This document shows, in pieces, positions 1 to 64,000 of a stretch of DNA of 64,000 nt. The first letter of the stretch is position 1. Each line of letters begins with the position of its first letter. The stretch covers positions 5,568 to 69,567 of the forward strand of contig JAFQVL010000063.1 in the NCBI GenBank assembly GCA_017408045.1, in the 5' to 3' direction. The notes beneath the pieces are model-generated. The model was not told the DNA's origin. It ran no database searches and saw only the letters and a list, made by a program, of their open reading frames with translations. Position numbers and translations under genes: made by a program. This stretch comes from Clostridia bacterium (GTDB taxonomy: Bacteria > Bacillota > Clostridia > Christensenellales > Borkfalkiaceae).

Positions 1-178
1 TTTTTAACAAGGGGGCAGATAGGAACAGCACGGCAAGCGTGCAAACGATTGCGGAAACGAACGAGAAAAAGCAGGTAATAAACCCTTTTTTCCCATCTAC
101 AATCGCCCAAATCGCCAAGCCTATCAAAAAGACGATATCGGCTATATATTCTGCTTTGAAACCTATTGCAAGCAACAT
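1..178 (-). CDS. CvpA-like small membrane protein, N-terminal part (gene runs off the window)
   Basis: ATG at 178 preceded by GGAGAG. Translation is MLLAIGFKAEYIADIVFLIGLAIWAIVDGKKGFITCFFSFVSAIVCTLAVLF..., hydrophobic with a G-x-K-G-F motif like CvpA. It is open to the window edge, so it is absent from the ORF track. Confidence 0.4.
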   Translation of the reverse strand, partial: MLLAIGFKAEYIADIVFLIGLAIWAIVDGKKGFITCFFSFVSAIVCTLAVLFLSAPLLK

Positions 179-325
179 TTCGCTCTCCGTTTTTCTTGAT
201 TATTTCTTCGCGCAGCACGCACCTTTCTATCTTATATACAAGTATAGCATATTTTAGCCGCACATTACAAGACTTTTTTACAAATTTGTCGTATATTTCG
301 AAGGGATTTCGGCTATGATTGAAGC

Positions 326-940
326 ATGGAACACTCTTTTCACGCCTACAACTCCCATTGTTCGGGCGGCGTAGCCAGCTCTCTGCAACGCTTACTGCCG
401 TTAAAAAGTATGCAACCTGGGCACAACCCCGAGCCTAATTCAAGCGCCTCTGGGACTACGTTGCCCATCGTCGTCTGCGTCGGCAGCGACTTAGTCATAG
501 GGGACAGTTTAGGCCCTTTAACCGGAAGTATGCTCGCCTTTAAAACACAGGGGCTTGGAGCGTATATTTACGGTACTTTGCAAAGCCCTATCACCGCAAA
601 AGAGGTGAAATATTTAAAGGACTTTTTACGAAAAACCCATCCGGGGCGTGCGATTATCGCCGTAGACGCGGCGGTTGGACGGGTGGAGGATATCGGTATC
701 GTCAAGATCACTTCCTCTCCGCTTTCCCCAGGCGCTGGCGCAAATAAACAATTGGGCAGTTTCGGGGACGCCACGGTGCTGGGCGTAGTTGCCGAAAAAA
801 GCATGGGAAATTACGCCCTATTTAACAACACGCGGCTCAGGCTGGTGCATACGATGGCAGACAAAATCTCCGAGGGGATTGCTACCCTGCTGCACGACTA
901 TTCCGCGCGCGCGTATCATTCTTATCAAAGCGCCTTATAG
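326..940 (+). CDS. yyaC: spore protease YyaC (GPR-like, DUF1256)
   Basis: Motifs VVCVGSDLVIGDSLGPL, YGTL, IIAVDAAVGR, PLSPGAGANK and NNTRL match my recollection of B. subtilis YyaC. The gene is origin-proximal as in Bacillus. Confidence 0.8.
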   Translation: MEHSFHAYNSHCSGGVASSLQRLLPLKSMQPGHNPEPNSSASGTTLPIVVCVGSDLVIGDSLGPLTGSMLAFKTQGLGAYIYGTLQSPITAKEVKYLKDFLRKTHPGRAIIAVDAAVGRVEDIGIVKITSSPLSPGAGANKQLGSFGDATVLGVVAEKSMGNYALFNNTRLRLVHTMADKISEGIATLLHDYSARAYHSYQSAL

Positions 941-952
941 GCTACCTCTGCT

Positions 953-1489
953 CTACAAAAAGTAGGGCAGATTTTTTTTACGTAAGGTCTTTATGGTGAA
1001 ATAGAGCGGAACACCCAAAGCGTACACCCAAACGCTTTCGGTTGCGGCAAGCGAGGCAGCGAAAAAGAAATACGCGCCGACGGCTGTGGCTTGACCGCCC
1101 ATATCTCCGCACAAGAACACGATAACAAGAGGAATTAAAAAAGCGTTAAACAGTACGGGGGGCAAGCCTCCCAAGACGATTTTGCCGCCGTCTTTTTGGA
1201 AGAGCCTACCGATAAAATAGGTGCACAGCGCCGCCAGCAAGGTCGCCGCCCCACCCACCGCAACGTCGTAGATGGCAAAGGGGGACACGAGGTTCGCAAC
1301 CGCGCAACCGACAAGCAGCGCTGGCACAGCCTCTACGTAAAAAAGAGGCAATATACACAGCGCCTCGGCGGGTCGGATTTGTAAAAAGCCGTTATAAGCC
1401 AAAGCCGAAAACACCCACGTAAGCACGACGTATAAAGCCGCAATAATCCCTGCTCGGCACAGCCGACGGGTAGTAAAAAACTCTCTCAT
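953..1489 (-). CDS. queT: QueT family queuosine-precursor transporter (ECF S-component-like)
   Basis: Polytopic membrane protein with a QueT-like sequence. I chose the internal ATG at 1489 (MREFFTT...) because the promoter and riboswitch-like leader occupy 1499-1578. Confidence 0.7.
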   Translation of the reverse strand: MREFFTTRRLCRAGIIAALYVVLTWVFSALAYNGFLQIRPAEALCILPLFYVEAVPALLVGCAVANLVSPFAIYDVAVGGAATLLAALCTYFIGRLFQKDGGKIVLGGLPPVLFNAFLIPLVIVFLCGDMGGQATAVGAYFFFAASLAATESVWVYALGVPLYFTIKTLRKKNLPYFL

Positions 1490-1498
1490 ATACAATTT

Positions 1499-1540
1499 CC
1501 TCGGTTTTTTTAATCGGAAGTGTTTACCGAAAACCTTCCG
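1499..1540 (-). promoter_or_regulatory. preQ1 class I riboswitch candidate in the queT leader
   Basis: Minus-strand RNA is CGGAAGGUUUUCGGUAAACACUUCCGAUUAAAAAAACCGAGG. P1 is GGAAG/CUUCC, followed by an A-rich tail. Loop UCGG can pair with tail CCGA (pseudoknot P2), which would sequester the GAGG Shine-Dalgarno 10 nt before the ATG. This is the same layout as the Bsu and Tte preQ1-I aptamers. Confidence 0.6.
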
Positions 1541-1548
1541 TACGATTG

Positions 1549-1578
1549 AGTATAGCAAAAACCCGTATCATTTGTCAA
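1549..1578 (-). promoter_or_regulatory. sigma-A type promoter of queT
   Basis: On the minus strand, TTGACA (1573-1578), an 18-bp spacer, then TATACT (1549-1554). Confidence 0.55.
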
Positions 1579-1589
1579 GGCTTTTCTAT

Positions 1590-1618
1590 AAAAAAATACC
1601 TGCTTTAAAAGCAGGTAT
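1590..1618 (-). terminator. intrinsic terminator after jag
   Basis: 8-bp stem ATACCTGC/GCAGGTAT (1596-1603 / 1611-1618) with a 7-nt loop. The A7 run at 1590-1596 reads as T7 on the minus strand. Confidence 0.7.
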
Positions 1619-1625
1619 CTACTGT

Positions 1626-2519
1626 TTACATATCCTTACTGTTGCCAAGGAACGTGCCGAAGAAATCAGAAGACTTCTTCATCGACGTACCGCCGCCGCC
1701 CGTAGAGGGCTTTTTGTCGCGGTTCATCGACTTTCTGTCATAGCCACGGCTGCCCCGTCTATCATCACGTCTGCCGCCGCGTCTGTCGTCCCTTCTGCCA
1801 CCGCGTCTGTCGTCGCGTCTTTCCGATCTTGCAGCGATTGCAGGCGCATCGGGGTCTTCCAAGTTCTCAGGTACGATCACTACGTAGCGGTTGGGCTCTT
1901 TCCCTTCGCTCTCCGTCTTAACCCCCTCGTACTCAGACAACGCCGCGTGGATAATTCTTCTTTCGTAGGGGTTCATCGCTTCCAATTTGATTTTCTTGCC
2001 TAAGCGAATGGCTTTCGCCGCCAAGTTCTCTGCCAAGCGGTTGAGGGTAGCCTCTCTGCTCTCACGGTAATTTTCGCAATCTACCACCACTCTTTTATAA
2101 TCCTCGCGGCCCTTGTTTGCCACCGCGCCAGCGAGGGTTTGGATCGCGTCGAGCATTGCGCCGTGCTTACCGATCACCGATTGCGAATTTGCCGCAACTA
2201 CGTTGATTTCGATTTTCTTGTCCTCGGATACGAGCTGCGACACCGCTTCGATGTTCAAAATCTCAAACAGCCCGCCCAAGAAAGCAATGGCTCTTTCGCC
2301 GTCCGTTGCTTCCGCAGTCGTTTCTTCGCCAGCAACTTCCGCCGCTACCTCTGCCTCAGGCACACCGATTTCTACCTTTGCAGGAATCGAGCCGAACAAT
2401 TTTTTCTTTCCTTCTTCCAAAACGCGGATTTCTACGTCTGCTCTTTCCACGTTCAACTCGGCAAGCCCCTTTTGGATTGCATCTTCTACCGTCTTGCCAG
2501 TAAACTCTCTGTATTGCAT
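1626..2519 (-). CDS. jag: Jag/KhpB RNA-binding protein (Jag_N, KH, R3H) with Arg/Gly-rich C-terminal tail
   Basis: N-terminus MQYREFTGKTVEDAIQKGLAEL (Jag_N). R3H region NPYERRIIHAAL...EGKEPNRYVVI. Sits directly downstream of yidC, the conserved synteny. Confidence 0.85.
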   Translation of the reverse strand: MQYREFTGKTVEDAIQKGLAELNVERADVEIRVLEEGKKKLFGSIPAKVEIGVPEAEVAAEVAGEETTAEATDGERAIAFLGGLFEILNIEAVSQLVSEDKKIEINVVAANSQSVIGKHGAMLDAIQTLAGAVANKGREDYKRVVVDCENYRESREATLNRLAENLAAKAIRLGKKIKLEAMNPYERRIIHAALSEYEGVKTESEGKEPNRYVVIVPENLEDPDAPAIAARSERRDDRRGGRRDDRRGGRRDDRRGSRGYDRKSMNRDKKPSTGGGGTSMKKSSDFFGTFLGNSKDM

Positions 2520-2544
2520 GCTTTTTTCCTTCCTTTACTCTCTC

Positions 2545-4068
2545 TTATTTGTTCTTATTTTCTTTATTTTCTTTTTTCGGCTTATCTTCCTTGCCTTTTT
2601 TACCTTTCTCGTCCTTGTTGTCCTTCTGCCCGGGTAGCGTACGGTTCAATCTTTCCTGCATCGCCTTTTCTTCCTTCTTGCTCATCGTAACGTCCACGAT
2701 TTTATTGATAAGCATCGTAGACAACAACGAGAAGACGCTGGATATAACCATATAGATAGAGAATGCCGCGCTATACATAAACGCAAAGATACCGAACATA
2801 ACGGTCATGATGATCATGGTCGTTTTTTGCGTCGCCGCCTGCTGACCGTCTACGGACGAATACTTGTTCTGCGCTTTTTGCGAACGCATCGAAATAAACT
2901 GCTGCAGCAAAATCGTACCGATGGACAAAACAATCAAGATAAAGTATCCGTTCGGGGCTTCCTTTGCTTGCGTCAAGTTCATGGTAATTTCATGAAACGC
3001 CACTTCGCTGTAAGGGGATGCGTTAAATTTTTGCACGTTGGTGAAATCCACCGCCGTTCCGTTCACGTTAAACGTATTTTTGTCCCCATTAGGCAGCATT
3101 TTTTCGTGCGCAGTCAAAGGATGCTCGTACGCAGCGTCCACGTTCCAAACGTTCTTTACCCATAAAAAGCCTACGCGCGTAAAGGAATTGTCTTCATAGT
3201 CCTTGCGTACCGCCTCGCGCGCAATTTGGTAATAATAATTGCGGATTACGTTTTCGTTTTCATCGTCGTTCCCCGTCAACGTCAACGTAGGCGCAATCGC
3301 CAAGGTTCTATCCTTGTCCGTATAGTACTTTGCTTTTTCCGCCTGAACGGTTTTCTGCTCCTGTTCTACGGTTTCATAACTCGTTTGATATGCAACCGCC
3401 GCTTTGACGTATCTTACAAGGTTTTCCTTGGACAAATCGGTGAGGTTTTCGCTCGTCTTTATCGTATAATAAACCGCCTTACCGTCCTGTTGTACGGTGA
3501 TCGTGCCGTGCGCAGATTCCTCTTCCGTCGCCTCGTACCAAACGTACGTGAGCATGTCCTCGTTAATATTCTCCGTTTCGGGAGCAAAACTTTCAATCGC
3601 TTGGTTATAGGCGTGGACGAAACAGTTGTAGTTTTGCACGTTTGCATACTTTGCATACGCGTTGAAACCGCCGATTGCCGTAAAGAACACGACCATCGAA
3701 AGGATCATGGGTAAGCAAGAGGAAAACATCGAGATCCCGTTTTCCTTATACATTTCCATAACCTTTTGGTTGTATTTTTCCTTATCGTTGGCATACTGCT
3801 TTTGCAGTTTTTCCATTTTCGCTTGATTTTCCTGCATCTTGTTGTTTTGCTTACGCATTACCACTCTTTGATAAATATCAAGAGGCAAAACAATCAATTT
3901 CAAAAGCAGAGAAAATACGATAACGCCAATACCAACCGAGCCGATACCTGTAATCAGCCATTCGATAATTTGACCGATCCAGTTCAGCGAAATATCATAA
4001 GTTTGACCAAAGTGGTTCAACTCTATCGCATTGAGAAGTTGTATTATTTCCATATTGATTCTTTCCAT
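2545..4068 (-). CDS. yidC: membrane protein insertase YidC/Oxa1 family, unusually long (507 aa)
   Basis: YidC core motifs PLDIYQ...MQENQAKMEKLQKQY...MEMYKENGISMFSSCLPMIL, multiple TM segments and a Lys-rich C-terminal tail. The true start may be the ATG at 4053. Confidence 0.85.
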   Translation of the reverse strand: MERINMEIIQLLNAIELNHFGQTYDISLNWIGQIIEWLITGIGSVGIGVIVFSLLLKLIVLPLDIYQRVVMRKQNNKMQENQAKMEKLQKQYANDKEKYNQKVMEMYKENGISMFSSCLPMILSMVVFFTAIGGFNAYAKYANVQNYNCFVHAYNQAIESFAPETENINEDMLTYVWYEATEEESAHGTITVQQDGKAVYYTIKTSENLTDLSKENLVRYVKAAVAYQTSYETVEQEQKTVQAEKAKYYTDKDRTLAIAPTLTLTGNDDENENVIRNYYYQIAREAVRKDYEDNSFTRVGFLWVKNVWNVDAAYEHPLTAHEKMLPNGDKNTFNVNGTAVDFTNVQKFNASPYSEVAFHEITMNLTQAKEAPNGYFILIVLSIGTILLQQFISMRSQKAQNKYSSVDGQQAATQKTTMIIMTVMFGIFAFMYSAAFSIYMVISSVFSLLSTMLINKIVDVTMSKKEEKAMQERLNRTLPGQKDNKDEKGKKGKEDKPKKENKENKNK

Positions 4069-4119
4069 TTTGGCGTTTACAAACGCCGTTCTATGATTAT
4101 TTTGTCCGATTAAACCTGA

Positions 4120-4425
4120 TTACAATACCCATTTTTTCTTAAACGGGTTTTCAGGAGCAGGGTCGTAAGTACCACCTTTCACAAACGGCGTACACCGCAA
4201 AATACGGCACGCTCCCAAAAAAATCCCGATGATCACCCCGTGGTTGTTAATACACTCTAAGGTATATTGCGAACAAGTCGGGCGAAACATACAGGTATGC
4301 TTAGAGAGCCGTCTTTGGTAGAGCAAAATCAGCCGCATACACAGCATTTTACCATACGGTTTCCACACGGTTTTACGTAAAAACCTGCCGTTTTCTTGGA
4401 TAAGCAGACCAAGGTTAATCCTCAT
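4120..4425 (-). CDS. yidD: membrane protein insertion efficiency factor YidD
   Basis: YidD signature [20 protein letters not shown]...[14 protein letters not shown]. Its start overlaps the rnpA stop (ATGA). Confidence 0.8.
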
Positions 4426-4739
4426 AGACGTCCCCTCTTTATCATTCGCTCTATATCCTCTTTGTAGGTGTGGAAGGAATATTTTTCCCCTACTTTAGGC
4501 AGTAAAACGACGGCATACGCCCCCTTCATTTCCCCTATCGCCATCCGAAACGCCTCTCTGAGCAGCCGCTTAATACGGTTGCGTTGCACGGCTTTTCCGT
4601 GTCTTTTTCCTACGGAAATCCCAAGCGTCATTTTTTTAGCAGGGCGTACAAGCATCGTTAAAGACGGCGAAAAAAGCCTTGTACCTGCGGTAAAAAGCTT
4701 TTGAAAATCCGATTGTTTTTTCAACCTGTAATATTTCAT
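4422..4739 (-). CDS. rnpA: ribonuclease P protein component
   Basis: [12 protein letters not shown]...[26 protein letters not shown] is typical RnpA. Lies in rpmH-rnpA-yidD-yidC synteny. Confidence 0.85.
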
Positions 4740-4886
4740 TCTTCCGTCTACACGCGCCCTTAATTTTTTTTAATTTAGCCTTTTTTTCTTCCTTTTCGCC
4801 CCGTTGTAGGGGGCAAACAGAAAGCGGCTAATTTACACGAAAACCGCCCAGCTTTTTTTGAACAAGGCGGTTTTATGTCATTTCAA

Positions 4887-5021
4887 TTAGTGGGTCAATC
4901 TCTTTCTACCCTTGTTTCTACGTCTTTTCAACACGTTTCTGCCTGCCGTCGTTGCCATTCTTTTACGGAAGCCGTGTACCTTGCTCTTCTGTCTTTTCTT
5001 GGGTTGATAAGTTCTTTTCAT
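4887..5021 (-). CDS. rpmH: 50S ribosomal protein L34
   Basis: Not in the ORF track because it is under 60 aa. Hand translation of the minus strand gives [44 protein letters not shown], 44 aa, a canonical L34. Confidence 0.9.
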
Positions 5022-5101
5022 AACATTTCTCCTGTTTTTGGATTTTTTTATTCTTTGTGTTCATGGCGGACAAAAACGTCGTTTTTCCCGCAACCTTACA
5101 T

Positions 5102-5130
5102 ATTATACCGAAATCCACCTTTCTCGTCAA
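5102..5130 (-). promoter_or_regulatory. sigma-A type promoter of rpmH-rnpA
   Basis: On the minus strand, TTGACG (5125-5130), a 17-bp spacer, then TATAAT (5102-5107). Confidence 0.55.
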
Positions 5131-5183
5131 GCGATTTTTCCTCGTTTTTGCCTATAGGCGCGGATTTTTCAACCTTTTTTTGC

Positions 5184-6290
5184 TTAGTTGTCCATTTTGA
5201 CGGGCATCATCAGATACTCGCTGCCGTTTTCCTCTAAGCCCTCTACCGTATACGGCGACATCGGCGAATTGAAGGAAAGCACCGCTTTTTCCCCGGTCAG
5301 CGCCTTCAACGCCTCTAAGAGATACTTACCGTTGAGCGCAATTTTCAGTTCCTTGCCTTCCACTTCGCTCTTTTCCAAAATCTCATTGACGTTGCCCATA
5401 TCGCTCTGCGCCTGCAACACGATACCGCCCGTCTTGATCTCCAAAACGATGAGGTTGTATTTATCGCCGCGCATAATCACGATTGCGCGCTCTACGCAAT
5501 CTATGAGTTCCGCACGGTCCACAGTCGCCTTCGTCGTAAACGCCGCAGGGAAAATATGCTCCTTTCTGACGAATTCGCCAAGGTACAACTTGGATTTCAA
5601 AACGGTATCGCCTACGGACACCGACAGCATATTTTTCTCTACGTACAGTTTGAGGTTTTCATCCCCTTCCAAAATACGTGCGATTTCCGTCAAAGTTCTT
5701 GCGGGGCATACGATTTTTAAGTAGCCCGAGCCGCCTTGCAGGGGGCAGGAAGAAACCGCCATTCTAAACCCGTCCAAAGCGGTAGCGTTCAACGTGCCTT
5801 CGCTCGTTTCCAAAAGGCAGCCGCGAAGAATGGGGCGGCTGTCGTCGGTAGCGCAACAAAATACCGTGTTCGCAATCAGTTTTTTCAAATCCTCTTGCTT
5901 TACCTCGAGGTAATCCTGCGTAGGGTCGGCAGGAATGACGGGAAATTCTTCCGCAGGCAGAGTGGGCAGCAGGGTAGAACTATCGCCATAATGGATTTTC
6001 ATACCGTTTTCCTTGTAAGAAATAACAAGTTGCTTGTCCGCAATCTTATTGACGAAATCCGAGAAAAATTTACCGTTTACGCAAATTTCCCCTTCGTCTA
6101 AAACCTCTGCTTTCATGGTTTTTTTAATGGAAATTTCCCCGTCGAATGCGGTCAGCGTAATACTGTCGTTTTTGACGGAAATTTTAATACACTCATAGGC
6201 AGGAATTAACGTTTTCGTAGCGCAAGCCTTCGATACCGTAATCGCAGCATCCGCCAACACCAAACCGTCGCACATAAATTTCATATTCAT
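5184..6290 (-). CDS. dnaN: DNA polymerase III beta sliding clamp
   Basis: 368 aa with three-domain clamp-like sequence (MKFMCDG..., LNATALDGFRMA, ...MMPVKM). Confidence 0.9.
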   Translation of the reverse strand: MNMKFMCDGLVLADAAITVSKACATKTLIPAYECIKISVKNDSITLTAFDGEISIKKTMKAEVLDEGEICVNGKFFSDFVNKIADKQLVISYKENGMKIHYGDSSTLLPTLPAEEFPVIPADPTQDYLEVKQEDLKKLIANTVFCCATDDSRPILRGCLLETSEGTLNATALDGFRMAVSSCPLQGGSGYLKIVCPARTLTEIARILEGDENLKLYVEKNMLSVSVGDTVLKSKLYLGEFVRKEHIFPAAFTTKATVDRAELIDCVERAIVIMRGDKYNLIVLEIKTGGIVLQAQSDMGNVNEILEKSEVEGKELKIALNGKYLLEALKALTGEKAVLSFNSPMSPYTVEGLEENGSEYLMMPVKMDN

Positions 6291-6380
6291 TTTCTCCTTA
6301 GCGTTTTGTTCCCGTATATTGTACCATATTCCCCTTTTTTAAGCAAGTGAAAACAGCGTAATTTTCCAAGTTATTTTTAT

Positions 6381-6415
6381 AAAAAATAAAAAGGCAGGGG
6401 GCAACCCCCGCCTTT
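6381..6415 (-). terminator. intrinsic terminator after the LRR lipoprotein gene
   Basis: GC-rich stem GGCAGGGGG / CCCCCGCC (6393-6412), flanked by an A-run (T-run on the minus strand) and a T-run. Confidence 0.7.
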
Positions 6416-6419
6416 ATTT

Positions 6420-9400
6420 TTATAACTTATACCAATAATAATCGTAGTATGTCATCCTAAAATATTTTGCGTTGGTGGACGAATCCTCTACGCTTGTATT
6501 TGTACCGCCCGTTTTATTTTGCCAAGAATACAAGTTTGTTGTTTGATACCAAGCAAACGTGTCCTTAAAGGTAACGCTTGCCAAATTGCCGCACTTGTAG
6601 AACGCCTCTTTGCCAATACTCATTACACCGCCACCGATTTCTACGTTCGTCAAGCCGCAAGAATAGAAAGCTTGAATGCCGATACTCGTCACGCTATCGG
6701 GAATGACCACGTTCGTTAAACTGCTGCATGTGGCAAATGCATAATCACCGATAGACGTGACACCGTCACCAATTACCACACTCGTCAAACTGTTGCAACC
6801 GTAGAACGCATACTGATCGATGCCGCCACACGTAATTCTTACTTCCTTCAAGGAAGTAGGAACATAACTAGCATTATTCTTATAACTACTCCCCCCGAAA
6901 AGATACCCCAAGGGCTTATCTGCGAACCCGTCTTTTCTGTACCAACCAAACGGCATCGTAATACTTTCCAGCGATGAACAGCCATAGAACGCACTCACGC
7001 CAATCGAAGTTATGCTGTCGGGAATGACCACGCTTGTCAAAGTGTTGCAATTATAGAAAGCGCGTTCGTGAATCTCAGTAATATACGAAGGCAAAACCAA
7101 GTCCGTTTCCGTCCCCACGTATCCAACCAAAACCTTTTGGTCTCCGTCTGTACAAATTACATAGCCGTTGTCGTTAAGCAATTGACTTTCCGTTATACCG
7201 CTATCGCTATTGTATACCGCCAAAGCATAATACCCTACGTAGCCGTTGGTGGAATAACCTTTTTCCACAGTAATATGCGTAGACTTATTGATAACTTCTA
7301 TAAGTCTATTACATTGATAGAACGCCTTTTCGCCTATCGAAACAACGCTATTCGGGATAACCACACTCGTCAAACTACCGCAATTATAGAAGGCGTACGC
7401 CCCAATCGTAGTGATACTGTTGGAAAATTCCACGCTTTTCAAGCGATTGCACCAATAGAACGCATCGTCGCCAACATACACCACACTATCGGGCATAACA
7501 ACGCTCGTTAAATGATAACATTCGCTAAACGCACCGTTCTCAATACTGATTACTCCGTCCGGAATGATAAACGTCGTCGCCGTTTTTGCGGCTGCATATT
7601 GAATAAGCCTTGTCCCGTCCTTCGTATACAAATTACCTTCTATGGATTGATACGCCGTGTTGTTCTGATCAACGGTTACATTCGCCAAGTTAGTGCAACC
7701 ATAGAACGCCATTTTTTCTATCGAAATAACGCTTGCGGGTATGTCTATACTCGTCAAACCATCGCAATAAGCAAACGCTTTTTCACCGATAGAAGTTACG
7801 CTGTTCGGGATAACCACGTTCGTCAAGTTCTTAAATTGACAGAACGCATAATTTCCAATCGTGCTTACACCGTCGGGAATCACAAACTCGGTTATGATTT
7901 CGTTGTTTACATACAAATTCTCTACTCGCCATAAAGGATTTGCGGAAGAATTGCTAAACGAAATATTACACCAAGCCGCAAGATCCGTAATATATATCCC
8001 TTTTAACATTGTGTCCATTCCAGAGCCGAAGGCATAATTGCCTATTGAATTTACGCTGGCAGGTATGGTGATACTCTTCATATTTTCGCAAGACTCGAAC
8101 GCATAATCACCAATCGAAGTAACGCCGTCGGGAATCACCAAATCCGTTATATATTCATTGTTTACGTACAACGACCCTGCATACCATAAAGGGTTGGCGT
8201 AAGAATCCCCAAACGAAATATTACACCAAGCCGCAAGACTATCAACGTATACCTTCCATAAACCATTGCAATAATAGAATGCACCTTCGCCAATAGACGT
8301 TATATTGTCAGGAATGGTTATGCTTGCCAACTTATTGCAATCCTTGAATGCGTAATCGCCAATCGTATTTACGCTATTGCCAAGGGATACGCTCTTCACG
8401 CTGGCGCAATAAGCAAACGCTTTTTCACCAATCGTAATTACGTTTTCGCCGATGACTACACCTGTCGCGCTATCACAATAACAGAACGCACCTTTCCCGA
8501 TACTCACAACGCTGTTAGGAATGGTTATACTCGTCAACCTATGGCAATAAGCGAACGCGTAATCCCCAATCGCCGTTACGTTGATGGGAAGTGAAAACGA
8601 AGTGGCGCTTTTGCCGATTGCGTATTGAATAAGTGTTTTTCCGTCTTTGCTGTATAAATTTCCATCTATGGATTGATACACCGTATTGTTTTCCGATACG
8701 ATTATGCTCGTCAAGTAAGAGCAATCATAGAACGCTTTTTTTCCAATCGAAGTGACACTATCAGGAATAGCTATGCTTGTCAATCCGTTGCAATAAGCAA
8801 ACGCATAATCCCCAATGGAATTTACACCGTCGGGAACGGTTATACTCGTCAAACTATTACAATAATAGAACGCATTTTCGCCAATCGTAATTACGCTGGC
8901 GGGAACGGTTATGCTCGTCAAGCCCTTACAAAACTCGAACGCGCAATCACCAATCGAAGTTATGCCGTCGGGAATGGTTATGCTCGTCAAGTTGTTGCAA
9001 GACTCAAACGCGCCGTAAAGGATATTACCGCCTTTAACCACTACCGTTTTTAACGAAGTCGGAATATAGTAGGTGGTGCTGGTTGTACTGCTTGTGCTTG
9101 AACCGTAATAAGATTGTACGGTTTCTGTTCCGCCTGTATAACTATTCGCACCGAAAATATACCCGAACGGATATTGATAAGTATCGGTTGCTGTTTTTCT
9201 GCTGCCACCCACAAATGGAATGGTAATGCTTTTCAGCGAAGAACAACCGCTAAATGCGCCTTCCGAAATACTCGTTACGTAGTCGGGCACGACGATTTCC
9301 GTCACGTATTTATTTTTTACGCCCGTAATCTCACAGGTGGTCGTTGTAGACGTGAAGTTAAAACCGCTCATTTCCGCTTTTAACGCAAACTTTGCCGTCA

Positions 9401-11546
9401 CGTTTTTATCCACCGTGAATGCATATACCAAATCGGTAGAAAGCAATTCATTTCCGCTGTACCAGCCGATAAATTCATAGCCTAAATGAGGTGTTGCCGT
9501 TGCCGTTATAGCCTTGCCGTATTTATACGTACCCTTGTTTGTAATCGTGCCGTAAGTGGTATTATTTACCGATAATACATAAGCATTTCTCGTATAATAT
9601 ACGCTCAAAACACGGCCGCCGTCGCCGTCGATATTGCCACTTACCGTACTCATACTTGCGTTGTAGGTAAAGTGCGCATATTCCTTAATTGCCGCCGTTG
9701 CGGTGGTATCCGTTTTTCCTTTGCCTTCCACCGTTTCGTGCGGCGTGTAGTTATCATTGTCGATATTTTGCAAATAATAGATAACCGTGTATTTCGTATC
9801 GGTGTTTACAGACCAAGTCGCCGTATACGATGCGCTTTTTTCCGCTTTGAAGGTAAATACTTCGTCTTTACAAACGCAAGTTTCACCTTCGTACCAACCA
9901 AGCCAAGTATACCCTGCATTGGTGTTTGCTGTCAACGTGATTTGCTTGTCGTATTTATACGTACCTGCGCCCGAAATAACACCTGCTTTATCGTTGCTCT
10001 TCGTCGTGGAAATCGTATAGAAATTCCGTTTATAATATACGCTTAAAACTTGGCTACCGTCGCCGTCGATATTACCGCTCAATACGTTTTTAAAATACTC
10101 TTGATTGAGTGTAAAATGCGTATACTCCTTAATCTCTGCTTCTACGGTAGTATCCGTTTCCCCTTTACGTTTTTCGGTTTCGTATAAGGTATATTCGTCA
10201 TCGTCAAGGTTTTGCAAATAATAATTGACCGTATATTTTGTGTCTTTATTCACATACCAACCTGCCGTAATGGTCGTGTTTTCCGTAATCGGTTTTGTAA
10301 AATCGTAATCCCACCCTGTAAAGGTATAACCTGTCCTTGTTGTGGTTGGCTCGGTGGCAAGATAGCCTTCTTCTATCGTTTGCTTTTCCACCGGCGTACC
10401 GCCGTCTACGTCAAAGATTACTTCGTACTTATGCAAACGGTAAAGGTTTACCGTATACGTATTGCGCAACTCGTCGTCCAACATCTCAAATACGTATGCG
10501 ACGTTATTTCCTTCTTGTAAAGTTATCTTTTTCGTTGGAATCGGGGGCACACCGTTTTTATCAAAAGAAAGAATAAATTTCGCCTTTCCTACTACCGCGA
10601 CTTCGTCTACAAACGAAAATTCCGTTATTGCGTTTCGCACCGTGCCGTAGACGTTCGTGCCGTCCACGGTAAGGGTGTTGAATAAAATACCCGTTTCCTC
10701 TTGAAGTACATAGCCACAAACGGTGCAGGTTTGCGGCGTGTTTACTGTTGCGGGCGCACCTGCCGTGTGTTTTTCTTCGTTTTCTTTATCACCGCACTCG
10801 CATTCATGCCAATGGTGGGTGTCGTTGCTTTCCCATTCCGTGCTGTGTTCATGGGGGAGCTTGTCGATAGGCTCGGTTTTCGTTGCCGTTTTGCAAACCG
10901 TACACGTATAGGTCGTTTCGCCTTCTTTCGTGCAGGTCGGGGCTTTGGTTTCTTCGCCCTTATCCCAAGTATGTACGCCCGTCGCAGGGATTTCTTGGTA
11001 GGTGGAATACTCACACCCTTCTCTTTCGCAGGTTACGTATTCTTCCCAACCGATCTCCGTACAGGTGGGGGCTTTTGCTTGGTGTGTTTTCTCATCGTGC
11101 GTAAGGGCTTCTACGTCTTCGGTATAGGTCGCTGTTTCACAAACAGTACACGTAAACGTTTTTACACCCTTTTCCGTGCAAGTCGGTTCGGTGGTTACTG
11201 TACCGTCATCCCAAGTATGTACGCCCGTTACGGAAATTTCCTGGTAGGTGGAATACTCGCACCCTTCTCTTTCGCAGGTTACGTATTCGTTCCACCCAAT
11301 TTCCGTGCAGGTGGGGGCTTTTGCCTCGTGGGTTTTTTCATCGTGCCCGAGCGCAAGAATTTCTTGTGTGTAAGCACTGCCACAGGAGCAAGTGTACGTG
11401 ATTAAACCTTTTTCTATACAAGTCGCATTTTTTGTGATTTCCGCCGTATAAGCGTGCTCGTGTTGTTCACGGCACGCAGAAAAACCGAATATACATACAA
11501 GCATCGTCGTGATTGTCATAATAAAAAGTAAACGTTTCTTTTTCAT
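6420..11546 (-). CDS. giant cell-surface lipoprotein: Cys-rich repeats, Listeria-Bacteroides-type repeats and a BspA-type leucine-rich repeat array
   Basis: I chose the start at ATG 11546 because it has a GGAGG RBS. Signal peptide with lipobox (MKKKRLLFIMTITTMLVCIFGFSAC). Two about 82-aa near-identical Cys-rich repeats (HDEKTH.AKAPTCTEIGW.EYVTCEREGCEYSTYQEI...) span about 10853-11345. GYTFTGW repeat modules follow, then dozens of IP..VTSIG..AF..C..LTSI LRR units. Confidence 0.8.
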   Translation of the reverse strand: MKKKRLLFIMTITTMLVCIFGFSACREQHEHAYTAEITKNATCIEKGLITYTCSCGSAYTQEILALGHDEKTHEAKAPTCTEIGWNEYVTCEREGCEYSTYQEISVTGVHTWDDGTVTTEPTCTEKGVKTFTCTVCETATYTEDVEALTHDEKTHQAKAPTCTEIGWEEYVTCEREGCEYSTYQEIPATGVHTWDKGEETKAPTCTKEGETTYTCTVCKTATKTEPIDKLPHEHSTEWESNDTHHWHECECGDKENEEKHTAGAPATVNTPQTCTVCGYVLQEETGILFNTLTVDGTNVYGTVRNAITEFSFVDEVAVVGKAKFILSFDKNGVPPIPTKKITLQEGNNVAYVFEMLDDELRNTYTVNLYRLHKYEVIFDVDGGTPVEKQTIEEGYLATEPTTTRTGYTFTGWDYDFTKPITENTTITAGWYVNKDTKYTVNYYLQNLDDDEYTLYETEKRKGETDTTVEAEIKEYTHFTLNQEYFKNVLSGNIDGDGSQVLSVYYKRNFYTISTTKSNDKAGVISGAGTYKYDKQITLTANTNAGYTWLGWYEGETCVCKDEVFTFKAEKSASYTATWSVNTDTKYTVIYYLQNIDNDNYTPHETVEGKGKTDTTATAAIKEYAHFTYNASMSTVSGNIDGDGGRVLSVYYTRNAYVLSVNNTTYGTITNKGTYKYGKAITATATPHLGYEFIGWYSGNELLSTDLVYAFTVDKNVTAKFALKAEMSGFNFTSTTTTCEITGVKNKYVTEIVVPDYVTSISEGAFSGCSSLKSITIPFVGGSRKTATDTYQYPFGYIFGANSYTGGTETVQSYYGSSTSSTTSTTYYIPTSLKTVVVKGGNILYGAFESCNNLTSITIPDGITSIGDCAFEFCKGLTSITVPASVITIGENAFYYCNSLTSITVPDGVNSIGDYAFAYCNGLTSIAIPDSVTSIGKKAFYDCSYLTSIIVSENNTVYQSIDGNLYSKDGKTLIQYAIGKSATSFSLPINVTAIGDYAFAYCHRLTSITIPNSVVSIGKGAFCYCDSATGVVIGENVITIGEKAFAYCASVKSVSLGNSVNTIGDYAFKDCNKLASITIPDNITSIGEGAFYYCNGLWKVYVDSLAAWCNISFGDSYANPLWYAGSLYVNNEYITDLVIPDGVTSIGDYAFESCENMKSITIPASVNSIGNYAFGSGMDTMLKGIYITDLAAWCNISFSNSSANPLWRVENLYVNNEIITEFVIPDGVSTIGNYAFCQFKNLTNVVIPNSVTSIGEKAFAYCDGLTSIDIPASVISIEKMAFYGCTNLANVTVDQNNTAYQSIEGNLYTKDGTRLIQYAAAKTATTFIIPDGVISIENGAFSECYHLTSVVMPDSVVYVGDDAFYWCNRLKSVEFSNSITTIGAYAFYNCGSLTSVVIPNSVVSIGEKAFYQCNRLIEVINKSTHITVEKGYSTNGYVGYYALAVYNSDSGITESQLLNDNGYVICTDGDQKVLVGYVGTETDLVLPSYITEIHERAFYNCNTLTSVVIPDSITSIGVSAFYGCSSLESITMPFGWYRKDGFADKPLGYLFGGSSYKNNASYVPTSLKEVRITCGGIDQYAFYGCNSLTSVVIGDGVTSIGDYAFATCSSLTNVVIPDSVTSIGIQAFYSCGLTNVEIGGGVMSIGKEAFYKCGNLASVTFKDTFAWYQTTNLYSWQNKTGGTNTSVEDSSTNAKYFRMTYYDYYWYKL

Positions 11547-11643
11547 AATCACCCTCCGCAATCAAAAGTAATAGAATTCAAAATCATTTTATCATTTTTT
11601 AATCCACTCGTCAATAGAATTGTATAGAAAACCTTTTCTATAA

Positions 11644-11673
11644 GAAAAAACTCCTTTTTAAAGGAGTTTTTTT
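11644..11673 (-). terminator. intrinsic (bidirectional) terminator after rsmG
   Basis: Stem AACTCCTT/AAGGAGTT with loop TTTA, flanked by A7 and T7. Confidence 0.7.
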
Positions 11674-11692
11674 ATCGTATATACCGTTTTTT

Positions 11693-12376
11693 TTACAACG
11701 GATTCTTGCGTTCCTTGCCCTGCCCACGAGGGTATTTATTCGGCGTAGGCTGTATTTTTTCCACTACCGCCAAAGTCCTCTCGCCGTACCCCTCGGGTAA
11801 TTCGTATTTCACTAACGTCTTTATTTTCGCCCCAAGCGTTTTATAGGCAGATTTCGCCTCTTCAATCTCCGTCGTATCCCCACTCTTATAAGCAACGAAC
11901 GCGCCGCCTACGCGTACGAAAGGCAAGCAGTATTCGCTCAGCGTATTCATTCTCGCCACCGCGCGCGCCGTCGCAATATCGTACTTTTCCCTATGTATAC
12001 TCTCCCGAGCCAAATCCTCTGCTCGTTTTGAATAAATATTCACGTTGGAAAGCCCCAATTTATCCACAACCGCGTGCAGAAATTCGCATTTTTTCCCCAC
12101 GCTCTCTACCAGCGTAAAGGATAGATCGTCGCGCAGCAGTTTTAAAGGCATCGAAGGAAACCCCGCGCCCGAGCCGATCTCAATCACTTTGGCGTTCTTC
12201 GGAAAGAATTTTTCGCCTGCGACGCTGTCGAGGAAATGCTTATAAAACATATCCTTTTCCTCTAAAATCGTCGTCAGATTATACCGCGTGTTATATTCGA
12301 GTAGCAACGCGCGAAACGCATCGAATTTTTCCTTATATTCCCCTTTTAATAATACGCTATATTCCTCTAATTGCAT
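11693..12376 (-). CDS. rsmG: 16S rRNA (guanine527-N7)-methyltransferase RsmG (GidB)
   Basis: GidB-like sequence with the SAM motif VIEIGSGAGFPSMPLK. I chose the start at ATG 12376 (MQLEEY...), which has a GGTGGAAAGG RBS. Confidence 0.85.
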   Translation of the reverse strand: MQLEEYSVLLKGEYKEKFDAFRALLLEYNTRYNLTTILEEKDMFYKHFLDSVAGEKFFPKNAKVIEIGSGAGFPSMPLKLLRDDLSFTLVESVGKKCEFLHAVVDKLGLSNVNIYSKRAEDLARESIHREKYDIATARAVARMNTLSEYCLPFVRVGGAFVAYKSGDTTEIEEAKSAYKTLGAKIKTLVKYELPEGYGERTLAVVEKIQPTPNKYPRGQGKERKNPL

Positions 12377-12391
12377 ACCTTTCCACCTGTC

Positions 12392-12700
12392 TGTGTATAA
12401 AGTTATCCACATTTGTATACAACTTTGTGGATAACTGTTTCTTTTGTTTTTTATTCATTAAATTTGAATATTTATTTTTGTAATACGCGGGTGTCTTTGT
12501 ATAGGTTTTCCACTTATACACAAATACTGCACAATTTTATCCACCGTGATTTGGCGGGTTATACACCGCCTTAAAAATCGTTAAAAGCCTTGATTTTGTA
12601 AGGATTTTTTTGTGTGTTTTCAACGGTTATACACATCTCCACAGTCTCTACTACTAATACTACTAAATTAATTTGTATATATACCATCATTCTGTTATAG
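12392..12700. other. DnaA-box cluster with AT-rich tracts: candidate oriC or DnaA-binding region
   Basis: Perfect TTATCCACA at 12403-12411 (+) and 12426-12434 (-). One-mismatch boxes at 12392-12400 (-), 12514-12522, 12537-12545 and 12627-12635. A two-mismatch box at 12559-12567. AT-rich runs at 12441-12490 and about 12650-12690. No credible CDS between 12377 and 12820. Confidence 0.6.
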
Positions 12701-12820
12701 GCTGGCTGAAAAAATTGTGTCATTATTTCTACCACAAGGAAAAAGTCTTTTTTTAAACAAGAGAGAATTTTGGACACAACGACAGCCGAGGTAGTTCGAT
12801 TATATCCAAGCCGTAAAAAA

Positions 12821-13309
12821 TTATACGAAAAATCGAACGTTTTCTTTTCCTTTTTTCTTCTGAAAAGCGCGGACGGTGTACGCCGCCCCACCCGATTTCG
12901 AAAGACAGTAAGCAAACAGTAAATCCGCTTTTTCTACCATATAATCGTTTCGGATAAAGTAGCACCCTCTTTGATATTCCGAACAAAAGACGACCACATC
13001 GTCGCATTCTTCCAGCACCTTATAATAGCGGCGTTTGTCCTCGGCGGAGTAATACCTATCCTGTCCGTGGAAAGGGATACAGCCGCATAAATGCAAATCG
13101 GGAAACTCTAACCGCAGTTCAATCAACAGTTCCGCCGTCAGCAAATCAAAACCGACCGCAAGGCCGTTATAAAAGCATTGCACGCCTGCCTGTATCAGCG
13201 CACGCAAATCCGCCTTTAACTTCTCGCGGGAGAGATTTTTAGGCAAATCACGATGCCCCGTAATGGCGCAACTTTTATATTCGGTTGTGGTGATACAAAG
13301 CTGCTGCAT
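12821..13309 (-). CDS. DUF1273 / YpsA-like SLOG family protein
   Basis: ITGHR..., GLAVGFDLLTAE... and EFPDL.L..IPF... resemble B. subtilis YpsA (DUF1273). Confidence 0.65.
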   Translation of the reverse strand: MQQLCITTTEYKSCAITGHRDLPKNLSREKLKADLRALIQAGVQCFYNGLAVGFDLLTAELLIELRLEFPDLHLCGCIPFHGQDRYYSAEDKRRYYKVLEECDDVVVFCSEYQRGCYFIRNDYMVEKADLLFAYCLSKSGGAAYTVRAFQKKKGKENVRFFV

Positions 13310-13328
13310 AGGCGTTTCCTTTTGCGAT

Positions 13329-13955
13329 TTAAGTTTCTTCGACTACTTCCTTATCGCCATAATAAACATCCAAAATTTGGGCGATTTTCTGCAATACTTC
13401 TTCTTTTCCGTAGCCCGTTTCCGAACTGGTAGCCAGCAGGTTGCTTTCTCCCATATAGAGGTCGGCGGCAATTGCCTTTTTATGCTCTTTAAGTTTCATT
13501 TTCGACAGTTTGTCTGCCTTCGTTAAAATCACGGTAAAAGGCAGGATGTTGAAATGCAGGTACTCAATCATTTGCACGTCGTCCGCCGTGGGGTCGTGGC
13601 GGCTATCCGCCAACATAAACACGTGCGCGACGTTTTGTTTTTCCTTAAAAAACGCGTCCAACGTTTTTGCCCACTTCGCTTTCTCTGCTTTCGATACCTG
13701 CGCAAAGCCGTAGCCGGGCAAATCTGCAAGGATAAACTCCCCAAAGTCAAAGTAATTAACCAGCCTCGTTCTGCCAGGGGCGCTGCTGGTTTTCGCCAAC
13801 TTTTTACGATTTGCGAGCATATTAATAAACGAACTTTTCCCCACGTTGCTCTTGCCGCAGACGGCAATCATCGGCTTTGTAGGCGTGATAAACTGCGCCT
13901 TGGTTGCCGCCGAGGTGATAAACGTAGCGTTTTTAATTTGCACAGTCTTTTGCAT
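13329..13955 (-). CDS. engB: ribosome biogenesis GTP-binding protein YsxC/EngB
   Basis: G1 GKSNVGKSS, G3 DLPGYG and G4 TKADK. Lies in lon-engB synteny as in Bacillus. Confidence 0.85.
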   Translation of the reverse strand: MQKTVQIKNATFITSAATKAQFITPTKPMIAVCGKSNVGKSSFINMLANRKKLAKTSSAPGRTRLVNYFDFGEFILADLPGYGFAQVSKAEKAKWAKTLDAFFKEKQNVAHVFMLADSRHDPTADDVQMIEYLHFNILPFTVILTKADKLSKMKLKEHKKAIAADLYMGESNLLATSSETGYGKEEVLQKIAQILDVYYGDKEVVEET

Positions 13956-13977
13956 TTTTTACCTGCCTTAGTCGTTT

Positions 13978-16308
13978 TTATTTCTCTATCGCCACGTCGA
14001 AAACTTCGCTGACGTTTTCCGTAAGTACGAAACGCAGCGTTTTTGCAATCTCCGCAGGAATATCCTGAATATCCCGTTCGTTTGCTTTCGGGATAATAAT
14101 CGTGGAGATCCCAGCGCGCGCCGCTGCCAAAGCCTTCTCCTTTAAGCCGCCGATGGGCAGCACTTTCCCTCGCAAGGTAATTTCCCCCGTCATAGCGACG
14201 TCGGTGCGTACTTTCTTTCCTGTGAACACGGAAAGGATTGCAGTAGCAATCGTAATCCCTGCGCTAGGGCCGTCTTTAGGGGTTGCTCCCTCGGGAACGT
14301 GTACGTGTACGTTGTTCGTTTCAAATAAATTCTCGTCGATGCCGTATTCCTTAGCGTTTGCACGTACGAAGGTCAGCGCCGCCCGCGCAGATTCCTTCAT
14401 GACGTCGCCAAGCTTACCTGTCAAGAGAATCTCCCCTTTTCCTGCTACCTTGGTTGCCTCGACAGTCAAGGTTGTCCCGCCGTACGCCGTCCAAGCAAGG
14501 CCGTTTACAGCGCCTACCTCAGGGCTGCGTTTTTCCTCGTTCAATACGTACATGGGTGCGCCCAACAGTTCGATAACCTTCTTTTTCGTAATCGAAACGG
14601 GACGCATTTTTTTATGGTCTGCATACTTCACCGCAATCTTACGGCAAACAGAGCCAACCGTTCGTTCCAAAGTACGCACGCCTGCCTCTAAAGTATAACC
14701 TTCAATCAAAGTCTGCAACCCTTCTTCGGTAAACAAAGCCTGTTTTTCGGTGATACCGTTTGCTTTTAACTGTTTAGGAATAAGGTAATGCTTTGCAATC
14801 TCCATCTTTTCTTGCAAAGTGTAGCCAGAAAGCCGGATGACTTCCATTCTATCTAAAAGAGGTTTTGGAATGGTGTCTAAGGAGTTTGCCGTCGTGATAA
14901 AAAGCACCTTGGAAAGGTCGTAAGGAACTTCCAAATACCGATCGCGGAAAGTGGGGTTTTGTTCGGGGTCTAAAACCTCTAACAAAGCAGAGGCGGGATC
15001 GCCGCGCATATCCGAGGAAATCTTGTCAATTTCGTCGAGTAAGAACACGGGGTTAATCGAGCCTGCGTTTTGCATCGCATACAAAACCCTGCCGGGGATT
15101 GCGCCGACGTACGTTTTACGGTGTCCGCGGATTTCCGCCTCATCCTTAACACCGCCAAGACTCATGCGCACGAATTTACGATTAAGCGCGCGCGCCACCG
15201 AACTTGCAATACTCGTCTTTCCCACACCGGGAGGACCTACCAAACACAAAATCGGGGCTTTCATATTCCCCGTCAACTTCAATACTGCCAAATATTCGGT
15301 GATACGCTCTTTGATTTTTTCCAAGCCGTAGTGATCGCTTTCCAAAACCTTTACGCAGTCGGAAAGTTTTTCGGTATCCTTCGTTTCTTCCGTCCAGGGA
15401 AGAGATAAAACTTGGTCTAAATAAGTGGTAATAATCGTGTATTCAGGCGCAGAGGGCTGTATACGACTAAGGCGAGAAACTTCCTTCAAGCACTTTTCTT
15501 CCACTTCAGGCGGCAGATGTTTTTCGAGGATTTTTTGCTTATATTCCTCTTCCTCTTTGCCGGTATCTCCCAATTCTTCGTGGATAGCGCGAAGCTGTTC
15601 GCGCAGGAAATATTCCTTTTGATTTTTGTCGATGCTTTGACGGACGGCGTTTGCGATTTTCTTTTCAATTTTTGCGATTTCCAACTCGTCGTTTAAGCAC
15701 TTTTCAAACAATTTCAACCGTTCTAAAACGCGCGGTTCTTCCAAAATTTTCTGCTTGATAGCATTGCGAACGCGCATAGAAGAAAGTAAAATATCTACGT
15801 ACTCGTCGGGGTCAGAGCAAAGATCTGCTTTTTGCAACAGCTCTTTTGCAATCTTCCCATCCGTTCCCAAAACGTCGGAAACGAGCGCTTTTGCCGTGCG
15901 AAAATACGCCTCTGTCAATACGTCGTCTCCCTTTTTAGGCGCAACCTCAACGACGTGCGCCCAAAAGCAGAGATCGTCTTGATAAAATTCAGAAATCTTC
16001 GCGCGATAAAGCCCGTCTGCGTGTACGCGAATCGTACCGCCAGGCAGTTTAGAAATCTGACGAACGCGCGCGACGACCCCGACGGTATACAAATCGTCGG
16101 CGGTAATTTCGTCCCGTTTACTATCCTTTTGAGAAACGATGAAAAGCAGACGGTCTGCATTTTCCGAGGCTTTTTCTACCGCTTTTAAGGTGCGTTCTCG
16201 CCCCGCCTCGAAGATAATCGAAACGTGCGGAAATGCGATTTTTCCCCGAAGGGGAATTAAGGGGATAGACAACTCCCTGATTTTTTGAAATTCTTGATTT
16301 TTTTCCAT
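13978..16308 (-). CDS. lon: ATP-dependent Lon protease (LonA)
   Basis: 776 aa with a Lon N-domain, Walker [10 protein letters not shown] and the protease active-site motif PKDGPSAG. Confidence 0.92.
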
Positions 16309-16405
16309 ATGCTAATTATAACCTAAAAACGAAGTATTTTAAACGCAAGTAATTTATACAAAAACGCCTCTAAAGAGAGGCGTTTTCAGTACCTGCTTTG
16401 CAAGC

Positions 16406-17254
16406 TTAATTTTGAACGGATGTTTCCTCTGTCTGTTCTTCCGGATTCTTCGTATCATCTTCGTCTACGTCGTTTTCATCACAAGTATACCCGTAATTGT
16501 AGGCATATTTAGAATAATGATAATAGCCGCGGTAATTGCTATAGATTTTACCTTGAGACGCGTGGTAATCGTTGACAACCACCCCTAAAACTTCTGATTT
16601 TGCGAACTGCAACGTCGCAAGAGAGCGCTGTACGTCCGAAACGTAGGAAACGTTGTGTCTGCAAATCAGCACCGCACCGTCTGTTTTCGGCGCGATAGCC
16701 AAAGCGTCCGAAACCATCAAAACAGGGGGCGTATCAATGATTGTATAATCAAATTTTTTCCTAAGTTCTTCTAAGAACGTAGCCATTTTGTCGCTTTCAA
16801 GCAATTCATAAGGCTTAGGAGAGTGCGTTCCGCAGGGAATAAAATACAGATTTTCGTTTACAGTCGAGTGATGTAAAATTTCTTCAAAAGAAACCAAACC
16901 CGAGAGGTAGTCGCTAAGACCGGGCGAAGATTTACATTGGAAATATTTTGCAACTCTGCCCTTGCGGATATCGGCGTCAATCAAAACGACCTTTGCATCC
17001 GACATTGCAAACATCAAAGCAAGGTTTACCGTAACCATAGTCTTACCGTCCTCAGGGTAAGAGGAAGTAAAGGTGAGGATGGAGCCTCCCTGCTTTTCAG
17101 GAATGGAAACGGAAAGAGATGCTTTTAAATTACGAAATGCTTCCGTAATATCGAAGGGCGTGTTCTTATCCAACAGGTATACCTTACGGGGAATTTTATG
17201 TTTCTTTGCGTCTTTTTCATGACGACGGTTTTTTAAGTTTTGAAAAAATCCCAT
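16406..17254 (-). CDS. CpsD/CapB-family bacterial tyrosine kinase (BY-kinase) catalytic subunit
   Basis: Walker A-like SSYPEDGKT and Walker A' VVLIDADIRKG. C-terminal tyrosine cluster YSNYRGYYHYSKYAYNYGY. Confidence 0.8.
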   Translation of the reverse strand: MGFFQNLKNRRHEKDAKKHKIPRKVYLLDKNTPFDITEAFRNLKASLSVSIPEKQGGSILTFTSSYPEDGKTMVTVNLALMFAMSDAKVVLIDADIRKGRVAKYFQCKSSPGLSDYLSGLVSFEEILHHSTVNENLYFIPCGTHSPKPYELLESDKMATFLEELRKKFDYTIIDTPPVLMVSDALAIAPKTDGAVLICRHNVSYVSDVQRSLATLQFAKSEVLGVVVNDYHASQGKIYSNYRGYYHYSKYAYNYGYTCDENDVDEDDTKNPEEQTEETSVQN

Positions 17255-17256
17255 AC

Positions 17257-18546
17257 TTACACCTCCTTATTCCGTTGTTCAGATTCATTCTGAGCGTTTA
17301 CTTCTTCTTCGCCGATGGAAGGAATAACACCCAGAAGAGGAACGTTGAGTTGACGAGCAACCAAGTCGTAATCACGGACGCGCTTATCCGATCTATCAAG
17401 GAAGATGACTACAACGCAAGCAACTACAACAGCGATTGCCGCAACCAGCAAAGCAAATTTAATCGACTGTTTTAAAATATATCCCTCATTGATCAGGGAG
17501 ATATCGGTGATGGTGGTGATTTGCGTACAACTCGTCGAAGTATAACCATCAGGAATGATCATTTTTTCACATACGTACTTAGGCAATTCCGACTGCACGC
17601 GCGCCAACAGATCTTCTGCAAACGGCTGATTATCTTCCCCTAAAACGGACAGTTCGACGTAAATGAAGCTTCGCGCCAGGTCGACGGCGTTGTCCAAATC
17701 TTTTTTGTCTTGTACGTAGGAGAATTCAACTGAATCCAAAATAATCAAAAGCAGTTCTTGGTAGCTTGCCGTCTTTCTCCAAGCGTTCAAAGCAACGGTG
17801 ATTTTTTCCTCTGCCGTCTTTGCCGCCGCGAGATAGATTTCTTTCGCTTCCGCTGCAGCATCTTTTGCGCTAATGTAAGCATTCTCCGCACTCTTCATCT
17901 CGCTATACGCTTCGTCCAAATACTCGTCTTTCAAGACTTCTTTCAAACGCAAATATTCTTCCTCGTTGAAGGTGGAGTTAGCAACTTCATCCGCGTTAAA
18001 ATGCTTTAACCAAAGTGGGTTGAGTTTCTTTAAAGCCGCGTTATATATGTTATAGGCCTCACTCTTTTCTGCGTTTGCCGCAAGGTAGTCGTCCTGTTTT
18101 TCCAATGCTACGTTATAATCTGCTCTTGCAGCGACAATCTTATCGTCTAAACCCAAAGCGACTTCCTTTTCATTGAGAGGGTCTACCCACTTACCGGTTT
18201 CAGGTAAAACGTCGCCGTTCAAAATGAGTAATTCCCCAAAACTTTCCGAATTGAGAAGTCGTACGATATTGTCCATAACGTTCTTACCGTAAGCACCGTA
18301 AACGCCGTAAGTAGAACCACCCGTCAAATCCATATCTTCTTCCTTATCGGGGCGCACAGGGTTGACGTAGAATTCCATATTCGTACCCCAGTAATAGACG
18401 TTGTAAGACGTTGCAAAACCAATTGCGCCACCCAACAAACCTCCACACAACAATACGAGAATGAGAATCTTTATTTTCGCCAACAGGATTTTTAATAAAC
18501 CCAACAGGCTAAGTTCTTCATTTTGGAGCTGTTCATTTTCGTTCAT
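17257..18546 (-). CDS. Wzz/CpsC-like chain-length-determinant / BY-kinase transmembrane activator, enlarged extracytoplasmic domain
   Basis: Two TM helices (LILVLLCGGLLGGAIGFA near the N-terminus, FALLVAAIAVVVACVVVIFL near the C-terminus) flank an about 330-aa domain. The gene abuts the kinase gene. Confidence 0.7.
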   Translation of the reverse strand: MNENEQLQNEELSLLGLLKILLAKIKILILVLLCGGLLGGAIGFATSYNVYYWGTNMEFYVNPVRPDKEEDMDLTGGSTYGVYGAYGKNVMDNIVRLLNSESFGELLILNGDVLPETGKWVDPLNEKEVALGLDDKIVAARADYNVALEKQDDYLAANAEKSEAYNIYNAALKKLNPLWLKHFNADEVANSTFNEEEYLRLKEVLKDEYLDEAYSEMKSAENAYISAKDAAAEAKEIYLAAAKTAEEKITVALNAWRKTASYQELLLIILDSVEFSYVQDKKDLDNAVDLARSFIYVELSVLGEDNQPFAEDLLARVQSELPKYVCEKMIIPDGYTSTSCTQITTITDISLINEGYILKQSIKFALLVAAIAVVVACVVVIFLDRSDKRVRDYDLVARQLNVPLLGVIPSIGEEEVNAQNESEQRNKEV

Positions 18547-18693
18547 GGTATTCTCCTTTTTAACTGATATGTAATCGTATCCGCTTTCTTTTCTAAAAGA
18601 AAAGTAAGCCGTTCAAATGACATTATAGCACCATTTTTACGAAAAAGCAAGTATTTCTACAAGAAATAACTGTAAAAATCTTCCCTTAACCGC

Positions 18694-18722
18694 TTGAAAA
18701 AAAGCGGGAAATATGCTATACT
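18694..18722 (+). promoter_or_regulatory. sigma-A type promoter of holB-ricT
   Basis: TTGAAA (18694-18699), a 17-bp spacer containing an extended -10 TGc, then TATACT (18717-18722). Confidence 0.5.
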
Positions 18723-18776
18723 ACAAGGAAGAGGCGCTATACCGGCGGCTAAAAAAGAAAAAAGGGAGCAGGACGG

Positions 18777-19751
18777 GTGCAAGAGATTTTACAAAACACA
18801 ACCGCGTATACCCGTTTGTTGTCGCAAAGGGAAGAAGGAAAACTCTCTCACGCCTACCTACTCGTGTACGACGACCCCGTACACACCAAGACGGCGTTGA
18901 AAGCGCTGGCAAAAATCCTCTTTTACGCAGAGGAGAACGGCTATAACGAGTACGGTAATTTCGAGCAAGAACGCATTGCGCGACTTATAGACGGGGAGAA
19001 GTACGCCGATTGCCTTGTTTATCCAAAAAACGAAAAAAGGTTGAACGTCGAGGAATGTGAGCGTATCGTCGAGGAATGTTTTATCCACGCCGTCGAGGGG
19101 GAAAGGAAGGTAATTCTCATCGACCGTATCGACGAGGCGTTGCCCACCGCGCAAAACAAATTATTGAAAGTGTTAGAAGAACCGCACGAAGGGGTAGTAT
19201 TCTTATTGTCGGCAAGGACAACCTATCCCGTTTTGCAAACGGTTTTATCCAGAACGCAAAAACTGGAAATTACACCCTTCCCGATAGAAAAAGTAGGAGC
19301 GTGTCTGCGACGAAACAAAAAAATCACCGCAAATGCAGAGGAAATTCAGTTGGTGTCTGCACTCTCTTGCGGCAGCGTTGGCACGGCGGAAGGCTTACTT
19401 GCGGCAGGGTATTATAAGACTTTGCTGACCGACGCTTTTGCCCTCTGCGAGTGCGAATTAGACCGTCTGCCGATTGCGGCAAAGCAGGCAGGCGCAACCA
19501 AAAACAAAAAAGAGTTGGTGTCGATTCTGCGTTTAATTTTTAGAGATGCGGCGTTTATAAAACTTGGTCAAAAGGCGCAGATGCTGCTTGCGCCCGAAAA
19601 AGAACGGATTTCCCGCATCGCGCAGCGTTTTTCTTACGCTGCCCTCACCCACGCACAGGAACGGCTCTCGGCGGTGGAAAAAGAGGTAGTATTCAACGCG
19701 AATTTCACGCAGGCTATTGAGCTGTGTATGGCGAGGATTTTAGTGAAATAA
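18777..19751 (+). CDS. holB: DNA polymerase III subunit delta prime
   Basis: HAYLL... and NKLLKVLEEPHEGVVFLL motifs. holB-yaaT synteny. Confidence 0.8.
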   Translation: MQEILQNTTAYTRLLSQREEGKLSHAYLLVYDDPVHTKTALKALAKILFYAEENGYNEYGNFEQERIARLIDGEKYADCLVYPKNEKRLNVEECERIVEECFIHAVEGERKVILIDRIDEALPTAQNKLLKVLEEPHEGVVFLLSARTTYPVLQTVLSRTQKLEITPFPIEKVGACLRRNKKITANAEEIQLVSALSCGSVGTAEGLLAAGYYKTLLTDAFALCECELDRLPIAAKQAGATKNKKELVSILRLIFRDAAFIKLGQKAQMLLAPEKERISRIAQRFSYAALTHAQERLSAVEKEVVFNANFTQAIELCMARILVK

Positions 19752-19763
19752 TAAGGAAACAGT

Positions 19764-20621
19764 ATGGTAAAAGTAGTAGTTATAAAATTTAAAAACGGCG
19801 GAAAGCTGTATTATTTTGCCCCTAAAAACGGGGAAGTGTACGAGAGGAATATGCCCGTCATCGTGGAAACGGCGAAGGGCTTGGAATACGCTTGGGTGGC
19901 GTACCCCACTCGCGAAGTGGAGGACGAAGAGGTGGTACAACCCTTAAAACCCATCATTCGTATCGCCACGCAAAAGGATAAAGATTTCTATGCGGCGGCA
20001 GAGGCGAAAAAACCCGAGGCGATGCGTATCTGTCGGGAACGGATTGCAAAGCACGGGTTAGAGATGAAGCTTGTGGATTGCGAATATGCTTTCGACGGCA
20101 GCAAGATTGTGTTCTACTTCACCTCGGCAAACCGTGTGGACTTCCGCGAGTTGGTAAAGGACCTTGCCTCCACTTTCCACAACCGTATTGAACTCCGACA
20201 AGTGGGCACGAGGGACGAAACGAAGTACCTCGGCGGACTTGCGCCCTGCGGCAGAGTGTGCTGCTGCGCAGGCAATATGCCTGAATTTAAAAAGGTGACC
20301 ATTAAGATGGCAAAGACGCAAGGTTTAGCGTTGAACCCTGCAAAAATCAACGGGCTTTGCGGCAGATTGATGTGCTGTCTTAGTTATGAGAGCGAATACT
20401 ACGCAGACGCGTACAAGAAAGTACCCAAAGTGGGTTCGGAAGTCGGTTCGCCCGACGGCAAAGGGATTGTTGCGTCGGTGAATATGCTGAAAATGACGGT
20501 CAAAGTCAAGATCGACGACCAAAACGGCGGTCTGATTTACAAAGACTTCCCCGTCGAGGAAATCAAATTTAAAAAAGGCAACGCGCCCGTCAAAGACGAG
20601 GACGAGAAAGACGAAGAATAA
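19764..20621 (+). CDS. ricT: PSP1-domain protein RicT (YaaT, stage 0 sporulation protein)
   Basis: PSP1 C-terminal domain sequence with conserved Cys clusters (CGRVCCC, CGRLMCCL). Lies downstream of holB. Confidence 0.85.
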   Translation: MVKVVVIKFKNGGKLYYFAPKNGEVYERNMPVIVETAKGLEYAWVAYPTREVEDEEVVQPLKPIIRIATQKDKDFYAAAEAKKPEAMRICRERIAKHGLEMKLVDCEYAFDGSKIVFYFTSANRVDFRELVKDLASTFHNRIELRQVGTRDETKYLGGLAPCGRVCCCAGNMPEFKKVTIKMAKTQGLALNPAKINGLCGRLMCCLSYESEYYADAYKKVPKVGSEVGSPDGKGIVASVNMLKMTVKVKIDDQNGGLIYKDFPVEEIKFKKGNAPVKDEDEKDEE

Positions 20622-20635
20622 GAACAAGAACAACA

Positions 20636-20666
20636 AAAAGCTCTGCATTATCGCAGAGCTTTTTTA
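20636..20666 (+). terminator. intrinsic terminator after ricT
   Basis: Stem GCTCTGC/GCAGAGC with flanking A-run and T6. Confidence 0.75.
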
Positions 20667-20710
20667 CTCTAAAGAAATATAAAAAAATAAAAAAAAGTGG
20701 CAGTAGAAAC

Positions 20711-20738
20711 TTGACAAAGGAAAAATATAAGATATAAT
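20711..20738 (+). promoter_or_regulatory. sigma-A type promoter of the RHS toxin operon
   Basis: TTGACA (20711-20716), a 16-bp spacer, then TATAAT (20733-20738). A leader hairpin GACACCGAG...CTCGGTGT follows at 20742-20779. Confidence 0.5.
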
Positions 20739-20890
20739 GCGGACACCGAGTTTGTTTTGAGGGGGAAACGGCTCGGTGTTCTTATATTTTAATAAGGGGG
20801 TGTTTACGTGTAAAGGATAGCTAAAAAACAAAAAAATTGAATACGTAAAAGGGAAAAGTAAAAAAGAAAATAAATTTTAAGGAGAGAATT

Positions 20891-23800
20891 ATGGAAGGAA
20901 ATAGCAGAAAAATAATCATCACACCAACGCCGATGCCGGAACCGGGTTCAACCGAAGGCGATGATTCTATTAAGCATGAAATATCGAACGTGCAGCAGGA
21001 ATACGGATTGATTAAAGGCGTGAAAGCACACGTCAATTTTGACGATAAGAGCTACGCAATGTCCGTGCCGATCATTCAAGGCAAGGACACAACGATGGGT
21101 ATTACATTGTTGCAGATACATAACCCCAGCAACGAATTGACGGTCTTTGGCGGCGGCATTCGATTTAATTTCAGCGAGGAATTGCGGATAGACACAGAGG
21201 ATAGTAGCTACTACAAATACACAGACGAGGTTGGCAAGCAGGAGCGTTTTAAAAACCAATATTATTATAAAGGCAGCAGCTACGTATTAAGCGAAGCGGA
21301 TATAAACGAGATGACGTACGACCAAACGCTTGGTTGCTACGTACACGGCTCCGCAAAGGTGGAATACGACGGGCAGACAAAAAACGGATGGAGATTTGTA
21401 TCTGCCAAAGAAATGCCAACGGTGCAAGGGGTTTTAAGCGTAATGGAAACCAGCTTAAACACCGTAAAAAGCAATCACGACGAAGGTGAAACGTCAGGTA
21501 TGGCTACGAAAGCATATTATCTTAGGAAAGGCAACCAAATTAAAGTATTCAATACAGCTGGGTATCTAATTCAGATTGGCAACAGTACAGGTCAATTCGT
21601 GTATATTGTGCGAGAGAATGGGCACAAGATTTTGCGTATTTTTGACCATGAGGGCAGAGAGATTACCTTTGAGTACAGTAGCGGCAAACTGCAAAAAATC
21701 ACAGACAGCCGCGGTAGAGAAATTCTCTATACGTACGACGGACAAAGAGTCCAAAAAATCAGATACCGCGCGAATGCAAGCAGCAGTACTTCGTATGAAA
21801 GTTTAACCTATAATCACCATATCGTAGACGGCGTAAAGCAAAACAAGACCACTATTACATCTTCAGACGGCGAAAGCGCGACCTTAGAATATACCACGCA
21901 AGAGGGAAATTCGCTAACCAAAATCACCTACCAGCCGCAGAACAAAACGTTATCTTTTTTATACACCGACACAAAGGTTATTGTCAGCGCCGAAAAAGGC
22001 ACGCAGGAAGAAGGCACGCAGGAAGAAGGCACGCAGGAAGAATACACCGTTTATAGAGGCGCGGAGATTCCGTATATCAACGAATATAAACAGACGGTGA
22101 ACGGAAAGATAACGGCATACAATACCTATTTAATTGCCCAAAGAAGCGGGCTTATCGTGCGGGAAACGAAATATCCAAAGCGTTCACAGCTTTGCAAGGC
22201 AACGGTTCCAAGCAGCTTGCCGATTATCCACACGGTAAAGAACGATCGTCGAAAACTGGTTTTAGAGGAAACGCAGGAGAATATCGAGGTATCACCAACA
22301 GTCAACAAGGACGTGCATACGACGTATACTTATAACGAATATGGAATGCCTGTAAAACGCCGAACGGTAGAAACGTACTCCACGGGCGAAAGCTACGCTT
22401 ACGTAGAAGAAAGCTTTTACAATCCAACGACCCTTGGCTTACAAAAGAAAGTATCCTACGTAGAGGGCGAGGAGCAAACGACGGGATACGCGTTTGAATT
22501 CTATACCTACGACAGCCAAGGCAGAGTAATTAAAACCAAGACGGTGAGAAAGATTTGTGAATGCAGCGGGGATTGTACCTGTAAAGGGTTAGAGGATAGC
22601 ACCACTCTTTTGGGCTTCGTGCAGGAGCAGACCTATGACGAACACGGCAACGTGGTATCTAAAAAGGACGAAACGGGGCTGTATTATACGGCTTACACGT
22701 ATACGGAGAATACCAAACTTTTAAAGCGAGAGCATAGACCAGGGACTACCTCACAACACCAAATCGAATACACCTATGACGAACGGGATAGATTAGTCAA
22801 GGCGGCGGAAACAGCCACATATAACGTTATGGGGTATACCGCAGACAACGTTTCCGTAATGGGTGTAAAGAACAACGAACAGCTGTTGCAGTTTACTTAC
22901 GACACAAGAAAGCGATTGTCACAGGTATCGTTTGGCGGTAGCGTGTACGAGGGTATGGAGTATGGCGAGAACGAAACTTACAGCGAATACGACGTGGACA
23001 GGATTGAGCTGAACAACGCCAACGTCGAAAAATTCAAACTCTTGTCCGATGTAAAGGGCGCAAAGGAATGGTATTTCTACACCCCTGCTGCTACTGAGGA
23101 AAGCCCTACCCCTGAAGAAACCTTGTTGTTTACCAACGAATACGACGAATACGGACAGTTGGTGAAATTAGATGCAACCGTCTACGGCGATACGTATCAC
23201 TATGATGAAACGTACGAATATGACGAGACAGGTAGGCTAACCTATTACGACGGAGACCTTATCAGAGAAACGTATACGTATAACAATAAGGGACAGATAT
23301 CGCAGATTGTGTATACGGGTGTGGCAAGCAGAACGGAAACGCGAGAATACACGGACGATTCGCGAGGGTTGTTAGAGAGAATCAGCTACGGCGACGTGGC
23401 GTGCTGGAAAACGTATGATAAATACGGGCGTTTACAATACCAAGGAGTTGAGCTGAATGGTTGCTATGACGTGTCTGATATAAAGTATAAAACCGTAAAC
23501 GACCACGAAACGAATCAGGTGCAGGAATTTAGAAACTCGGTAGACTGCTTTACTTATACCTATGATAAAAATGGGAATATCACGGAAATCTACAACTGGG
23601 GCAACCTCATTAAAAAATACACGTACAGTATTCAGGGAAGATTGACCACGGAAGAAAATCTGTCGATATCACAAAAGACGGAATATACGTATAGCCAGCA
23701 AGGAGATATTACCCAAAAGACAAGGTATATAAAGGATTTTAATGGAAACTATTTTAAACCTACAACGAAAACCTATACGTACAGCACGGACGGAAAGTAT

Positions 23801-24880
23801 TTGTTGACGGCTTACAATGGTAGCGCGTGTGTATATGATGCGTTAGGTAATCCCACTACCTATAAAGGGAAGACCTTGGTGTGGGGTCAAGGGAAACGCT
23901 TGCTTTCTTACGACGGCTTAAATTTCACTTACGATGCGAGGGGTAGACGAATCCAAAAAGGCAGCGAAAGCTACTATTATGATAGCCGAGATAGGTTGGT
24001 AAGAGGTGGCGTGTTAGACTATTACTACGCCGATAACGAGGTAATAAGTTGTGCGTATAACGGCGTAAGATACATTTATTGCAAAGACGTGTTTGGAAAT
24101 ATTACGGCAATACTTGACGAAAACGAGAATGTTGTGGTAAAATATGATTACGATGCTTGGGGCAACCACCGTGTATTAAACAGCGCGGGCGCGGTAATCA
24201 CGGACACGCAGCATATCGGGCATAAGAATCCGTTTAGATACCGTGGGTATTATTACGATACCGAAACGGGGTTATATTACCTGAAATCAAGATATTACGA
24301 CCCCGAAACCTGCCGTTTCATCAATATGGACAGCGTGGAATACGCCGACCCGACCTACCTGCACGGCTTAAATCTCTACGCATATTGTAATAACAACCCC
24401 ATTATGTACGTTGACCCGAACGGGAATTTCTTCTGGCTATTAGTAGTTTTGGGTTTAGGTGCAGTAGCGGGCGGTATTTTAAGTGGAGTAGAAGCGTATA
24501 ACAGCGGTGATCGAGGCTGGGAACTTGCAGGGGATATTGTTTTAGGGGCAACCATAGGGGTTGCTGTTGCTGGAGCCGCTATAACGGTTTCCTCTGTTGT
24601 TGCTGGTGCATTTGGTCAAGTTGCTTTTTTAGGAACAACGGTTAAACAAGCATTTGCTATTGGCGCGTTGGCATATAATGGTTTTGGTGCGATAGTTGCG
24701 CCGCTAATAGGACAAAGTATGCAGCTGATAGAAATAGGAGGCAATTCTTATAAGGATGCTATAGAATATCCTGTTTCAGGAATTACAACCACGAATGGTA
24801 TCGTTAAGAATAATCAAAGCCCTAATTCAAACGTAAAAAATCTTTTTAGAAAATTAAGGAATTTAAAAGATTTTATGTAA
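20891..24880 (+). CDS. RHS/YD-repeat polymorphic toxin with glycine-zipper hydrophobic C-terminal domain
   Basis: Many YD repeats (YTYDERDRL, YEYDETGRL, YTYDKNGNI, FTYDARGRR...). RHS core end is RYRGYYYDTETGLYYLKSRYYDPETCRFINMDS...YVDPNG (D at 24413). An about 150-aa Gly/Ala-rich hydrophobic tail follows (GLGAVAGGILSG, GATIGVAVAGAAI, AIGALAYNGFGAIVAPLIG). Confidence 0.9.
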   Translation: MEGNSRKIIITPTPMPEPGSTEGDDSIKHEISNVQQEYGLIKGVKAHVNFDDKSYAMSVPIIQGKDTTMGITLLQIHNPSNELTVFGGGIRFNFSEELRIDTEDSSYYKYTDEVGKQERFKNQYYYKGSSYVLSEADINEMTYDQTLGCYVHGSAKVEYDGQTKNGWRFVSAKEMPTVQGVLSVMETSLNTVKSNHDEGETSGMATKAYYLRKGNQIKVFNTAGYLIQIGNSTGQFVYIVRENGHKILRIFDHEGREITFEYSSGKLQKITDSRGREILYTYDGQRVQKIRYRANASSSTSYESLTYNHHIVDGVKQNKTTITSSDGESATLEYTTQEGNSLTKITYQPQNKTLSFLYTDTKVIVSAEKGTQEEGTQEEGTQEEYTVYRGAEIPYINEYKQTVNGKITAYNTYLIAQRSGLIVRETKYPKRSQLCKATVPSSLPIIHTVKNDRRKLVLEETQENIEVSPTVNKDVHTTYTYNEYGMPVKRRTVETYSTGESYAYVEESFYNPTTLGLQKKVSYVEGEEQTTGYAFEFYTYDSQGRVIKTKTVRKICECSGDCTCKGLEDSTTLLGFVQEQTYDEHGNVVSKKDETGLYYTAYTYTENTKLLKREHRPGTTSQHQIEYTYDERDRLVKAAETATYNVMGYTADNVSVMGVKNNEQLLQFTYDTRKRLSQVSFGGSVYEGMEYGENETYSEYDVDRIELNNANVEKFKLLSDVKGAKEWYFYTPAATEESPTPEETLLFTNEYDEYGQLVKLDATVYGDTYHYDETYEYDETGRLTYYDGDLIRETYTYNNKGQISQIVYTGVASRTETREYTDDSRGLLERISYGDVACWKTYDKYGRLQYQGVELNGCYDVSDIKYKTVNDHETNQVQEFRNSVDCFTYTYDKNGNITEIYNWGNLIKKYTYSIQGRLTTEENLSISQKTEYTYSQQGDITQKTRYIKDFNGNYFKPTTKTYTYSTDGKYLLTAYNGSACVYDALGNPTTYKGKTLVWGQGKRLLSYDGLNFTYDARGRRIQKGSESYYYDSRDRLVRGGVLDYYYADNEVISCAYNGVRYIYCKDVFGNITAILDENENVVVKYDYDAWGNHRVLNSAGAVITDTQHIGHKNPFRYRGYYYDTETGLYYLKSRYYDPETCRFINMDSVEYADPTYLHGLNLYAYCNNNPIMYVDPNGNFFWLLVVLGLGAVAGGILSGVEAYNSGDRGWELAGDIVLGATIGVAVAGAAITVSSVVAGAFGQVAFLGTTVKQAFAIGALAYNGFGAIVAPLIGQSMQLIEIGGNSYKDAIEYPVSGITTTNGIVKNNQSPNSNVKNLFRKLRNLKDFM
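21998..22042 (+). repeat. 3 x 15-bp perfect in-frame tandem repeat (GGCACGCAGGAAGAA; GTQEE x3) inside the RHS gene
   Basis: Read directly from the sequence: three consecutive identical 15-mers. Confidence 0.95.
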
Positions 24881-24898
24881 TAGGAAAGGAGAATATAA

Positions 24899-25366
24899 GT
24901 GATAGTTTTTAAAGGAGAGATATCGAAAAGCTGTAAAAAATATTTAAAAAAGCAAGACTTGCATGGGCGATGGATTCTATGGTCGATAATTGTACTTGTT
25001 TTAAGCGCAGGCATTATTTTTTTAGCGGCAATTTACGATTGGATTGTTTTAAGTTTTCTTTTTCTCCCTTTTTTGATTGTCGCAGGGGATTATTTTTCAA
25101 TGCCTCAAAACGCAATGCTTAGCTATCCTAAATCAATAACGATAACAAACGACGAAGTTTGGTTAGAATGTCAATCTGGAACAATAACACGCTCGTTGTT
25201 GGATGTCAAATGTGTCATTGATTGTGGAGATTGGTATTATGTTCAATTTTATTTTCCTCATCATAAATATTTCGCCTGTCAAAAAGATTTAATCATAGAA
25301 GGAACAATAGAGGAATTTGAAGAACAATTTAAAGGTAGTATTACACATATGAATGATGTGAAATAA
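24899..25366 (+). CDS. putative immunity protein, 2-TM YcxB-like
   Basis: GTG start with an AAGGAG RBS, 18 nt after the RHS stop. Two adjacent TM helices (WSIIVLVLSAGIIFLAAIY, IVLSFLFLPFLIVAG) precede a soluble domain. The region is AT-rich like the toxin tail. Confidence 0.6.
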   Translation: MIVFKGEISKSCKKYLKKQDLHGRWILWSIIVLVLSAGIIFLAAIYDWIVLSFLFLPFLIVAGDYFSMPQNAMLSYPKSITITNDEVWLECQSGTITRSLLDVKCVIDCGDWYYVQFYFPHHKYFACQKDLIIEGTIEEFEEQFKGSITHMNDVK

Positions 25367-25374
25367 AGCGAAAG

Positions 25375-25407
25375 GCGGAGCGTGGAAACACGCTCCGCCT
25401 GTTGTTA
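25375..25407. terminator. bidirectional terminator between the immunity gene and clpX
   Basis: 11-bp stem GGCGGAGCGTG/CACGCTCCGCC with loop GAAA. Confidence 0.75.
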
Positions 25408-25424
25408 TAAACAAAGAAGCGGTG

Positions 25425-26654
25425 TCAAACCGCTTCCTTGTAGATAATTTTGGGTTGTGCTTTTTGCGTGATACACTCTTTGGTCAAAATGACCTCGGAA
25501 ATATTTTCCTCGGAAGGGATTTTGTACATGACTTCCGTCATCACGCCTTCGATAATCGTTCTAAGCCCGCGCGCGCCCGTCTTTAAACGGATTGCCGTCT
25601 GCGCGATTTCGCGTACCGCCTCTTCCTCTACCGTCAGTTGTACGCCGTCTAAGCCCACTAACTTTTGGTACTGCTTGATGATGGCGTTCTTCGGCTCGGT
25701 CAAAATCTTCATGAGCGCCTTTTCGTCCAAAGGCTCTAAATTGACGACGATGGGGATACGGCCTACGAATTCAGGGATTAACCCGAACTTCGTCAAATCC
25801 TGCGGCTGTACGTCCTCTAAAAGAGAGTAATCCGCCTCGCCCTCGCCTAATTTTACCTTGCCGCCAAACCCAAGCGACGAAGTCTCCGTCCTTGCCGACA
25901 CAATCTTGTCGAGGCCCACGAACGCACCGCCGCAAATAAACAAAATGTTGGTGGTGTCAATCTTCAAACACTCCTGCGAGGGGTGCTTTCTGCCGCCCGT
26001 CGGGGGAACGCTCGCTTGTGTGCTCTCGATAATCTTTAAGAGTGCTTGCTGTACGCCTTCGCCCGACACGTCGCGAGTGATAGAAACGTTTTCGCCTTTT
26101 CTGGCAATCTTGTCGATTTCGTCGATATAGATGATACCGCGCTGCGCCTTTTCGATATTGAAATCGGCGTTTTGAATGAGCTTTAAAAGGATATTTTCGA
26201 CGTCCTCACCGACGTAGCCTGCCTCCGTCAAAGTGGTAGCGTCCGTCGTAGCAAAGGGTACGCCGATGATTTTCGCCAAAGTGCGCGCCAGCAGCGTTTT
26301 GCCGCTACCCGTAGGACCGAGCAGCAACACGTTGCTCTTTTCAATTTCCACTTCGTCGTCCTTGGACTTTTTCATACCTGCGTTGATACGCTTATAGTGG
26401 TTGTAGACGGCAACGGAAAGCACGCGCTTTGCCTTGTCTTGTCCAACGATATATTTATCTAACTCGGATTTTAATTCAGAGGGCTTTTTGAGGGGGATTT
26501 CTTCCGTTTGCGGCTGCGTTTCAGCTGCCTCTACCATATCGTAGCAGACACGAACGCACTCCTCGCAGATAAAAGCGTCGTTGCCTGCAATCAGTTCGCT
26601 GGTTTTTTCTTTTTCTCTTCCGCAAAAGGAACAGTAGTGCTTATTTTCTGACAT
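25425..26654 (-). CDS. clpX: ATP-dependent Clp protease ATP-binding subunit ClpX
   Basis: Zinc finger CSFCG...CEEC, Walker A GPTGSGKT and an IGF-like loop LGFGG. Confidence 0.93.
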
Positions 26655-26731
26655 ACTTTTTTTAACACTCCGTGTTATAGTTTATAAAAATAGCGTAAAA
26701 CCTCATCGTTGGTGGCTTTACGCTATCAAAA

Positions 26732-27322
26732 TTATCTTCTTACGAACACCTTATCAATCAAGCCGTATACACGCGCCTCTTCCGCAGACATATAGTTGTC
26801 GCGGTCGGTATCACGTTCGATGGTGGCAAGGTCGTTGCCGGAATTTTCCGAAAGGATACGGTTGAGCTTCGCTTTCGTGCGAAGAATGTGCTCGGCGTGG
26901 ATTTTAATATCGCTTGCCTGACCCTGCGCGCCACCAAGGGGCTGATGGATCATAATTTCCGAGTTGGGCAAAGCATATCGCTTGCCTTTTGTACCGCTGG
27001 AGAGAAGGAACGCGCCCATCGATGCAGCCATACCGATACAAATCGTCGAAACGTCGCATTTGATATAATTCATCGTATCGTAAATAGCAAGACCTGCCGA
27101 AACGCTGCCGCCCGGGGAGTTGATGTACAGACAGATATCCTTCGTAGGGTCTTTACCTTCCAGGTAAAGCAACTGAGCAACCACCGTGTTTGCCACGTTG
27201 TCGTCAATCGGACCGCTTAAAAAGATAATTCTGTCTTCGAGCAGCCTCGAATACAGGTCGTAGGAGCGTTCGCCTGTTGACGTACGCTCTACAACGTAAG
27301 GGATGAGAACGTTCTTTTCCAT
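26732..27322 (-). CDS. clpP: ATP-dependent Clp protease proteolytic subunit
   Basis: [19 protein letters not shown] and [11 protein letters not shown] (active-site Ser), HQPLGG. Confidence 0.93.
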
Positions 27323-28626
27323 TATTTGGATTCCTCCACGTACATTTCGTTGTTTGCCTTTAAGAAGTCAAACAACTTCGTGATGATAACGTCGTTTCTA
27401 AGATAGTCGATCTGTCTGGGATCCATCGTCTTCTTGTATTCTTCTGCGGACTTGTCCACGGAAGCAGCCTGCGCTGCAATCTTCGCGTCCACTTCTTCCG
27501 TCGTTGCTTCGATCTTCTGTTCGTCGATGATTTGCGCGATGATGAGCTGATGTTTTACGTTCTTTTCAGCCTGATCCTGGTAGTTCTTTCTGAAGTCTGC
27601 CTCGGAAACCTTCAAGAAGGAGAGGTAGTCGGCAAGCTTCAAACCCTGATACATCAGCTGATATTCAAATCTCTTTACAAGGTTGTCGATTTCTCTTTCG
27701 ATCATCACCTGAGGGATTTCCACTTCGGTGTTCAAAGCGATTGCTTCCAAAATGCTGTTTTCGGTAGCATCATTTGCGCGTCTATCCAAGTTTTCCTGCA
27801 ATCTTGCAGCCGTCTTTTCCTTGTAAGCCGCTACCGTTTCGTCGCCGGTTGCACCCTTGATGAACTCATCGGTGAGCTCGGGCATTACCTTTGCCTGAAT
27901 CTTGTGCAAGGTAACCGCGAACACAGCCGCTTTGCCTTTGAGTTCAGCCGCCTGATAATCTTCAGGGAATACGACGTTTACGTCCTTCGTTTCGCCGATA
28001 TTCATACCAACGACCTGTTCTTCAAAACCGGGAATAAATGCGCCGCTGCCCAAGGTGAGGTCAAAGCCTTCCGCTTCGCCGCCGTCGAACTTCACGCCGT
28101 CCACCGTACCAACGAAGTCAATCGTCGTGATGTCGCCGTTTGCTGCGGGACGGTCAGAAACCTCTTCTTTCTTTGCGTTTCTGTCCAGCAATCTGTCGAG
28201 TTCTGCTTGAACGTCAGCATCGCTTACAGTATATGCAAATTTTTCAATCTTCATACCCGTATAAGCGGAAATTTTCACTTCGGGTTTTACGGGAACGGTT
28301 GCAATGATAGAGATAAGGTCGTCCTCGAACTTATCAAGCGCGAATTCGGGTTCGCCAACGAAAACGTGCTTTTTGCTTTCTTTTTCTTCAATCTTGCCGT
28401 AGTTTTCCGCAATCAAAAGGTTGAGCGCATCTTCGTAGAATACGGACTTGCCGTATGCGTTTTCAATTACGTTCTTGGGAGCTTTGCCCTTGCGGAAGCC
28501 GTTCACGTTGTACTTGTGGCGGGTCTTCATGTAAGCGTCGGACAACGCTTTCTTCCATTCTTCACCGTCAAACTTGATGGTGATTTTTACGGTGCTTTTT
28601 TCAGCAGCTTTGGTGGTATACTTCAT
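27322..28626 (-). CDS. tig: trigger factor
   Basis: GFRKGKAP ribosome-binding motif and an FKBP-type middle domain. tig-clpP-clpX synteny. Confidence 0.92.
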
Positions 28627-28924
28627 TTTATATCTCCTAAAACCATAGTTTTTTATTTTATTTGAGTTGATAAACTGCGCATCTCTTCGTTGTTGTTCAG
28701 TCGCGTACTACCGGTACGCTCCTTCGCACCGCCTTGACCTGCTTGTTTCTGAATCCAAAACGGGTTTCGAGGTTCAAGAGGTGGCATCTTATCGTTGCGC
28801 ACAGTTCAGCAAGCTATATTTTAACACATTTCTTTTTAAAAAGAAAGCGTTTTTGTTTACAATTTTCAAATTTTGCGGTATAATTTACAAAAATAGTATC
28901 GCAAAGTAGCAACGAGGAAAGAAT

Positions 28925-30619
28925 ATGCCTTTAGACGCATTCCATTTAAAAAGGCTCGCCGTAGAGCTGAGAGAGGCGCTTGTCCACGGGAAGATTAACA
29001 AGATTACACAATCTTCCAAGGACGAGCTTACCCTCTATATATACACAAAAGGCAAAGTGGTTAAACTGCTTTTTTCCACAAATGCGACGTTTGCACGCGT
29101 TTGTTTGACAAAAACGGAAAAAGAGCCCCTGCCCGTCGCGCCGAATTTTTGTATGCTCTTACGAAAACACCTGCTCGGCGGCGAGATTTTGTCCGTCCGT
29201 CAGTACGGCTTTGAGCGTATTTTAGAAATCACCGTTCATTGTACCGGGGATTTTTCCTCTTGCGATAGAGTGTTGCACGCCGAGATTATGGGGAAGTATT
29301 CCAACCTCACCCTCACCGAAAACGGTGTGATTTTAGGGGCGTTAAAGCCGTCCAGTCTGGACACTTTGAACGGCAGACCGCTGTTCCCGGGGGCGCAGTT
29401 CGTTTACCCCCATCCGCAGGACAAAGCGTCCCCTTACGATACCGCCGCCGTGCGTGAACGGTACGCAGCATTCTGCGCGAACCGAGAAAGCGTTTCCGAC
29501 GAGGAAACGGCGGGCTTTATCTTTGATAACGTAGCGGGATTCGCTCTTTCGACGGCAAGAGAAGTATTGAAACAACCTGCTCCTCGCCTGTTGCTTCCCG
29601 AGCGTTTGGCTTGGGCTTGCGACAGCCTTGCGTCTGCCCCCTGCGTCGTGCAAAAAGCAGGGGAAACCACCGACTTTTTTGCTTTTCCCGTCGAGGGCGG
29701 CGTGCCTTGCGACAGCTTAATGGAGGCGGCGGATTGCTATTATTCGGGCAAGGAGAGCCGTCGCGGCTTTGCCGATAAAAAACGCAAGTTGGAGAGCGCA
29801 ATTCGCGCGCTCATCAAAAAGATAGCGAAGAAAAAGCAGGACACCTTAGAACGGCTTGCCGAGGCAGAAAAAGCGGAAACCTACCGCGTCAAAGGGGAGC
29901 TGCTGACCGCCAACCTCTACCGCCTTGAAAAAGGGGCGAAGGAAGTCGTATTAGAAAACTGGTACGAGGAGGGGTGTCCGACGGTAAAAATTTCGTTAGA
30001 CCCAACCCTGCCCCCCACAAAAAACGCGCAAAAGTACTTTAAGACCTACAATAAATTAAAGCGCGCGCAGGAAATTTTAACCCCGATTTTACGCCAAGAG
30101 GAAACGGAAGAGGGGTACGCGCACAGCGTGCTTTCGTCCGTGCTTTTGGCGGAAACAGACCTCGACTTAAAGGAAATTGAGGCGGAGTTGATTGCCCTGG
30201 GGCTGTTAAAAGCACCCAAGGAACGGGCAGGCGTAAAGAAGAAAGAGCTTATCACCCCCTATCGGGAATTTTCTTACGGCGGATTTACCATACTTTCGGG
30301 GCGGAACAACCTGCAAAACGACAGACTGGTACGCACGGCAGACGGCAAGGATATTTGGTTGCATACGCAAAAATACCATTCCTCGCACGTGTTGATTTTG
30401 GCAGGCGGTAAAAAAGTCCCCGACGAGGTCATCAAAGTAGCCGCCGAGATATGCGCGTATTATTCGGACGGGCGCGCGGGGGATAAAATTCCCGTAGACT
30501 ACTGCGAAAAGCGGTTTGTTAAAAAGCCGTCGAAGTCAAAGGCAGGGTTTGTCGTCTACACCGACTATAAAACCGCCCTCGCCACCCCCAACCCCCATAG
30601 CGAATATTTGAAAGAATAA
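28925..30619 (+). CDS. rqcH: NFACT-family ribosome quality control protein RqcH (FbpA-like)
   Basis: NFACT-N N-terminus (PLDAFHLKRLAVEL...), a coiled-coil middle and an NFACT-R/DUF814 C-terminus (GRNNLQND.L....DIWLH..K..SSHV). Confidence 0.8.
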   Translation: MPLDAFHLKRLAVELREALVHGKINKITQSSKDELTLYIYTKGKVVKLLFSTNATFARVCLTKTEKEPLPVAPNFCMLLRKHLLGGEILSVRQYGFERILEITVHCTGDFSSCDRVLHAEIMGKYSNLTLTENGVILGALKPSSLDTLNGRPLFPGAQFVYPHPQDKASPYDTAAVRERYAAFCANRESVSDEETAGFIFDNVAGFALSTAREVLKQPAPRLLLPERLAWACDSLASAPCVVQKAGETTDFFAFPVEGGVPCDSLMEAADCYYSGKESRRGFADKKRKLESAIRALIKKIAKKKQDTLERLAEAEKAETYRVKGELLTANLYRLEKGAKEVVLENWYEEGCPTVKISLDPTLPPTKNAQKYFKTYNKLKRAQEILTPILRQEETEEGYAHSVLSSVLLAETDLDLKEIEAELIALGLLKAPKERAGVKKKELITPYREFSYGGFTILSGRNNLQNDRLVRTADGKDIWLHTQKYHSSHVLILAGGKKVPDEVIKVAAEICAYYSDGRAGDKIPVDYCEKRFVKKPSKSKAGFVVYTDYKTALATPNPHSEYLKE

Positions 30620-30633
30620 GTTTTTATAAAAAA

Positions 30634-30921
30634 TTATTTATCGAAGTAACCAGCTATATCCATACCCAACAAGATACCTGCACGGAAACCTTCCGCATAA
30701 TAAACGGCAACTTCCTCACTCATCATTCCGCCTAAGCAATCCATAGCCTTTTTATACAGAGCATAAACAGTATCATCCCTTTTTAGAAGTTTTTGGATTT
30801 CTTCATCTGTTTTTACGAGTTCGTCTAAAAATGCTTCATGTTCTTTTGTGTTTACAGCAACACAATCAGGGCTTATTAGTTCCCCATAATACATTCTCAA
30901 AATAGGTGTTTTTAATTTCAT
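30634..30921 (-). CDS. hypothetical small protein (95 aa), divergent from the XRE regulator
   Basis: Internal ATG at 30921 (MKLKTPILRMYYGEL...). The upstream part of the track ORF overlaps the promoter region. AT-rich. No confident family assignment. Confidence 0.45.
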   Translation of the reverse strand: MKLKTPILRMYYGELISPDCVAVNTKEHEAFLDELVKTDEEIQKLLKRDDTVYALYKKAMDCLGGMMSEEVAVYYAEGFRAGILLGMDIAGYFDK

Positions 30922-31010
30922 AACAATCTCCCAAATAAAATAGATAATGGAAGTATACCACAGAAATATCTGTAAGTCAAGACTTTCCACAGAAATTTTT
31001 GTATAATAAC

Positions 31011-31026
31011 AAAAAAAGGGGGGGGG
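31011..31026 (+). repeat. A7G9 homopolymer pair overlapping the RBS of the XRE gene
   Basis: aaaaaaa (31011-31017) followed by ggggggggg (31018-31026), read directly. The ATG is at 31033. Confidence 0.95.
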
Positions 31027-31032
31027 AACAGT

Positions 31033-31242
31033 ATGAAATACGGAGAATATTTTAAAGCGCAAAGAGAATTGGCTGGTTTGTCTCAAAGTGAGTTATCGAA
31101 AAGAACGGGTTTATCCCAACAAATGATTAGCCATTGGGAGAACAATAAAGGCGAGCCGGGGATTGAAAAACTGGTCGTGTTGGCGGATTTCTACGGAATT
31201 TCTCTCGATGAGTTAATAGGCAGGACGATAAAAATAGATTAA
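31033..31242 (+). CDS. XRE-family helix-turn-helix transcriptional regulator (69 aa)
   Basis: LSQSELSKRTGLSQQMISHWENNKGEP...LADFYGISLDELIG is a canonical HTH_3/Cro-C1 fold signature. Confidence 0.85.
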   Translation: MKYGEYFKAQRELAGLSQSELSKRTGLSQQMISHWENNKGEPGIEKLVVLADFYGISLDELIGRTIKID

Positions 31243-31274
31243 AGATTAGCACTTGGAAGAATTTGATAAGAAAC

Positions 31275-31311
31275 AAAAAACCGACGAGGTGTCTCGTCGG
31301 TTTTGTTTTTT
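31275..31311. terminator. bidirectional terminator (XRE gene / rpmA)
   Basis: 8-bp stem CCGACGAG/CTCGTCGG with loop GTGT, flanked by A6 and T-rich runs. Confidence 0.75.
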
Positions 31312-31323
31312 AATTGCTAAAAA

Positions 31324-31614
31324 TTATTCAGCCACTTTTTCGGTTGCGGGGTAAACGCAAGCCTGTTTCTTATCTCTGCCCAATCTTTCGTATCTAACGG
31401 TGCCGTCCACCAAAGCGAACAGCGTGTCGTCTTTACCGATACCTACGCCCGTGCCGGGATGAATCTTCGTGCCTCTCTGGCGAACGAGAATGTTCCCTGC
31501 GAGAACGAACTGACCGTCAGCGCGCTTTACGCCAAGGCGTTTTGCTTCGCTGTCGCGTCCGTTGTGGGACGAACCGGTACCTTTCTTATGAGCGAATAAA
31601 CGGATAAAAATCAT
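31324..31614 (-). CDS. rpmA: 50S ribosomal protein L27 with N-terminal pro-peptide
   Basis: [30 protein letters not shown].... The ATG at 31614 has a GGAG RBS and there is no alternative start next to AHKKG. Confidence 0.92.
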
Positions 31615-31692
31615 ATTTACTTCTCCTTTTCATTCTTTTTTCTCATGCCCTGCGTTTTGCGAGGGCGGTGTGCAGCAAAATCTCTAAAACAA

Positions 31693-31998
31693 TTAGAGTT
31701 CGATCTTTTCGATCTTTACTGCGGTGAAGGGCTGTCTATGACCCTGCTTTTTACGTTCGTTCTTCTTTGCTTTGTACTTAAAGACGATGATCTTCTTTGC
31801 CTTAGCGTGTTCAACGACCGTAGCGGTCACTTTTGCGGATTCTACTTCCGCGCCCGTTTTGATACCGGACTCATCAGCAACCATCAGCACTTTAAAGGAA
31901 ACGGTTTCCCCTTCTGCAGCCGCGAGCTTTTCCAAACGGATTACGTCGCCCTCTGCAACCTTGTACTGCTTATTGCCGTTATCGATGATAGCGTACAT
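31693..31998 (-). CDS. rplU: 50S ribosomal protein L21
   Basis: The internal ATG at 31998 gives [25 protein letters not shown]..., a canonical L21. Confidence 0.92.
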
Positions 31999-32092
31999 AC
32001 AGATTTTACCTCCTCTTTCCAGTCTCGAAGTCCCCCAAGGCGGATGCAAAATTGCATCGCTTAAAAAGCCCGTGTCTATCGGCTCGACTAAT

Positions 32093-32122
32093 ACTATACC
32101 ACACTCCCGATTTTCCCGTCAA
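32093..32122 (-). promoter_or_regulatory. sigma-A type promoter of rplU-rpmA, followed by an about 90-nt hairpin-rich leader
   Basis: On the minus strand, TTGACG (32117-32122), an 18-bp spacer with TG, then TATAGT (32093-32098). The leader contains the perfect hairpin GATGCAA-TTT-TGCATC. It could be an L21-leader type element, but I did not verify this. Confidence 0.45.
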
Positions 32123-32206
32123 GCGTTTTTCTTTCTTTTTTATAAAAAAATTTGCATATTTTCTACGAAAAACAGGGATACTAAATCAAAACGGAGGTAT
32201 AAAGCT

Positions 32207-32656
32207 ATGGAAAACGAATGTAAACGCAAAAAGAGCGAAGAAGCTTTGGCGGAAATCTACCGCAACACCAACCTTGCTATGCAGTCTATCGAAGATATTT
32301 TGCCTGAAGTGGACCACGATGGAATGACCAAGGAACTTCGCGCGCAGCACGAAGGCTACTCGCAAATCGGCTCGAAAGCGGCGAAAATCGCAAAGGACAA
32401 AGGGATTGCATTGAAAGAGCCGGGGGTGTTCAAAAAAGCGATGATGTGGAGCTCGATTAAGATGAGCGCGATGATAGACGGCAGCAAAAACCATATCGCG
32501 GAAATGATGATACGGGGCACGGTGATGGGGATTACCGCCCTTCGAACCACGCAGACGGACTTGCCCATCAATCCCGATCCCGAGGTGGAAAAACTCCTTT
32601 CGGAGCTCATTGACTTGGAAGAAAACTACGAAAAAAGGTTGAAAGAATTTCTATAA
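32207..32656 (+). CDS. hypothetical helical protein (149 aa)
   Basis: ATG at 32207 with a GGAGG RBS. The longer track ORF (from 31772) is antisense to rplU and was rejected. Helix-rich, no family recognised. Confidence 0.5.
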   Translation: MENECKRKKSEEALAEIYRNTNLAMQSIEDILPEVDHDGMTKELRAQHEGYSQIGSKAAKIAKDKGIALKEPGVFKKAMMWSSIKMSAMIDGSKNHIAEMMIRGTVMGITALRTTQTDLPINPDPEVEKLLSELIDLEENYEKRLKEFL

Positions 32657-32705
32657 AAAAAGCAGAGCAAAGCTCTGCTTTTTCATTTGCAAATATAAGT
32701 AAAAA

Positions 32706-34217
32706 TTATTCCACCAAAATTGCCTTTTCAGACAGCGTGGGGAAGCGGTCGTTTTCTCCGCGGACGAAGAAAGTATGCTCCTTATACGTCTTGTGCGGAA
32801 CAAGGTAAATGCGCTTGCTTTTCCACCTACCCGCCAACTCCTTAGAAAAGACTTTATCCTGCAAAATTTTCTTTGCCATTCCCTCGTTTAAATCGACGAC
32901 GGCGGATTGATACCCCTCAAAGAAACAATCCAGCAAATCCTCGCGAAGGTTGGTCAACATAAACAAGTCGTTGTGCACCGAGCCGTTGCCGTGGCAATGG
33001 GGGCAGGGTTTAATCAGCGAGGTAGCAAGATCCTTTCCCACCCGTTTACGGGTGAATTGCGTAATGCAGAGTTCGCTCATCGGCAACACGTTGCATTTTG
33101 CTTTGTCTTGGGAGAGGTATTCGCGCAGAGTTTCGGTAATCTGCTGCTTGTGTTCTTCGTTTAGCATATCAATAAAGTCCACTACGACGATGCCGCCGAT
33201 GTTGCGCAGGCGCACCTGACGGGCGATTTCCTTCGCTGCCCGAAGGTTGACCTCAAACACCGTTTCTTCCAAACTGCTGCTCCCGACAAAACTACCAGAA
33301 TTGACGTCTATGACCGTCATCGCCTCGGTATGGTCGATAATGATCGACCCGCCCCCTTCCAAGGGTACGCGAGGTTTGGTGGCGTCGTATACGAGTTGCG
33401 AAATCCCGTACTCACGGAACATCGAACGCTCCCCAGAATATAAGCAAAGCTTATATTTATCCACCTCACCGAAGGTTTCGATGAACTGAGCAAGTTTATG
33501 ATACAATTCCTTGTCCCCCACGTGCATCGCCGTGATTTCGTCGCCGAAACTGTCGCGCATGACGCGGACGGGCAAGTCTTCTTCTTGATAGAGCAGCGCG
33601 CCCACGGGTGCGGTTGCCGCTTTTTGGGAGGTAAGGGCGAACAGTTTTCTAAGATAGTTTGCCTCTCGCTCCAATGCCTCTTGGGTTGCCGAAGGGGCTT
33701 TCGTACGCAGGATAAAGCCTGCGTTTTCGTTCTTTTGTCGCAAGGATTCCGCTACCGCCATCAACCGTTCCCGTTGCGCCTCGTCGGTGATTTTCCTTGA
33801 AACCCCAAAAAAGAGGGTTTTAGGCAGGTAAATCAGGTGCTTTCCTACAAAGGAAAGGTGCGAGGTGAGTTTCGCGCCCTTATTGCCGCGAGGGGATTTG
33901 GTGACCTGCACGATAATTTCGTCCCCTTCTTTTAATTCGGATAAGGGCGTGGCGGCGGGTGCGTCTAAAATCCCGTCGTATTTGGTGCAATCCGCGTACG
34001 TGTCGTCGGTGGAGAGGTAGCAATTCCTGCCCAAGCCACAGTCCACGAAAGCAGCGTTCATGCCTGAAAGGACGTTCATGACCCTGCCTTTATAGATATT
34101 GCCGACGATGCTGCCGTTCTCCTCGTTTTCGCTCTCGAATTCCACGACCTTGCCGTCCTCTAAAAGGGCGACGAACTGCCCACCGCAGTATCTGTCGAAA
34201 AACCATTCTTTTTTCAT
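32706..34217 (-). CDS. rng: Rne/Rng family ribonuclease (RNase G-like)
   Basis: S1 domain GNIYKGRVMNVLSGMNAAFVDCG, the catalytic region ...IIDHTEAMTVIDVNSG..., and a Zn-link-like CPHCHGNG. Confidence 0.85.
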   Translation of the reverse strand: MKKEWFFDRYCGGQFVALLEDGKVVEFESENEENGSIVGNIYKGRVMNVLSGMNAAFVDCGLGRNCYLSTDDTYADCTKYDGILDAPAATPLSELKEGDEIIVQVTKSPRGNKGAKLTSHLSFVGKHLIYLPKTLFFGVSRKITDEAQRERLMAVAESLRQKNENAGFILRTKAPSATQEALEREANYLRKLFALTSQKAATAPVGALLYQEEDLPVRVMRDSFGDEITAMHVGDKELYHKLAQFIETFGEVDKYKLCLYSGERSMFREYGISQLVYDATKPRVPLEGGGSIIIDHTEAMTVIDVNSGSFVGSSSLEETVFEVNLRAAKEIARQVRLRNIGGIVVVDFIDMLNEEHKQQITETLREYLSQDKAKCNVLPMSELCITQFTRKRVGKDLATSLIKPCPHCHGNGSVHNDLFMLTNLREDLLDCFFEGYQSAVVDLNEGMAKKILQDKVFSKELAGRWKSKRIYLVPHKTYKEHTFFVRGENDRFPTLSEKAILVE

Positions 34218-34400
34218 AAAAACTCAACACTCCATAGCATTTTTTGAGTATGCAGGGGCGTAAAAGTTCTGCGTCCAAGCACGATGAATAACGGTGTGCC
34301 GCTGCCTTAAGACGGGCGACAGACCTTAGATAGTATACCATATATTTCCAGCCGTTTCAAGGGGTTTTTATGAAAAATCTACCGTGTTTTTTCATAAAAA

Positions 34401-35321
34401 TTAAGAAAAATACCAAGCAAGTGTGGCGTATAGGTGGTTTTTTTGAAAAAAGTCAGATAGCTGTGTTTGCGTCATGCTGCCTAAAAACCCCTCGGTTTCG
34501 TCGTATACGTCCAAGACGAGATAACTGTCCGCGCAAAGAAAGGTGAGCGCTTTTTTAACAGTACAGTTTGGAGAAACAGCGACGTGTTTGATGGGTGTGC
34601 CCCGTTCGAAGGCTCTGCGGTCGGAAAAATCCAACTTCACGTAGTGAGGCTCTCCCTTGTCGAAAAGCGAAAGCAATAGGAACAGCGTAAACACCGCCAA
34701 AGACAGGTTGAAAGCCCCGTGGACGGCGGAAAGCACGCAGAGGACAGCGCCTACAATGCAGAAGACGGCGGTGCTGATTTTGCAGACGAGATTTGCCCGT
34801 TTTTTTGCTTTTGCAGGGGGCAGGTATGCGTGGAGCAGGGAATATGTGCCGCAATACAGCACTTTGCCGCCGTCCAAGGGCGGCGCGGGGATTAGGTTGC
34901 AAAGCCCTAAGGACAGCGAGGTGTAAAAGGCGGTCTCCGTATACGGATAAGTAGAGGGGAAACACCACCATAACGCCAAAAAGAGGGCGGCGGTGCAGAG
35001 ATTGCAAAGAGGGCCAGCTAAGGCGATGCAGAGTTCGTCTTTTGCGGACGCATCCTCGATATCCATACGAATCGTCGCGCCGTAAGGCATCAACGTCAAT
35101 TGCGTTGCGGCGTACCCCAATTTTGCCGCTTGCGCGGCGTGCGCAAATTCGTGTAGAACGGCGCAAACAACGGAGCAGAAGAAAACGGGGAATTCCCCCA
35201 CCAGCGTATTCCAAAGTCCGAGCAGTAAAAACAGCGGATGAATACGCAATCGTCCGTAAAACAAGGAAAAGCGGCGTCTGCCGCTTTTCGTCTTCTTATT
35301 CCGCCCAGACAAGTTCGCCAT
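34401..35321 (-). CDS. spoIVFB: site-2 (M50) intramembrane metalloprotease, SpoIVFB-like
   Basis: HEFAH zinc motif inside a TM helix, NLIPAPPLDGG motif and a C-terminal CBS-like domain. Lies downstream of a SpoIVFA-like gene. Confidence 0.75.
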   Translation of the reverse strand: MANLSGRNKKTKSGRRRFSLFYGRLRIHPLFLLLGLWNTLVGEFPVFFCSVVCAVLHEFAHAAQAAKLGYAATQLTLMPYGATIRMDIEDASAKDELCIALAGPLCNLCTAALFLALWWCFPSTYPYTETAFYTSLSLGLCNLIPAPPLDGGKVLYCGTYSLLHAYLPPAKAKKRANLVCKISTAVFCIVGAVLCVLSAVHGAFNLSLAVFTLFLLLSLFDKGEPHYVKLDFSDRRAFERGTPIKHVAVSPNCTVKKALTFLCADSYLVLDVYDETEGFLGSMTQTQLSDFFQKNHLYATLAWYFS

Positions 35322-36378
35322 CTTCCGTCAGGGTAAAGCAGTTGAGCAGCGCCCCTGCTTCGTACATGGAAACCTGTACTTCGGCATTCCCGTCGCTGTA
35401 CCCCACGGGAACGTTGCTCTTTACGAGGCTGCCCGCCGAGCAAGCGGCGTAGGACAAGCCGCTGATGATTTCCGAAAAAGTGTCGGAGTGGGAGATTTTC
35501 ACCGTCCAAGTTCCGTCGCTGTTTTGCACCACCGTTTCCACCTTTCCGTCCACGGCAGGATATACGCAGCCTACTTCACGGAAGGACAAAATGCCCGACG
35601 GGGAAAGGGTCAGCGCGGCGTCTTCCTCGGAAAGAATGGAGGAAAGCTTGAAATCTGCATAGGTGCGGCTGTCCGTCTGCGTGGTGTCGCTAAGCGAACG
35701 GAAAAAGGTGTTGATTGCGCTGTTTGGCATAAACACGTTGGTCAAAAAAATGCCAAGGCAGAGGGCAAAACAAGCCGCAAATTCCATGCCGACAATCAGG
35801 GCGTTTCGTTTTGAGCGTCGCTGTTGCTCGTTGTTTTCCTCGTTTTCATATAAGCCATAGTTATAGATAGGTAAACTTTCTTCCGAGGGGACGTCTGCGC
35901 TATCGGCTTTTGAAAAGTCCTCTTGCGCCGGTGTAAAAGCGGGAAGAGTGTCGATTTCCTCGAATTCCCACGCGCTTTCCTTTTTTCCAAACAACCGCGC
36001 AAAGAAGGGGCGTTTTCTTCTTCTGGGAATTGCCACGGGGATACTCTCCTCTATAATCGGTGCAGGAACAGCCTCTTCCATGGGGGTTGTCTGCAGGTTG
36101 ATTTCGGGCGTTTCGATTGCAACGGGGGGTTCTGCGGTTGCAGCCGTATCTGCCATAGAAGGTGTTTCCGCGGCAGGCTCTTCGACGGGCGCGGATTTTT
36201 TCGCCGTAGGTTTTCTTCCGCGCTTCGTTTTCGTCGTCTTGTTTTCGTCGTTCACCTTGCTGATCACTTCTTCTTTTAAATCCTGCGCCTTCTTTGGCTT
36301 GCGTCCCCTTTTCTTCTTTACGTCTATCGTAGATACCGGGATTTCCAGCATTTCAGCGTATTCCATTTCTTCGTCCAT
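35296..36378 (-). CDS. spoIVFA: SpoIVFA-like protein (membrane-anchored, degenerate M23/LytM C-terminal domain)
   Basis: Charged N-terminus and a single TM (IVGMEFAACFALCLGIFLTNVF). C-terminus VYPAVDGKVETVV...WTVKISHSDTFSEIISGL is LytM-like without an obvious HxH. Overlaps the spoIVFB start. Confidence 0.6.
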   Translation of the reverse strand: MDEEMEYAEMLEIPVSTIDVKKKRGRKPKKAQDLKEEVISKVNDENKTTKTKRGRKPTAKKSAPVEEPAAETPSMADTAATAEPPVAIETPEINLQTTPMEEAVPAPIIEESIPVAIPRRRKRPFFARLFGKKESAWEFEEIDTLPAFTPAQEDFSKADSADVPSEESLPIYNYGLYENEENNEQQRRSKRNALIVGMEFAACFALCLGIFLTNVFMPNSAINTFFRSLSDTTQTDSRTYADFKLSSILSEEDAALTLSPSGILSFREVGCVYPAVDGKVETVVQNSDGTWTVKISHSDTFSEIISGLSYAACSAGSLVKSNVPVGYSDGNAEVQVSMYEAGALLNCFTLTEDGELVWAE

Positions 36379-36603
36379 ATACTTTATACTCCTTTCGTTT
36401 TCATTTGTATTCTAATATATGCGGCTTGTCTTAAAAAGAGAACAGAAAAACAAAAAACCGACCCACGACTTTTGTCGAAGATCGGTATTGTTTATCGAAT
36501 TGTATACAAAGAGTATCTTATAACCGCAACTTATATTATTAAAGAGATTGAAAAGTACACAAATACCTGCCCTGCCCGTATAGAGGATATATATAAAAGC
36601 CTC

Positions 36604-37209
36604 TTATATTTCAGGCAATGCGGTAAAGCGGAGAATTTCGACCTCGTAAGCGGTTTTCGTGGTTGCGCCGTCGTCGCCTAAATCCATATACTGATAGGAA
36701 TGTAATTGTCCTAATATAGAAACGGCGTCCCCAAGCTGTAATCGCTTGGCGATAACGGCATTCTCTTCGTTTGCCATGACGGGAACGTACACAAGCGGGT
36801 TGTCCGCGCTGTCTACCGTGAGTTGAAACTCTGCCCGTTCCCCTTCGCCGATTGCGTAGGAATAAGGTTTTCTAAAGACGTTGCCTGTCAGAAACACACC
36901 GCTGGTGATTTCCGTTTCCCCTGCGTAAACTTCTTCCGCGCGCACTTTCAAAAGAAGGGTACGATCCTCTCCGTCCACAACTTCTTCCGAGAAGATTTTG
37001 CCCGTCAAGGAGAGAGTTGCTCCCTTTTGTACGGTATCGTCCATCTGCTCCTTTGCGATCAAAACGGGCAGAATATCCACCCCCGTCGGCAGGGTGATTT
37101 TCATCAAAAATTCGAAATATTCCTTTCCCGCGCCGTTGCAGACGGGCGTACCGTCCGTCGTCAATTCGCCGCAAAGTAAAATTAAATTTTCCGGTGCAAT
37201 CTTCTGCAT
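36604..37209 (-). CDS. tandem OB-fold SSB-like protein, divergent paralogue (201 aa)
   Basis: Two halves each with an OB/SSB-like pattern (LILLCGEL...DILPVLIAKE...TLSLTGKI and VFLTGNV...VPVMANEENA...LGDAVSILGQLHSY.Y...TAYEVEI). Has its own TGGTATAAT promoter. Confidence 0.5.
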   Translation of the reverse strand: MQKIAPENLILLCGELTTDGTPVCNGAGKEYFEFLMKITLPTGVDILPVLIAKEQMDDTVQKGATLSLTGKIFSEEVVDGEDRTLLLKVRAEEVYAGETEITSGVFLTGNVFRKPYSYAIGEGERAEFQLTVDSADNPLVYVPVMANEENAVIAKRLQLGDAVSILGQLHSYQYMDLGDDGATTKTAYEVEILRFTALPEI

Positions 37210-37273
37210 AGCCCTTTCTCCTATCCCGCTATCGTTTATGAGTATTATACCATACTATCGCGAAAAAAGCAAA

Positions 37274-37298
37274 GAAAAAAGACGGCAAAAACGCCGTC
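37274..37298 (-). terminator. intrinsic terminator between the two OB-fold genes
   Basis: Stem GACGGC/GCCGTC with a T-run on the minus strand (A7 at 37274-37280). Confidence 0.7.
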
Positions 37299-37313
37299 TA
37301 ATATAAGTTATTA

Positions 37314-38012
37314 TTATACCACAGTATCAAGAACTGTATCAACCTCGGGAACAGAGTACAAGGCGAACTCCGTTTCGAGGTCAAAGTCCTCTTTGTCGTC
37401 AAACGCCGCCAACTTAGAGACGGACACCTCGTAGGCGGTCATCGTTTTCACGTCCGTATCCGACAGTTTTTTCTGGTATTCGCGGCTCTGAATTCTTCCA
37501 GCCACCGCAATCCGATCCCCCACGGAGAGGGATTTGACAAAGCGCGCGTTTCTACCCCAAGCGATGCAGGGGATATAATCGGATTTGTTATAGGCGCGGT
37601 TGACCGCCACCAAAACGTCGGCGATTTCGCGGTTGAAAGGGGTCGTTCGGTAAATGGGCGGCTTGCAGATATACCCTGAAAGCAGGATATTATTCGGGTT
37701 TTTGTCGGGGTCTTCGTTGATAAGTTCCCGTAAAAACACAGTCAGCATCAAGCGCGATTTTCCGTTTTCCAACTTATTATAGCTTCTAAATTGCCCGACG
37801 GCGGCAATCCGCTTGCCTTTTTGCAATTCTCCGCCGGCAATCAAGCGTTCGGAAACGGTAACGGGCAAAATATCTGCCTGCCCCGAAAGCCGCAAGACCT
37901 TGACGAAAAATTCGTAAAAGCCCTCGCCGTACACCTCGTGGGAGAAGCTTGCGTCGCTGACGATTTCCCCCGTCAAATACACTCGGTTGTTCTTTTCGCA
38001 GTTGTAATTCAT
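37314..38012 (-). CDS. tandem OB-fold SSB-like protein (232 aa) with acidic C-terminus
   Basis: N-half VYLTGEIVSDASFSHEVYGEGFYEFFVKVLRLSGQADILPVTVSE. C-half ILLSGYI...IPCIAWGRNARFV..LSVGDRIAVAGRIQSREYQKK....TMTAYEVSV is classic SSB OB-fold wording. Tail DDKEDFDLETEF. Confidence 0.55.
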   Translation of the reverse strand: MNYNCEKNNRVYLTGEIVSDASFSHEVYGEGFYEFFVKVLRLSGQADILPVTVSERLIAGGELQKGKRIAAVGQFRSYNKLENGKSRLMLTVFLRELINEDPDKNPNNILLSGYICKPPIYRTTPFNREIADVLVAVNRAYNKSDYIPCIAWGRNARFVKSLSVGDRIAVAGRIQSREYQKKLSDTDVKTMTAYEVSVSKLAAFDDKEDFDLETEFALYSVPEVDTVLDTVV

Positions 38013-38038
38013 AAAAGTACCTCTCTAATTTTTTTCCG

Positions 38039-38833
38039 TCAAACGGCAGGGTGTTGTTTTCCCGTATGATCGACGGTGTAGTTCGTTTTGTAAATCAGTT
38101 GTCCGATGGGTATAAACGAATAGCCTCGGTTTTGCAGAGTGGAAAAAATCATCGGCAGAGCCTCGGCTGTGTGTAGTCCGTTATTGTGGCAGAGAATAAT
38201 GCTTCCTGCCTTCGCGCCGTTGATAATTCGCAGCGAGATTTCCGTAGCGGACAGGTTTTTCCAGTCTAAACTGTCCACGTCCCATTGAATAGGGTAGAGA
38301 TTAAGTTCGGCGCAGGTTTCGATTAAAAGGTCGTTGTAATCGCCGTAGGGGGGACGAAAGAGAGTGGGTGCAACCCCCGTCGTCTTTTGAATGGCAGAGC
38401 AAGAGGATTGTAATTCCTGTACCATTTCCTCTTTGGAGAGTTTGCTCATATACGGGTGGGTTTTGCTGTGCGTGCCAAGCTCATGCCCCCTCTCCACGAT
38501 TTTTTTGGCGTATTCGGGGTATTTCTCCACCCAAAACTCCACCGCGAACCAAGTACATTTGACGTTGTGGCGGTCTAATTCGTCTAAGATTTTATCCGTG
38601 TATTCTACGCCCCATGCGCAATCAAAGGAGATAGCGATTTGTTTTTCTTGTCGCTCCACCGAGTATATGGGCAATTTTCTCTGCTTGGCGGCGGTTGCCT
38701 GCAAAGGCACGGTAAGGGCAAAATGCAGGACGAAAAGCGCTGTCAGCCACACTGCAAAAGCGACGGCAGCGATCTGCAGAGCGTGCGCAGCGGTTGTGCG
38801 CGGTTTGCTATGACGAAAAAACAAAAATTTCAT
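38039..38833 (-). CDS. polysaccharide deacetylase (NodB domain), membrane-anchored, PdaA/PdaB-like
   Basis: N-terminal TM. NodB motifs FDCAWG (degenerate TFDDG), HELGTHSKTHP, LFRPPYGDYN and IILCHNN. Confidence 0.8.
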   Translation of the reverse strand: MKFLFFRHSKPRTTAAHALQIAAVAFAVWLTALFVLHFALTVPLQATAAKQRKLPIYSVERQEKQIAISFDCAWGVEYTDKILDELDRHNVKCTWFAVEFWVEKYPEYAKKIVERGHELGTHSKTHPYMSKLSKEEMVQELQSSCSAIQKTTGVAPTLFRPPYGDYNDLLIETCAELNLYPIQWDVDSLDWKNLSATEISLRIINGAKAGSIILCHNNGLHTAEALPMIFSTLQNRGYSFIPIGQLIYKTNYTVDHTGKQHPAV

Positions 38834-39048
38834 ACGGTTTTCTCCAATTTATCATGGTTCTTGGCGCGAATAGAAAGGCATTTTGGCAGGTTATTAGAGG
38901 TTTTGTCGAAAGACAAAGCGCTCTGCGAGGGGTAGACCCTTTTTTACGAACGGGGACGCTTTTCTACGAATCGTATACCCTATCATATTGACAAAAAAGA
39001 GGGAAATATGCTAAACTAAACAGGAAAAATAGGAGGCAGACGTATCTT

Positions 39049-39825
39049 ATGGAAAACGTTTTGGTGGCGAGTGGGTTAAAAAAGCAATTTACCCTCTCCA
39101 GAAAGCAACAACAGATTGAAAAAACCAAACAAAAAACCCGCGTGGCCGTGAATGGGCTTTCCTTTGCGGTAAAACGCGGAGAGATTTACGGATTACTTGG
39201 CCCGAACGGCGCAGGAAAGACGACGACCTTGCGGATTTTATCTACCCTCATGCAACCCGACGAGGGGGACGCGACGGTGTGCGGATTTGGCGTTGTCAAT
39301 CAGCCCGAGCAGGTGCGCGAAAGGATCGGCTTTTTGACCAGCGAGCTTCGTCCCGACGAATTTTTTACCCCGAACTACCTGTTTGATTTTTTCAGTGAAA
39401 TGCAAAAAGTACCCGTACAGGTACGCGACCAACGAAAAAAAGAGCTGTTTGAACGCTTTGGCATTTTGGACTTTTGCGAAACGAAAATCGGGGAACTGTC
39501 TACGGGTATGAAACAAAAGGTGAGCATCGCCATTTCCTTGGTGCACGACCCGGACGTCGTCATCTTCGACGAGCCGACGAACGGGCTCGACGTCTTGACG
39601 GCAAAGGTGGTGACCGACTTCCTTTTGGAATTGAAGGCGCGCGGAAAGACGATACTGCTTTCCACCCACATTTTCTCGTTGGTGGAAAAGATTTGCGACC
39701 GCGTAGGCGTGATTATCGACGGCAAAATGGTGGCAGAGGGCGAAGTGAAAGCCCTGACGAAGGAAAAGAACCTCGAGGACGTGTTCTTTGATATTTACCA
39801 ACAGGTAAAAGGGGGTGAGGTATGA
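39049..39825 (+). CDS. ABC transporter ATP-binding protein (NatA-like, ABC-2 type)
   Basis: Walker A GPNGAGKTT, signature LSTGMKQKV and Walker B VVIFDEPTNGLD. Confidence 0.9.
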   Translation: MENVLVASGLKKQFTLSRKQQQIEKTKQKTRVAVNGLSFAVKRGEIYGLLGPNGAGKTTTLRILSTLMQPDEGDATVCGFGVVNQPEQVRERIGFLTSELRPDEFFTPNYLFDFFSEMQKVPVQVRDQRKKELFERFGILDFCETKIGELSTGMKQKVSIAISLVHDPDVVIFDEPTNGLDVLTAKVVTDFLLELKARGKTILLSTHIFSLVEKICDRVGVIIDGKMVAEGEVKALTKEKNLEDVFFDIYQQVKGGEV

Positions 39826-40969
39826 AAAGGTTATCGGTGATTTGGACGATTGCCAAAAAAGAATTTTCCCGCTTTTTTAAAGATAAGAGAATGTTGTTCG
39901 CCCTCTTTTTCCCCGGGATTATGATTTATATCCTCTATTCGTTTTTGGGTGGAGCGCTGATACCCAGCCTGACTCCGTCCGAGGATTATACCTATCGCGT
40001 CTGCGTGGTGAACGCTCCCTCTTGGCTGACCGAGGACACGCTTTCGGCGATCGGGAATTTCGAGCTGCAAACCTCGGAAACGGAACTTGCGGACGGTGAG
40101 GAAAAAGTACGGAACGAGGAGCTTGAGGCGTACCTGGTATTCCCTAATGACTTCGTTTTGGGCGGCGTGAACGGACAGTTGAGCGAGGTGAAACTGTATA
40201 CGCACTCGGCAGACACGGAGTCGGCGATGGCGGCGCAGCTACTGACGGCGGCGCTTTCCGCGGCACAGTACGGCGCGCCCAACTTCCTTTTAATACCGCA
40301 GGACTCGCAACGGAAGGGGATCTTTCCGCGATGCTAGTGTCCACGGTTGGGCCGATGCTGATTTTGGCGATGTTGCTAGCAGGCTGCGTTTCGGTTGCAC
40401 CCGAGAGCATCGCGGGCGAAAAAGAGCGCGGAACTTTCGCGATGATGCTCATTACCCCCGTCAAAAGAGGGTATATTGCCGCAGGTAAGGTGATTTCGCT
40501 GTCGACGATTTCTCTGCTTAGCGGACTTTGCAGCTGCGCAGGGATTACGCTGTCGTTGCCAAAGCTTGTGGGCGAGGAAAATCTCTCTCTGTCGGCGCTT
40601 GGCTACGGCTTTGCGGAGTACGCGTCGCTGTTTGGGATCGTGCTGTCCTCGGTGTTGCTGCTCGTGTCGTTGGTTTCTATCCTTTCGGCTTGGGCAAAGA
40701 GCGTTAAAGAGGCGACGGCGATGATTTCCCCTATAATGGTTATCGTGCTGTTGGTGTCGCTGGGCACTTCCTTCCTGCCGATGAACGAATGGTATTTCTT
40801 CTGTATTCCCCTCTTGAACAGCGCGGCGGCGCTCGGGGGCGTGTTCTCCATGGCGACGCAGCCGTTGTTCGTGGTGATTACCGTTTTGACCAACTTGGCG
40901 GTGGCAGGCGGCTTGATGTGGGTGCTTTCGAGAATGTTCTGCAGCGAGAAAATCATGTTTACAAAGTAA
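39822..40969 (+). pseudogene. ABC-2 family permease (NatB-like) split by a frameshift into two ORFs (39822-40337 and 40331-40969)
   Basis: The N-terminal ORF has TM1 and an extracytoplasmic domain. The C-terminal ORF carries SIAGEKERGTF and 5 TMs. The second frame is open from 40151, so both frames overlap over 40151-40337. The most sensible junction is near the T-run at 40285-40292. Confidence 0.7.
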
Positions 40970-41058
40970 AACTCATAGGAATATAGCAAAAAACAACGTG
41001 TAAAAGAGCTATCTAAAAGTTGCATTTTGCAGAAAAATTGTGTATAATATAGCGTATT

Positions 41059-41313
41059 ATGAGAATTTGGGCAAAAGTCATGTCTGACGGAAAAATTAAA
41101 AAGCAAACGGTGTACGAAAAAGCGGAAGTTTTGACCTATTCAAAACTCTTTGACTACGTGGCGGAAATATGCAGCGCGTTGGACGTACCCACGCCCGTGT
41201 TGGTGAAAGCGCATATCTTCAATTTCGCAAAGTTCAACCACGTGAAGTTCACGCAGAGCGATTTTTTAGAAGATATCCCCTTTGACCATTTGTTTATCGA
41301 AAATCTGTTTTAA
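41059..41313 (+). CDS. hypothetical small protein (84 aa)
   Basis: ORF only. No recognised motifs. Lies upstream of the Lrp/AsnC regulator. Confidence 0.35.
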   Translation: MRIWAKVMSDGKIKKQTVYEKAEVLTYSKLFDYVAEICSALDVPTPVLVKAHIFNFAKFNHVKFTQSDFLEDIPFDHLFIENLF

Positions 41314-41327
41314 CGGAGGTTTAACCT

Positions 41328-41816
41328 ATGAAGGCTTTAGAAAAGGACGTATTAGAAATCTTAAAGAGCGATGCAAGATTGACGGCAAAGCAAATTGCGG
41401 CGGCGCTCGGCGTAGCGACGGAGGACGTGCAGGCGTGCATCGACGGAATGGAACAATCGGGCGCAATCGTCAAGTACGCCGCAATCGTCAACGGTGAAAA
41501 GACAGACGAAACGCTGGTAGAGGCGCTCATTGAAGTCAAGGTTACCCCCAAGAGTGTCGAGGGCTTTGACGGAATTGCCAAGCAGATTGCCGCATTCCCC
41601 GAGGTAAAGGGGGTGTATTTGATGAGTGGCGCTTACGACCTTGCCGTATTCATCGAGGACGCGTCTTTGCAAAAGGTAGCCCGCTTTGTTTCCGAGCGTA
41701 TCTCCACCTTTAACGGCGTCATTTCGACGGCGACCCACTTCATTTTGAAAAAGTATAAGGTGGAAGGCGTTTGCACGGAAAAGGACGAAGATAGACGTAT
41801 CTCTATACAGGCGTAA
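41328..41816 (+). CDS. Lrp/AsnC family transcriptional regulator
   Basis: N-terminal HTH (LDVLEILKSDARLTAKQIAAALGV...) and a C-terminal AsnC/RAM domain (...KGVYLMSGAYDLAVFIE). Confidence 0.85.
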   Translation: MKALEKDVLEILKSDARLTAKQIAAALGVATEDVQACIDGMEQSGAIVKYAAIVNGEKTDETLVEALIEVKVTPKSVEGFDGIAKQIAAFPEVKGVYLMSGAYDLAVFIEDASLQKVARFVSERISTFNGVISTATHFILKKYKVEGVCTEKDEDRRISIQA

Positions 41817-41893
41817 ACGCGTACCTGGTATCTATTATTGCCTACAAAATGCGGCAACGGTCGAATTAAACATGAAAAGTAAATAGGTTTTTT

Positions 41894-43060
41894 ATGCGTA
41901 GTTTTATCAATGAAAAATCAAAGGCGTTAAAGCCAAGCGGTATCCGAAAATTCTTCGATATCGTACGGGAAACCGAGGGCGCGATTTCGCTGGGCGTAGG
42001 CGAGCCGGATTTCGTCACCCCCTGGCGCGTGCGCTCGGCGGCAATCACTTCCCTGCAAAGAGGCTATACGCAATATACGGGCAACCGCGGCTTGCCCAAA
42101 TTGTTAGAATTGGTTTCTCGTTATTTAGAAGAACGGTTCGGGTTGCGTTATGACCCGAAAAATATCATTATCACGGTGGGCGGCAGCGAGGCGATAGATC
42201 TTGCCCTGCGCGCCTGCATAGAGCGTGGGGAAGAAGTGCTTGTCCCCGACCCTGCCTACGTGTCCTACGCCCCCCTTATCACGATGTCGGACGGCGTTCC
42301 CGTGGCGGTGGAATGTCGGGAGGAGGACGCTTTCATCGTCCGCGCGGACGCTATCGAAAAAGCGGTGTCTGCAAAGACGAAGGCGATTATTTTGACCTAT
42401 CCCAACAACCCCACAGGCGCGGTCATGACCAAGGAGCAGTTGGAAGAGATTGCTGCGGTCATCATCAAGCACGACTTACTTGTCATCACCGACGAGATTT
42501 ATGCGGAACTTACCTACGGCGGCAAGCATTGTTCGATTGCTGCGCTGCCGGGAATGCAGGAGAGAACGGTGTACGTCAGCGGCTTTTCCAAGGCGTTTGC
42601 GATGACGGGTTGGCGGCTTGGGTACGTTGCCGCACCTGCGGAGATTGACAATGCCATGTTCAAAATCCACCAGTATGCGATGCTTTGCGCACCGATTACC
42701 TCGCAGTACGCGGGCATCGAAGCGCTGACCGAGGGGTTTTCGGACGGATTTACCGTGGTGGAGGAGATGCGCGACGCGTATGATAAACGCCGTCGGTTTG
42801 TGCTCAGTTCCCTGCAAGAAATCGGGCTGGAATGTTTTGAGCCGAGAGGGGCGTTCTACGCTTTCCCTTCGGTAAAGAGTACGGGTATGGACAGCGAAAC
42901 GTTTGCGGAACGCTTATTAAAAGAGCAAAAGGTAGCGGTCGTGCCGGGGACGGCGTTCGGGCGGTTCGGGACGGAAAACGTCCGTCTTTCTTACGCGACG
43001 GGAATGTCGCAATTAAACGAGGCGTTTGAACGAATGGCGGCGTTTATGAAGAAACTGTAA
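41894..43060 (+). CDS. pyridoxal-phosphate-dependent aminotransferase (class I/II)
   Basis: GEPDF, NPTG and SGFSKAFAMTGWRLGY (PLP lysine) motifs. Confidence 0.88.
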   Translation: MRSFINEKSKALKPSGIRKFFDIVRETEGAISLGVGEPDFVTPWRVRSAAITSLQRGYTQYTGNRGLPKLLELVSRYLEERFGLRYDPKNIIITVGGSEAIDLALRACIERGEEVLVPDPAYVSYAPLITMSDGVPVAVECREEDAFIVRADAIEKAVSAKTKAIILTYPNNPTGAVMTKEQLEEIAAVIIKHDLLVITDEIYAELTYGGKHCSIAALPGMQERTVYVSGFSKAFAMTGWRLGYVAAPAEIDNAMFKIHQYAMLCAPITSQYAGIEALTEGFSDGFTVVEEMRDAYDKRRRFVLSSLQEIGLECFEPRGAFYAFPSVKSTGMDSETFAERLLKEQKVAVVPGTAFGRFGTENVRLSYATGMSQLNEAFERMAAFMKKL

Positions 43061-43146
43061 AAAGTATAGAGGCTTTTACGAAAGAAAAAAACCCGAAAAA
43101 AACGCAAAAAATTCTTTTTTTCCTACGGAAATAGGGGAAAAATGAA

Positions 43147-43175
43147 TTGACAAGCGTAAAAAAAACGGGTATAAT
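43147..43175 (+). promoter_or_regulatory. consensus sigma-A promoter of greA
   Basis: TTGACA (43147-43152), a 17-bp spacer, then TATAAT (43170-43175). Confidence 0.65.
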
Positions 43176-43196
43176 AATGACCATAGAAGCGAAATC

Positions 43197-43229
43197 ACCG
43201 TGATCGAATTCGGTCGCGGCGGTTTTTTT
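43197..43229 (+). terminator. intrinsic terminator inside the greA 5' leader (attenuator / short leader RNA)
   Basis: Hairpin ACCG-TGATCGAATTCGGTC-..CGGT followed directly by T7 (43223-43229). It lies about 20 nt downstream of the -10 and 49 nt upstream of the greA ATG. Confidence 0.6.
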
Positions 43230-43277
43230 GCGTTTAATAGGGATTACGCCGTGATGGCGACAGGAGGAGAAAAGTAA

Positions 43278-43802
43278 ATGGCAAAGACGTATTATACGGA
43301 GAGTGGCGCGCTTGCGGAAATCGAGCAAGAAAAGGTCTACATGTCCAGAGAGGGCTACGAAGAAAAGAAGGCGTACTTGAAGTATTTACAGACGGAAAAG
43401 AGGGATGAGATCGTGGCGAGAATTACCGAGGCGAGAAGCCACGGCGACCTTTCGGAGAATGCGGAATACGACGCTGCAAGAAACGAACAGGCAAGCAACG
43501 AAGGGGAAATCTTCGAATTGGAGCATAAACTGAAAAACCGTTGTATCTACGGTACGCCCAAGGCAGACGTGGATTTTGTAACTTTCGGGGTGAAAGTAAC
43601 GGTATACGACGATATGTTTGAAGAGGAAGAGGTGTACGAAATCACCGGCTCTATGGACGCGAATATCGAGGAGAATAAAATCTCCAACGAGTCCCCGATG
43701 GGCGCTTCCCTTTTTGGTCACAAGCAAGGGGAAACGGTAACGGTACATTTACCCAACGGCAACTCTTACGAGTTGGTTATCAAAAAAGTAGAGCTGGCGT
43801 AA
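43278..43802 (+). CDS. greA: transcription elongation factor GreA
   Basis: REGYEEKKAYLKYLQ...RDEIVARITEARSHGDLSENAEYDAARNEQ (coiled-coil with acidic tip) plus the C-terminal FKBP-like domain. AGGAGG RBS. Confidence 0.88.
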   Translation: MAKTYYTESGALAEIEQEKVYMSREGYEEKKAYLKYLQTEKRDEIVARITEARSHGDLSENAEYDAARNEQASNEGEIFELEHKLKNRCIYGTPKADVDFVTFGVKVTVYDDMFEEEEVYEITGSMDANIEENKISNESPMGASLFGHKQGETVTVHLPNGNSYELVIKKVELA

Positions 43803-43827
43803 ACGAAACGTAAAATAGAGGTGTACG

Positions 43828-45333
43828 ATGCAGGATAAGAACGTGAACGTAGAAGTTAAGGAAGAGGAGCAGTTGATTGAGCAGGCGAGAATTCGTCGTG
43901 AAAAACTGCAAAAACTGATTTCGGAAGGCAAGAACCCCTACGAGCAGGTAAAATACGACGTCAATGCGGATTCGGCGGCGATCAAGGCGAATTACGAGGC
44001 GTACGAGGGCAAGCTGGTGTCCGTGGCTGGGCGTATGATGTCTAGACGTATTATGGGTAAAGCGTCCTTCTCCCATATCACGGATAAAAGCGGCAGCATT
44101 CAGTTGTACGTTTCCCGCAACGATTTGGGTGAGGAAAACTATACTTCCTACAAAAAGGACTACGACATCGGCGATATCATCGGCGTAAAGGGTGTTGTTT
44201 TCAAAACGCAGACGGGAGAAATTTCCCTGCACGTGCAGGAGATGATTATGCTGACCAAGTCCCTGCTCCCCCTGCCCGAAAAGTATAACGGCTTACAAAA
44301 TCAGGACTTGAAGTACCGTTTGCGCCACTTGGATTTGATTATGAACGACGACGTGAAAAAGACCTTCCGTATCCGTTCGCAAATCCTCAAGGAAATCCGC
44401 GCATACCTCGACGGTATGGGTTATTTGGAAGTAGATACCCCTACCCTCTTGACGCTTGAAATCGGTGCGGACGCACGTCCTTTCAAGACCCACCACAACG
44501 CGCTGGACTTGGATATGTATATGCGTATCGAAACCGAGCTGTTCTTAAAGAGATTGATCGTAGGCGGCTTGGATAAGGTATACGAAGTAGGCCGTATCTT
44601 CCGCAACGAGGGTATGGACGCTTTCCATAACCCCGAATTCACCACGATTGAAATGTACCAGGCGTACAGCGACTACGTCGATATGATGAACCTCATCGAG
44701 GACTTATATAAGACGGTTACCTTGAAGGTATGCGGCACGCTGGACATCACCTATCAGGGCACGGTAATCCACATGGGCGAATGGACGAGAATGACCATGG
44801 CGGAAGCGGTGAAAAAATACGCGGGCGTGGACTACAACGACTGGGCAACGGACGAGCAGGCTCGCGCCGTAGCAAAGGAAAAGGGCTTAGAACTCGAACA
44901 GGGCGACGCCGCAACCAAGGGGCATGTCTTGATTGAATTCTTCGACGCGTTCGTAGAGGACAAACTCATTCAGCCCACTATTATCTACGATTATCCCGTA
45001 GAAAACTCGCCTTTGGCAAAACGCAAACCCTCGAACCCTGCGTTCACCGAACGCTTTGAATATTTTATCTGCGCGCACGAATACGGCAACGCGTTCTCGG
45101 AATTGAACGATCCGATCGACCAAAAGCAGCGTATGGTAAAGCAGGTGGAAGCAAAGCGCGCGAAGGGCAACAACGAAGCGCAGGTGGACGAAGATTTCAT
45201 CAACGCTTTGGAATACGGTCTGCCCCCCACAGGCGGCTTGGGAATGGGTTTAGACAGATTGGTAATGCTGCTTACGGACAGTTCTACCATTCGCGACGTC
45301 ATTCTCTTCCCTACGATGAAACCTAAAAAATAA
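43828..45333 (+). CDS. lysS: lysine--tRNA ligase (class II)
   Basis: OB anticodon-binding domain and class II motifs (FRNEG, ...GLGMGLDRLVMLL). greA-lysS synteny. Confidence 0.93.
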   Translation: MQDKNVNVEVKEEEQLIEQARIRREKLQKLISEGKNPYEQVKYDVNADSAAIKANYEAYEGKLVSVAGRMMSRRIMGKASFSHITDKSGSIQLYVSRNDLGEENYTSYKKDYDIGDIIGVKGVVFKTQTGEISLHVQEMIMLTKSLLPLPEKYNGLQNQDLKYRLRHLDLIMNDDVKKTFRIRSQILKEIRAYLDGMGYLEVDTPTLLTLEIGADARPFKTHHNALDLDMYMRIETELFLKRLIVGGLDKVYEVGRIFRNEGMDAFHNPEFTTIEMYQAYSDYVDMMNLIEDLYKTVTLKVCGTLDITYQGTVIHMGEWTRMTMAEAVKKYAGVDYNDWATDEQARAVAKEKGLELEQGDAATKGHVLIEFFDAFVEDKLIQPTIIYDYPVENSPLAKRKPSNPAFTERFEYFICAHEYGNAFSELNDPIDQKQRMVKQVEAKRAKGNNEAQVDEDFINALEYGLPPTGGLGMGLDRLVMLLTDSSTIRDVILFPTMKPKK

Positions 45334-45353
45334 GCGCCCACATCGGCGCAGAC

Positions 45354-45384
45354 AAAACGCCGATACAATCTTTCGGCGTTTTTT
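45354..45384 (+). terminator. intrinsic terminator after lysS
   Basis: Stem AAAACGCCGA/TCGGCGTTTT with a T6 tail. Confidence 0.75.
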
Positions 45385-45435
45385 CATACGTCTATCACAA
45401 GCAAGTGATAAAATAGACGGATAGGAGAATATGAT

Positions 45436-46470
45436 ATGGATGCAAAAATCACAAAAAAACGGTTAGAGCATTTGCTTTCTTACGATTGGATAAAAATACT
45501 TCTCGCGGCGTTTGCGGCGGTGATGGTATGGATGCTCGTGTTCACGATGACAGCCACTCGTATCACCACTACGGAACGCTTTGTCGTCAATAACTATTAT
45601 GGGGTTCACTACGGTACAAGGGTGAAGATTTACGACAGCTATTCCTATGGGGTCATAGAGGCAGAGATCGTGGATAATATGCGTGCCGGCGAAGGCACTT
45701 TTAGAGATTTGTTCAGCTCCAACCTCGAACTTTCGGATGGGGACGTCTTAATGGTTGCGGACGCGCCTAGGGGTCGTTCGGCAAAAAAGGACGAGCAGGG
45801 CAACGAACTGAAGGATGCGGAAGGCAACGTAATATACGAATACGACGAAAGTTATTTGCACGCAATGCTGCGCGCGTACGGCAGTAGATATTTCACCCGT
45901 CTGGACGACAGCGAGAAAGGCAAGGGCTACTTTACGCAGATGCAGGAATACCTTGCGAAATTCTATCCTGTAAAAAGCGAGGCGGTAAAAGTGTTTGGCG
46001 GCGTATCCTTAACGAAGGCAACCTTTGATAAAGACAGTCTGGACGAGGAGGCTGTGGAAGCGGCTTTCCGCGCCCGTGTAGCGAACAACAAGGACAAGCG
46101 GTTTAAAAAAGAGTCGCAAATCGTGGAAGGTATTGAGATGGATAAGGCGCGTATCCGTTCCTACCTTGAGGCGTATGAAAATATCTTTTCCTATTTAGAA
46201 AAAGGGTACGTGGAGTTGACGACGGTTTCGTTGGAAATCAACGAACAATATACCCTTACGGGCGCGTACGGCATCAACCTTTGTCCTAGCGCAAGCGCCA
46301 CGATGAAAAATCTCAAAGAGCATATCTATTACGAAAATTTAGACGGCGCGATCACGGCGGATAATCTCAACGCGCTGTTTATGACCTTCGACGACTTAGA
46401 CAAGGATTTTCAGTATGAAAACCTGCTGTATTTAAACGCCTTGATTCAAGACGTTTGTACGGAGTTGTAA
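45436..46470 (+). CDS. hypothetical N-terminally membrane-anchored protein (344 aa)
   Basis: Single TM (ILLAAFAAVMVWMLVFTMTA) followed by a soluble domain. No family recognised. Confidence 0.5.
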   Translation: MDAKITKKRLEHLLSYDWIKILLAAFAAVMVWMLVFTMTATRITTTERFVVNNYYGVHYGTRVKIYDSYSYGVIEAEIVDNMRAGEGTFRDLFSSNLELSDGDVLMVADAPRGRSAKKDEQGNELKDAEGNVIYEYDESYLHAMLRAYGSRYFTRLDDSEKGKGYFTQMQEYLAKFYPVKSEAVKVFGGVSLTKATFDKDSLDEEAVEAAFRARVANNKDKRFKKESQIVEGIEMDKARIRSYLEAYENIFSYLEKGYVELTTVSLEINEQYTLTGAYGINLCPSASATMKNLKEHIYYENLDGAITADNLNALFMTFDDLDKDFQYENLLYLNALIQDVCTEL

Positions 46471-46474
46471 GCGT

Positions 46475-47767
46475 ATGCAGGGCTATTTTGCAAATCGCTC
46501 CGTGGCAGAGCGCTGCCATATCCTCAAAATGTTAGAGGCGCAGGCAAAGGCGGAGCATTACTCCTACCATACGCCTGGGCATAAACGGAAGGGGTACGAT
46601 ATTACCGAGCTCGGGTATTCGGACAATCTTGCCTGCCCGCGCGGCGTGATTTTGTCTGCGCAGCAGGATATTGCAGAGATTTTGGGTGCGGATGCGTCCT
46701 ACCTTTTGACGGACGGTTCGACGGCAGGCGTGCTGTCGATGCTGTATGCGTTAAAGTCGTTGGGCTGCCGCACGGTTTCGGCGTTTACCGCCTCGCATAA
46801 GAGCTTTTTCAGCGGCTGTCTATTGACGGGCTTACAACCCGTATTGCTCGAAACCCCGATGGGGGCCAACGGCTTGCCTCGTAAAATTTGCGGGGAGGAC
46901 GTTTTAGAGGGCGTAGAGGGCGCGGATGCTCTGTTTTTGACCTCGCCCGATTATTACGGCAACGTTGCTGACTTGAAAGCCATTCAAGCGATGTGTAAAA
47001 AACACGGTAAGTATTTGGTGGTCGACGGCGCGCACGGGGGGCACTTACATTATAACTGCGCGCTGTATGCAGGCGCATACGCGGATATGTGGGTGGACGG
47101 TGTGCATAAGAGCCTGCCTGCCCTCACGCAGGGCGCGGTGGTTTCCGCGCAAAAACCTTGCGTAGAGGCGCTTTGTGCGGCGGTGGATATTTTCCGTACC
47201 ACTAGCCCCTCTTACCCGATTATGGCATCGGTGGAATATGCGGTAAAGTACCCGCAAAACGCATGGTTGGAAGGTTTTGTGCACGGCTTAAAAAAGGAAA
47301 AACCCTATCTTTACGCGGGTGAGGACTATACCAAACTTTGCGTGTTTGCCGCGGACGGCTTTGCTATGGAGCAAGCGGCGATTGCCGAGGGTATCTACCC
47401 TGAATTTGCAACCGAGCAGTTGGTGTGTTTTTATCTATCTCCTGCGCAGGGAAAGGAAGAGATAGACCGACTGGTTGCCTTTTTGGAGAGAGCGAACGAG
47501 CAGGGGCTACTTTTAGCGGAAAAAGACGTTCATTCCAACCCTGCCCCCGTCGAAATATGCCAAACGGAAGGGTACGAAACGGAAAAAACCCCTTTGTTAG
47601 AGGCAGAGGGGAGGATTGCGGCGCGCGTTTGCGGCTTGTTTCCGCCCTGTCTGCCGCTCATCCGCAAGGGGGAGCGTATCACAGCGGAAAAAATCCAAGC
47701 CTTAGAAAAGGGGGCAAACGTATTCGGGGTTGAAAACGGAAAAATTTTAGTACATAAGGATCTTTGA
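46475..47767 (+). CDS. Orn/Lys/Arg decarboxylase-family PLP enzyme (YaaO-like)
   Basis: YHTPGHKRKG N-terminal motif and the HKSLPALTQGA PLP-lysine region. Confidence 0.75.
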   Translation: MQGYFANRSVAERCHILKMLEAQAKAEHYSYHTPGHKRKGYDITELGYSDNLACPRGVILSAQQDIAEILGADASYLLTDGSTAGVLSMLYALKSLGCRTVSAFTASHKSFFSGCLLTGLQPVLLETPMGANGLPRKICGEDVLEGVEGADALFLTSPDYYGNVADLKAIQAMCKKHGKYLVVDGAHGGHLHYNCALYAGAYADMWVDGVHKSLPALTQGAVVSAQKPCVEALCAAVDIFRTTSPSYPIMASVEYAVKYPQNAWLEGFVHGLKKEKPYLYAGEDYTKLCVFAADGFAMEQAAIAEGIYPEFATEQLVCFYLSPAQGKEEIDRLVAFLERANEQGLLLAEKDVHSNPAPVEICQTEGYETEKTPLLEAEGRIAARVCGLFPPCLPLIRKGERITAEKIQALEKGANVFGVENGKILVHKDL

Positions 47768-48387
47768 TAATGGGCGTTATAGAACTTTCATTAACGGCAC
47801 TTGCTTTGGCAATGGACGCCTGCGCCGTCAGTATGACCAACGGTATGACGGCAAAAAAATGGCGCACCTCTAACGTGTTTATTATTGCGCTGTTCTTCGG
47901 GGTGTTTCAGGGTGCGATGCCTTTAATCGGGTATTACGTCGCGCATCTGTTTGCCGAGAATTTTATGGAGATCTTTGAAACCGCTTCTTCCGTAATCGCG
48001 TTTATTCTGCTCGCGTTTTTAGGCGGAAAAATGATTGTAGACGCTATCAAGGAGATATGCAATAAATGCCCTTGCGAATGTGAGGAAGAGGGTTGCATAG
48101 GAGAGCGTTTGCACTACGGAAAACTCACCTTGCAAGCGGTGGCAACCTCTATCGACGCCTTAGCGGTGGGAATTACCCTGCGCATGGTGGAAATGACGGA
48201 AACGGGCTTGGCGCTTGGAGTGTTCGGCTCGGTGGGAATCATCGCCGGCATCACCTTTGCGCTGTGCATAGGGGCTGTGTACTTAGGGCGCGCAATCGGC
48301 AACAAGTTGGCGGACAAAGCAGGCTTGGCGGGCGGTATCGTCTTGGTAGTAATCGGCATTAAATTGCTTATCGAAGGCTTAATCTAA
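47764..48387 (+). CDS. mntP: manganese efflux pump MntP with a Cys-rich loop insertion
   Basis: LALAMDACAVS...FGVFQGAMPLIGY and the second half ATSIDALAVGITL. Loop CNKCPCECEEEGC. The start overlaps the upstream stop; the ATG at 47770 is also possible. Confidence 0.8.
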   Translation: MIMGVIELSLTALALAMDACAVSMTNGMTAKKWRTSNVFIIALFFGVFQGAMPLIGYYVAHLFAENFMEIFETASSVIAFILLAFLGGKMIVDAIKEICNKCPCECEEEGCIGERLHYGKLTLQAVATSIDALAVGITLRMVEMTETGLALGVFGSVGIIAGITFALCIGAVYLGRAIGNKLADKAGLAGGIVLVVIGIKLLIEGLI

Positions 48388-48396
48388 CAAGCAGAA

Positions 48397-48441
48397 AGAG
48401 AGAACAAATCGGTTCGTAGCCGAAACGTCTCTCTTTTTTTT
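48397..48441 (+). terminator. intrinsic terminator after mntP
   Basis: Stem AGAGAGA...TCTCTCT enclosing the inner hairpin TCGG/CCGA, followed by T8 (48434-48441). Confidence 0.7.
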
Positions 48442-48444
48442 GTT

Positions 48445-48643
48445 GGTGAAGTTTTTCCTGACGCAAAAGTGAAGTTGCTTTGCAGTGAAGTTTGTACTAT
48501 GCACAAGTGAAGTTAAGTTTGCCCACTTTGCCAAAGGCAAAACTTCACTATCCGTAGGATAACTTCACTTACACAGTAAACTTCACTTGCCCGCATGGGC
48601 AAACTTAGTTATGCGTGTTATCCTTAACGGAAGACACGCATAA
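48445..48643. repeat. mirror array 1: 4 x (A/G)GTGAAGTT, then 3 (+1 degenerate) x AACTTCACT, with palindromic mini-hairpin spacers
   Basis: Forward copies at 48445, 48468, 48484 and 48506. Reverse copies at 48541, 48561 and 48579, with a degenerate copy at 48602. Spacers are GC-TTT-GC, TGTaC-TAT-GcACA, ATCC-GTA-GGAT, TAC-ACA-GTA, TGCCC-GCAT-GGGCA and TTATGCGTGT-15nt-ACACGCATAA. All abut the repeats with no linker. Confidence 0.9.
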
Positions 48644-48919
48644 GCTGACAAGACTTGAACCTTTCAGTCTTAAAATATTATTTTGCGCGCCTTTAAGACG
48701 GTTGCGCCCTTGCAGTATGCTGATACGGCGGCGGTCGCCACCGCCTAAATTCATCACAAAATCCCTATTTTAAGATGCTGCGCAGGTTTCACGAGCGCGA
48801 AATTTCTTAAATGAAAGGATTTTCGCGCAGGAATACCGTCCGTATTGCAAGAGAAAATCCTGTACAGTTGGGGGATTTCTCGCCGTCAAAACCTAAAAAG
48901 TTCAAGTCTTGCCAGCTTA
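48641..48919. repeat. about 275-bp segment bounded by 20-bp terminal inverted repeats (19/20) with TA at both outer ends; MITE-like or structured RNA
   Basis: TAAGCTGACAAGACTTGAAC (48641-48660) versus GTTCAAGTCTTGCCAGCTTA (48900-48919). Internal nested inverted repeats include TCTTAAAATA/TATTTTAAGA, AGGATTTTC/GAAAATCCT and GCGCGAAA/TTTCGCGC. Confidence 0.7.
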
Positions 48920-48931
48920 AGGCAAGTCCTT

Positions 48932-50065
48932 TTACCGTACCGGCGCAAAGCGAACGGTAATCTGTAATTGCAACCGTTGCACGAGGCTATCTTTGAGCCG
49001 CGCGAAATGATTATTTTCATATTTTTGCAGTTTTCCGATGGCATCAAAGGCATCGAAACCGATGCTTTTGCAGTAAGCAAAGGTCGATTGAATTTGCTCT
49101 GACAAAACATTTCCTGCGTTGGTGTATAGCGCCGACTGCTTTTCTCTGCTCGAAAGCGCCTCTAAAGGTTGGCTATTTGCCGCGTCCGTCCATTCTGCAT
49201 AGAGGGTGAGGTTGATGCGCATCGTAGGCTCGTCCCCGTCTAAAAGAAAGCGAAGTTTCCTTTGGTTTTGCTTGATGAGCAGGGTGTTTTCTTCCCCCTG
49301 GCTTTGCACCGTGTATGCGGCAAGGCGCAGGGGATTTTTGATACACGAAAGAGCGAACGTCCCCTTTTCGTCCAACACGCCGATCCGCCGTCCGTTTTGA
49401 AATAGAGCGGTCTTCGAGGCGTTGAAAACGTCCCCGTCCTTTCCCGTTTCCTTAACAATCAGCGGCATATATCCACTATTCCCTGCCGAAAAGTAGGAGA
49501 TAGCGAACGGCCGCAGACTGGCGGTAAGCACCGCGCCCACCCGTTTGGGTTGGTCGGAAAGCACCTTTTCGATTGCCTCGCTGACGGCGGCCTTTAAGGG
49601 CGGCTTGGCTTGCAACAGTTCGCTTGCCTTTCCGTCGGTGGCAGCGAGTAGCGGATCGTCGGCGGCATAGTCGCTGCGCAAGAAATAATCGAGCGCATCG
49701 AACACGTTGCCGCTGCAAAGGCTTTCTCCAAGCAACAACACCCGACAAAACACCAGTTTTGGATACCAGCCCGTTTTGGCGTTGACGTCTTCCAACGCCT
49801 CCGCCACCGTTTTGCCTTGCCCTTGTACGGCGGCATATCCGTCTGCGGTTTGCCCGGTCTTCGCTCCCCCCTCGCTGCCCCCTTGCGAGGCAGGGTTGGC
49901 AATCAACGCCGTCAAGGAAAACCCGTCTTCTTCTTTGTCAATGGCGATCGCTGTGATAATGGCGGTCTTTTGCACGTTGACGAGGTTAAAGTCGTTGCTA
50001 AAAAATGCAATCAGCAAAAAGAGTAAAATACAAAGATAATAAAGAATGGATTTTTTACTCCTCAC
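48932..50065 (-). CDS. Ger(x)C family spore germination protein
   Basis: GTG start at 50065 with a GGAGG RBS (the track ORF extends further upstream in frame). N-terminal hydrophobic anchor. GerAC-like sequence as third gene of the operon. Confidence 0.7.
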   Translation of the reverse strand: MRSKKSILYYLCILLFLLIAFFSNDFNLVNVQKTAIITAIAIDKEEDGFSLTALIANPASQGGSEGGAKTGQTADGYAAVQGQGKTVAEALEDVNAKTGWYPKLVFCRVLLLGESLCSGNVFDALDYFLRSDYAADDPLLAATDGKASELLQAKPPLKAAVSEAIEKVLSDQPKRVGAVLTASLRPFAISYFSAGNSGYMPLIVKETGKDGDVFNASKTALFQNGRRIGVLDEKGTFALSCIKNPLRLAAYTVQSQGEENTLLIKQNQRKLRFLLDGDEPTMRINLTLYAEWTDAANSQPLEALSSREKQSALYTNAGNVLSEQIQSTFAYCKSIGFDAFDAIGKLQKYENNHFARLKDSLVQRLQLQITVRFAPVR

Positions 50066-51218
50066 GATGCACCTCCGTTTCTTCCCTTTTTTGGTTATTC
50101 TCGTACCTGCCCTGCCGTTTTCGTCCGAAAAGTAGTAAAAACGCAATCGGTAAAAGAACGGAAAAGAGCAAAAAGACTGGCGGCATCGCCTCAGCGAAAA
50201 AGGCGTGAAAGGCGTTGTTGTACTTGTTGCAAAACAGAGTAAAAAGCAGCAAAGCAACAGACGAAATACTTGCTATCATCCATTTTTTTCGTATGGAGAA
50301 ACAGCGGGTAAAACACTCGGTAAACAGATGAATAGGCAACGCCGTGTAGTAAAACAGCCAGACAGAAAGGGTGTATACGAGCAATAGGTCTATCCGTCCG
50401 ACGAACTTCAAAGCAGGAAAGTATTGCGCCAACTTCATCACGGCGTAATGCTCCTTTTCCCCCGTCAGCCCGAATACGGCGAAGAAAGTGGCAAGAAACA
50501 GCAGGGTCAATGCAGCGCCTACGCCAAAAGCAGGCAACAACTTTTTCTCGTCCCCGTCGCGGTATTGATAGGCGCTCATCATCGGCAATAGCAGGCCGCT
50601 ACAGGAAAAATACGCCGTCGTCTTCCACACCGCTTTTAGGGAAACGGTCAGCGGCTTTTCCATTACGGGCAGCAACCGAGTAAAATCCGCTTCGCTAAGG
50701 CTCATGCCGATTAAGCCGAGAATGGGCAAAAGAAACAGCACGGGCAAAAGGTCAGCGGCTCTGCCATAGGCAGACAGTCCCTTGGTGCAGATAAAACCGC
50801 AGAGCACAAAAAAAGGGGCGAAGATAAAGAACGTGGGCGAGGTGTCCGAGAACGCCGCGTGGGAAAACTTTTCCAAATCGAGCAGCGGCAGGACGGCATA
50901 AGAGAGTAAAAACAGCCCGTATACGCCGCAAAAAATTCGCGCGGTAGGCGCGCCGCAACGGCGCTCTAAAGCCTCTATCGGGGCAGTTTTACTGCGCTTG
51001 CAAAGGAATAGCAGGCAGCAAAACGGGATGAATTCTATCGTAAGCCCCAAAAGGGCGGCAATCAGCAAATCACCCCCTGCGTAGGCGGTTAAAAGAGAGG
51101 GCAATTCTAACAGTTTTCCGACGGGCAATAGGAACGCCGTGAAAAAGGCGAGTTGCCGCGCGGTGATGCGTTGAGAATTTGTGCGCAAGCAAGGCGCGCC
51201 AAGAGAATTATTCGTCAT
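50055..51218 (-). CDS. spore germination protein, GerAB-type permease subunit
   Basis: About 10-TM APC-like membrane protein. N-terminus ...ITARQLAFFTAFLLPVGKLL is typical of GerB-type subunits. Confidence 0.75.
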   Translation of the reverse strand: MTNNSLGAPCLRTNSQRITARQLAFFTAFLLPVGKLLELPSLLTAYAGGDLLIAALLGLTIEFIPFCCLLFLCKRSKTAPIEALERRCGAPTARIFCGVYGLFLLSYAVLPLLDLEKFSHAAFSDTSPTFFIFAPFFVLCGFICTKGLSAYGRAADLLPVLFLLPILGLIGMSLSEADFTRLLPVMEKPLTVSLKAVWKTTAYFSCSGLLLPMMSAYQYRDGDEKKLLPAFGVGAALTLLFLATFFAVFGLTGEKEHYAVMKLAQYFPALKFVGRIDLLLVYTLSVWLFYYTALPIHLFTECFTRCFSIRKKWMIASISSVALLLFTLFCNKYNNAFHAFFAEAMPPVFLLFSVLLPIAFLLLFGRKRQGRYENNQKREETEVHREE

Positions 51219-52707
51219 AGTTTTGATTTTTTAAACGCGTACGGTTCTTTGAACCGTACATATACGGGCGGCGGCGCAAACTTTCCAGCCCGAACTTCAT
51301 AAGAGAGTCCTTCAAATCCTGCCTCGACAGCGGCGCAAACGGGGCGAGTAGCGGCACGCCAAAGTTGTCCGTGGTCAGCATATAGAACAGCACGAACGCC
51401 ACGGCGAGGGTCAAGCCAAACGGGCCAAGGCTGCCTGCGGTAATCAAGAACAGCCACCGAAGAATACTGCCCGTTTCCACGAAGTTGGGGACGGCGTAAA
51501 GGCAGATTCCCGAAAAGGCGACGACGATGATGGCAGGGGTGGATAAAAACCCTGCGGATACCGCTGCTTCGCCCAAAACGAGCGCTCCCACGACGGACAG
51601 CGACATGCCGACGTATTTTGGCATACGAATGCTTGCTTCCTTTAACACCTCTAAAACGAACAGCACCAAAAACATCTCCATACTTGGGGATAGGGGAATG
51701 TCCTTCGTGCTCTTTGCGATGGTAAGCGTTAGATTTAAAGGGAGCAACTGCATTTTGAACAGTTGGCTGCAAACGTACAAGGCGGGCGCGAGTAGCGCAA
51801 TCAGCACGGAAATCAGCCGCAACGCGCGAAAAATCGTCGCCATGAACGGGGAAACGTAGTAATCCTCGTTGCTTTGAAAATCCTCGACCTGCGAAAAGGG
51901 CAGGGTTAAAGCAATGGGCGAGCCGTCCACCAAAATCCCCACTCTACCTTCGGCGAGCTTGGCGGCGAATACGTCGGGACGCTCGGTCGTGCCCACCGAA
52001 CGAAAGACAGAGTTTCTGCGTTCGGATACAAGCGTCGCCACGTACGAGGAGTCGGGCAAAATATCAATATCTATGTTTTGCAGCCTCTTTTCCACCTCAG
52101 CTTTCACCTGCTCGTTTACAATGCCGTCAAGATAGCAAAGACAGACGATGGTGTCCGAACGCCGTCCTATACGGGAAGTATTGAGGCGCAAATCGGGGGA
52201 TTTTAACCGTTTTCGCAGAAGGGTCATATTCGTCTTTACGTCCTCGATAAACCCCTCTCTCGGACCTTTTATCGCCACGTCGGTGGGCGGCTCGGCAACG
52301 GTGCGGGTGGGTAGGAGTTTTGCCCCAAAGACAAGCCCTAAGGGCATACCGTCCACAAGCAGCAGGGTGTTGCCGTCTAAAATCTCCCTGCCGCAATCGT
52401 TCAGACTTTCCACTTCTTTACATTCAGGGAAACGGCAGGTGGTTTTGACGACCTCTTTCAGTTCCTTCCCTTCGGGGAGAGCAACCTGCTGCAACGGCTG
52501 AGCCACCTGTTCTCCTAAAAGTTCTTTGTTCACCATACCGTCCGCATAGACAAGCAGGCAGGGCACGCCGTCCGCGCTTTCAAACGCGAAGGTGAGAATA
52601 TCCTCGGCGGGCAGCAGCCCCTTTACTGCCTCTTGGTTTTGTTGTAAGTTGTTCGTTAATTTTTCCATTTTCCGTAGTTTGCCGCACTCTCGTCCAGAAT
52701 ATTCCAT
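51208..52707 (-). CDS. spore germination protein, GerAA-type subunit
   Basis: GerA family core (...PTDVAIKGPREGFIE...NMTLLRKRL...RRSDTIV.LCYLDGIVN...) plus C-terminal TM helices. The start may be the ATG at 52668. Confidence 0.8.
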   Translation of the reverse strand: MEYSGRECGKLRKMEKLTNNLQQNQEAVKGLLPAEDILTFAFESADGVPCLLVYADGMVNKELLGEQVAQPLQQVALPEGKELKEVVKTTCRFPECKEVESLNDCGREILDGNTLLLVDGMPLGLVFGAKLLPTRTVAEPPTDVAIKGPREGFIEDVKTNMTLLRKRLKSPDLRLNTSRIGRRSDTIVCLCYLDGIVNEQVKAEVEKRLQNIDIDILPDSSYVATLVSERRNSVFRSVGTTERPDVFAAKLAEGRVGILVDGSPIALTLPFSQVEDFQSNEDYYVSPFMATIFRALRLISVLIALLAPALYVCSQLFKMQLLPLNLTLTIAKSTKDIPLSPSMEMFLVLFVLEVLKEASIRMPKYVGMSLSVVGALVLGEAAVSAGFLSTPAIIVVAFSGICLYAVPNFVETGSILRWLFLITAGSLGPFGLTLAVAFVLFYMLTTDNFGVPLLAPFAPLSRQDLKDSLMKFGLESLRRRPYMYGSKNRTRLKNQNYDE

Positions 52708-52763
52708 TTTCTTGACATTGGCGGCGCGGCTGTGTTATAATACCCCAAGAGCGAGGTTTTTCT

Positions 52764-53465
52764 ATGCAGGAAGTGGTACTGTCGCCCACCGAAGTAATCG
52801 AGGATATGGGCATTGACAATTTAAAAATCGTGCAGGATACGGCGCTGTATCGGTTTACTTCCGATTCGGTGCTCTTGTCCCGATTTGCCTCTGTGAAAAA
52901 GTCGGACAAGATTGCAGATTTTTGTGCAGGGAGCGGGATAGTTGCCTTCCATACGCACGCGCTGCATCATCAAGAAAAGCCCAACCTTACCTATACCTTG
53001 TTTGAAATGCAATCCCCTCTTTGCACTTTAGCGCAAAAGACGGTGGCGCTGAACGGCTTTACGAATTTTACGGTGGAAAATTGCCGCCTGCAAGAAATTC
53101 CTAAGGACTATTGCGAACGGTTTTCGTTGGTGCTTTGCAACCCCCCTTACGAGAGGGCTGGCACGGGCTTTGATAACGCCGAATACGAGAAAGCAATCTG
53201 CCGAAAAGAACTCACCTTAACCTTAGAGGAAATCGCGGCTGCGGCGGCGAAGTGCTTACAATACGGCGGCAGGCTGTGTATGGTGCATCGGGCGGACCGT
53301 CTGGCGGAAATTTGCTATGTTTTAAAGGGGCACGGCATCGAGGTAAAGCGTTTGCAGTTCGTCGCGGGTAGAGAGGGCGCAAAGCCGTACTTGCTTCTCG
53401 TGGAAGGAGTGAAGGGGGGCAAACCAGCTACCGAGATTTTGCCTACCATCATCAATCAAAGATAA
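52764..53465 (+). CDS. SAM-dependent N6-adenine methyltransferase, tRNA1(Val) m6A37 TrmN6/YfiC-like
   Basis: ADFCAGSGIV SAM-binding motif and the LCNPPY catalytic motif. Confidence 0.7.
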   Translation: MQEVVLSPTEVIEDMGIDNLKIVQDTALYRFTSDSVLLSRFASVKKSDKIADFCAGSGIVAFHTHALHHQEKPNLTYTLFEMQSPLCTLAQKTVALNGFTNFTVENCRLQEIPKDYCERFSLVLCNPPYERAGTGFDNAEYEKAICRKELTLTLEEIAAAAAKCLQYGGRLCMVHRADRLAEICYVLKGHGIEVKRLQFVAGREGAKPYLLLVEGVKGGKPATEILPTIINQR

Positions 53466-53686
53466 AAAGTTGGAGCGCGAGCGACGGGTTGCGCTCTATT
53501 TTCTTGATAAAAGCAATCGAAAAAACGAATTAAAAAGCGTGTTTTAAAAAATTTTTTCGATAATTCACGATTTATTTGATAAATTAGTGTGTTGGTTGCT
53601 TGCTTTCTTAGCAAAAAAAAGGTACAATAAATCTGTTGTTTACAAAACGGAGCAGAAAACAGCGAATTTACGAACGGAGTAAAGAA

Positions 53687-54886
53687 ATGAGTGAAAGAAT
53701 TGCCAAGAGAATGAAATCCATTTCCCCTTCCTTGACCCTTGCGATTTCCGCAAAAGCGAAGGCGATGAAAGAGGCGGGAGAGTCCGTCGTTTCCTTTGGT
53801 GTAGGCGAGCCGGATTTTAACACCCCCGACAATATTATTGCCGCGGCGAAAGCGGCGCTGGATAAAGGATATACAAAGTATACGCCGTCCTCTGGGTTAT
53901 TGCCCTTGCGTAAGGCGATTTGCGAAAAATTCAAAAAGGACAACGGGCTTTCCTACGAGCCTTCGCAAATCATCGTTTCCAACGGTGCAAAGCATTCCAT
54001 ATATAACGCTTGCTACGCGATTTTGGACGAGGGGGACGAAGTGATTATTCCCGCGCCCTACTGGCTGACCTATCCCGAGGTGGTAAAGGTATGCGGCGGC
54101 GTTCCCAAGTATCTCTACTGCAAGAAGGAAAACAAGTTCAAATTTTCCGCAGAGGAATTAAAGGCGGCGATTAGCCCTAAGACGAAGATGCTGATATTCA
54201 ACTCCCCGTCCAACCCGACGGGCGCGGTATACAGCGAAGACGAAGTGCGCGCAATTGCAAAGGTGTGCGAAGAGGCAGGGATTTTCGTGCTTTCGGACGA
54301 GATTTATGAAAAACTCTGCTATAACGGCGTCAAGCCCTTTTCTATTGCCGCTTGCAGCGAGAAGATGAAGGACCTGACGATTGTCGTCAACGGGGTTTCA
54401 AAATCGTACGCGATGACCGGTTGGCGTATCGGCTACCTTGCCGCGCCGAAGGACGTGGCGAAAGCAATCGACTCTTTCCAGAGCCACGCAACCTCGAACG
54501 CGAGCTCGATTTCGCAATACGCAACGCTGGAAGCGCTGGCTTCCCCCGAGGAAGAAATGCGGAAGATGGTAGAGGTGTTCGACGCGCGTCGGGCAAAGAT
54601 TTTGCAGTTGATTGCCCAGATAGACGGCGTTGAGGCGATTGAACCGGACGGCGCGTTCTACGTCATGCTGTGCGTGGGCGGCTTGTACGGCAAAAAGTAC
54701 GGCGACAAGGTCATTGACGGGTCGATTGCGTTTGCGGACGCATTGTTGGAAACAGAAAAGGTGGCGACCGTGCCGGGTGTTTCGTTTGGCGCAGACGATT
54801 GCGTACGCCTTTCTTACGCTCTGTCCGAGGACGATATCGAAGAGGGTTTAAAGAGAATTGCCCGGTTTGTTAAGGCTCTGGCGTGA
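53687..54886 (+). CDS. aspartate/class I aminotransferase
   Basis: I chose the start at ATG 53687 (MSERIAKRMK...). Motifs GEPDFNTP, NSPSNPTG and NGVSKSYAMTGWRIGY. Confidence 0.88.
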   Translation: MSERIAKRMKSISPSLTLAISAKAKAMKEAGESVVSFGVGEPDFNTPDNIIAAAKAALDKGYTKYTPSSGLLPLRKAICEKFKKDNGLSYEPSQIIVSNGAKHSIYNACYAILDEGDEVIIPAPYWLTYPEVVKVCGGVPKYLYCKKENKFKFSAEELKAAISPKTKMLIFNSPSNPTGAVYSEDEVRAIAKVCEEAGIFVLSDEIYEKLCYNGVKPFSIAACSEKMKDLTIVVNGVSKSYAMTGWRIGYLAAPKDVAKAIDSFQSHATSNASSISQYATLEALASPEEEMRKMVEVFDARRAKILQLIAQIDGVEAIEPDGAFYVMLCVGGLYGKKYGDKVIDGSIAFADALLETEKVATVPGVSFGADDCVRLSYALSEDDIEEGLKRIARFVKALA

Positions 54887-55043
54887 AAAGCGTGTGAAAA
54901 AAGTAAAAAAATTACAAAAAAGCAGAAAAATTTTTCAAAAAGGTCTTGAAATCGGCGAAAAAATTTGCTACACTATAACTGACCCCGATGCTGTCAAGCG
55001 GCGTGTTTTGGGGGAGAAAGATAATCTCGGAGGATTTTGAACT

Positions 55044-55451
55044 ATGATTAAAGTAATTTACGGCGCAAAAGGTACGGGCAAAACGAAGATTTTGATCGAC
55101 GCAGCGAACGCAACCGTATCCCAAGCCAAAGGACATATGATTTTTATTTCCGATTCCAAACGCGGTATGTACGATTTAGAGCGTGAAATTCGTTTCATTG
55201 ACGTAAGCGAATACGACATCGCTGGCGAGGCGGCGCTGTGCGGCTTTATCAAGGGCGTTATCGCAGGCAACCACGATAACGAATACGTATACATCGACGG
55301 TATCGTTCGCATTGCAGGCAAACCCGTAGCGGAACTTGCAAGCTTCTTCTATATGCTTGACAAGGTGGCAACGCAGGGAAGCTTGACGATTACCGTATCG
55401 GTAACCGCAACCAAAGAAGAATTGCCTGATTTCGTGGCAAAGTACGTTTAA
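55044..55451 (+). CDS. minimal stand-alone P-loop NTPase (135 aa), function unknown
   Basis: Walker A GAKGTGKT at residues 7-14 and a Walker B-like YVYIDGI. No other domain. Confidence 0.55.
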   Translation: MIKVIYGAKGTGKTKILIDAANATVSQAKGHMIFISDSKRGMYDLEREIRFIDVSEYDIAGEAALCGFIKGVIAGNHDNEYVYIDGIVRIAGKPVAELASFFYMLDKVATQGSLTITVSVTATKEELPDFVAKYV

Positions 55452-55475
55452 TTCCACGCACGGCTTAAGACAAAA

Positions 55476-55511
55476 GACGCCGAAACGCATATGCGCCTCG
55501 GCGTTTCATTA
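55476..55511 (+). terminator. intrinsic terminator after the P-loop gene
   Basis: Long stem GACGCCGA...TCGGCGTT with the inner palindrome CGCATATGCG, then a T-rich tail. Confidence 0.65.
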
Positions 55512-55559
55512 TTTAACCAAAGCAATATAATCCGAAATAGACTAGGATGGTGAATACCT

Positions 55560-57095
55560 ATGAGTAAAATTATGCGTTTTGTTTCCACGCGCAGCAAAGA
55601 AAAAGTATCGGGCGCAGAAGCGATTGTAAAAGGGCTCGCTTCTGACGGCGGTTTGTTCGTGCCCGAGAGCTTTCCAAAGGTGTCCGAGGAAGAACTATTG
55701 AAAATGGGCGAGATGAACTACCCCGAACGGGCGGCGTTCATTCTCGGGAAATACCTCGGCGCAGAGCTGGGGCAGGATTTCCTTTTGGAAACCTGCACGA
55801 AGGCGTATTCCGCGTTTGAAGGGGACGATCCCGTACCCCTCGTCAAAATTGACGACGGTTTTTATATCATGGAACTTTTCCACGGCCCTACCTGCGCGTT
55901 TAAGGATATGGCGCTGACCGTATTGCCTTACCTTTTGAAGCGCAGCTGTGAAAAGTTGGGGATTGACGACGAGATTTTAATTCTCACCGCGACCAGCGGC
56001 GACACGGGCAAAGCGGCGCTTGAGGGCTTCCGCGACGTGCCCGGCACGAAGGTATCGGTGTTCTATCCCGATGAAGGGGTTGCAAAAATGCAACGCCTGC
56101 AAATGTGCGTGCAGGACGGAAAAAACGTCTTTGTTGCGGCGGTTTCCGGCAATTTTGACGATTGCCAGCGCGCGGTGAAAAAGCTGTTTGGCGACGAGGA
56201 TTTCAATAAGGCTCTGCAAGAAAAAGGGGTGCGTGTTTCCAGCGCGAATTCCATCAACTTCGGACGGCTTGCGCCGCAGATTGCCTATTACTTCTCCGCA
56301 TACGTGGATTTGATTACGGGCGGCAAGGCGGATATGGGCGAACCCATTGACTTCGTCGTACCGACGGGCAATTTCGGGGATATTTTGGCGGGCTGGTATG
56401 CAAAGCAAATGGGCTTACCCGTAAGAAGATTGCTGTGCGCCTCCAACAAAAACAAGGTACTTGCCGACTTCTTTGCGACGGGAAAATACGACGTAAAACG
56501 CGATTTCCACCGTACCATGTCTCCGTCTATGGATATTTTGGTGTCTTCCAACCTTGAACGCTTACTGTTTGAAATCAGCGGTAGGAACGCGAAGTTGACC
56601 GCCGAAAGAATGAAGTCCTTACAGGAAAAGGGCGAGTATACGATCACGGCGGAAGAACTTGCAAAAATCAAAGAGGATTTCTACGGCGGCTTTGCCAGCG
56701 AGGACGACACCGTGGAGGCAATGTACGAAATCTTTGAGGAATACGGCTATGCGATGGATACGCACACCGGCGTTGCGCTGGCGGTGTATCTGGACGCTAT
56801 GGATAGACGGGATAGAAAGGACATTACGCAGACGGTGGTATTGTCTACGGCGAACCCCTACAAATTCCCGCAGGACGTTTTGTACGCCCTTTCGGGCAAC
56901 GACGTCAAGGACAGTTTTAAGGGGATTAAGCGTTTGAACCTCTTAACGGCAATGAAGCCGCCGAAGAGTTTGCTTGACCTTCGTTATCGTCCCTTGCGGT
57001 TTAAAAAGACCTACCCCAACGACCTCAAAAAGATGGCGGCGGCGGTGCTGGATTTTGTAGACGGTAATATCGTCCCTATACCAGATGAAAAGTAA
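55560..57095 (+). CDS. thrC: threonine synthase (long form)
   Basis: FHGPTCAFKDMAL (PLP lysine) and SGNFG motifs, 511 aa. Confidence 0.9.
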   Translation: MSKIMRFVSTRSKEKVSGAEAIVKGLASDGGLFVPESFPKVSEEELLKMGEMNYPERAAFILGKYLGAELGQDFLLETCTKAYSAFEGDDPVPLVKIDDGFYIMELFHGPTCAFKDMALTVLPYLLKRSCEKLGIDDEILILTATSGDTGKAALEGFRDVPGTKVSVFYPDEGVAKMQRLQMCVQDGKNVFVAAVSGNFDDCQRAVKKLFGDEDFNKALQEKGVRVSSANSINFGRLAPQIAYYFSAYVDLITGGKADMGEPIDFVVPTGNFGDILAGWYAKQMGLPVRRLLCASNKNKVLADFFATGKYDVKRDFHRTMSPSMDILVSSNLERLLFEISGRNAKLTAERMKSLQEKGEYTITAEELAKIKEDFYGGFASEDDTVEAMYEIFEEYGYAMDTHTGVALAVYLDAMDRRDRKDITQTVVLSTANPYKFPQDVLYALSGNDVKDSFKGIKRLNLLTAMKPPKSLLDLRYRPLRFKKTYPNDLKKMAAAVLDFVDGNIVPIPDEK

Positions 57096-57108
57096 ACACA
57101 AAAACAGA

Positions 57109-57141
57109 GAAAGCCACGGACAACCGTGGTTTTCTTTTTTT
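57109..57141 (+). terminator. intrinsic terminator after thrC
   Basis: Stem CCACGG-ACAA-CCGTGG extended by A/T pairs, then a T-run. Confidence 0.75.
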
Positions 57142-57240
57142 GTATGAAAGGTTTTGGAAAGGCGCAAACTACAAAAAGGCGGTTTGTGTGAAAAGAAGAT
57201 GATATTTTTCTGGATTTTCTACGAAAATCAAGTTTTCCGT

Positions 57241-57269
57241 TTGCCTTTTCCAGGTGGGCGTGTTATAAT
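57241..57269 (+). promoter_or_regulatory. sigma-A type promoter of the DUF5685 operon
   Basis: TTGCCT (57241-57246), a 17-bp spacer, then the extended -10 TGTTATAAT (57261-57269). A leader hairpin GAGCCAAA...TTTGGCTC follows. Confidence 0.5.
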
Positions 57270-57331
57270 GATACTGAGCCAAAGTACGCAAAAAGCAGGA
57301 TTTTTGGCTCTTCGTCAAAGGAGAACGCTTT

Positions 57332-58207
57332 ATGTTTGGATACGTCCGTCCGGATATGCCCTATTTATACCTCAAAGACCAGACCTTGTACGAGGCTCTG
57401 TATTGTGGTGTATGTAAGGGGATCGGTCGGGTCTGCGGACAGGTTGCGCGAATGGGTTTAACGTACGATATTGCCTTTCTTTCGGCGCTGCTGCATAATC
57501 TTTTGGGGCAGGACGTAAAGGTGGAAAAACAGCATTGTCTTACCCATTGTATTCGTACCAAGCAGATGGCGGAGGTAGACGAGCTGACGAAAAAGCTTGG
57601 GGCGCTGAACACCGAACTCGCCTACTATAAGTGTGTGGACGACATCGAGGACGGGGATAAGGGTGGCATCAAAAAGTTGGCGTTCAACCGAGGGCACAAA
57701 CGGGCGCAGAAAGCGTACCCGGAGCTTTGCGCCATTGTCCGCAAAGGGATAGAGGAGCAGGCTGTGGTGGAAAAGGCGGGTACGGATAGTATCGACCGAG
57801 CCGCAGACCCTTCCGCTACGATGATGGCAAGGCTGTCCGAATACTTTTTAGGGGACAGAAAAAGCGAGGATGCCTACGCTTTGTTTTACAGCGTTGGGAA
57901 GTGGGTGTACCTCATTGACGCGCTGGACGATTACGACAAGGACGTGAAAAAGAACGCTTACAACCCCTTTCGGCTTTGCTACGGCGCAGAGAGCAGGTGT
58001 GCTCTTATCGAGGCGCAAGCAGAGGAGCTGCATTTTATTTTCGGCACGCTATTTACGGATATACGGGAACGGTTGGCAAGGCTGCCAATGCACTTTAATC
58101 GGGATTTGGTGGACAATATCTTATTGCGCGGTTTACCTGCGGAAACGGCAAGGGTGATGCAAGGTGGCTGCAAGGATTGTGAAAAACACAAAAAAGAGGA
58201 TAGATAA
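57332..58207 (+). CDS. DUF5685-like protein
   Basis: N-terminus MFGYVRPDMPYLYLKDQTLYEALYCGVCKGIG....LTYDIAFLSALLH matches my recollection of the DUF5685 family signature. Confidence 0.6.
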   Translation: MFGYVRPDMPYLYLKDQTLYEALYCGVCKGIGRVCGQVARMGLTYDIAFLSALLHNLLGQDVKVEKQHCLTHCIRTKQMAEVDELTKKLGALNTELAYYKCVDDIEDGDKGGIKKLAFNRGHKRAQKAYPELCAIVRKGIEEQAVVEKAGTDSIDRAADPSATMMARLSEYFLGDRKSEDAYALFYSVGKWVYLIDALDDYDKDVKKNAYNPFRLCYGAESRCALIEAQAEELHFIFGTLFTDIRERLARLPMHFNRDLVDNILLRGLPAETARVMQGGCKDCEKHKKEDR

Positions 58208-58825
58208 ATGGATTTATATGCATTATTTGGGTTGACGGAAACGGCGACGGACGAGGAGCTTAATGCCGCATACGAGCGACTGCGTGAACAGTATCGTGAA
58301 GAACGCTGGCAGGACGGCGAGCCGGGTAACGAGGCGGCACGGAAGTTGACGGAGCTTGAAAACGCCTATAAAGAACTGACGGCAGAGAGAAAACGTCAGA
58401 GCAAAAACACCACGGGCGAAGCGGCGTTCGAGGAGATTTCCCGTTTGCTCAAAGAGGGGGATATCAACGGAGCGCAGGCGGTGTTGGACGAATTTAACGA
58501 ACGCAGCGCCGAATGGCATTATTTGCAAGCGGTTGTTTATTATAAAAAAGGCTGGATGAACGACAGTAAAAAACAGCTCGAAATCGCCATGCAGATGAAC
58601 CCCGACTGCAACAAGTACCGAGATGCCTACGGAAAATTGAACGCCAAAGCGGATTACGAGCAAAAACAGAGGGATGCGGCTGGCAATCAGCAAGCCCCTT
58701 ACAGCTCAATGCCCAGCGGGGAGATGCCGCAGATGGGCGGTATGGGTATGTGCGAACAATGCTGTTGCTGCTGCGGTGCCAATATGTGTATTAACAGCTG
58801 TTTGCGCGGCTGTATGTGTAGGTAA
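58208..58825 (+). CDS. J-domain-like / TPR-like protein with poly-Cys C-terminus
   Basis: N-terminus DLYALFGLTETATDEELNAAYERLREQY is J-domain-like but has no HPD tripeptide. C-terminus MCEQCCCCCGANMCINSCLRGCMCR has 10 Cys in 24 aa. The ATG overlaps the upstream stop (TAAATG). Confidence 0.6.
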   Translation: MDLYALFGLTETATDEELNAAYERLREQYREERWQDGEPGNEAARKLTELENAYKELTAERKRQSKNTTGEAAFEEISRLLKEGDINGAQAVLDEFNERSAEWHYLQAVVYYKKGWMNDSKKQLEIAMQMNPDCNKYRDAYGKLNAKADYEQKQRDAAGNQQAPYSSMPSGEMPQMGGMGMCEQCCCCCGANMCINSCLRGCMCR

Positions 58826-58830
58826 GCAAG

Positions 58831-59358
58831 GTGCGAAAAATTACCGCGCACGAGGTGGCTTTGGCAGGGGTAGCCACGGCGATAGCCACCCTATTTCTTG
58901 CCGTGGGCAATTTTACTTCCGTTTTGATGTTCGTTGGGTACATGGTTGCGTCTATTGCGCTTTCCTTGCCTCTTGCTAAAAAATCGTACATAGGGTACGC
59001 GCTTGCATACGTGGCAACGCTGCTGCTTACCGTTTTAATCATCGGCACGGCAGGGTATTTTATTGACCTGCTGCCCTTTATTTTGTTTTTTGGACTGCAT
59101 CCGCTGCTCAACGATTTGCAGGAAAGGTTGCAGGTGAAAAAGTGGTTGGCGTTCTTGATGAAATGCGTGTGGTTTGACGGGGCGATGCTACTGTTTTGGT
59201 GGTTAGTGGTGCAAACGACGGGCGTCAGTTGGTTGGATGCGTATGCTCTGCCGATTGTGCTTGTAGGCAGCACGCTGTACTTTGCGTTATACGATTACGC
59301 TTTTTATCGTTTGAATCAGCAAGTCTTTGCGCTGGTGTCGAGGATTTTAAAAAAGTGA
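58831..59358 (+). CDS. hypothetical polytopic membrane protein (175 aa)
   Basis: GTG start 5 nt after the preceding stop. Four to five hydrophobic helices. Confidence 0.5.
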   Translation: MRKITAHEVALAGVATAIATLFLAVGNFTSVLMFVGYMVASIALSLPLAKKSYIGYALAYVATLLLTVLIIGTAGYFIDLLPFILFFGLHPLLNDLQERLQVKKWLAFLMKCVWFDGAMLLFWWLVVQTTGVSWLDAYALPIVLVGSTLYFALYDYAFYRLNQQVFALVSRILKK

Positions 59359-59387
59359 AAAGCTTTCTCAAAAGGGGGAAAGATGAA

Positions 59388-60827
59388 ATGATAGAAAAGA
59401 ATACGATTATTACCGCCGTGACGAGCGCGATTGGGTCGAACGGGGAAGGCATCGTCAGGCACGAAGGGATTACCTTTTTCGTGCCTGCTTGTTTACCGGG
59501 TGAAAAGGTGCGCTTTCGGGTTTTGAAGGTCAAGGACGGTATCGGATATGGAAAAATAGAGGAGATTTTGACTCCTGCCGAAGAGCGTGTACGTGAAAAA
59601 TGTCCCGTATTTTTGCGTTGCGGCGGCTGCAAATTGCAGCATATGGAATACGGCACGCAGTTGTACTTTAAGCAGAATATCGTCAAGGACTGTTTGCGCA
59701 AAATCGGGGGCTTAAACGTCGAGGTAAAGCCGACGGTAAAAAGCGATTTGCCCTACGCCTATCGCAATAAGTTGCAGTTGCCGGTGGGGGTAGACAAAGA
59801 GGGAAATACCGTCATCGGGTTCTATGCCGAGCGCTCCCATCGTATCGTGCCGACGGATAGTTGCGCGATTCATCCAAAGTGGGCGGAAAAACTGATTGCT
59901 GTCATCAAACGCTACTGCGCGGAGTGGGGTGTCGAGGGGTACGATGAGGACAGAAAAACGGGTGTTTTGCGCCATATCGTAGCAAGGGAAATCGGTGAAA
60001 ACTTCTTAATCACGCTAGTGTGCACGCAAAAGAGCCTTCCGGCGCTGCCGCATCTTATCGAGCTGCTTTCGATGGTGTTTTCCGTTTTCTCGCTGTATAT
60101 CAACGTAAACGACAAGGATACCAACGTAATTCTTGGAAAAGAGTTTCATCTCGTACACGGTAGCCCCGTTTACGAGGCGCAGGAACAGGGGATTTTGTAC
60201 GAGGCAGGGCCTCAGACCTTTTTGCAGGTCAATGAAAACGTGCGCTCAAAACTATACAACGCCGCCCTCAAGTCGGTGATTGAAACGGGGGACGAAGTGG
60301 TGGTAGATGCCTATTCGGGCGGCGGCTTATTGACGGCGATGCTGGCAAAGCGCGCAAAGCGAGTGTATGGCATTGAGTTAGAGCCAGAGGCGGTGGCTTG
60401 CGCCAATTCGCTCAAGCAAAAGAACGGCTTAAAAAATATGACGAACATCTGCGGCTACGTAGAGGAAAAACTTGCGGCGGTACTGGAACAAGAGCGCGGC
60501 GAAAAGGTGCGCTTAATTCTCGATCCACCGAGAGCAGGAATACACCGCAGCGTATTAAAGGCGCTGCTGGAAAGTGGGATACCGTCGTTGACGATTATCT
60601 CGTGTAATCCGTCGACTTTGGCGCGGGATTTGGGGATTTTGACAGGCAGACTGATTGAAAAAGAGGGTTCAAACGGAGAGTTGATTAAAAACCCTGCTTA
60701 CGAGGGTTTAGCAGACGACGAAACTCTGCCTGGGTACTACGCTCCGACGAAGATTCAGCCGTATGATATGTTCCCCCAAACGAAACACGTAGAGACGCTG
60801 GTTTGCCTTGCGCGCAAGGCGGACTAA
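59388..60827 (+). CDS. rlmD: 23S rRNA (uracil-5-)-methyltransferase RlmD/RumA family
   Basis: I chose the start at ATG 59388, which has an AAGGGGG RBS. TRAM domain, a 4-Cys Fe-S cluster (CPVFLRCGGCKLQH), LDPPRAG, ISCNPSTLARD and the DMFPQTKHVE C-terminus. Confidence 0.88.
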   Translation: MIEKNTIITAVTSAIGSNGEGIVRHEGITFFVPACLPGEKVRFRVLKVKDGIGYGKIEEILTPAEERVREKCPVFLRCGGCKLQHMEYGTQLYFKQNIVKDCLRKIGGLNVEVKPTVKSDLPYAYRNKLQLPVGVDKEGNTVIGFYAERSHRIVPTDSCAIHPKWAEKLIAVIKRYCAEWGVEGYDEDRKTGVLRHIVAREIGENFLITLVCTQKSLPALPHLIELLSMVFSVFSLYINVNDKDTNVILGKEFHLVHGSPVYEAQEQGILYEAGPQTFLQVNENVRSKLYNAALKSVIETGDEVVVDAYSGGGLLTAMLAKRAKRVYGIELEPEAVACANSLKQKNGLKNMTNICGYVEEKLAAVLEQERGEKVRLILDPPRAGIHRSVLKALLESGIPSLTIISCNPSTLARDLGILTGRLIEKEGSNGELIKNPAYEGLADDETLPGYYAPTKIQPYDMFPQTKHVETLVCLARKAD

Positions 60828-60896
60828 AATATCTATCCGCCCCCTGCGGGAGTTTATTGACGCAAGGGCAGGATACATATTTTAGTGTTTTACACG

Positions 60897-61034
60897 GAAA
60901 ACAAAAACGAGCGTATCAAGTGTTTTAGTTCGCCGTCGGCGAGAGACGGACATACATTCCGCTTTGCGGGATATATGTTCCCCCAAACCAAACACGTGGA
61001 AAGTTTAGTTTGTCTGACGAAGCAGACAAACTAA
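60897..61034 (+). pseudogene. relic 3' fragment of a second rumA/rlmD-like gene; 60897-60995 is direct-repeat copy A
   Basis: In-frame reading gives ...ERIKCFSSPSARDGHTFRFAGYMFPQTKHVESLVCLTKQTN*. Compare the genuine RlmD end ...ISCNPSTLARD...YDMFPQTKHVETLVCLARKAD*. There is no upstream body. Confidence 0.7.
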
Positions 61035-61259
61035 AGCGATATAAATCCTCACGGATTTGCGATATTTGCCTTGTGGCAAGCGATATGCCTGCGGCGCGAT
61101 ATGCCGCGAACTGCGCGGCGTGAGGATTTATAGGTAGCGTGCTTTCCACCACGTTCGCCATAGGCGAACATATCGCTGTTTCGCAACACGAAACAATATC
61201 GCGCGCGCGGAGCGAGCATATCGCGCACCGAAGGTGCATATCGCGTGAGCGAAGCGAAC
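61004..61259. repeat. mirror array 2: 4 x GCGATAT, then 4 x ATATCGC, with ten different flush mini-hairpins
   Basis: GCGATAT at 61036, 61059, 61080 and 61096. ATATCGC at 61170, 61196, 61218 and 61238. Hairpins are 61004-61035 (13 bp), AAATCC-TCAC-GGATTT, TTGCC-TTGT-GGCAA, GCC-TGC-GGC, GCCGCG-AACTG-CGCGGC, TTCGCC-ATA-GGCGAA, TGTTTCG-CAACA-CGAAACA, GCgCGC-GGA-GCGaGC, GCACC-GAA-GGTGC and a partial one at 61245-61259. Confidence 0.9.
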
Positions 61260-61349
61260 TAAAATAGGACAAAAGTGATTTTTGAGCAAACCTCAAAACT
61301 CTTATTTACATCTGTTTGGTATAACATATCGAAAGAAAAGGAAGTGCAT

Positions 61350-62354
61350 ATGACATCTTTGCTGCTAAAAAATTTTAGAGACCTATACAATAAACACCAA
61401 TTTAGTGATAATCTTCCTAATTATTCTGTTTTGTGGCATTATACCAGTGTTAATGGGCTTATGGGTATTGTACAAAATGCAACTTCAGAGCATGGAAAAC
61501 TGCACTTTTGGTTTACTCGTAGTGATTGTCTAAATGACACCTCTGAGGGGATGCATGTTTTGGATTTATTTAAGAGAATATGTTGTGAATTGTTAAGTAA
61601 GGGACAAATAAGCAATGCTTTTTATGAATGTTTGAAACACATTGAAATACCAAATAGCCACTTCGTTAGTTTCCCTGTTCCTAGCGACGAAAAATATACA
61701 CATATGAGTGTTCTTGATTGTCCAGAGTGCGATGCCTATATTTGCAGTTTTTCATTAAAAGAAGATTCTTTGGATATGTGGCGATATTATTCCAAGGGAG
61801 ATGGGGGCTATGCGTTAAAACTTTATGCATTTATGTTCGATAAACATAAGGAGTATGAGTATTCTGACTATGATGAAAAAGCTGTTTTCAGCAACATTTC
61901 TTCATATAAAGTCATTTACGATGAAGCAACTAAACAAAACATGCTCGAAAATGTCATTTTGGATACTTTCAAAGTTTATGAACAGTTAATAGAAACAGAG
62001 CCAGACTGTGAAGAAAACGCAATGGGTTTTATCAAGCACGCATTAAAAATATTCCAATTTCAATTTAAACACGACTGTTACGCTTCGGAACAAGAATATC
62101 GCTTTGTTTTTTATCGTCCATGTAGCAAGCCCGAATTGTTACAAAACGAACTACCTGAAGTGAAATACAGATCACAGAACGGAGTAATTGTTCCGTATAT
62201 AGACCTCACCATAGAAAATGGCGCATCGTACTTATCAGAAGTTTTAATTAGTCCATTTATCAAGAGTAAAGTGGTTAAAAAAACAACACAAGAATATTTG
62301 TCTCAATGTGGTATTAACTGTGAAGTACGACACTCGGAATTGCCTGTTCGGTGA
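61350..62354 (+). CDS. DUF2971-like protein
   Basis: I chose the start at ATG 61350 (MTSLLLKNF...). LWHYTSVNGLMGIV...WFTRSDCLNDTSEG...EQEYRFVF resembles the DUF2971 pattern. The gene is markedly AT-rich. Confidence 0.55.
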   Translation: MTSLLLKNFRDLYNKHQFSDNLPNYSVLWHYTSVNGLMGIVQNATSEHGKLHFWFTRSDCLNDTSEGMHVLDLFKRICCELLSKGQISNAFYECLKHIEIPNSHFVSFPVPSDEKYTHMSVLDCPECDAYICSFSLKEDSLDMWRYYSKGDGGYALKLYAFMFDKHKEYEYSDYDEKAVFSNISSYKVIYDEATKQNMLENVILDTFKVYEQLIETEPDCEENAMGFIKHALKIFQFQFKHDCYASEQEYRFVFYRPCSKPELLQNELPEVKYRSQNGVIVPYIDLTIENGASYLSEVLISPFIKSKVVKKTTQEYLSQCGINCEVRHSELPVR

Positions 62355-62421
62355 GCAAATGTTAAAGAATAGCTAGGATTCCGTAAAATAAGTTGTTATT
62401 AGTGTTTAGGAGATAAATCAA

Positions 62422-62883
62422 ATGAAAAAGTTATTAGCTTTATGCTTGACAGTAGTTTTATGCTTATGCTGTCTTGCATCGTGCGGTATTACGGGATTTC
62501 GTTCTATAAGCTATCAGGATGCTGACACGGAAAGGTTATTAATGGACGGTTATGCACCAAAAAGGGCAAAGCCCGGCGATATCGTTGTGCTCCGCACAGG
62601 TCCTATTATGGACGCCAACCTCGATTTATACGCTAATGGTGTAAAGCTCGATAACACCCATAACGATTCTGATTATTGGGAATATATTTTTACAATGCCT
62701 GACGAGGATGTTGTAATAACGCATGACATAATCGGTGGATTTGGATATAAGGAGTGCGTTAACCACATTGACGAAAACAAAAACGAGCGTATCAAGTGTT
62801 TTAGTTCGCCGTCGGCGAGAGACGGACATACATTCCGCTTTGCGGGATATATGTTCCCCCAAACGAAACACTTGTTTTCATAA
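62422..62883 (+). CDS. small lipoprotein whose last about 36 codons derive from the rumA-relic repeat
   Basis: Signal peptide and lipobox MKKLLALCLTVVLCLCCLASCG. The C-terminus ...NKNERIKCFSSPSARDGHTFRFAGYMFPQTKHLFS* is encoded by repeat copy B (62773-62871). Confidence 0.6.
   Translation: MKKLLALCLTVVLCLCCLASCGITGFRSISYQDADTERLLMDGYAPKRAKPGDIVVLRTGPIMDANLDLYANGVKLDNTHNDSDYWEYIFTMPDEDVVITHDIIGGFGYKECVNHIDENKNERIKCFSSPSARDGHTFRFAGYMFPQTKHLFS
62773..62871 (+). repeat. 99-bp direct repeat copy B (98/99 identical to 60897-60995)
   Basis: Base-by-base comparison shows a single C/G difference (60989 vs 62865). The last 23 bp, ATATGTTCCCCCAAAC[G/C]AAACAC, also occur at 60766-60788 inside rlmD. Confidence 0.9.
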
Positions 62884-62953
62884 GATTGTGGGACAATTTA
62901 ATAGATAGGTCGATTTTAGCAAAAACACAAAGTAAGAACCAAGGAGGTAATAT

Positions 62954-64000
62954 ATGAAAATTATAAAATGTCAATTATTGCTTGTATTAGTAAGTTTGTG
63001 TTTTTTGTTAGGCGGATGCGGATTTTTGCCGTCTGGAAATTTTGGCGGAAGTCAACCCGCGCAAACGATTGATAACTTTGAATTTATTACGGATGAGAAG
63101 TTGACGATTGAAAATTTTTCCGATGATGAATACTACAAATTAGTTTTGTACGCTGGGGAAGAATATCAAATAAAAACTACCGTCGACGATCAGCTGGGCG
63201 AAGATTATTACATAAAATACGTGACGGATGACGATATTGACGGTAAGTTTACTTTGTCCGAGGACGGAAAAATAGAGACAAATTCCGCCCTGGAAAGCAA
63301 TGAAACTTTTGTCGTTGACGCGGAATTATATCAAACGGGTTTCACCAAGAGAATTAAGCGAAAGTATTTGATTTTGTCCATTTTGGTTGGGGAATATGCA
63401 ACCGTAACTTTGACCAACGACGGTTTGGAATACGACGAAAATACTTCCACCTATTCTCTTGCTGTTGAGTCGGGAAACTCTTTTTCGCTCTCTTATACCG
63501 TTTCCTATAACACCGCGTATATAATGACCTTTTCTCTTGCCGATCCGAACGACGCACCCTTTATATCGGTAGACGATCAAGGGCGTATTACGACGAGTAA
63601 AGTGGGCGAAGATAAAGCCTGCGAAATTGTCGTTCGTTTGACGGGTGCAAATGGTATGCTGGATGTCGTATTTTTACAAGTAACGCTTAAAAAGAGTGCG
63701 GATTTTATTAACCAACTTACGGTTGTAAACAAAGCCAACGCGCAAAGCATTCAAGACGGGGACGTCCTGACCATGTACAAAGGCACAGAACTTGCCTTTG
63801 ATATAAAATACAACAACGAATTAAAGACGCAAGCGATTACGGTTGGTTCCGCTTCCGTTTTACAGGTAAATAACGACACGAATACGCTGAAAGCAACGGA
63901 TATCGGTACGAGCGAAGTGGTTTTTGCTTACGCGGATAAACAAATCACCGTTACGGTAAACGTAGTGAAAGACCACTTGACTAGGTTGTATGCGGAAAAC
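62954..64000 (+). CDS. lipoprotein with Ig-like (Big-type) repeats, partial (runs off the window)
   Basis: ATG at 62954 with an AAGGAGG RBS. MKIIKCQLLLVLVSLCFLLGGCG lipobox. The frame is open to 64000 and beta-rich (..TLKATDIGTSEVVFAY..ITVTVNVV). It is absent from the ORF track because there is no stop. Confidence 0.65.
   Translation, partial: MKIIKCQLLLVLVSLCFLLGGCGFLPSGNFGGSQPAQTIDNFEFITDEKLTIENFSDDEYYKLVLYAGEEYQIKTTVDDQLGEDYYIKYVTDDDIDGKFTLSEDGKIETNSALESNETFVVDAELYQTGFTKRIKRKYLILSILVGEYATVTLTNDGLEYDENTSTYSLAVESGNSFSLSYTVSYNTAYIMTFSLADPNDAPFISVDDQGRITTSKVGEDKACEIVVRLTGANGMLDVVFLQVTLKKSADFINQLTVVNKANAQSIQDGDVLTMYKGTELAFDIKYNNELKTQAITVGSASVLQVNNDTNTLKATDIGTSEVVFAYADKQITVTVNVVKDHLTRLYAEN

Follow-up and report, generated by a model that had tools for sequence, protein, structure and literature searches.

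The structured element Gut-1 (Rfam RF01706) has been an orphan family since 2010, and neither Rfam nor the paper that described it gives a function, a mirror architecture or an associated gene (Weinberg et al., 2010; PMC2864571). Its heptamer consensus is GUGAAAU, with GYGAUAU among the seeds, one of which (BAAZ01000095) has both GCGAUAU and GUGAUAU. To our knowledge, orphan status also applies, from the early 1990s onwards, to the stand-alone PF05635 "23S rRNA intervening-sequence" proteins; like Gut-1, they abound in the gut Clostridia of humans and ruminants. PF05635 is described as Avd-like, Avd being the pentameric cofactor of the DGR reverse transcriptase (PMC10053308). Among PDB structures searched by sequence, the nearest homologues were 2RLD and 2GSC, either of which has five chains in its entry; this search did not reach Avd itself, and the link to Avd is taken from PMC10053308.

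In this study, we show that an intergenic array in the window (the whole 64-kb stretch of DNA analysed) shares the grammar of Gut-1, and we conclude that it is very probably a divergent member of this family, whose structured elements lie between the genes of gut Clostridia (Oscillospirales) and of their phages. The full element, again with high probability, consists of a LEFT unit of four heptamers and flush hairpins just past a stop codon or terminator, an inverted-repeat centre, an inverted RIGHT unit and, normally, a PF05635 gene immediately downstream, which codes for a small, Avd-like four-helix-bundle protein that forms pentamers. The element family is already catalogued; its linkage to PF05635 is absent from the searchable literature.

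Features of the array, its surroundings and a sister element in the window
Feature	Position	Strand	Remarks
Displaced ancestral rumA 3' end	60973..61035	+	Translated as MFPQTKHVESLVCLTKQTN and stop; paired as repeat D2 with the end of the live rumA (60766-60828)
LEFT unit, R1-h1-R2-h2-R3-h3-R4-h4	61036..61119	+	R = GCGATAT; part modelled by Rfam as Gut-1
Heptamers R1 to R4	61036, 61059, 61080, 61096	+	First positions, read in the window
h0 hairpin	61004-61035		13 bp; 32 nt, flush with R1
h1 hairpin	61043-61058
h2 hairpin	61066-61079
h3 hairpin	61087-61095
h4 hairpin	61103-61119
Centre	61119..61153	+	34-35 nt; holds X and CTTTCCAC
RIGHT unit, h5-C-R'1-h6-R'2-h7-R'3-h8-R'4-h9	61154..61259	+	R' = ATATCGC
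Heptamers R'1 to R'4	61170, 61196, 61218, 61238		First positions, read in the window
h5 hairpin	61154-61168		Followed by a single C at 61169
h6 hairpin	61177-61195
h7 hairpin	61203-61217		Imperfect
h8 hairpin	61225-61237
h9 hairpin	61245-61259		Imperfect
Terminator-like segment	61267..61340	+	In L369 after the PF05635 stop codon; here almost abuts the array
Sister element	48446..48643	-	GTGAAGT x4, then ACTTCAC x4; own closing inverted repeat TAAGTTTGCCCA/TGGGCAAACTTA

The array has the layout that the original prediction gave it, with four direct and four reverse-complement heptamers, flush hairpins and one intervening C, and the heptamer is indeed its invariant part. The pattern GCGATAT-N7-25-GCGATAT-N7-25-GCGATAT had four matches in the window and zero in 100 dinucleotide-preserving shuffles. 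Two details had to be revised. Firstly, h0 is not a free spacer, since on translation it reads as the tail of an ancestral rumA (its last 10 codons and stop codon). Secondly, the centre is not a plain stretch of 35 nt: X (61119-61132) is an inverted copy, 14/14, of the 3' portion of R1 together with the 5' arm of h1 (61040-61053), and CTTTCCAC (61142-61149) is complementary to the rumA codons GTGGAAAG (60996-61003). Across the family X covaries with h1 (TCC/TCC 23 times, CCC/CCC 16 times, with zero crossing between the classes), the orthologues agree, and the helix P0 of the centre pairs in 96% of the cells of the orthologue alignment. Read on the minus strand, the RIGHT unit is a second, convergent Gut-1-like unit. 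No convincing sigma-70 promoter match was found inside the array in the window or in L406, and generic array detection also picked up the sister element.

It had been suggested that no known family has such a grammar, and an Rfam scan was proposed as a check of novelty. That scan (cmscan over 601 nt) matched the LEFT half to Gut-1, which has exactly this grammar, with 33.8 bits (E 8e-5, 61034-61107), and the RIGHT half on the minus strand with 16.5 bits (61254-61191). The curated gathering score is 50 bits, and the array of the window lies below it; the sister element lies above it with 50.6 bits (48537-48611), the relatives L480 and L521 reach 59.1 and 63.8 bits, and other GCGATAT-type arrays score 33-41 bits. 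In L521 it is the RIGHT half that exceeds the Rfam threshold, on the minus strand (63.8 bits). Moreover, the array read against the model alignment has at least three variable hairpins with a conserved heptamer between them, the hairpins covary in the orthologue alignment, and the hosts are gut-associated and uncultured (at least 120 genome matches, all MAGs). When the seed sequences of Weinberg et al. are extended by their flanks, the mirror half and the closing repeat are already visible. The Rfam model covers half the element only and misses the GCGAUAU subfamily, and therefore leaves dozens of copies per genome and the copies in phage late operons unlabelled.

A narrow pattern drawn from this array, with an estimated chance expectation of fewer than one match, found at least 120 loci in gut Clostridia MAGs. 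With a single exception the titles assign these MAGs to Clostridia-class taxa, and where a title gives a source it is ruminant or deer gut; identical copies are present in ENA metagenome contigs. Further arrays occur in phage contigs, and the LEFT unit also stands alone in phage operons and at other loci. In three loose viral scans about 14 of the about 330 matches listed passed the hairpin filter (Python), three of the 14 being the window's own copies, and the other matches of loose heptamer patterns on viral contigs were mostly tandem repeats or chance. The E. coli genome, searched with the locus, gave zero matches.

The modal architecture is four LEFT and four RIGHT heptamers (57/130 among the matches listed). 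Hairpins are flush in 201/247 LEFT and 167/198 RIGHT spacers, compared with 7/247 and 7/198 after shuffling, and the comparison with shuffled DNA thus places the grammar far from chance in the family as well as in the window. All 247 LEFT spacers are unique and their hairpin sequences vary between copies. In an alignment of seven orthologues 93.4% of the cells are paired, as against 35-48% with slid partners, and sixteen pairs (38 cells) show double-sided changes, a result reached by none of 500 shuffles; compensatory changes support the hairpins in six orthologues and in many paralogues. These findings bear out the proposal that the structure of the spacers, rather than their sequence, is what is conserved.

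The orthologous loci point to the history of the array. Their gene order is rumA, array, PF05635; an intact rumA continues straight into the tail and the array in L367, L369, L377, L396, L408 and L452, and the PF05635 gene is present in L369, L408 and L452. No PF05635 ORF occurs in the 64-kb window, where the array, lacking such an ORF downstream on its strand, falls outside the PF05635-linked mirror elements. The homology to L369 stops exactly at 61259, the end of the array, and the terminator-like segment beyond it is 81% identical to L369 over 70 nt (blastn; junctions compared side by side). Since homology to the segment that follows PF05635 in L369 persists for about 75 nt beyond the array, the ORF alone is missing, and the idea that a DUF2971 island had replaced PF05635 was dropped; the DUF2971 gene, previously named as lying downstream of the array, is an unrelated neighbour, and it is PF05635 that follows the array in orthologues. 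The ancestral arrangement was very probably rumA, array, PF05635, and the window holds a derived, gene-less copy, missing precisely the PF05635 ORF and its RBS, with the array now separated from rumA by a 207-bp insertion bearing a replacement rumA tail. That the array adjoins a relic of the rumA tail had been noticed correctly. Tandem rumA-tail relics are seen at the rumA locus in both the window and L369. Since a conserved h0 (GCGTTGTATCC...GGATACAACGC) is common to many arrays, the idea that h0 is in general a "guide" taken over from every new target was dropped.

A PF05635 gene (Pfam E 1e-22 to 1e-28) lies 15-35 nt past R'4 on the same strand in 21/120 array loci among the matches listed. 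Besides rumA, no other neighbour recurs among the at least 120 listed loci; clustering near integrases, for which a search of related genomes had been proposed, was not seen. In the reverse direction, with the protein as the only starting point, a mirror array of heptamers and hairpins lies 60-240 nt upstream in about 74 of the 76 metagenomic PF05635 loci that have sufficient DNA ahead of the gene. The heptamer type tracks the PF05635 clade (GCGATAT; GCTAAAT; GTGATAT/GTTATAT; GTGAAAT), and the two PF05635 paralogues on contig L440 each have a different heptamer type ahead of them. Arrays without PF05635 make up about 80% of the GCGATAT subfamily and include both elements of the window and every phage-contig array checked. 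Downstream of PF05635, at 22 loci, no gene family recurs, the representatives include housekeeping genes, and there is no reverse transcriptase cluster. The adjacency of array and PF05635 offers the first testable clue to the function of the arrays.

It seems to us that the array is a putative cognate multivalent nucleic-acid ligand of a PF05635 oligomer, a reading to which we assign a probability of roughly 0.4. Each hairpin would draw its own two ends together, so that successive heptamers would be displayed as single-stranded linkers at a constant spacing regardless of hairpin length or sequence, and the subunits of a ring-shaped protein could then read four or five copies of one heptamer. 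Avd binds nucleic acid, and the holding of DGR RNA by Avd and the reading of spaced triplets by TRAP are analogues of the proposed recognition. Such a ligand would leave the hairpin sequence free while requiring flushness, and its heptamers would agree within an element and shift in type with the protein clade. The linkage of array with PF05635 and of heptamer with clade could reflect co-inheritance as one unit rather than recognition. As most arrays have no adjoining PF05635 gene, the protein would need to act in trans, and as GTGATAT and GTTATAT occur mixed inside single arrays, the putative recognition must tolerate position 3. That four or five heptamers would suit a pentamer is so far only numerology.

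In favour of the ligand reading, RIGHT hairpins carry a C-G-A-G/C-G-A-G tandem G.A motif on the plus strand only (71 G.A against 0 T.C), a bias replicated in a second set (16 against 1), which indicates that at least the RIGHT half is read in single-stranded form and with a defined polarity. Folding energies of the LEFT half are equal on both strands, and for the RIGHT half the result differs between RNA and DNA parameters. G.T pairs are almost nil in the stems (0/1044 and 2/948), which is unusual for a structure at the RNA level only. A broader proposal, possible but on the unlikely side, is that Gut-1 arrays and stand-alone PF05635 proteins would form an unrecognised two-component module of gut Clostridia and phages in which a pentamer reads a clade-specific heptamer. 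The halves of such a module would be read on opposite strands, in unwound or cruciform DNA or in divergent RNAs, and it might regulate genes with solitary 3'-end arrays or propagate as a minimal mobile cassette that has no conventional recombinase.

An alternative that we regard as distinctly unlikely is a self-folding RNA, co-transcribed with the upstream gene, in which R and R' pair into a ladder of perfect four-way junctions, maybe alternating with a closing helix P1, and which acts alone as an sRNA or UTR, for example as a 3'-end or intercistronic stabiliser or as a leader for PF05635 translation. The LEFT unit lies at most 80 nt past the stop of a same-strand ORF in 86/121 of the matches listed, and this polarity holds in both GC-skew classes, with no dependence of orientation on the replication strand; at the loci inspected the arrays precede a real terminator or the next RBS. 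The stack of four-way junctions imagined in the original prediction is preferred thermodynamically, since in the window the R:R' ladder folds at -92.7 kcal/mol and the hairpins alone at -63.5, and in 56/56 canonical arrays the ladder wins by about 26 kcal/mol, every MFE having at least two R:R' helices. Moreover, R and R' match each other in at least six heptamer types, and P1 and P0 covary, U.G pairs on the plus strand included. However, the compensation expected of nested partners is absent: 39 single-copy variants are uncompensated and 2 compensated, the same ratio as for non-partners (115 and 3). In the GTGATAT/GTTATAT clade, four lineages have unlike LEFT and RIGHT heptamers at position 3, the RIGHT half is absent from about one quarter of elements, and G.U is nearly nil in more than 2000 stem pairs. 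The RIGHT loops (TTC/TGAC) are the reverse complements of the LEFT loops (GAA/GTCA), which is the prediction of two inverted units and not of one strand, and in the L480 clade the array follows an intrinsic terminator, that of a tRNA, and precedes a good PF05635 promoter, and may therefore escape transcription there. The L480 locus recurs in dozens of the gut assemblies covered. The mirror half is not restricted to convergent genes, full arrays having 42 co-directional and 21 convergent downstream genes.

It is also doubtful that the arrays are DNA-level parts of a mobile cassette, whether as recombination or insertion sites or as the ends of PF05635 mini-cassettes that spread selfishly among gut Clostridia and phages, with solitary arrays as presumed footprints or non-autonomous copies in the manner of REP/RAYT or MITE/transposase pairs. 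In favour of this are a duplicated LEFT unit that brackets X, RIGHT and PF05635 in four loci (L406, L425, L394 and L415), the precise presence or absence of the PF05635 ORF among orthologues, two copies that are 99% identical behind different genes in one phage contig, GCGATAT-clade PF05635 proteins that look, by eye, near-alike across MAGs of different families, the tandem rumA-tail relics, hairpins that are perfect Watson-Crick palindromes, and, at L233, an array flanked on either side by a direct repeat of 18 nt. L233, like the rumA locus, is a special case. Against it, transposases, integrases and reverse transcriptases are not recurrent nearby, no recombinase lies within 4 kb in the at least 120 listed loci, and no general target-site duplication surrounds the arrays, the longest word common to both flanks following the control distribution. 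Same-genome copies differ in every hairpin, unlike copy-and-paste repeats, and several species retain the array at rumA with changes that compensate one another, a sign of purifying selection on the structure.

Least likely, and in our view quite improbable, is a generic REP-like palindrome cluster without a dedicated partner, whose hairpins would shield mRNA 3' ends or insulate genes and whose heptamers would be mere conserved linkers; it fits the intergenic, post-stop positions behind diverse genes (68 clusters among 86, housekeeping and phage late genes) and the abundance of two elements in one 64-kb window, but leaves unexplained the strict heptamer identity per element with types differing inside one genome, the fixed 4+4 layout, the covarying X, the RIGHT tandem G.A and the near-obligate array ahead of PF05635.

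The near-obligate linkage merges two entries of "function unknown" into one testable pair of protein and array with natural specificity variants. If the protein reads the arrays, the solitary ones behind housekeeping and phage structural genes would constitute a regulon or a parasitic network.

Among known systems, CRISPR loci combine cas genes with direct repeats of 23-55 nt and with unique spacers that are not palindromes; here, as had been pointed out, the repeats of 7 nt are too short, the spacers are palindromes of 7-30 nt and the halves are inverted. The proposed likeness to Tn7 or Mu ends or integrase arm sites, where arrays of binding sites stand at the two ends of an element coding for its own recombinase, found no support: there is neither an adjacent transposase or integrase nor a target-site duplication, and the halves lie 35-70 nt apart with nothing between them. 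The operators of the omega repressor of inc18 plasmids and box A of P1 parS are arrays of 7-bp sites, direct and inverted, whose sequences (WATCACW, ATTTCAC) appear similar to the array heptamers; those heptads are contiguous or irregular, lie in duplex DNA without palindromic spacers and are bound by RHH or ParB-fold proteins.

REP/BIME sequences with RAYT in Enterobacteria and Pseudomonas are likewise abundant extragenic palindromes behind genes, often in inverted pairs; most copies are solitary, and a minority sit beside a gene whose product is presumed to be their cognate protein. REP stems, however, are conserved in sequence and have a 5' GTAG tetranucleotide, whereas in the present arrays stem sequence is free and differs between copies and it is the heptamer that is conserved; RAYT is a Y1 HUH transposase, whereas the linked protein here is a four-helix bundle, and no Y1 transposase recurs as a neighbour in the at least 120 listed loci. 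Avd with its DGR RNA and the 23S rRNA intervening sequences with a PF05635 ORF share the protein family and a small ORF amid structured inverted repeats. The present loci lie outside rRNA, with the array upstream of the ORF rather than enclosing it, and near PF05635 (22 loci) there is no reverse transcriptase and no TR/VR pair. The trp leader read by TRAP and the CsrB and RsmZ ligands of CsrA also present identical short motifs 4-20 times, single-stranded between or on hairpins, to a multimer that gains avidity; here the binding is purely inferred, and the 7-nt motif varies between clades and is found on both strands. Closest is Gut-1 itself: the window copy uses GCGAUAU and scores below its gathering threshold, and the Rfam model comprises three LEFT hairpins only, but both have hairpins of free sequence set flush between G-Y-G-A-W-A-U heptamers, and both are confined to gut metagenomes and Clostridia MAGs.

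In this analysis, we show that the heptamer-hairpin array of the window is real and non-random, and that it is a sub-threshold member of Gut-1 (RF01706), an orphan Rfam motif catalogued in 2010 (Weinberg, 2010; PMC2864571). As originally predicted, four copies of R (GCGATAT) are followed by four of its reverse complement R' (ATATCGC), and the spacers are hairpins flush with the heptamers, the sole exception being a C at 61169. The window holds 17 heptamer copies against 8.6 expected and, in the shuffle comparison that had been proposed, three GCGATAT copies with gaps of 7-25 nt occurred four times in the window and in none of 100 shuffles. The reading of the spacers stood as to their flush hairpins and fell short elsewhere, as h0 is coding sequence and the centre is structured. 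The proposed Rfam scan matched Gut-1 on both strands and, over the whole window, revealed a sister element above threshold (see table); the Gut-1 consensus is likewise heptamer-hairpin three times and then a heptamer, its heptamer being GUGAAAU. The claim of a new grammar, which the original prediction itself had made dependent on finding no known family, is thus withdrawn, since the array belongs, below threshold, to one already catalogued.

Coordinates of the array, its surroundings and related elements (window positions unless a contig is named)
Feature	Position	Strand	Details
R1-R4	61036, 61059, 61080, 61096 (starts)	+	GCGATAT
R'1-R'4	61170, 61196, 61218, 61238 (starts)		ATATCGC
Whole array	61004-61259
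h0	61004-61035		60973-61035 translates to MFPQTKHVESLVCLTKQTN and stop, an alternative C-terminus of a rumA/RlmD-type methyltransferase
Centre, closing repeat X	61119-61132		perfect inverted copy of 61040-61053 (3' part of R1 and 5' arm of h1)
Centre, second segment	61142-61149		complementary to rumA codons at 60996-61003
Gut-1 match, left	61034-61107	+	33.8 bits, E 8e-5 over 601 nt; gathering score 50
Gut-1 match, right	61254-61191	-	16.5 bits
Sister mirror element	48446-48643	-	GTGAAGT x4 then ACTTCAC x4, flush hairpins, own closing inverted repeat; between convergent genes, bidirectional terminator following at ~48395-48440
Gut-1 match, sister	48537-48611	-	50.6 bits, above threshold
End of live rumA	60827
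New rumA tail	60790-60972		supplied by 207-bp insertion
rumA 3'-end core ATGTTCCCCCAAAC	60768, 60975, 62851		regions 60766-60998 and 62773-62874
Inverted repeat	60823-60886		26-nt arms, 85% complementary, 12-nt loop
DUF2971 gene	61350-62354
Terminator-like segment	61267-61340		homologous to segment 3' of PF05635 stop codon in L369; 61260-61340 compared with L369 reverse strand 5714-6143
L001, TIR_2 and GDPD genes	14402-15745		~8 kb downstream of array
L233, flanked array	4300-4620		CCCGGCTAAGCGAGCCGC on each side
L292, contiguous-unit arrays	489-607, 1617-1679, 8791-8907, 10249-10359
L521, two c-di-GMP-I aptamers	1109-1300		48-50 bits

The pattern search of genomes and metagenomes, also proposed originally, revealed a widespread family. 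A narrow pattern drawn from R1-h1-R2 (GCGATATAAAT-N8-14-ATTTGCGATAT), with an estimated chance expectation below one match in 596 Gb, returned at least 120 loci in GTDB genomes. Among the matches listed, all were MAGs, often with several contigs per MAG, all but one were titled as Clostridia-class taxa (Oscillospiraceae, Acutalibacteraceae, Faecousia, Ruminococcus, Christensenellaceae and others), and the titled sources were ruminant and deer gut. An exact-protein look-up of the DUF2971 neighbour returned only near-identical metagenome contigs. On viral contigs, most of the listed matches to loose heptamer patterns were unrelated to arrays. Of some 330 loci filtered, about 14 had two or more flush, non-identical hairpin spacers, three being the window's own copies, and the viral loci passing this filter are true arrays in phage contigs. 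In the phage contig L292, three arrays lie directly 3' of the stop codons of the genes for terminase large subunit, portal and major capsid protein; one occupies the 145 nt that separate portal from the Prp protease. In L092 an array follows a head-tail connector gene. L292 also carries other mirrored arrays, without hairpin spacers, in which contiguous 7-nt units (CAGTGCA/CAGTTGA, three to four copies) precede a short hairpin and inverted units; these may be iterons or operators.

Among 130 parsed instances, heptamer counts of 4+4 were the commonest (57), followed by 4+0 (19) and 4+3 (11). The consensus order is a stop codon or terminator, h0, R1-h1-R2-h2-R3-h3-R4-h4, a short linker, X, and R'1-h-R'2-h-R'3-h-R'4, where X is the reverse complement of the 3' part of R1 and the 5' arm of h1. 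Flush hairpins make up 201 of the 247 unique spacers on the left and 167 of the 198 spacers on the right, against 7 in each case after shuffling, and an independent set replicated this (52/57 and 68/80). Stems are almost purely Watson-Crick (G.T in 0/1044 left and 2/948 right), except for a conserved C-G-A-G/C-G-A-G tandem G.A in right-half hairpins, which has single-strand polarity, occurring on the + strand only (71 G.A, 0 T.C). Because the left loops TTC, TGAC and TTGC are reverse complements of right loops (GAA, GTCA and others), the right half appears to repeat the left kind of unit in inverted form, in agreement with the scoring of relatives' right halves as Gut-1 on the - strand. Moreover, X covaries with h1 (TCC-TCC 23 times, CCC-CCC 16 times, zero crossing), and several singleton classes also match.

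In six orthologues (L367, L369, L377, L396, L408 and L452), rumA is intact, ends in HVESLVCLxRxTN and stop, and runs straight into the same h0 and array, so the array is conserved in relatives and the window's "rumA relic" with its array is the ancestral rumA end, displaced by the insertion. The orthologue alignment bears out the idea that spacer structure is conserved over spacer sequence: 93.4% of cells were paired against 35-48% with slid partners, 16 pairs had changed on both sides, the observed covariation was reached by 0 of 500 shuffles, and the closing-repeat helix P1 changes coordinately (CCTCAC/GTGAGG vs CCTTAC/GTAAGG). Selection thus acts on hairpin pairing. In the window, two 98%-identical copies of a 102-nt direct repeat enclose 1.9 kb of DNA with a GC content of about 35%, on which lie the array, the DUF2971 gene and an ORF for a lipoprotein-like protein of 153 aa. 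The arrangement resembles small cassettes integrated in tandem at the rumA 3' end, with no integrase in view there, and in L369 a comparable second relic of the rumA tail lies 1.25 kb downstream. The inverted repeat directly 3' of the live rumA stop, within the insert, probably serves as the rumA terminator today. On the contig containing the window's locus (L001), a 447-aa TIR_2-domain protein adjoins a GDPD-domain protein downstream of the DUF2971 unit, and the pair may be defence-related cargo near a rumA hotspot.

Downstream of the arrays, a single kind of gene recurs; its product has about 115 aa, and it is found in 22 of 120 matches listed and, in 21 of these, immediately 3' of a full array on the same strand. 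The protein belongs to PF05635, "23S rRNA-intervening sequence protein" (E 6e-22 to 2e-28), and the entries for its solved homologues 2RLD and 2GSC contain five chains each. Conversely, a metagenome scan seeded by the PF05635 alignment alone returned 80 loci, and a mirror array lay 60-240 nt upstream of the gene in about 74 of the 76 whose upstream sequence was long enough. Array and PF05635 are therefore tightly linked in both directions. In the locus L521, two c-di-GMP-I riboswitch aptamers in tandem follow, at a distance of some 0.4-0.6 kb, a PF05635 gene with a mirror array of the GTGAAAT type in front of it. At the rumA locus, L369, L408 and L452 carry the gene. The window and L369 are homologous up to 61259 and again over 61267-61340, the segment that in L369 comes after the PF05635 stop, so the window lacks exactly the ORF and its RBS between conserved flanks, a clean presence/absence polymorphism of a 0.35-kb gene. 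At its rearranged rumA locus, the window carries a derived form of the element, without the gene.

Heptamers are uniform within an element and vary between elements. They differ by clade (GCGATAT; GCTAAAT; GTGATAT/GTTATAT; GTGAAAT), following the PF05635 protein tree, and in contig L440 two PF05635 paralogues are each preceded by their own heptamer type. We tentatively favour, at a probability of about 0.4, a model in which a PF05635 oligomer reads the heptamers as candidate recognition sites, which the flush hairpins would present at constant spacing, because it is the only model found that explains together the free hairpin sequence, obligatory flushness, uniformity within elements and clade-specific heptamers. 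The four-way-junction stack of R:R' helices envisaged originally is favoured by predicted folding energy in the window (-92.7 kcal/mol vs -63.5 for hairpins alone and -85.2 for the alternative with helices P0+P1) and in 56/56 relatives. However, nested R/R' partners show no compensation, several lineages have different bases at heptamer position 3 in the two halves, one in four elements has no right half and G.U pairs are essentially absent, so that we consider it unlikely.

We similarly doubt, though it is compatible with binding by PF05635, that the array is a mobile cassette. Duplicated LEFT units (R1 to h4), which bracket X, RIGHT (h5 to h9) and PF05635 in four loci, the variable presence of the PF05635 ORF between orthologues, near-identical arrays within one phage and the tandem relics of the rumA tail suggest mobility, but there is neither a recombinase nor target-site duplication. 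No duplication was detectable in general among about 100 arrays, and no reverse transcriptase, transposase or other recurrent gene accompanied the array/PF05635 pair in the neighbourhood comparison, which also speaks against the Tn7- or Mu-like transposon ends suggested originally. The only clear duplication-like flank among those arrays is in L233, where an array with both halves has the same 18 nt on each side, including the upstream gene's stop codon and the 5' arm of h0. In 86 of 121 instances, the end of an ORF on the same strand lies no more than 80 nt 5' of R1; as this polarity is present in both GC-skew orientations, it follows the upstream gene and not replication. These genes are diverse (68 clusters among 86), rumA alone recurring. 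The mirror half as an adaptation to convergent transcription was rejected because genes 3' of full arrays are co-directional 42 times and convergent 21 times. A passive REP-like role is improbable, as it leaves most regularities unaccounted for.

With regard to known systems, the mirror architecture is already present in the Gut-1 seed alignment with flanks (PMC2864571, supplementary file 95), where BAAZ01000095 reads UAUAUUCGCC...GGCGA, GCGAUAU and two GUGAUAU with hairpins, GGCGAAUAUA and AUAUCAC four times. A second of Weinberg's sequences, BAAZ01025322 (L480), was recovered many times in the gut-metagenome assemblies sampled, in the order tRNA, intrinsic terminator, array (Gut-1 59.1 bits), sigma-70-like promoter and PF05635. 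PMC2864571 says of Gut-1 only that it is found in sequence from the human gut and probably represents a noncoding RNA, and our literature search found no later work on it. In the literature searched, the mirror architecture as a whole, closing repeat included, and the GCGAUAU subfamily, abundant in MAGs and also present in phage contigs, appear to be unreported, as does the near-obligate association of the arrays with genes of PF05635, a family that PMC10053308 likens to Avd, the accessory protein of DGRs.
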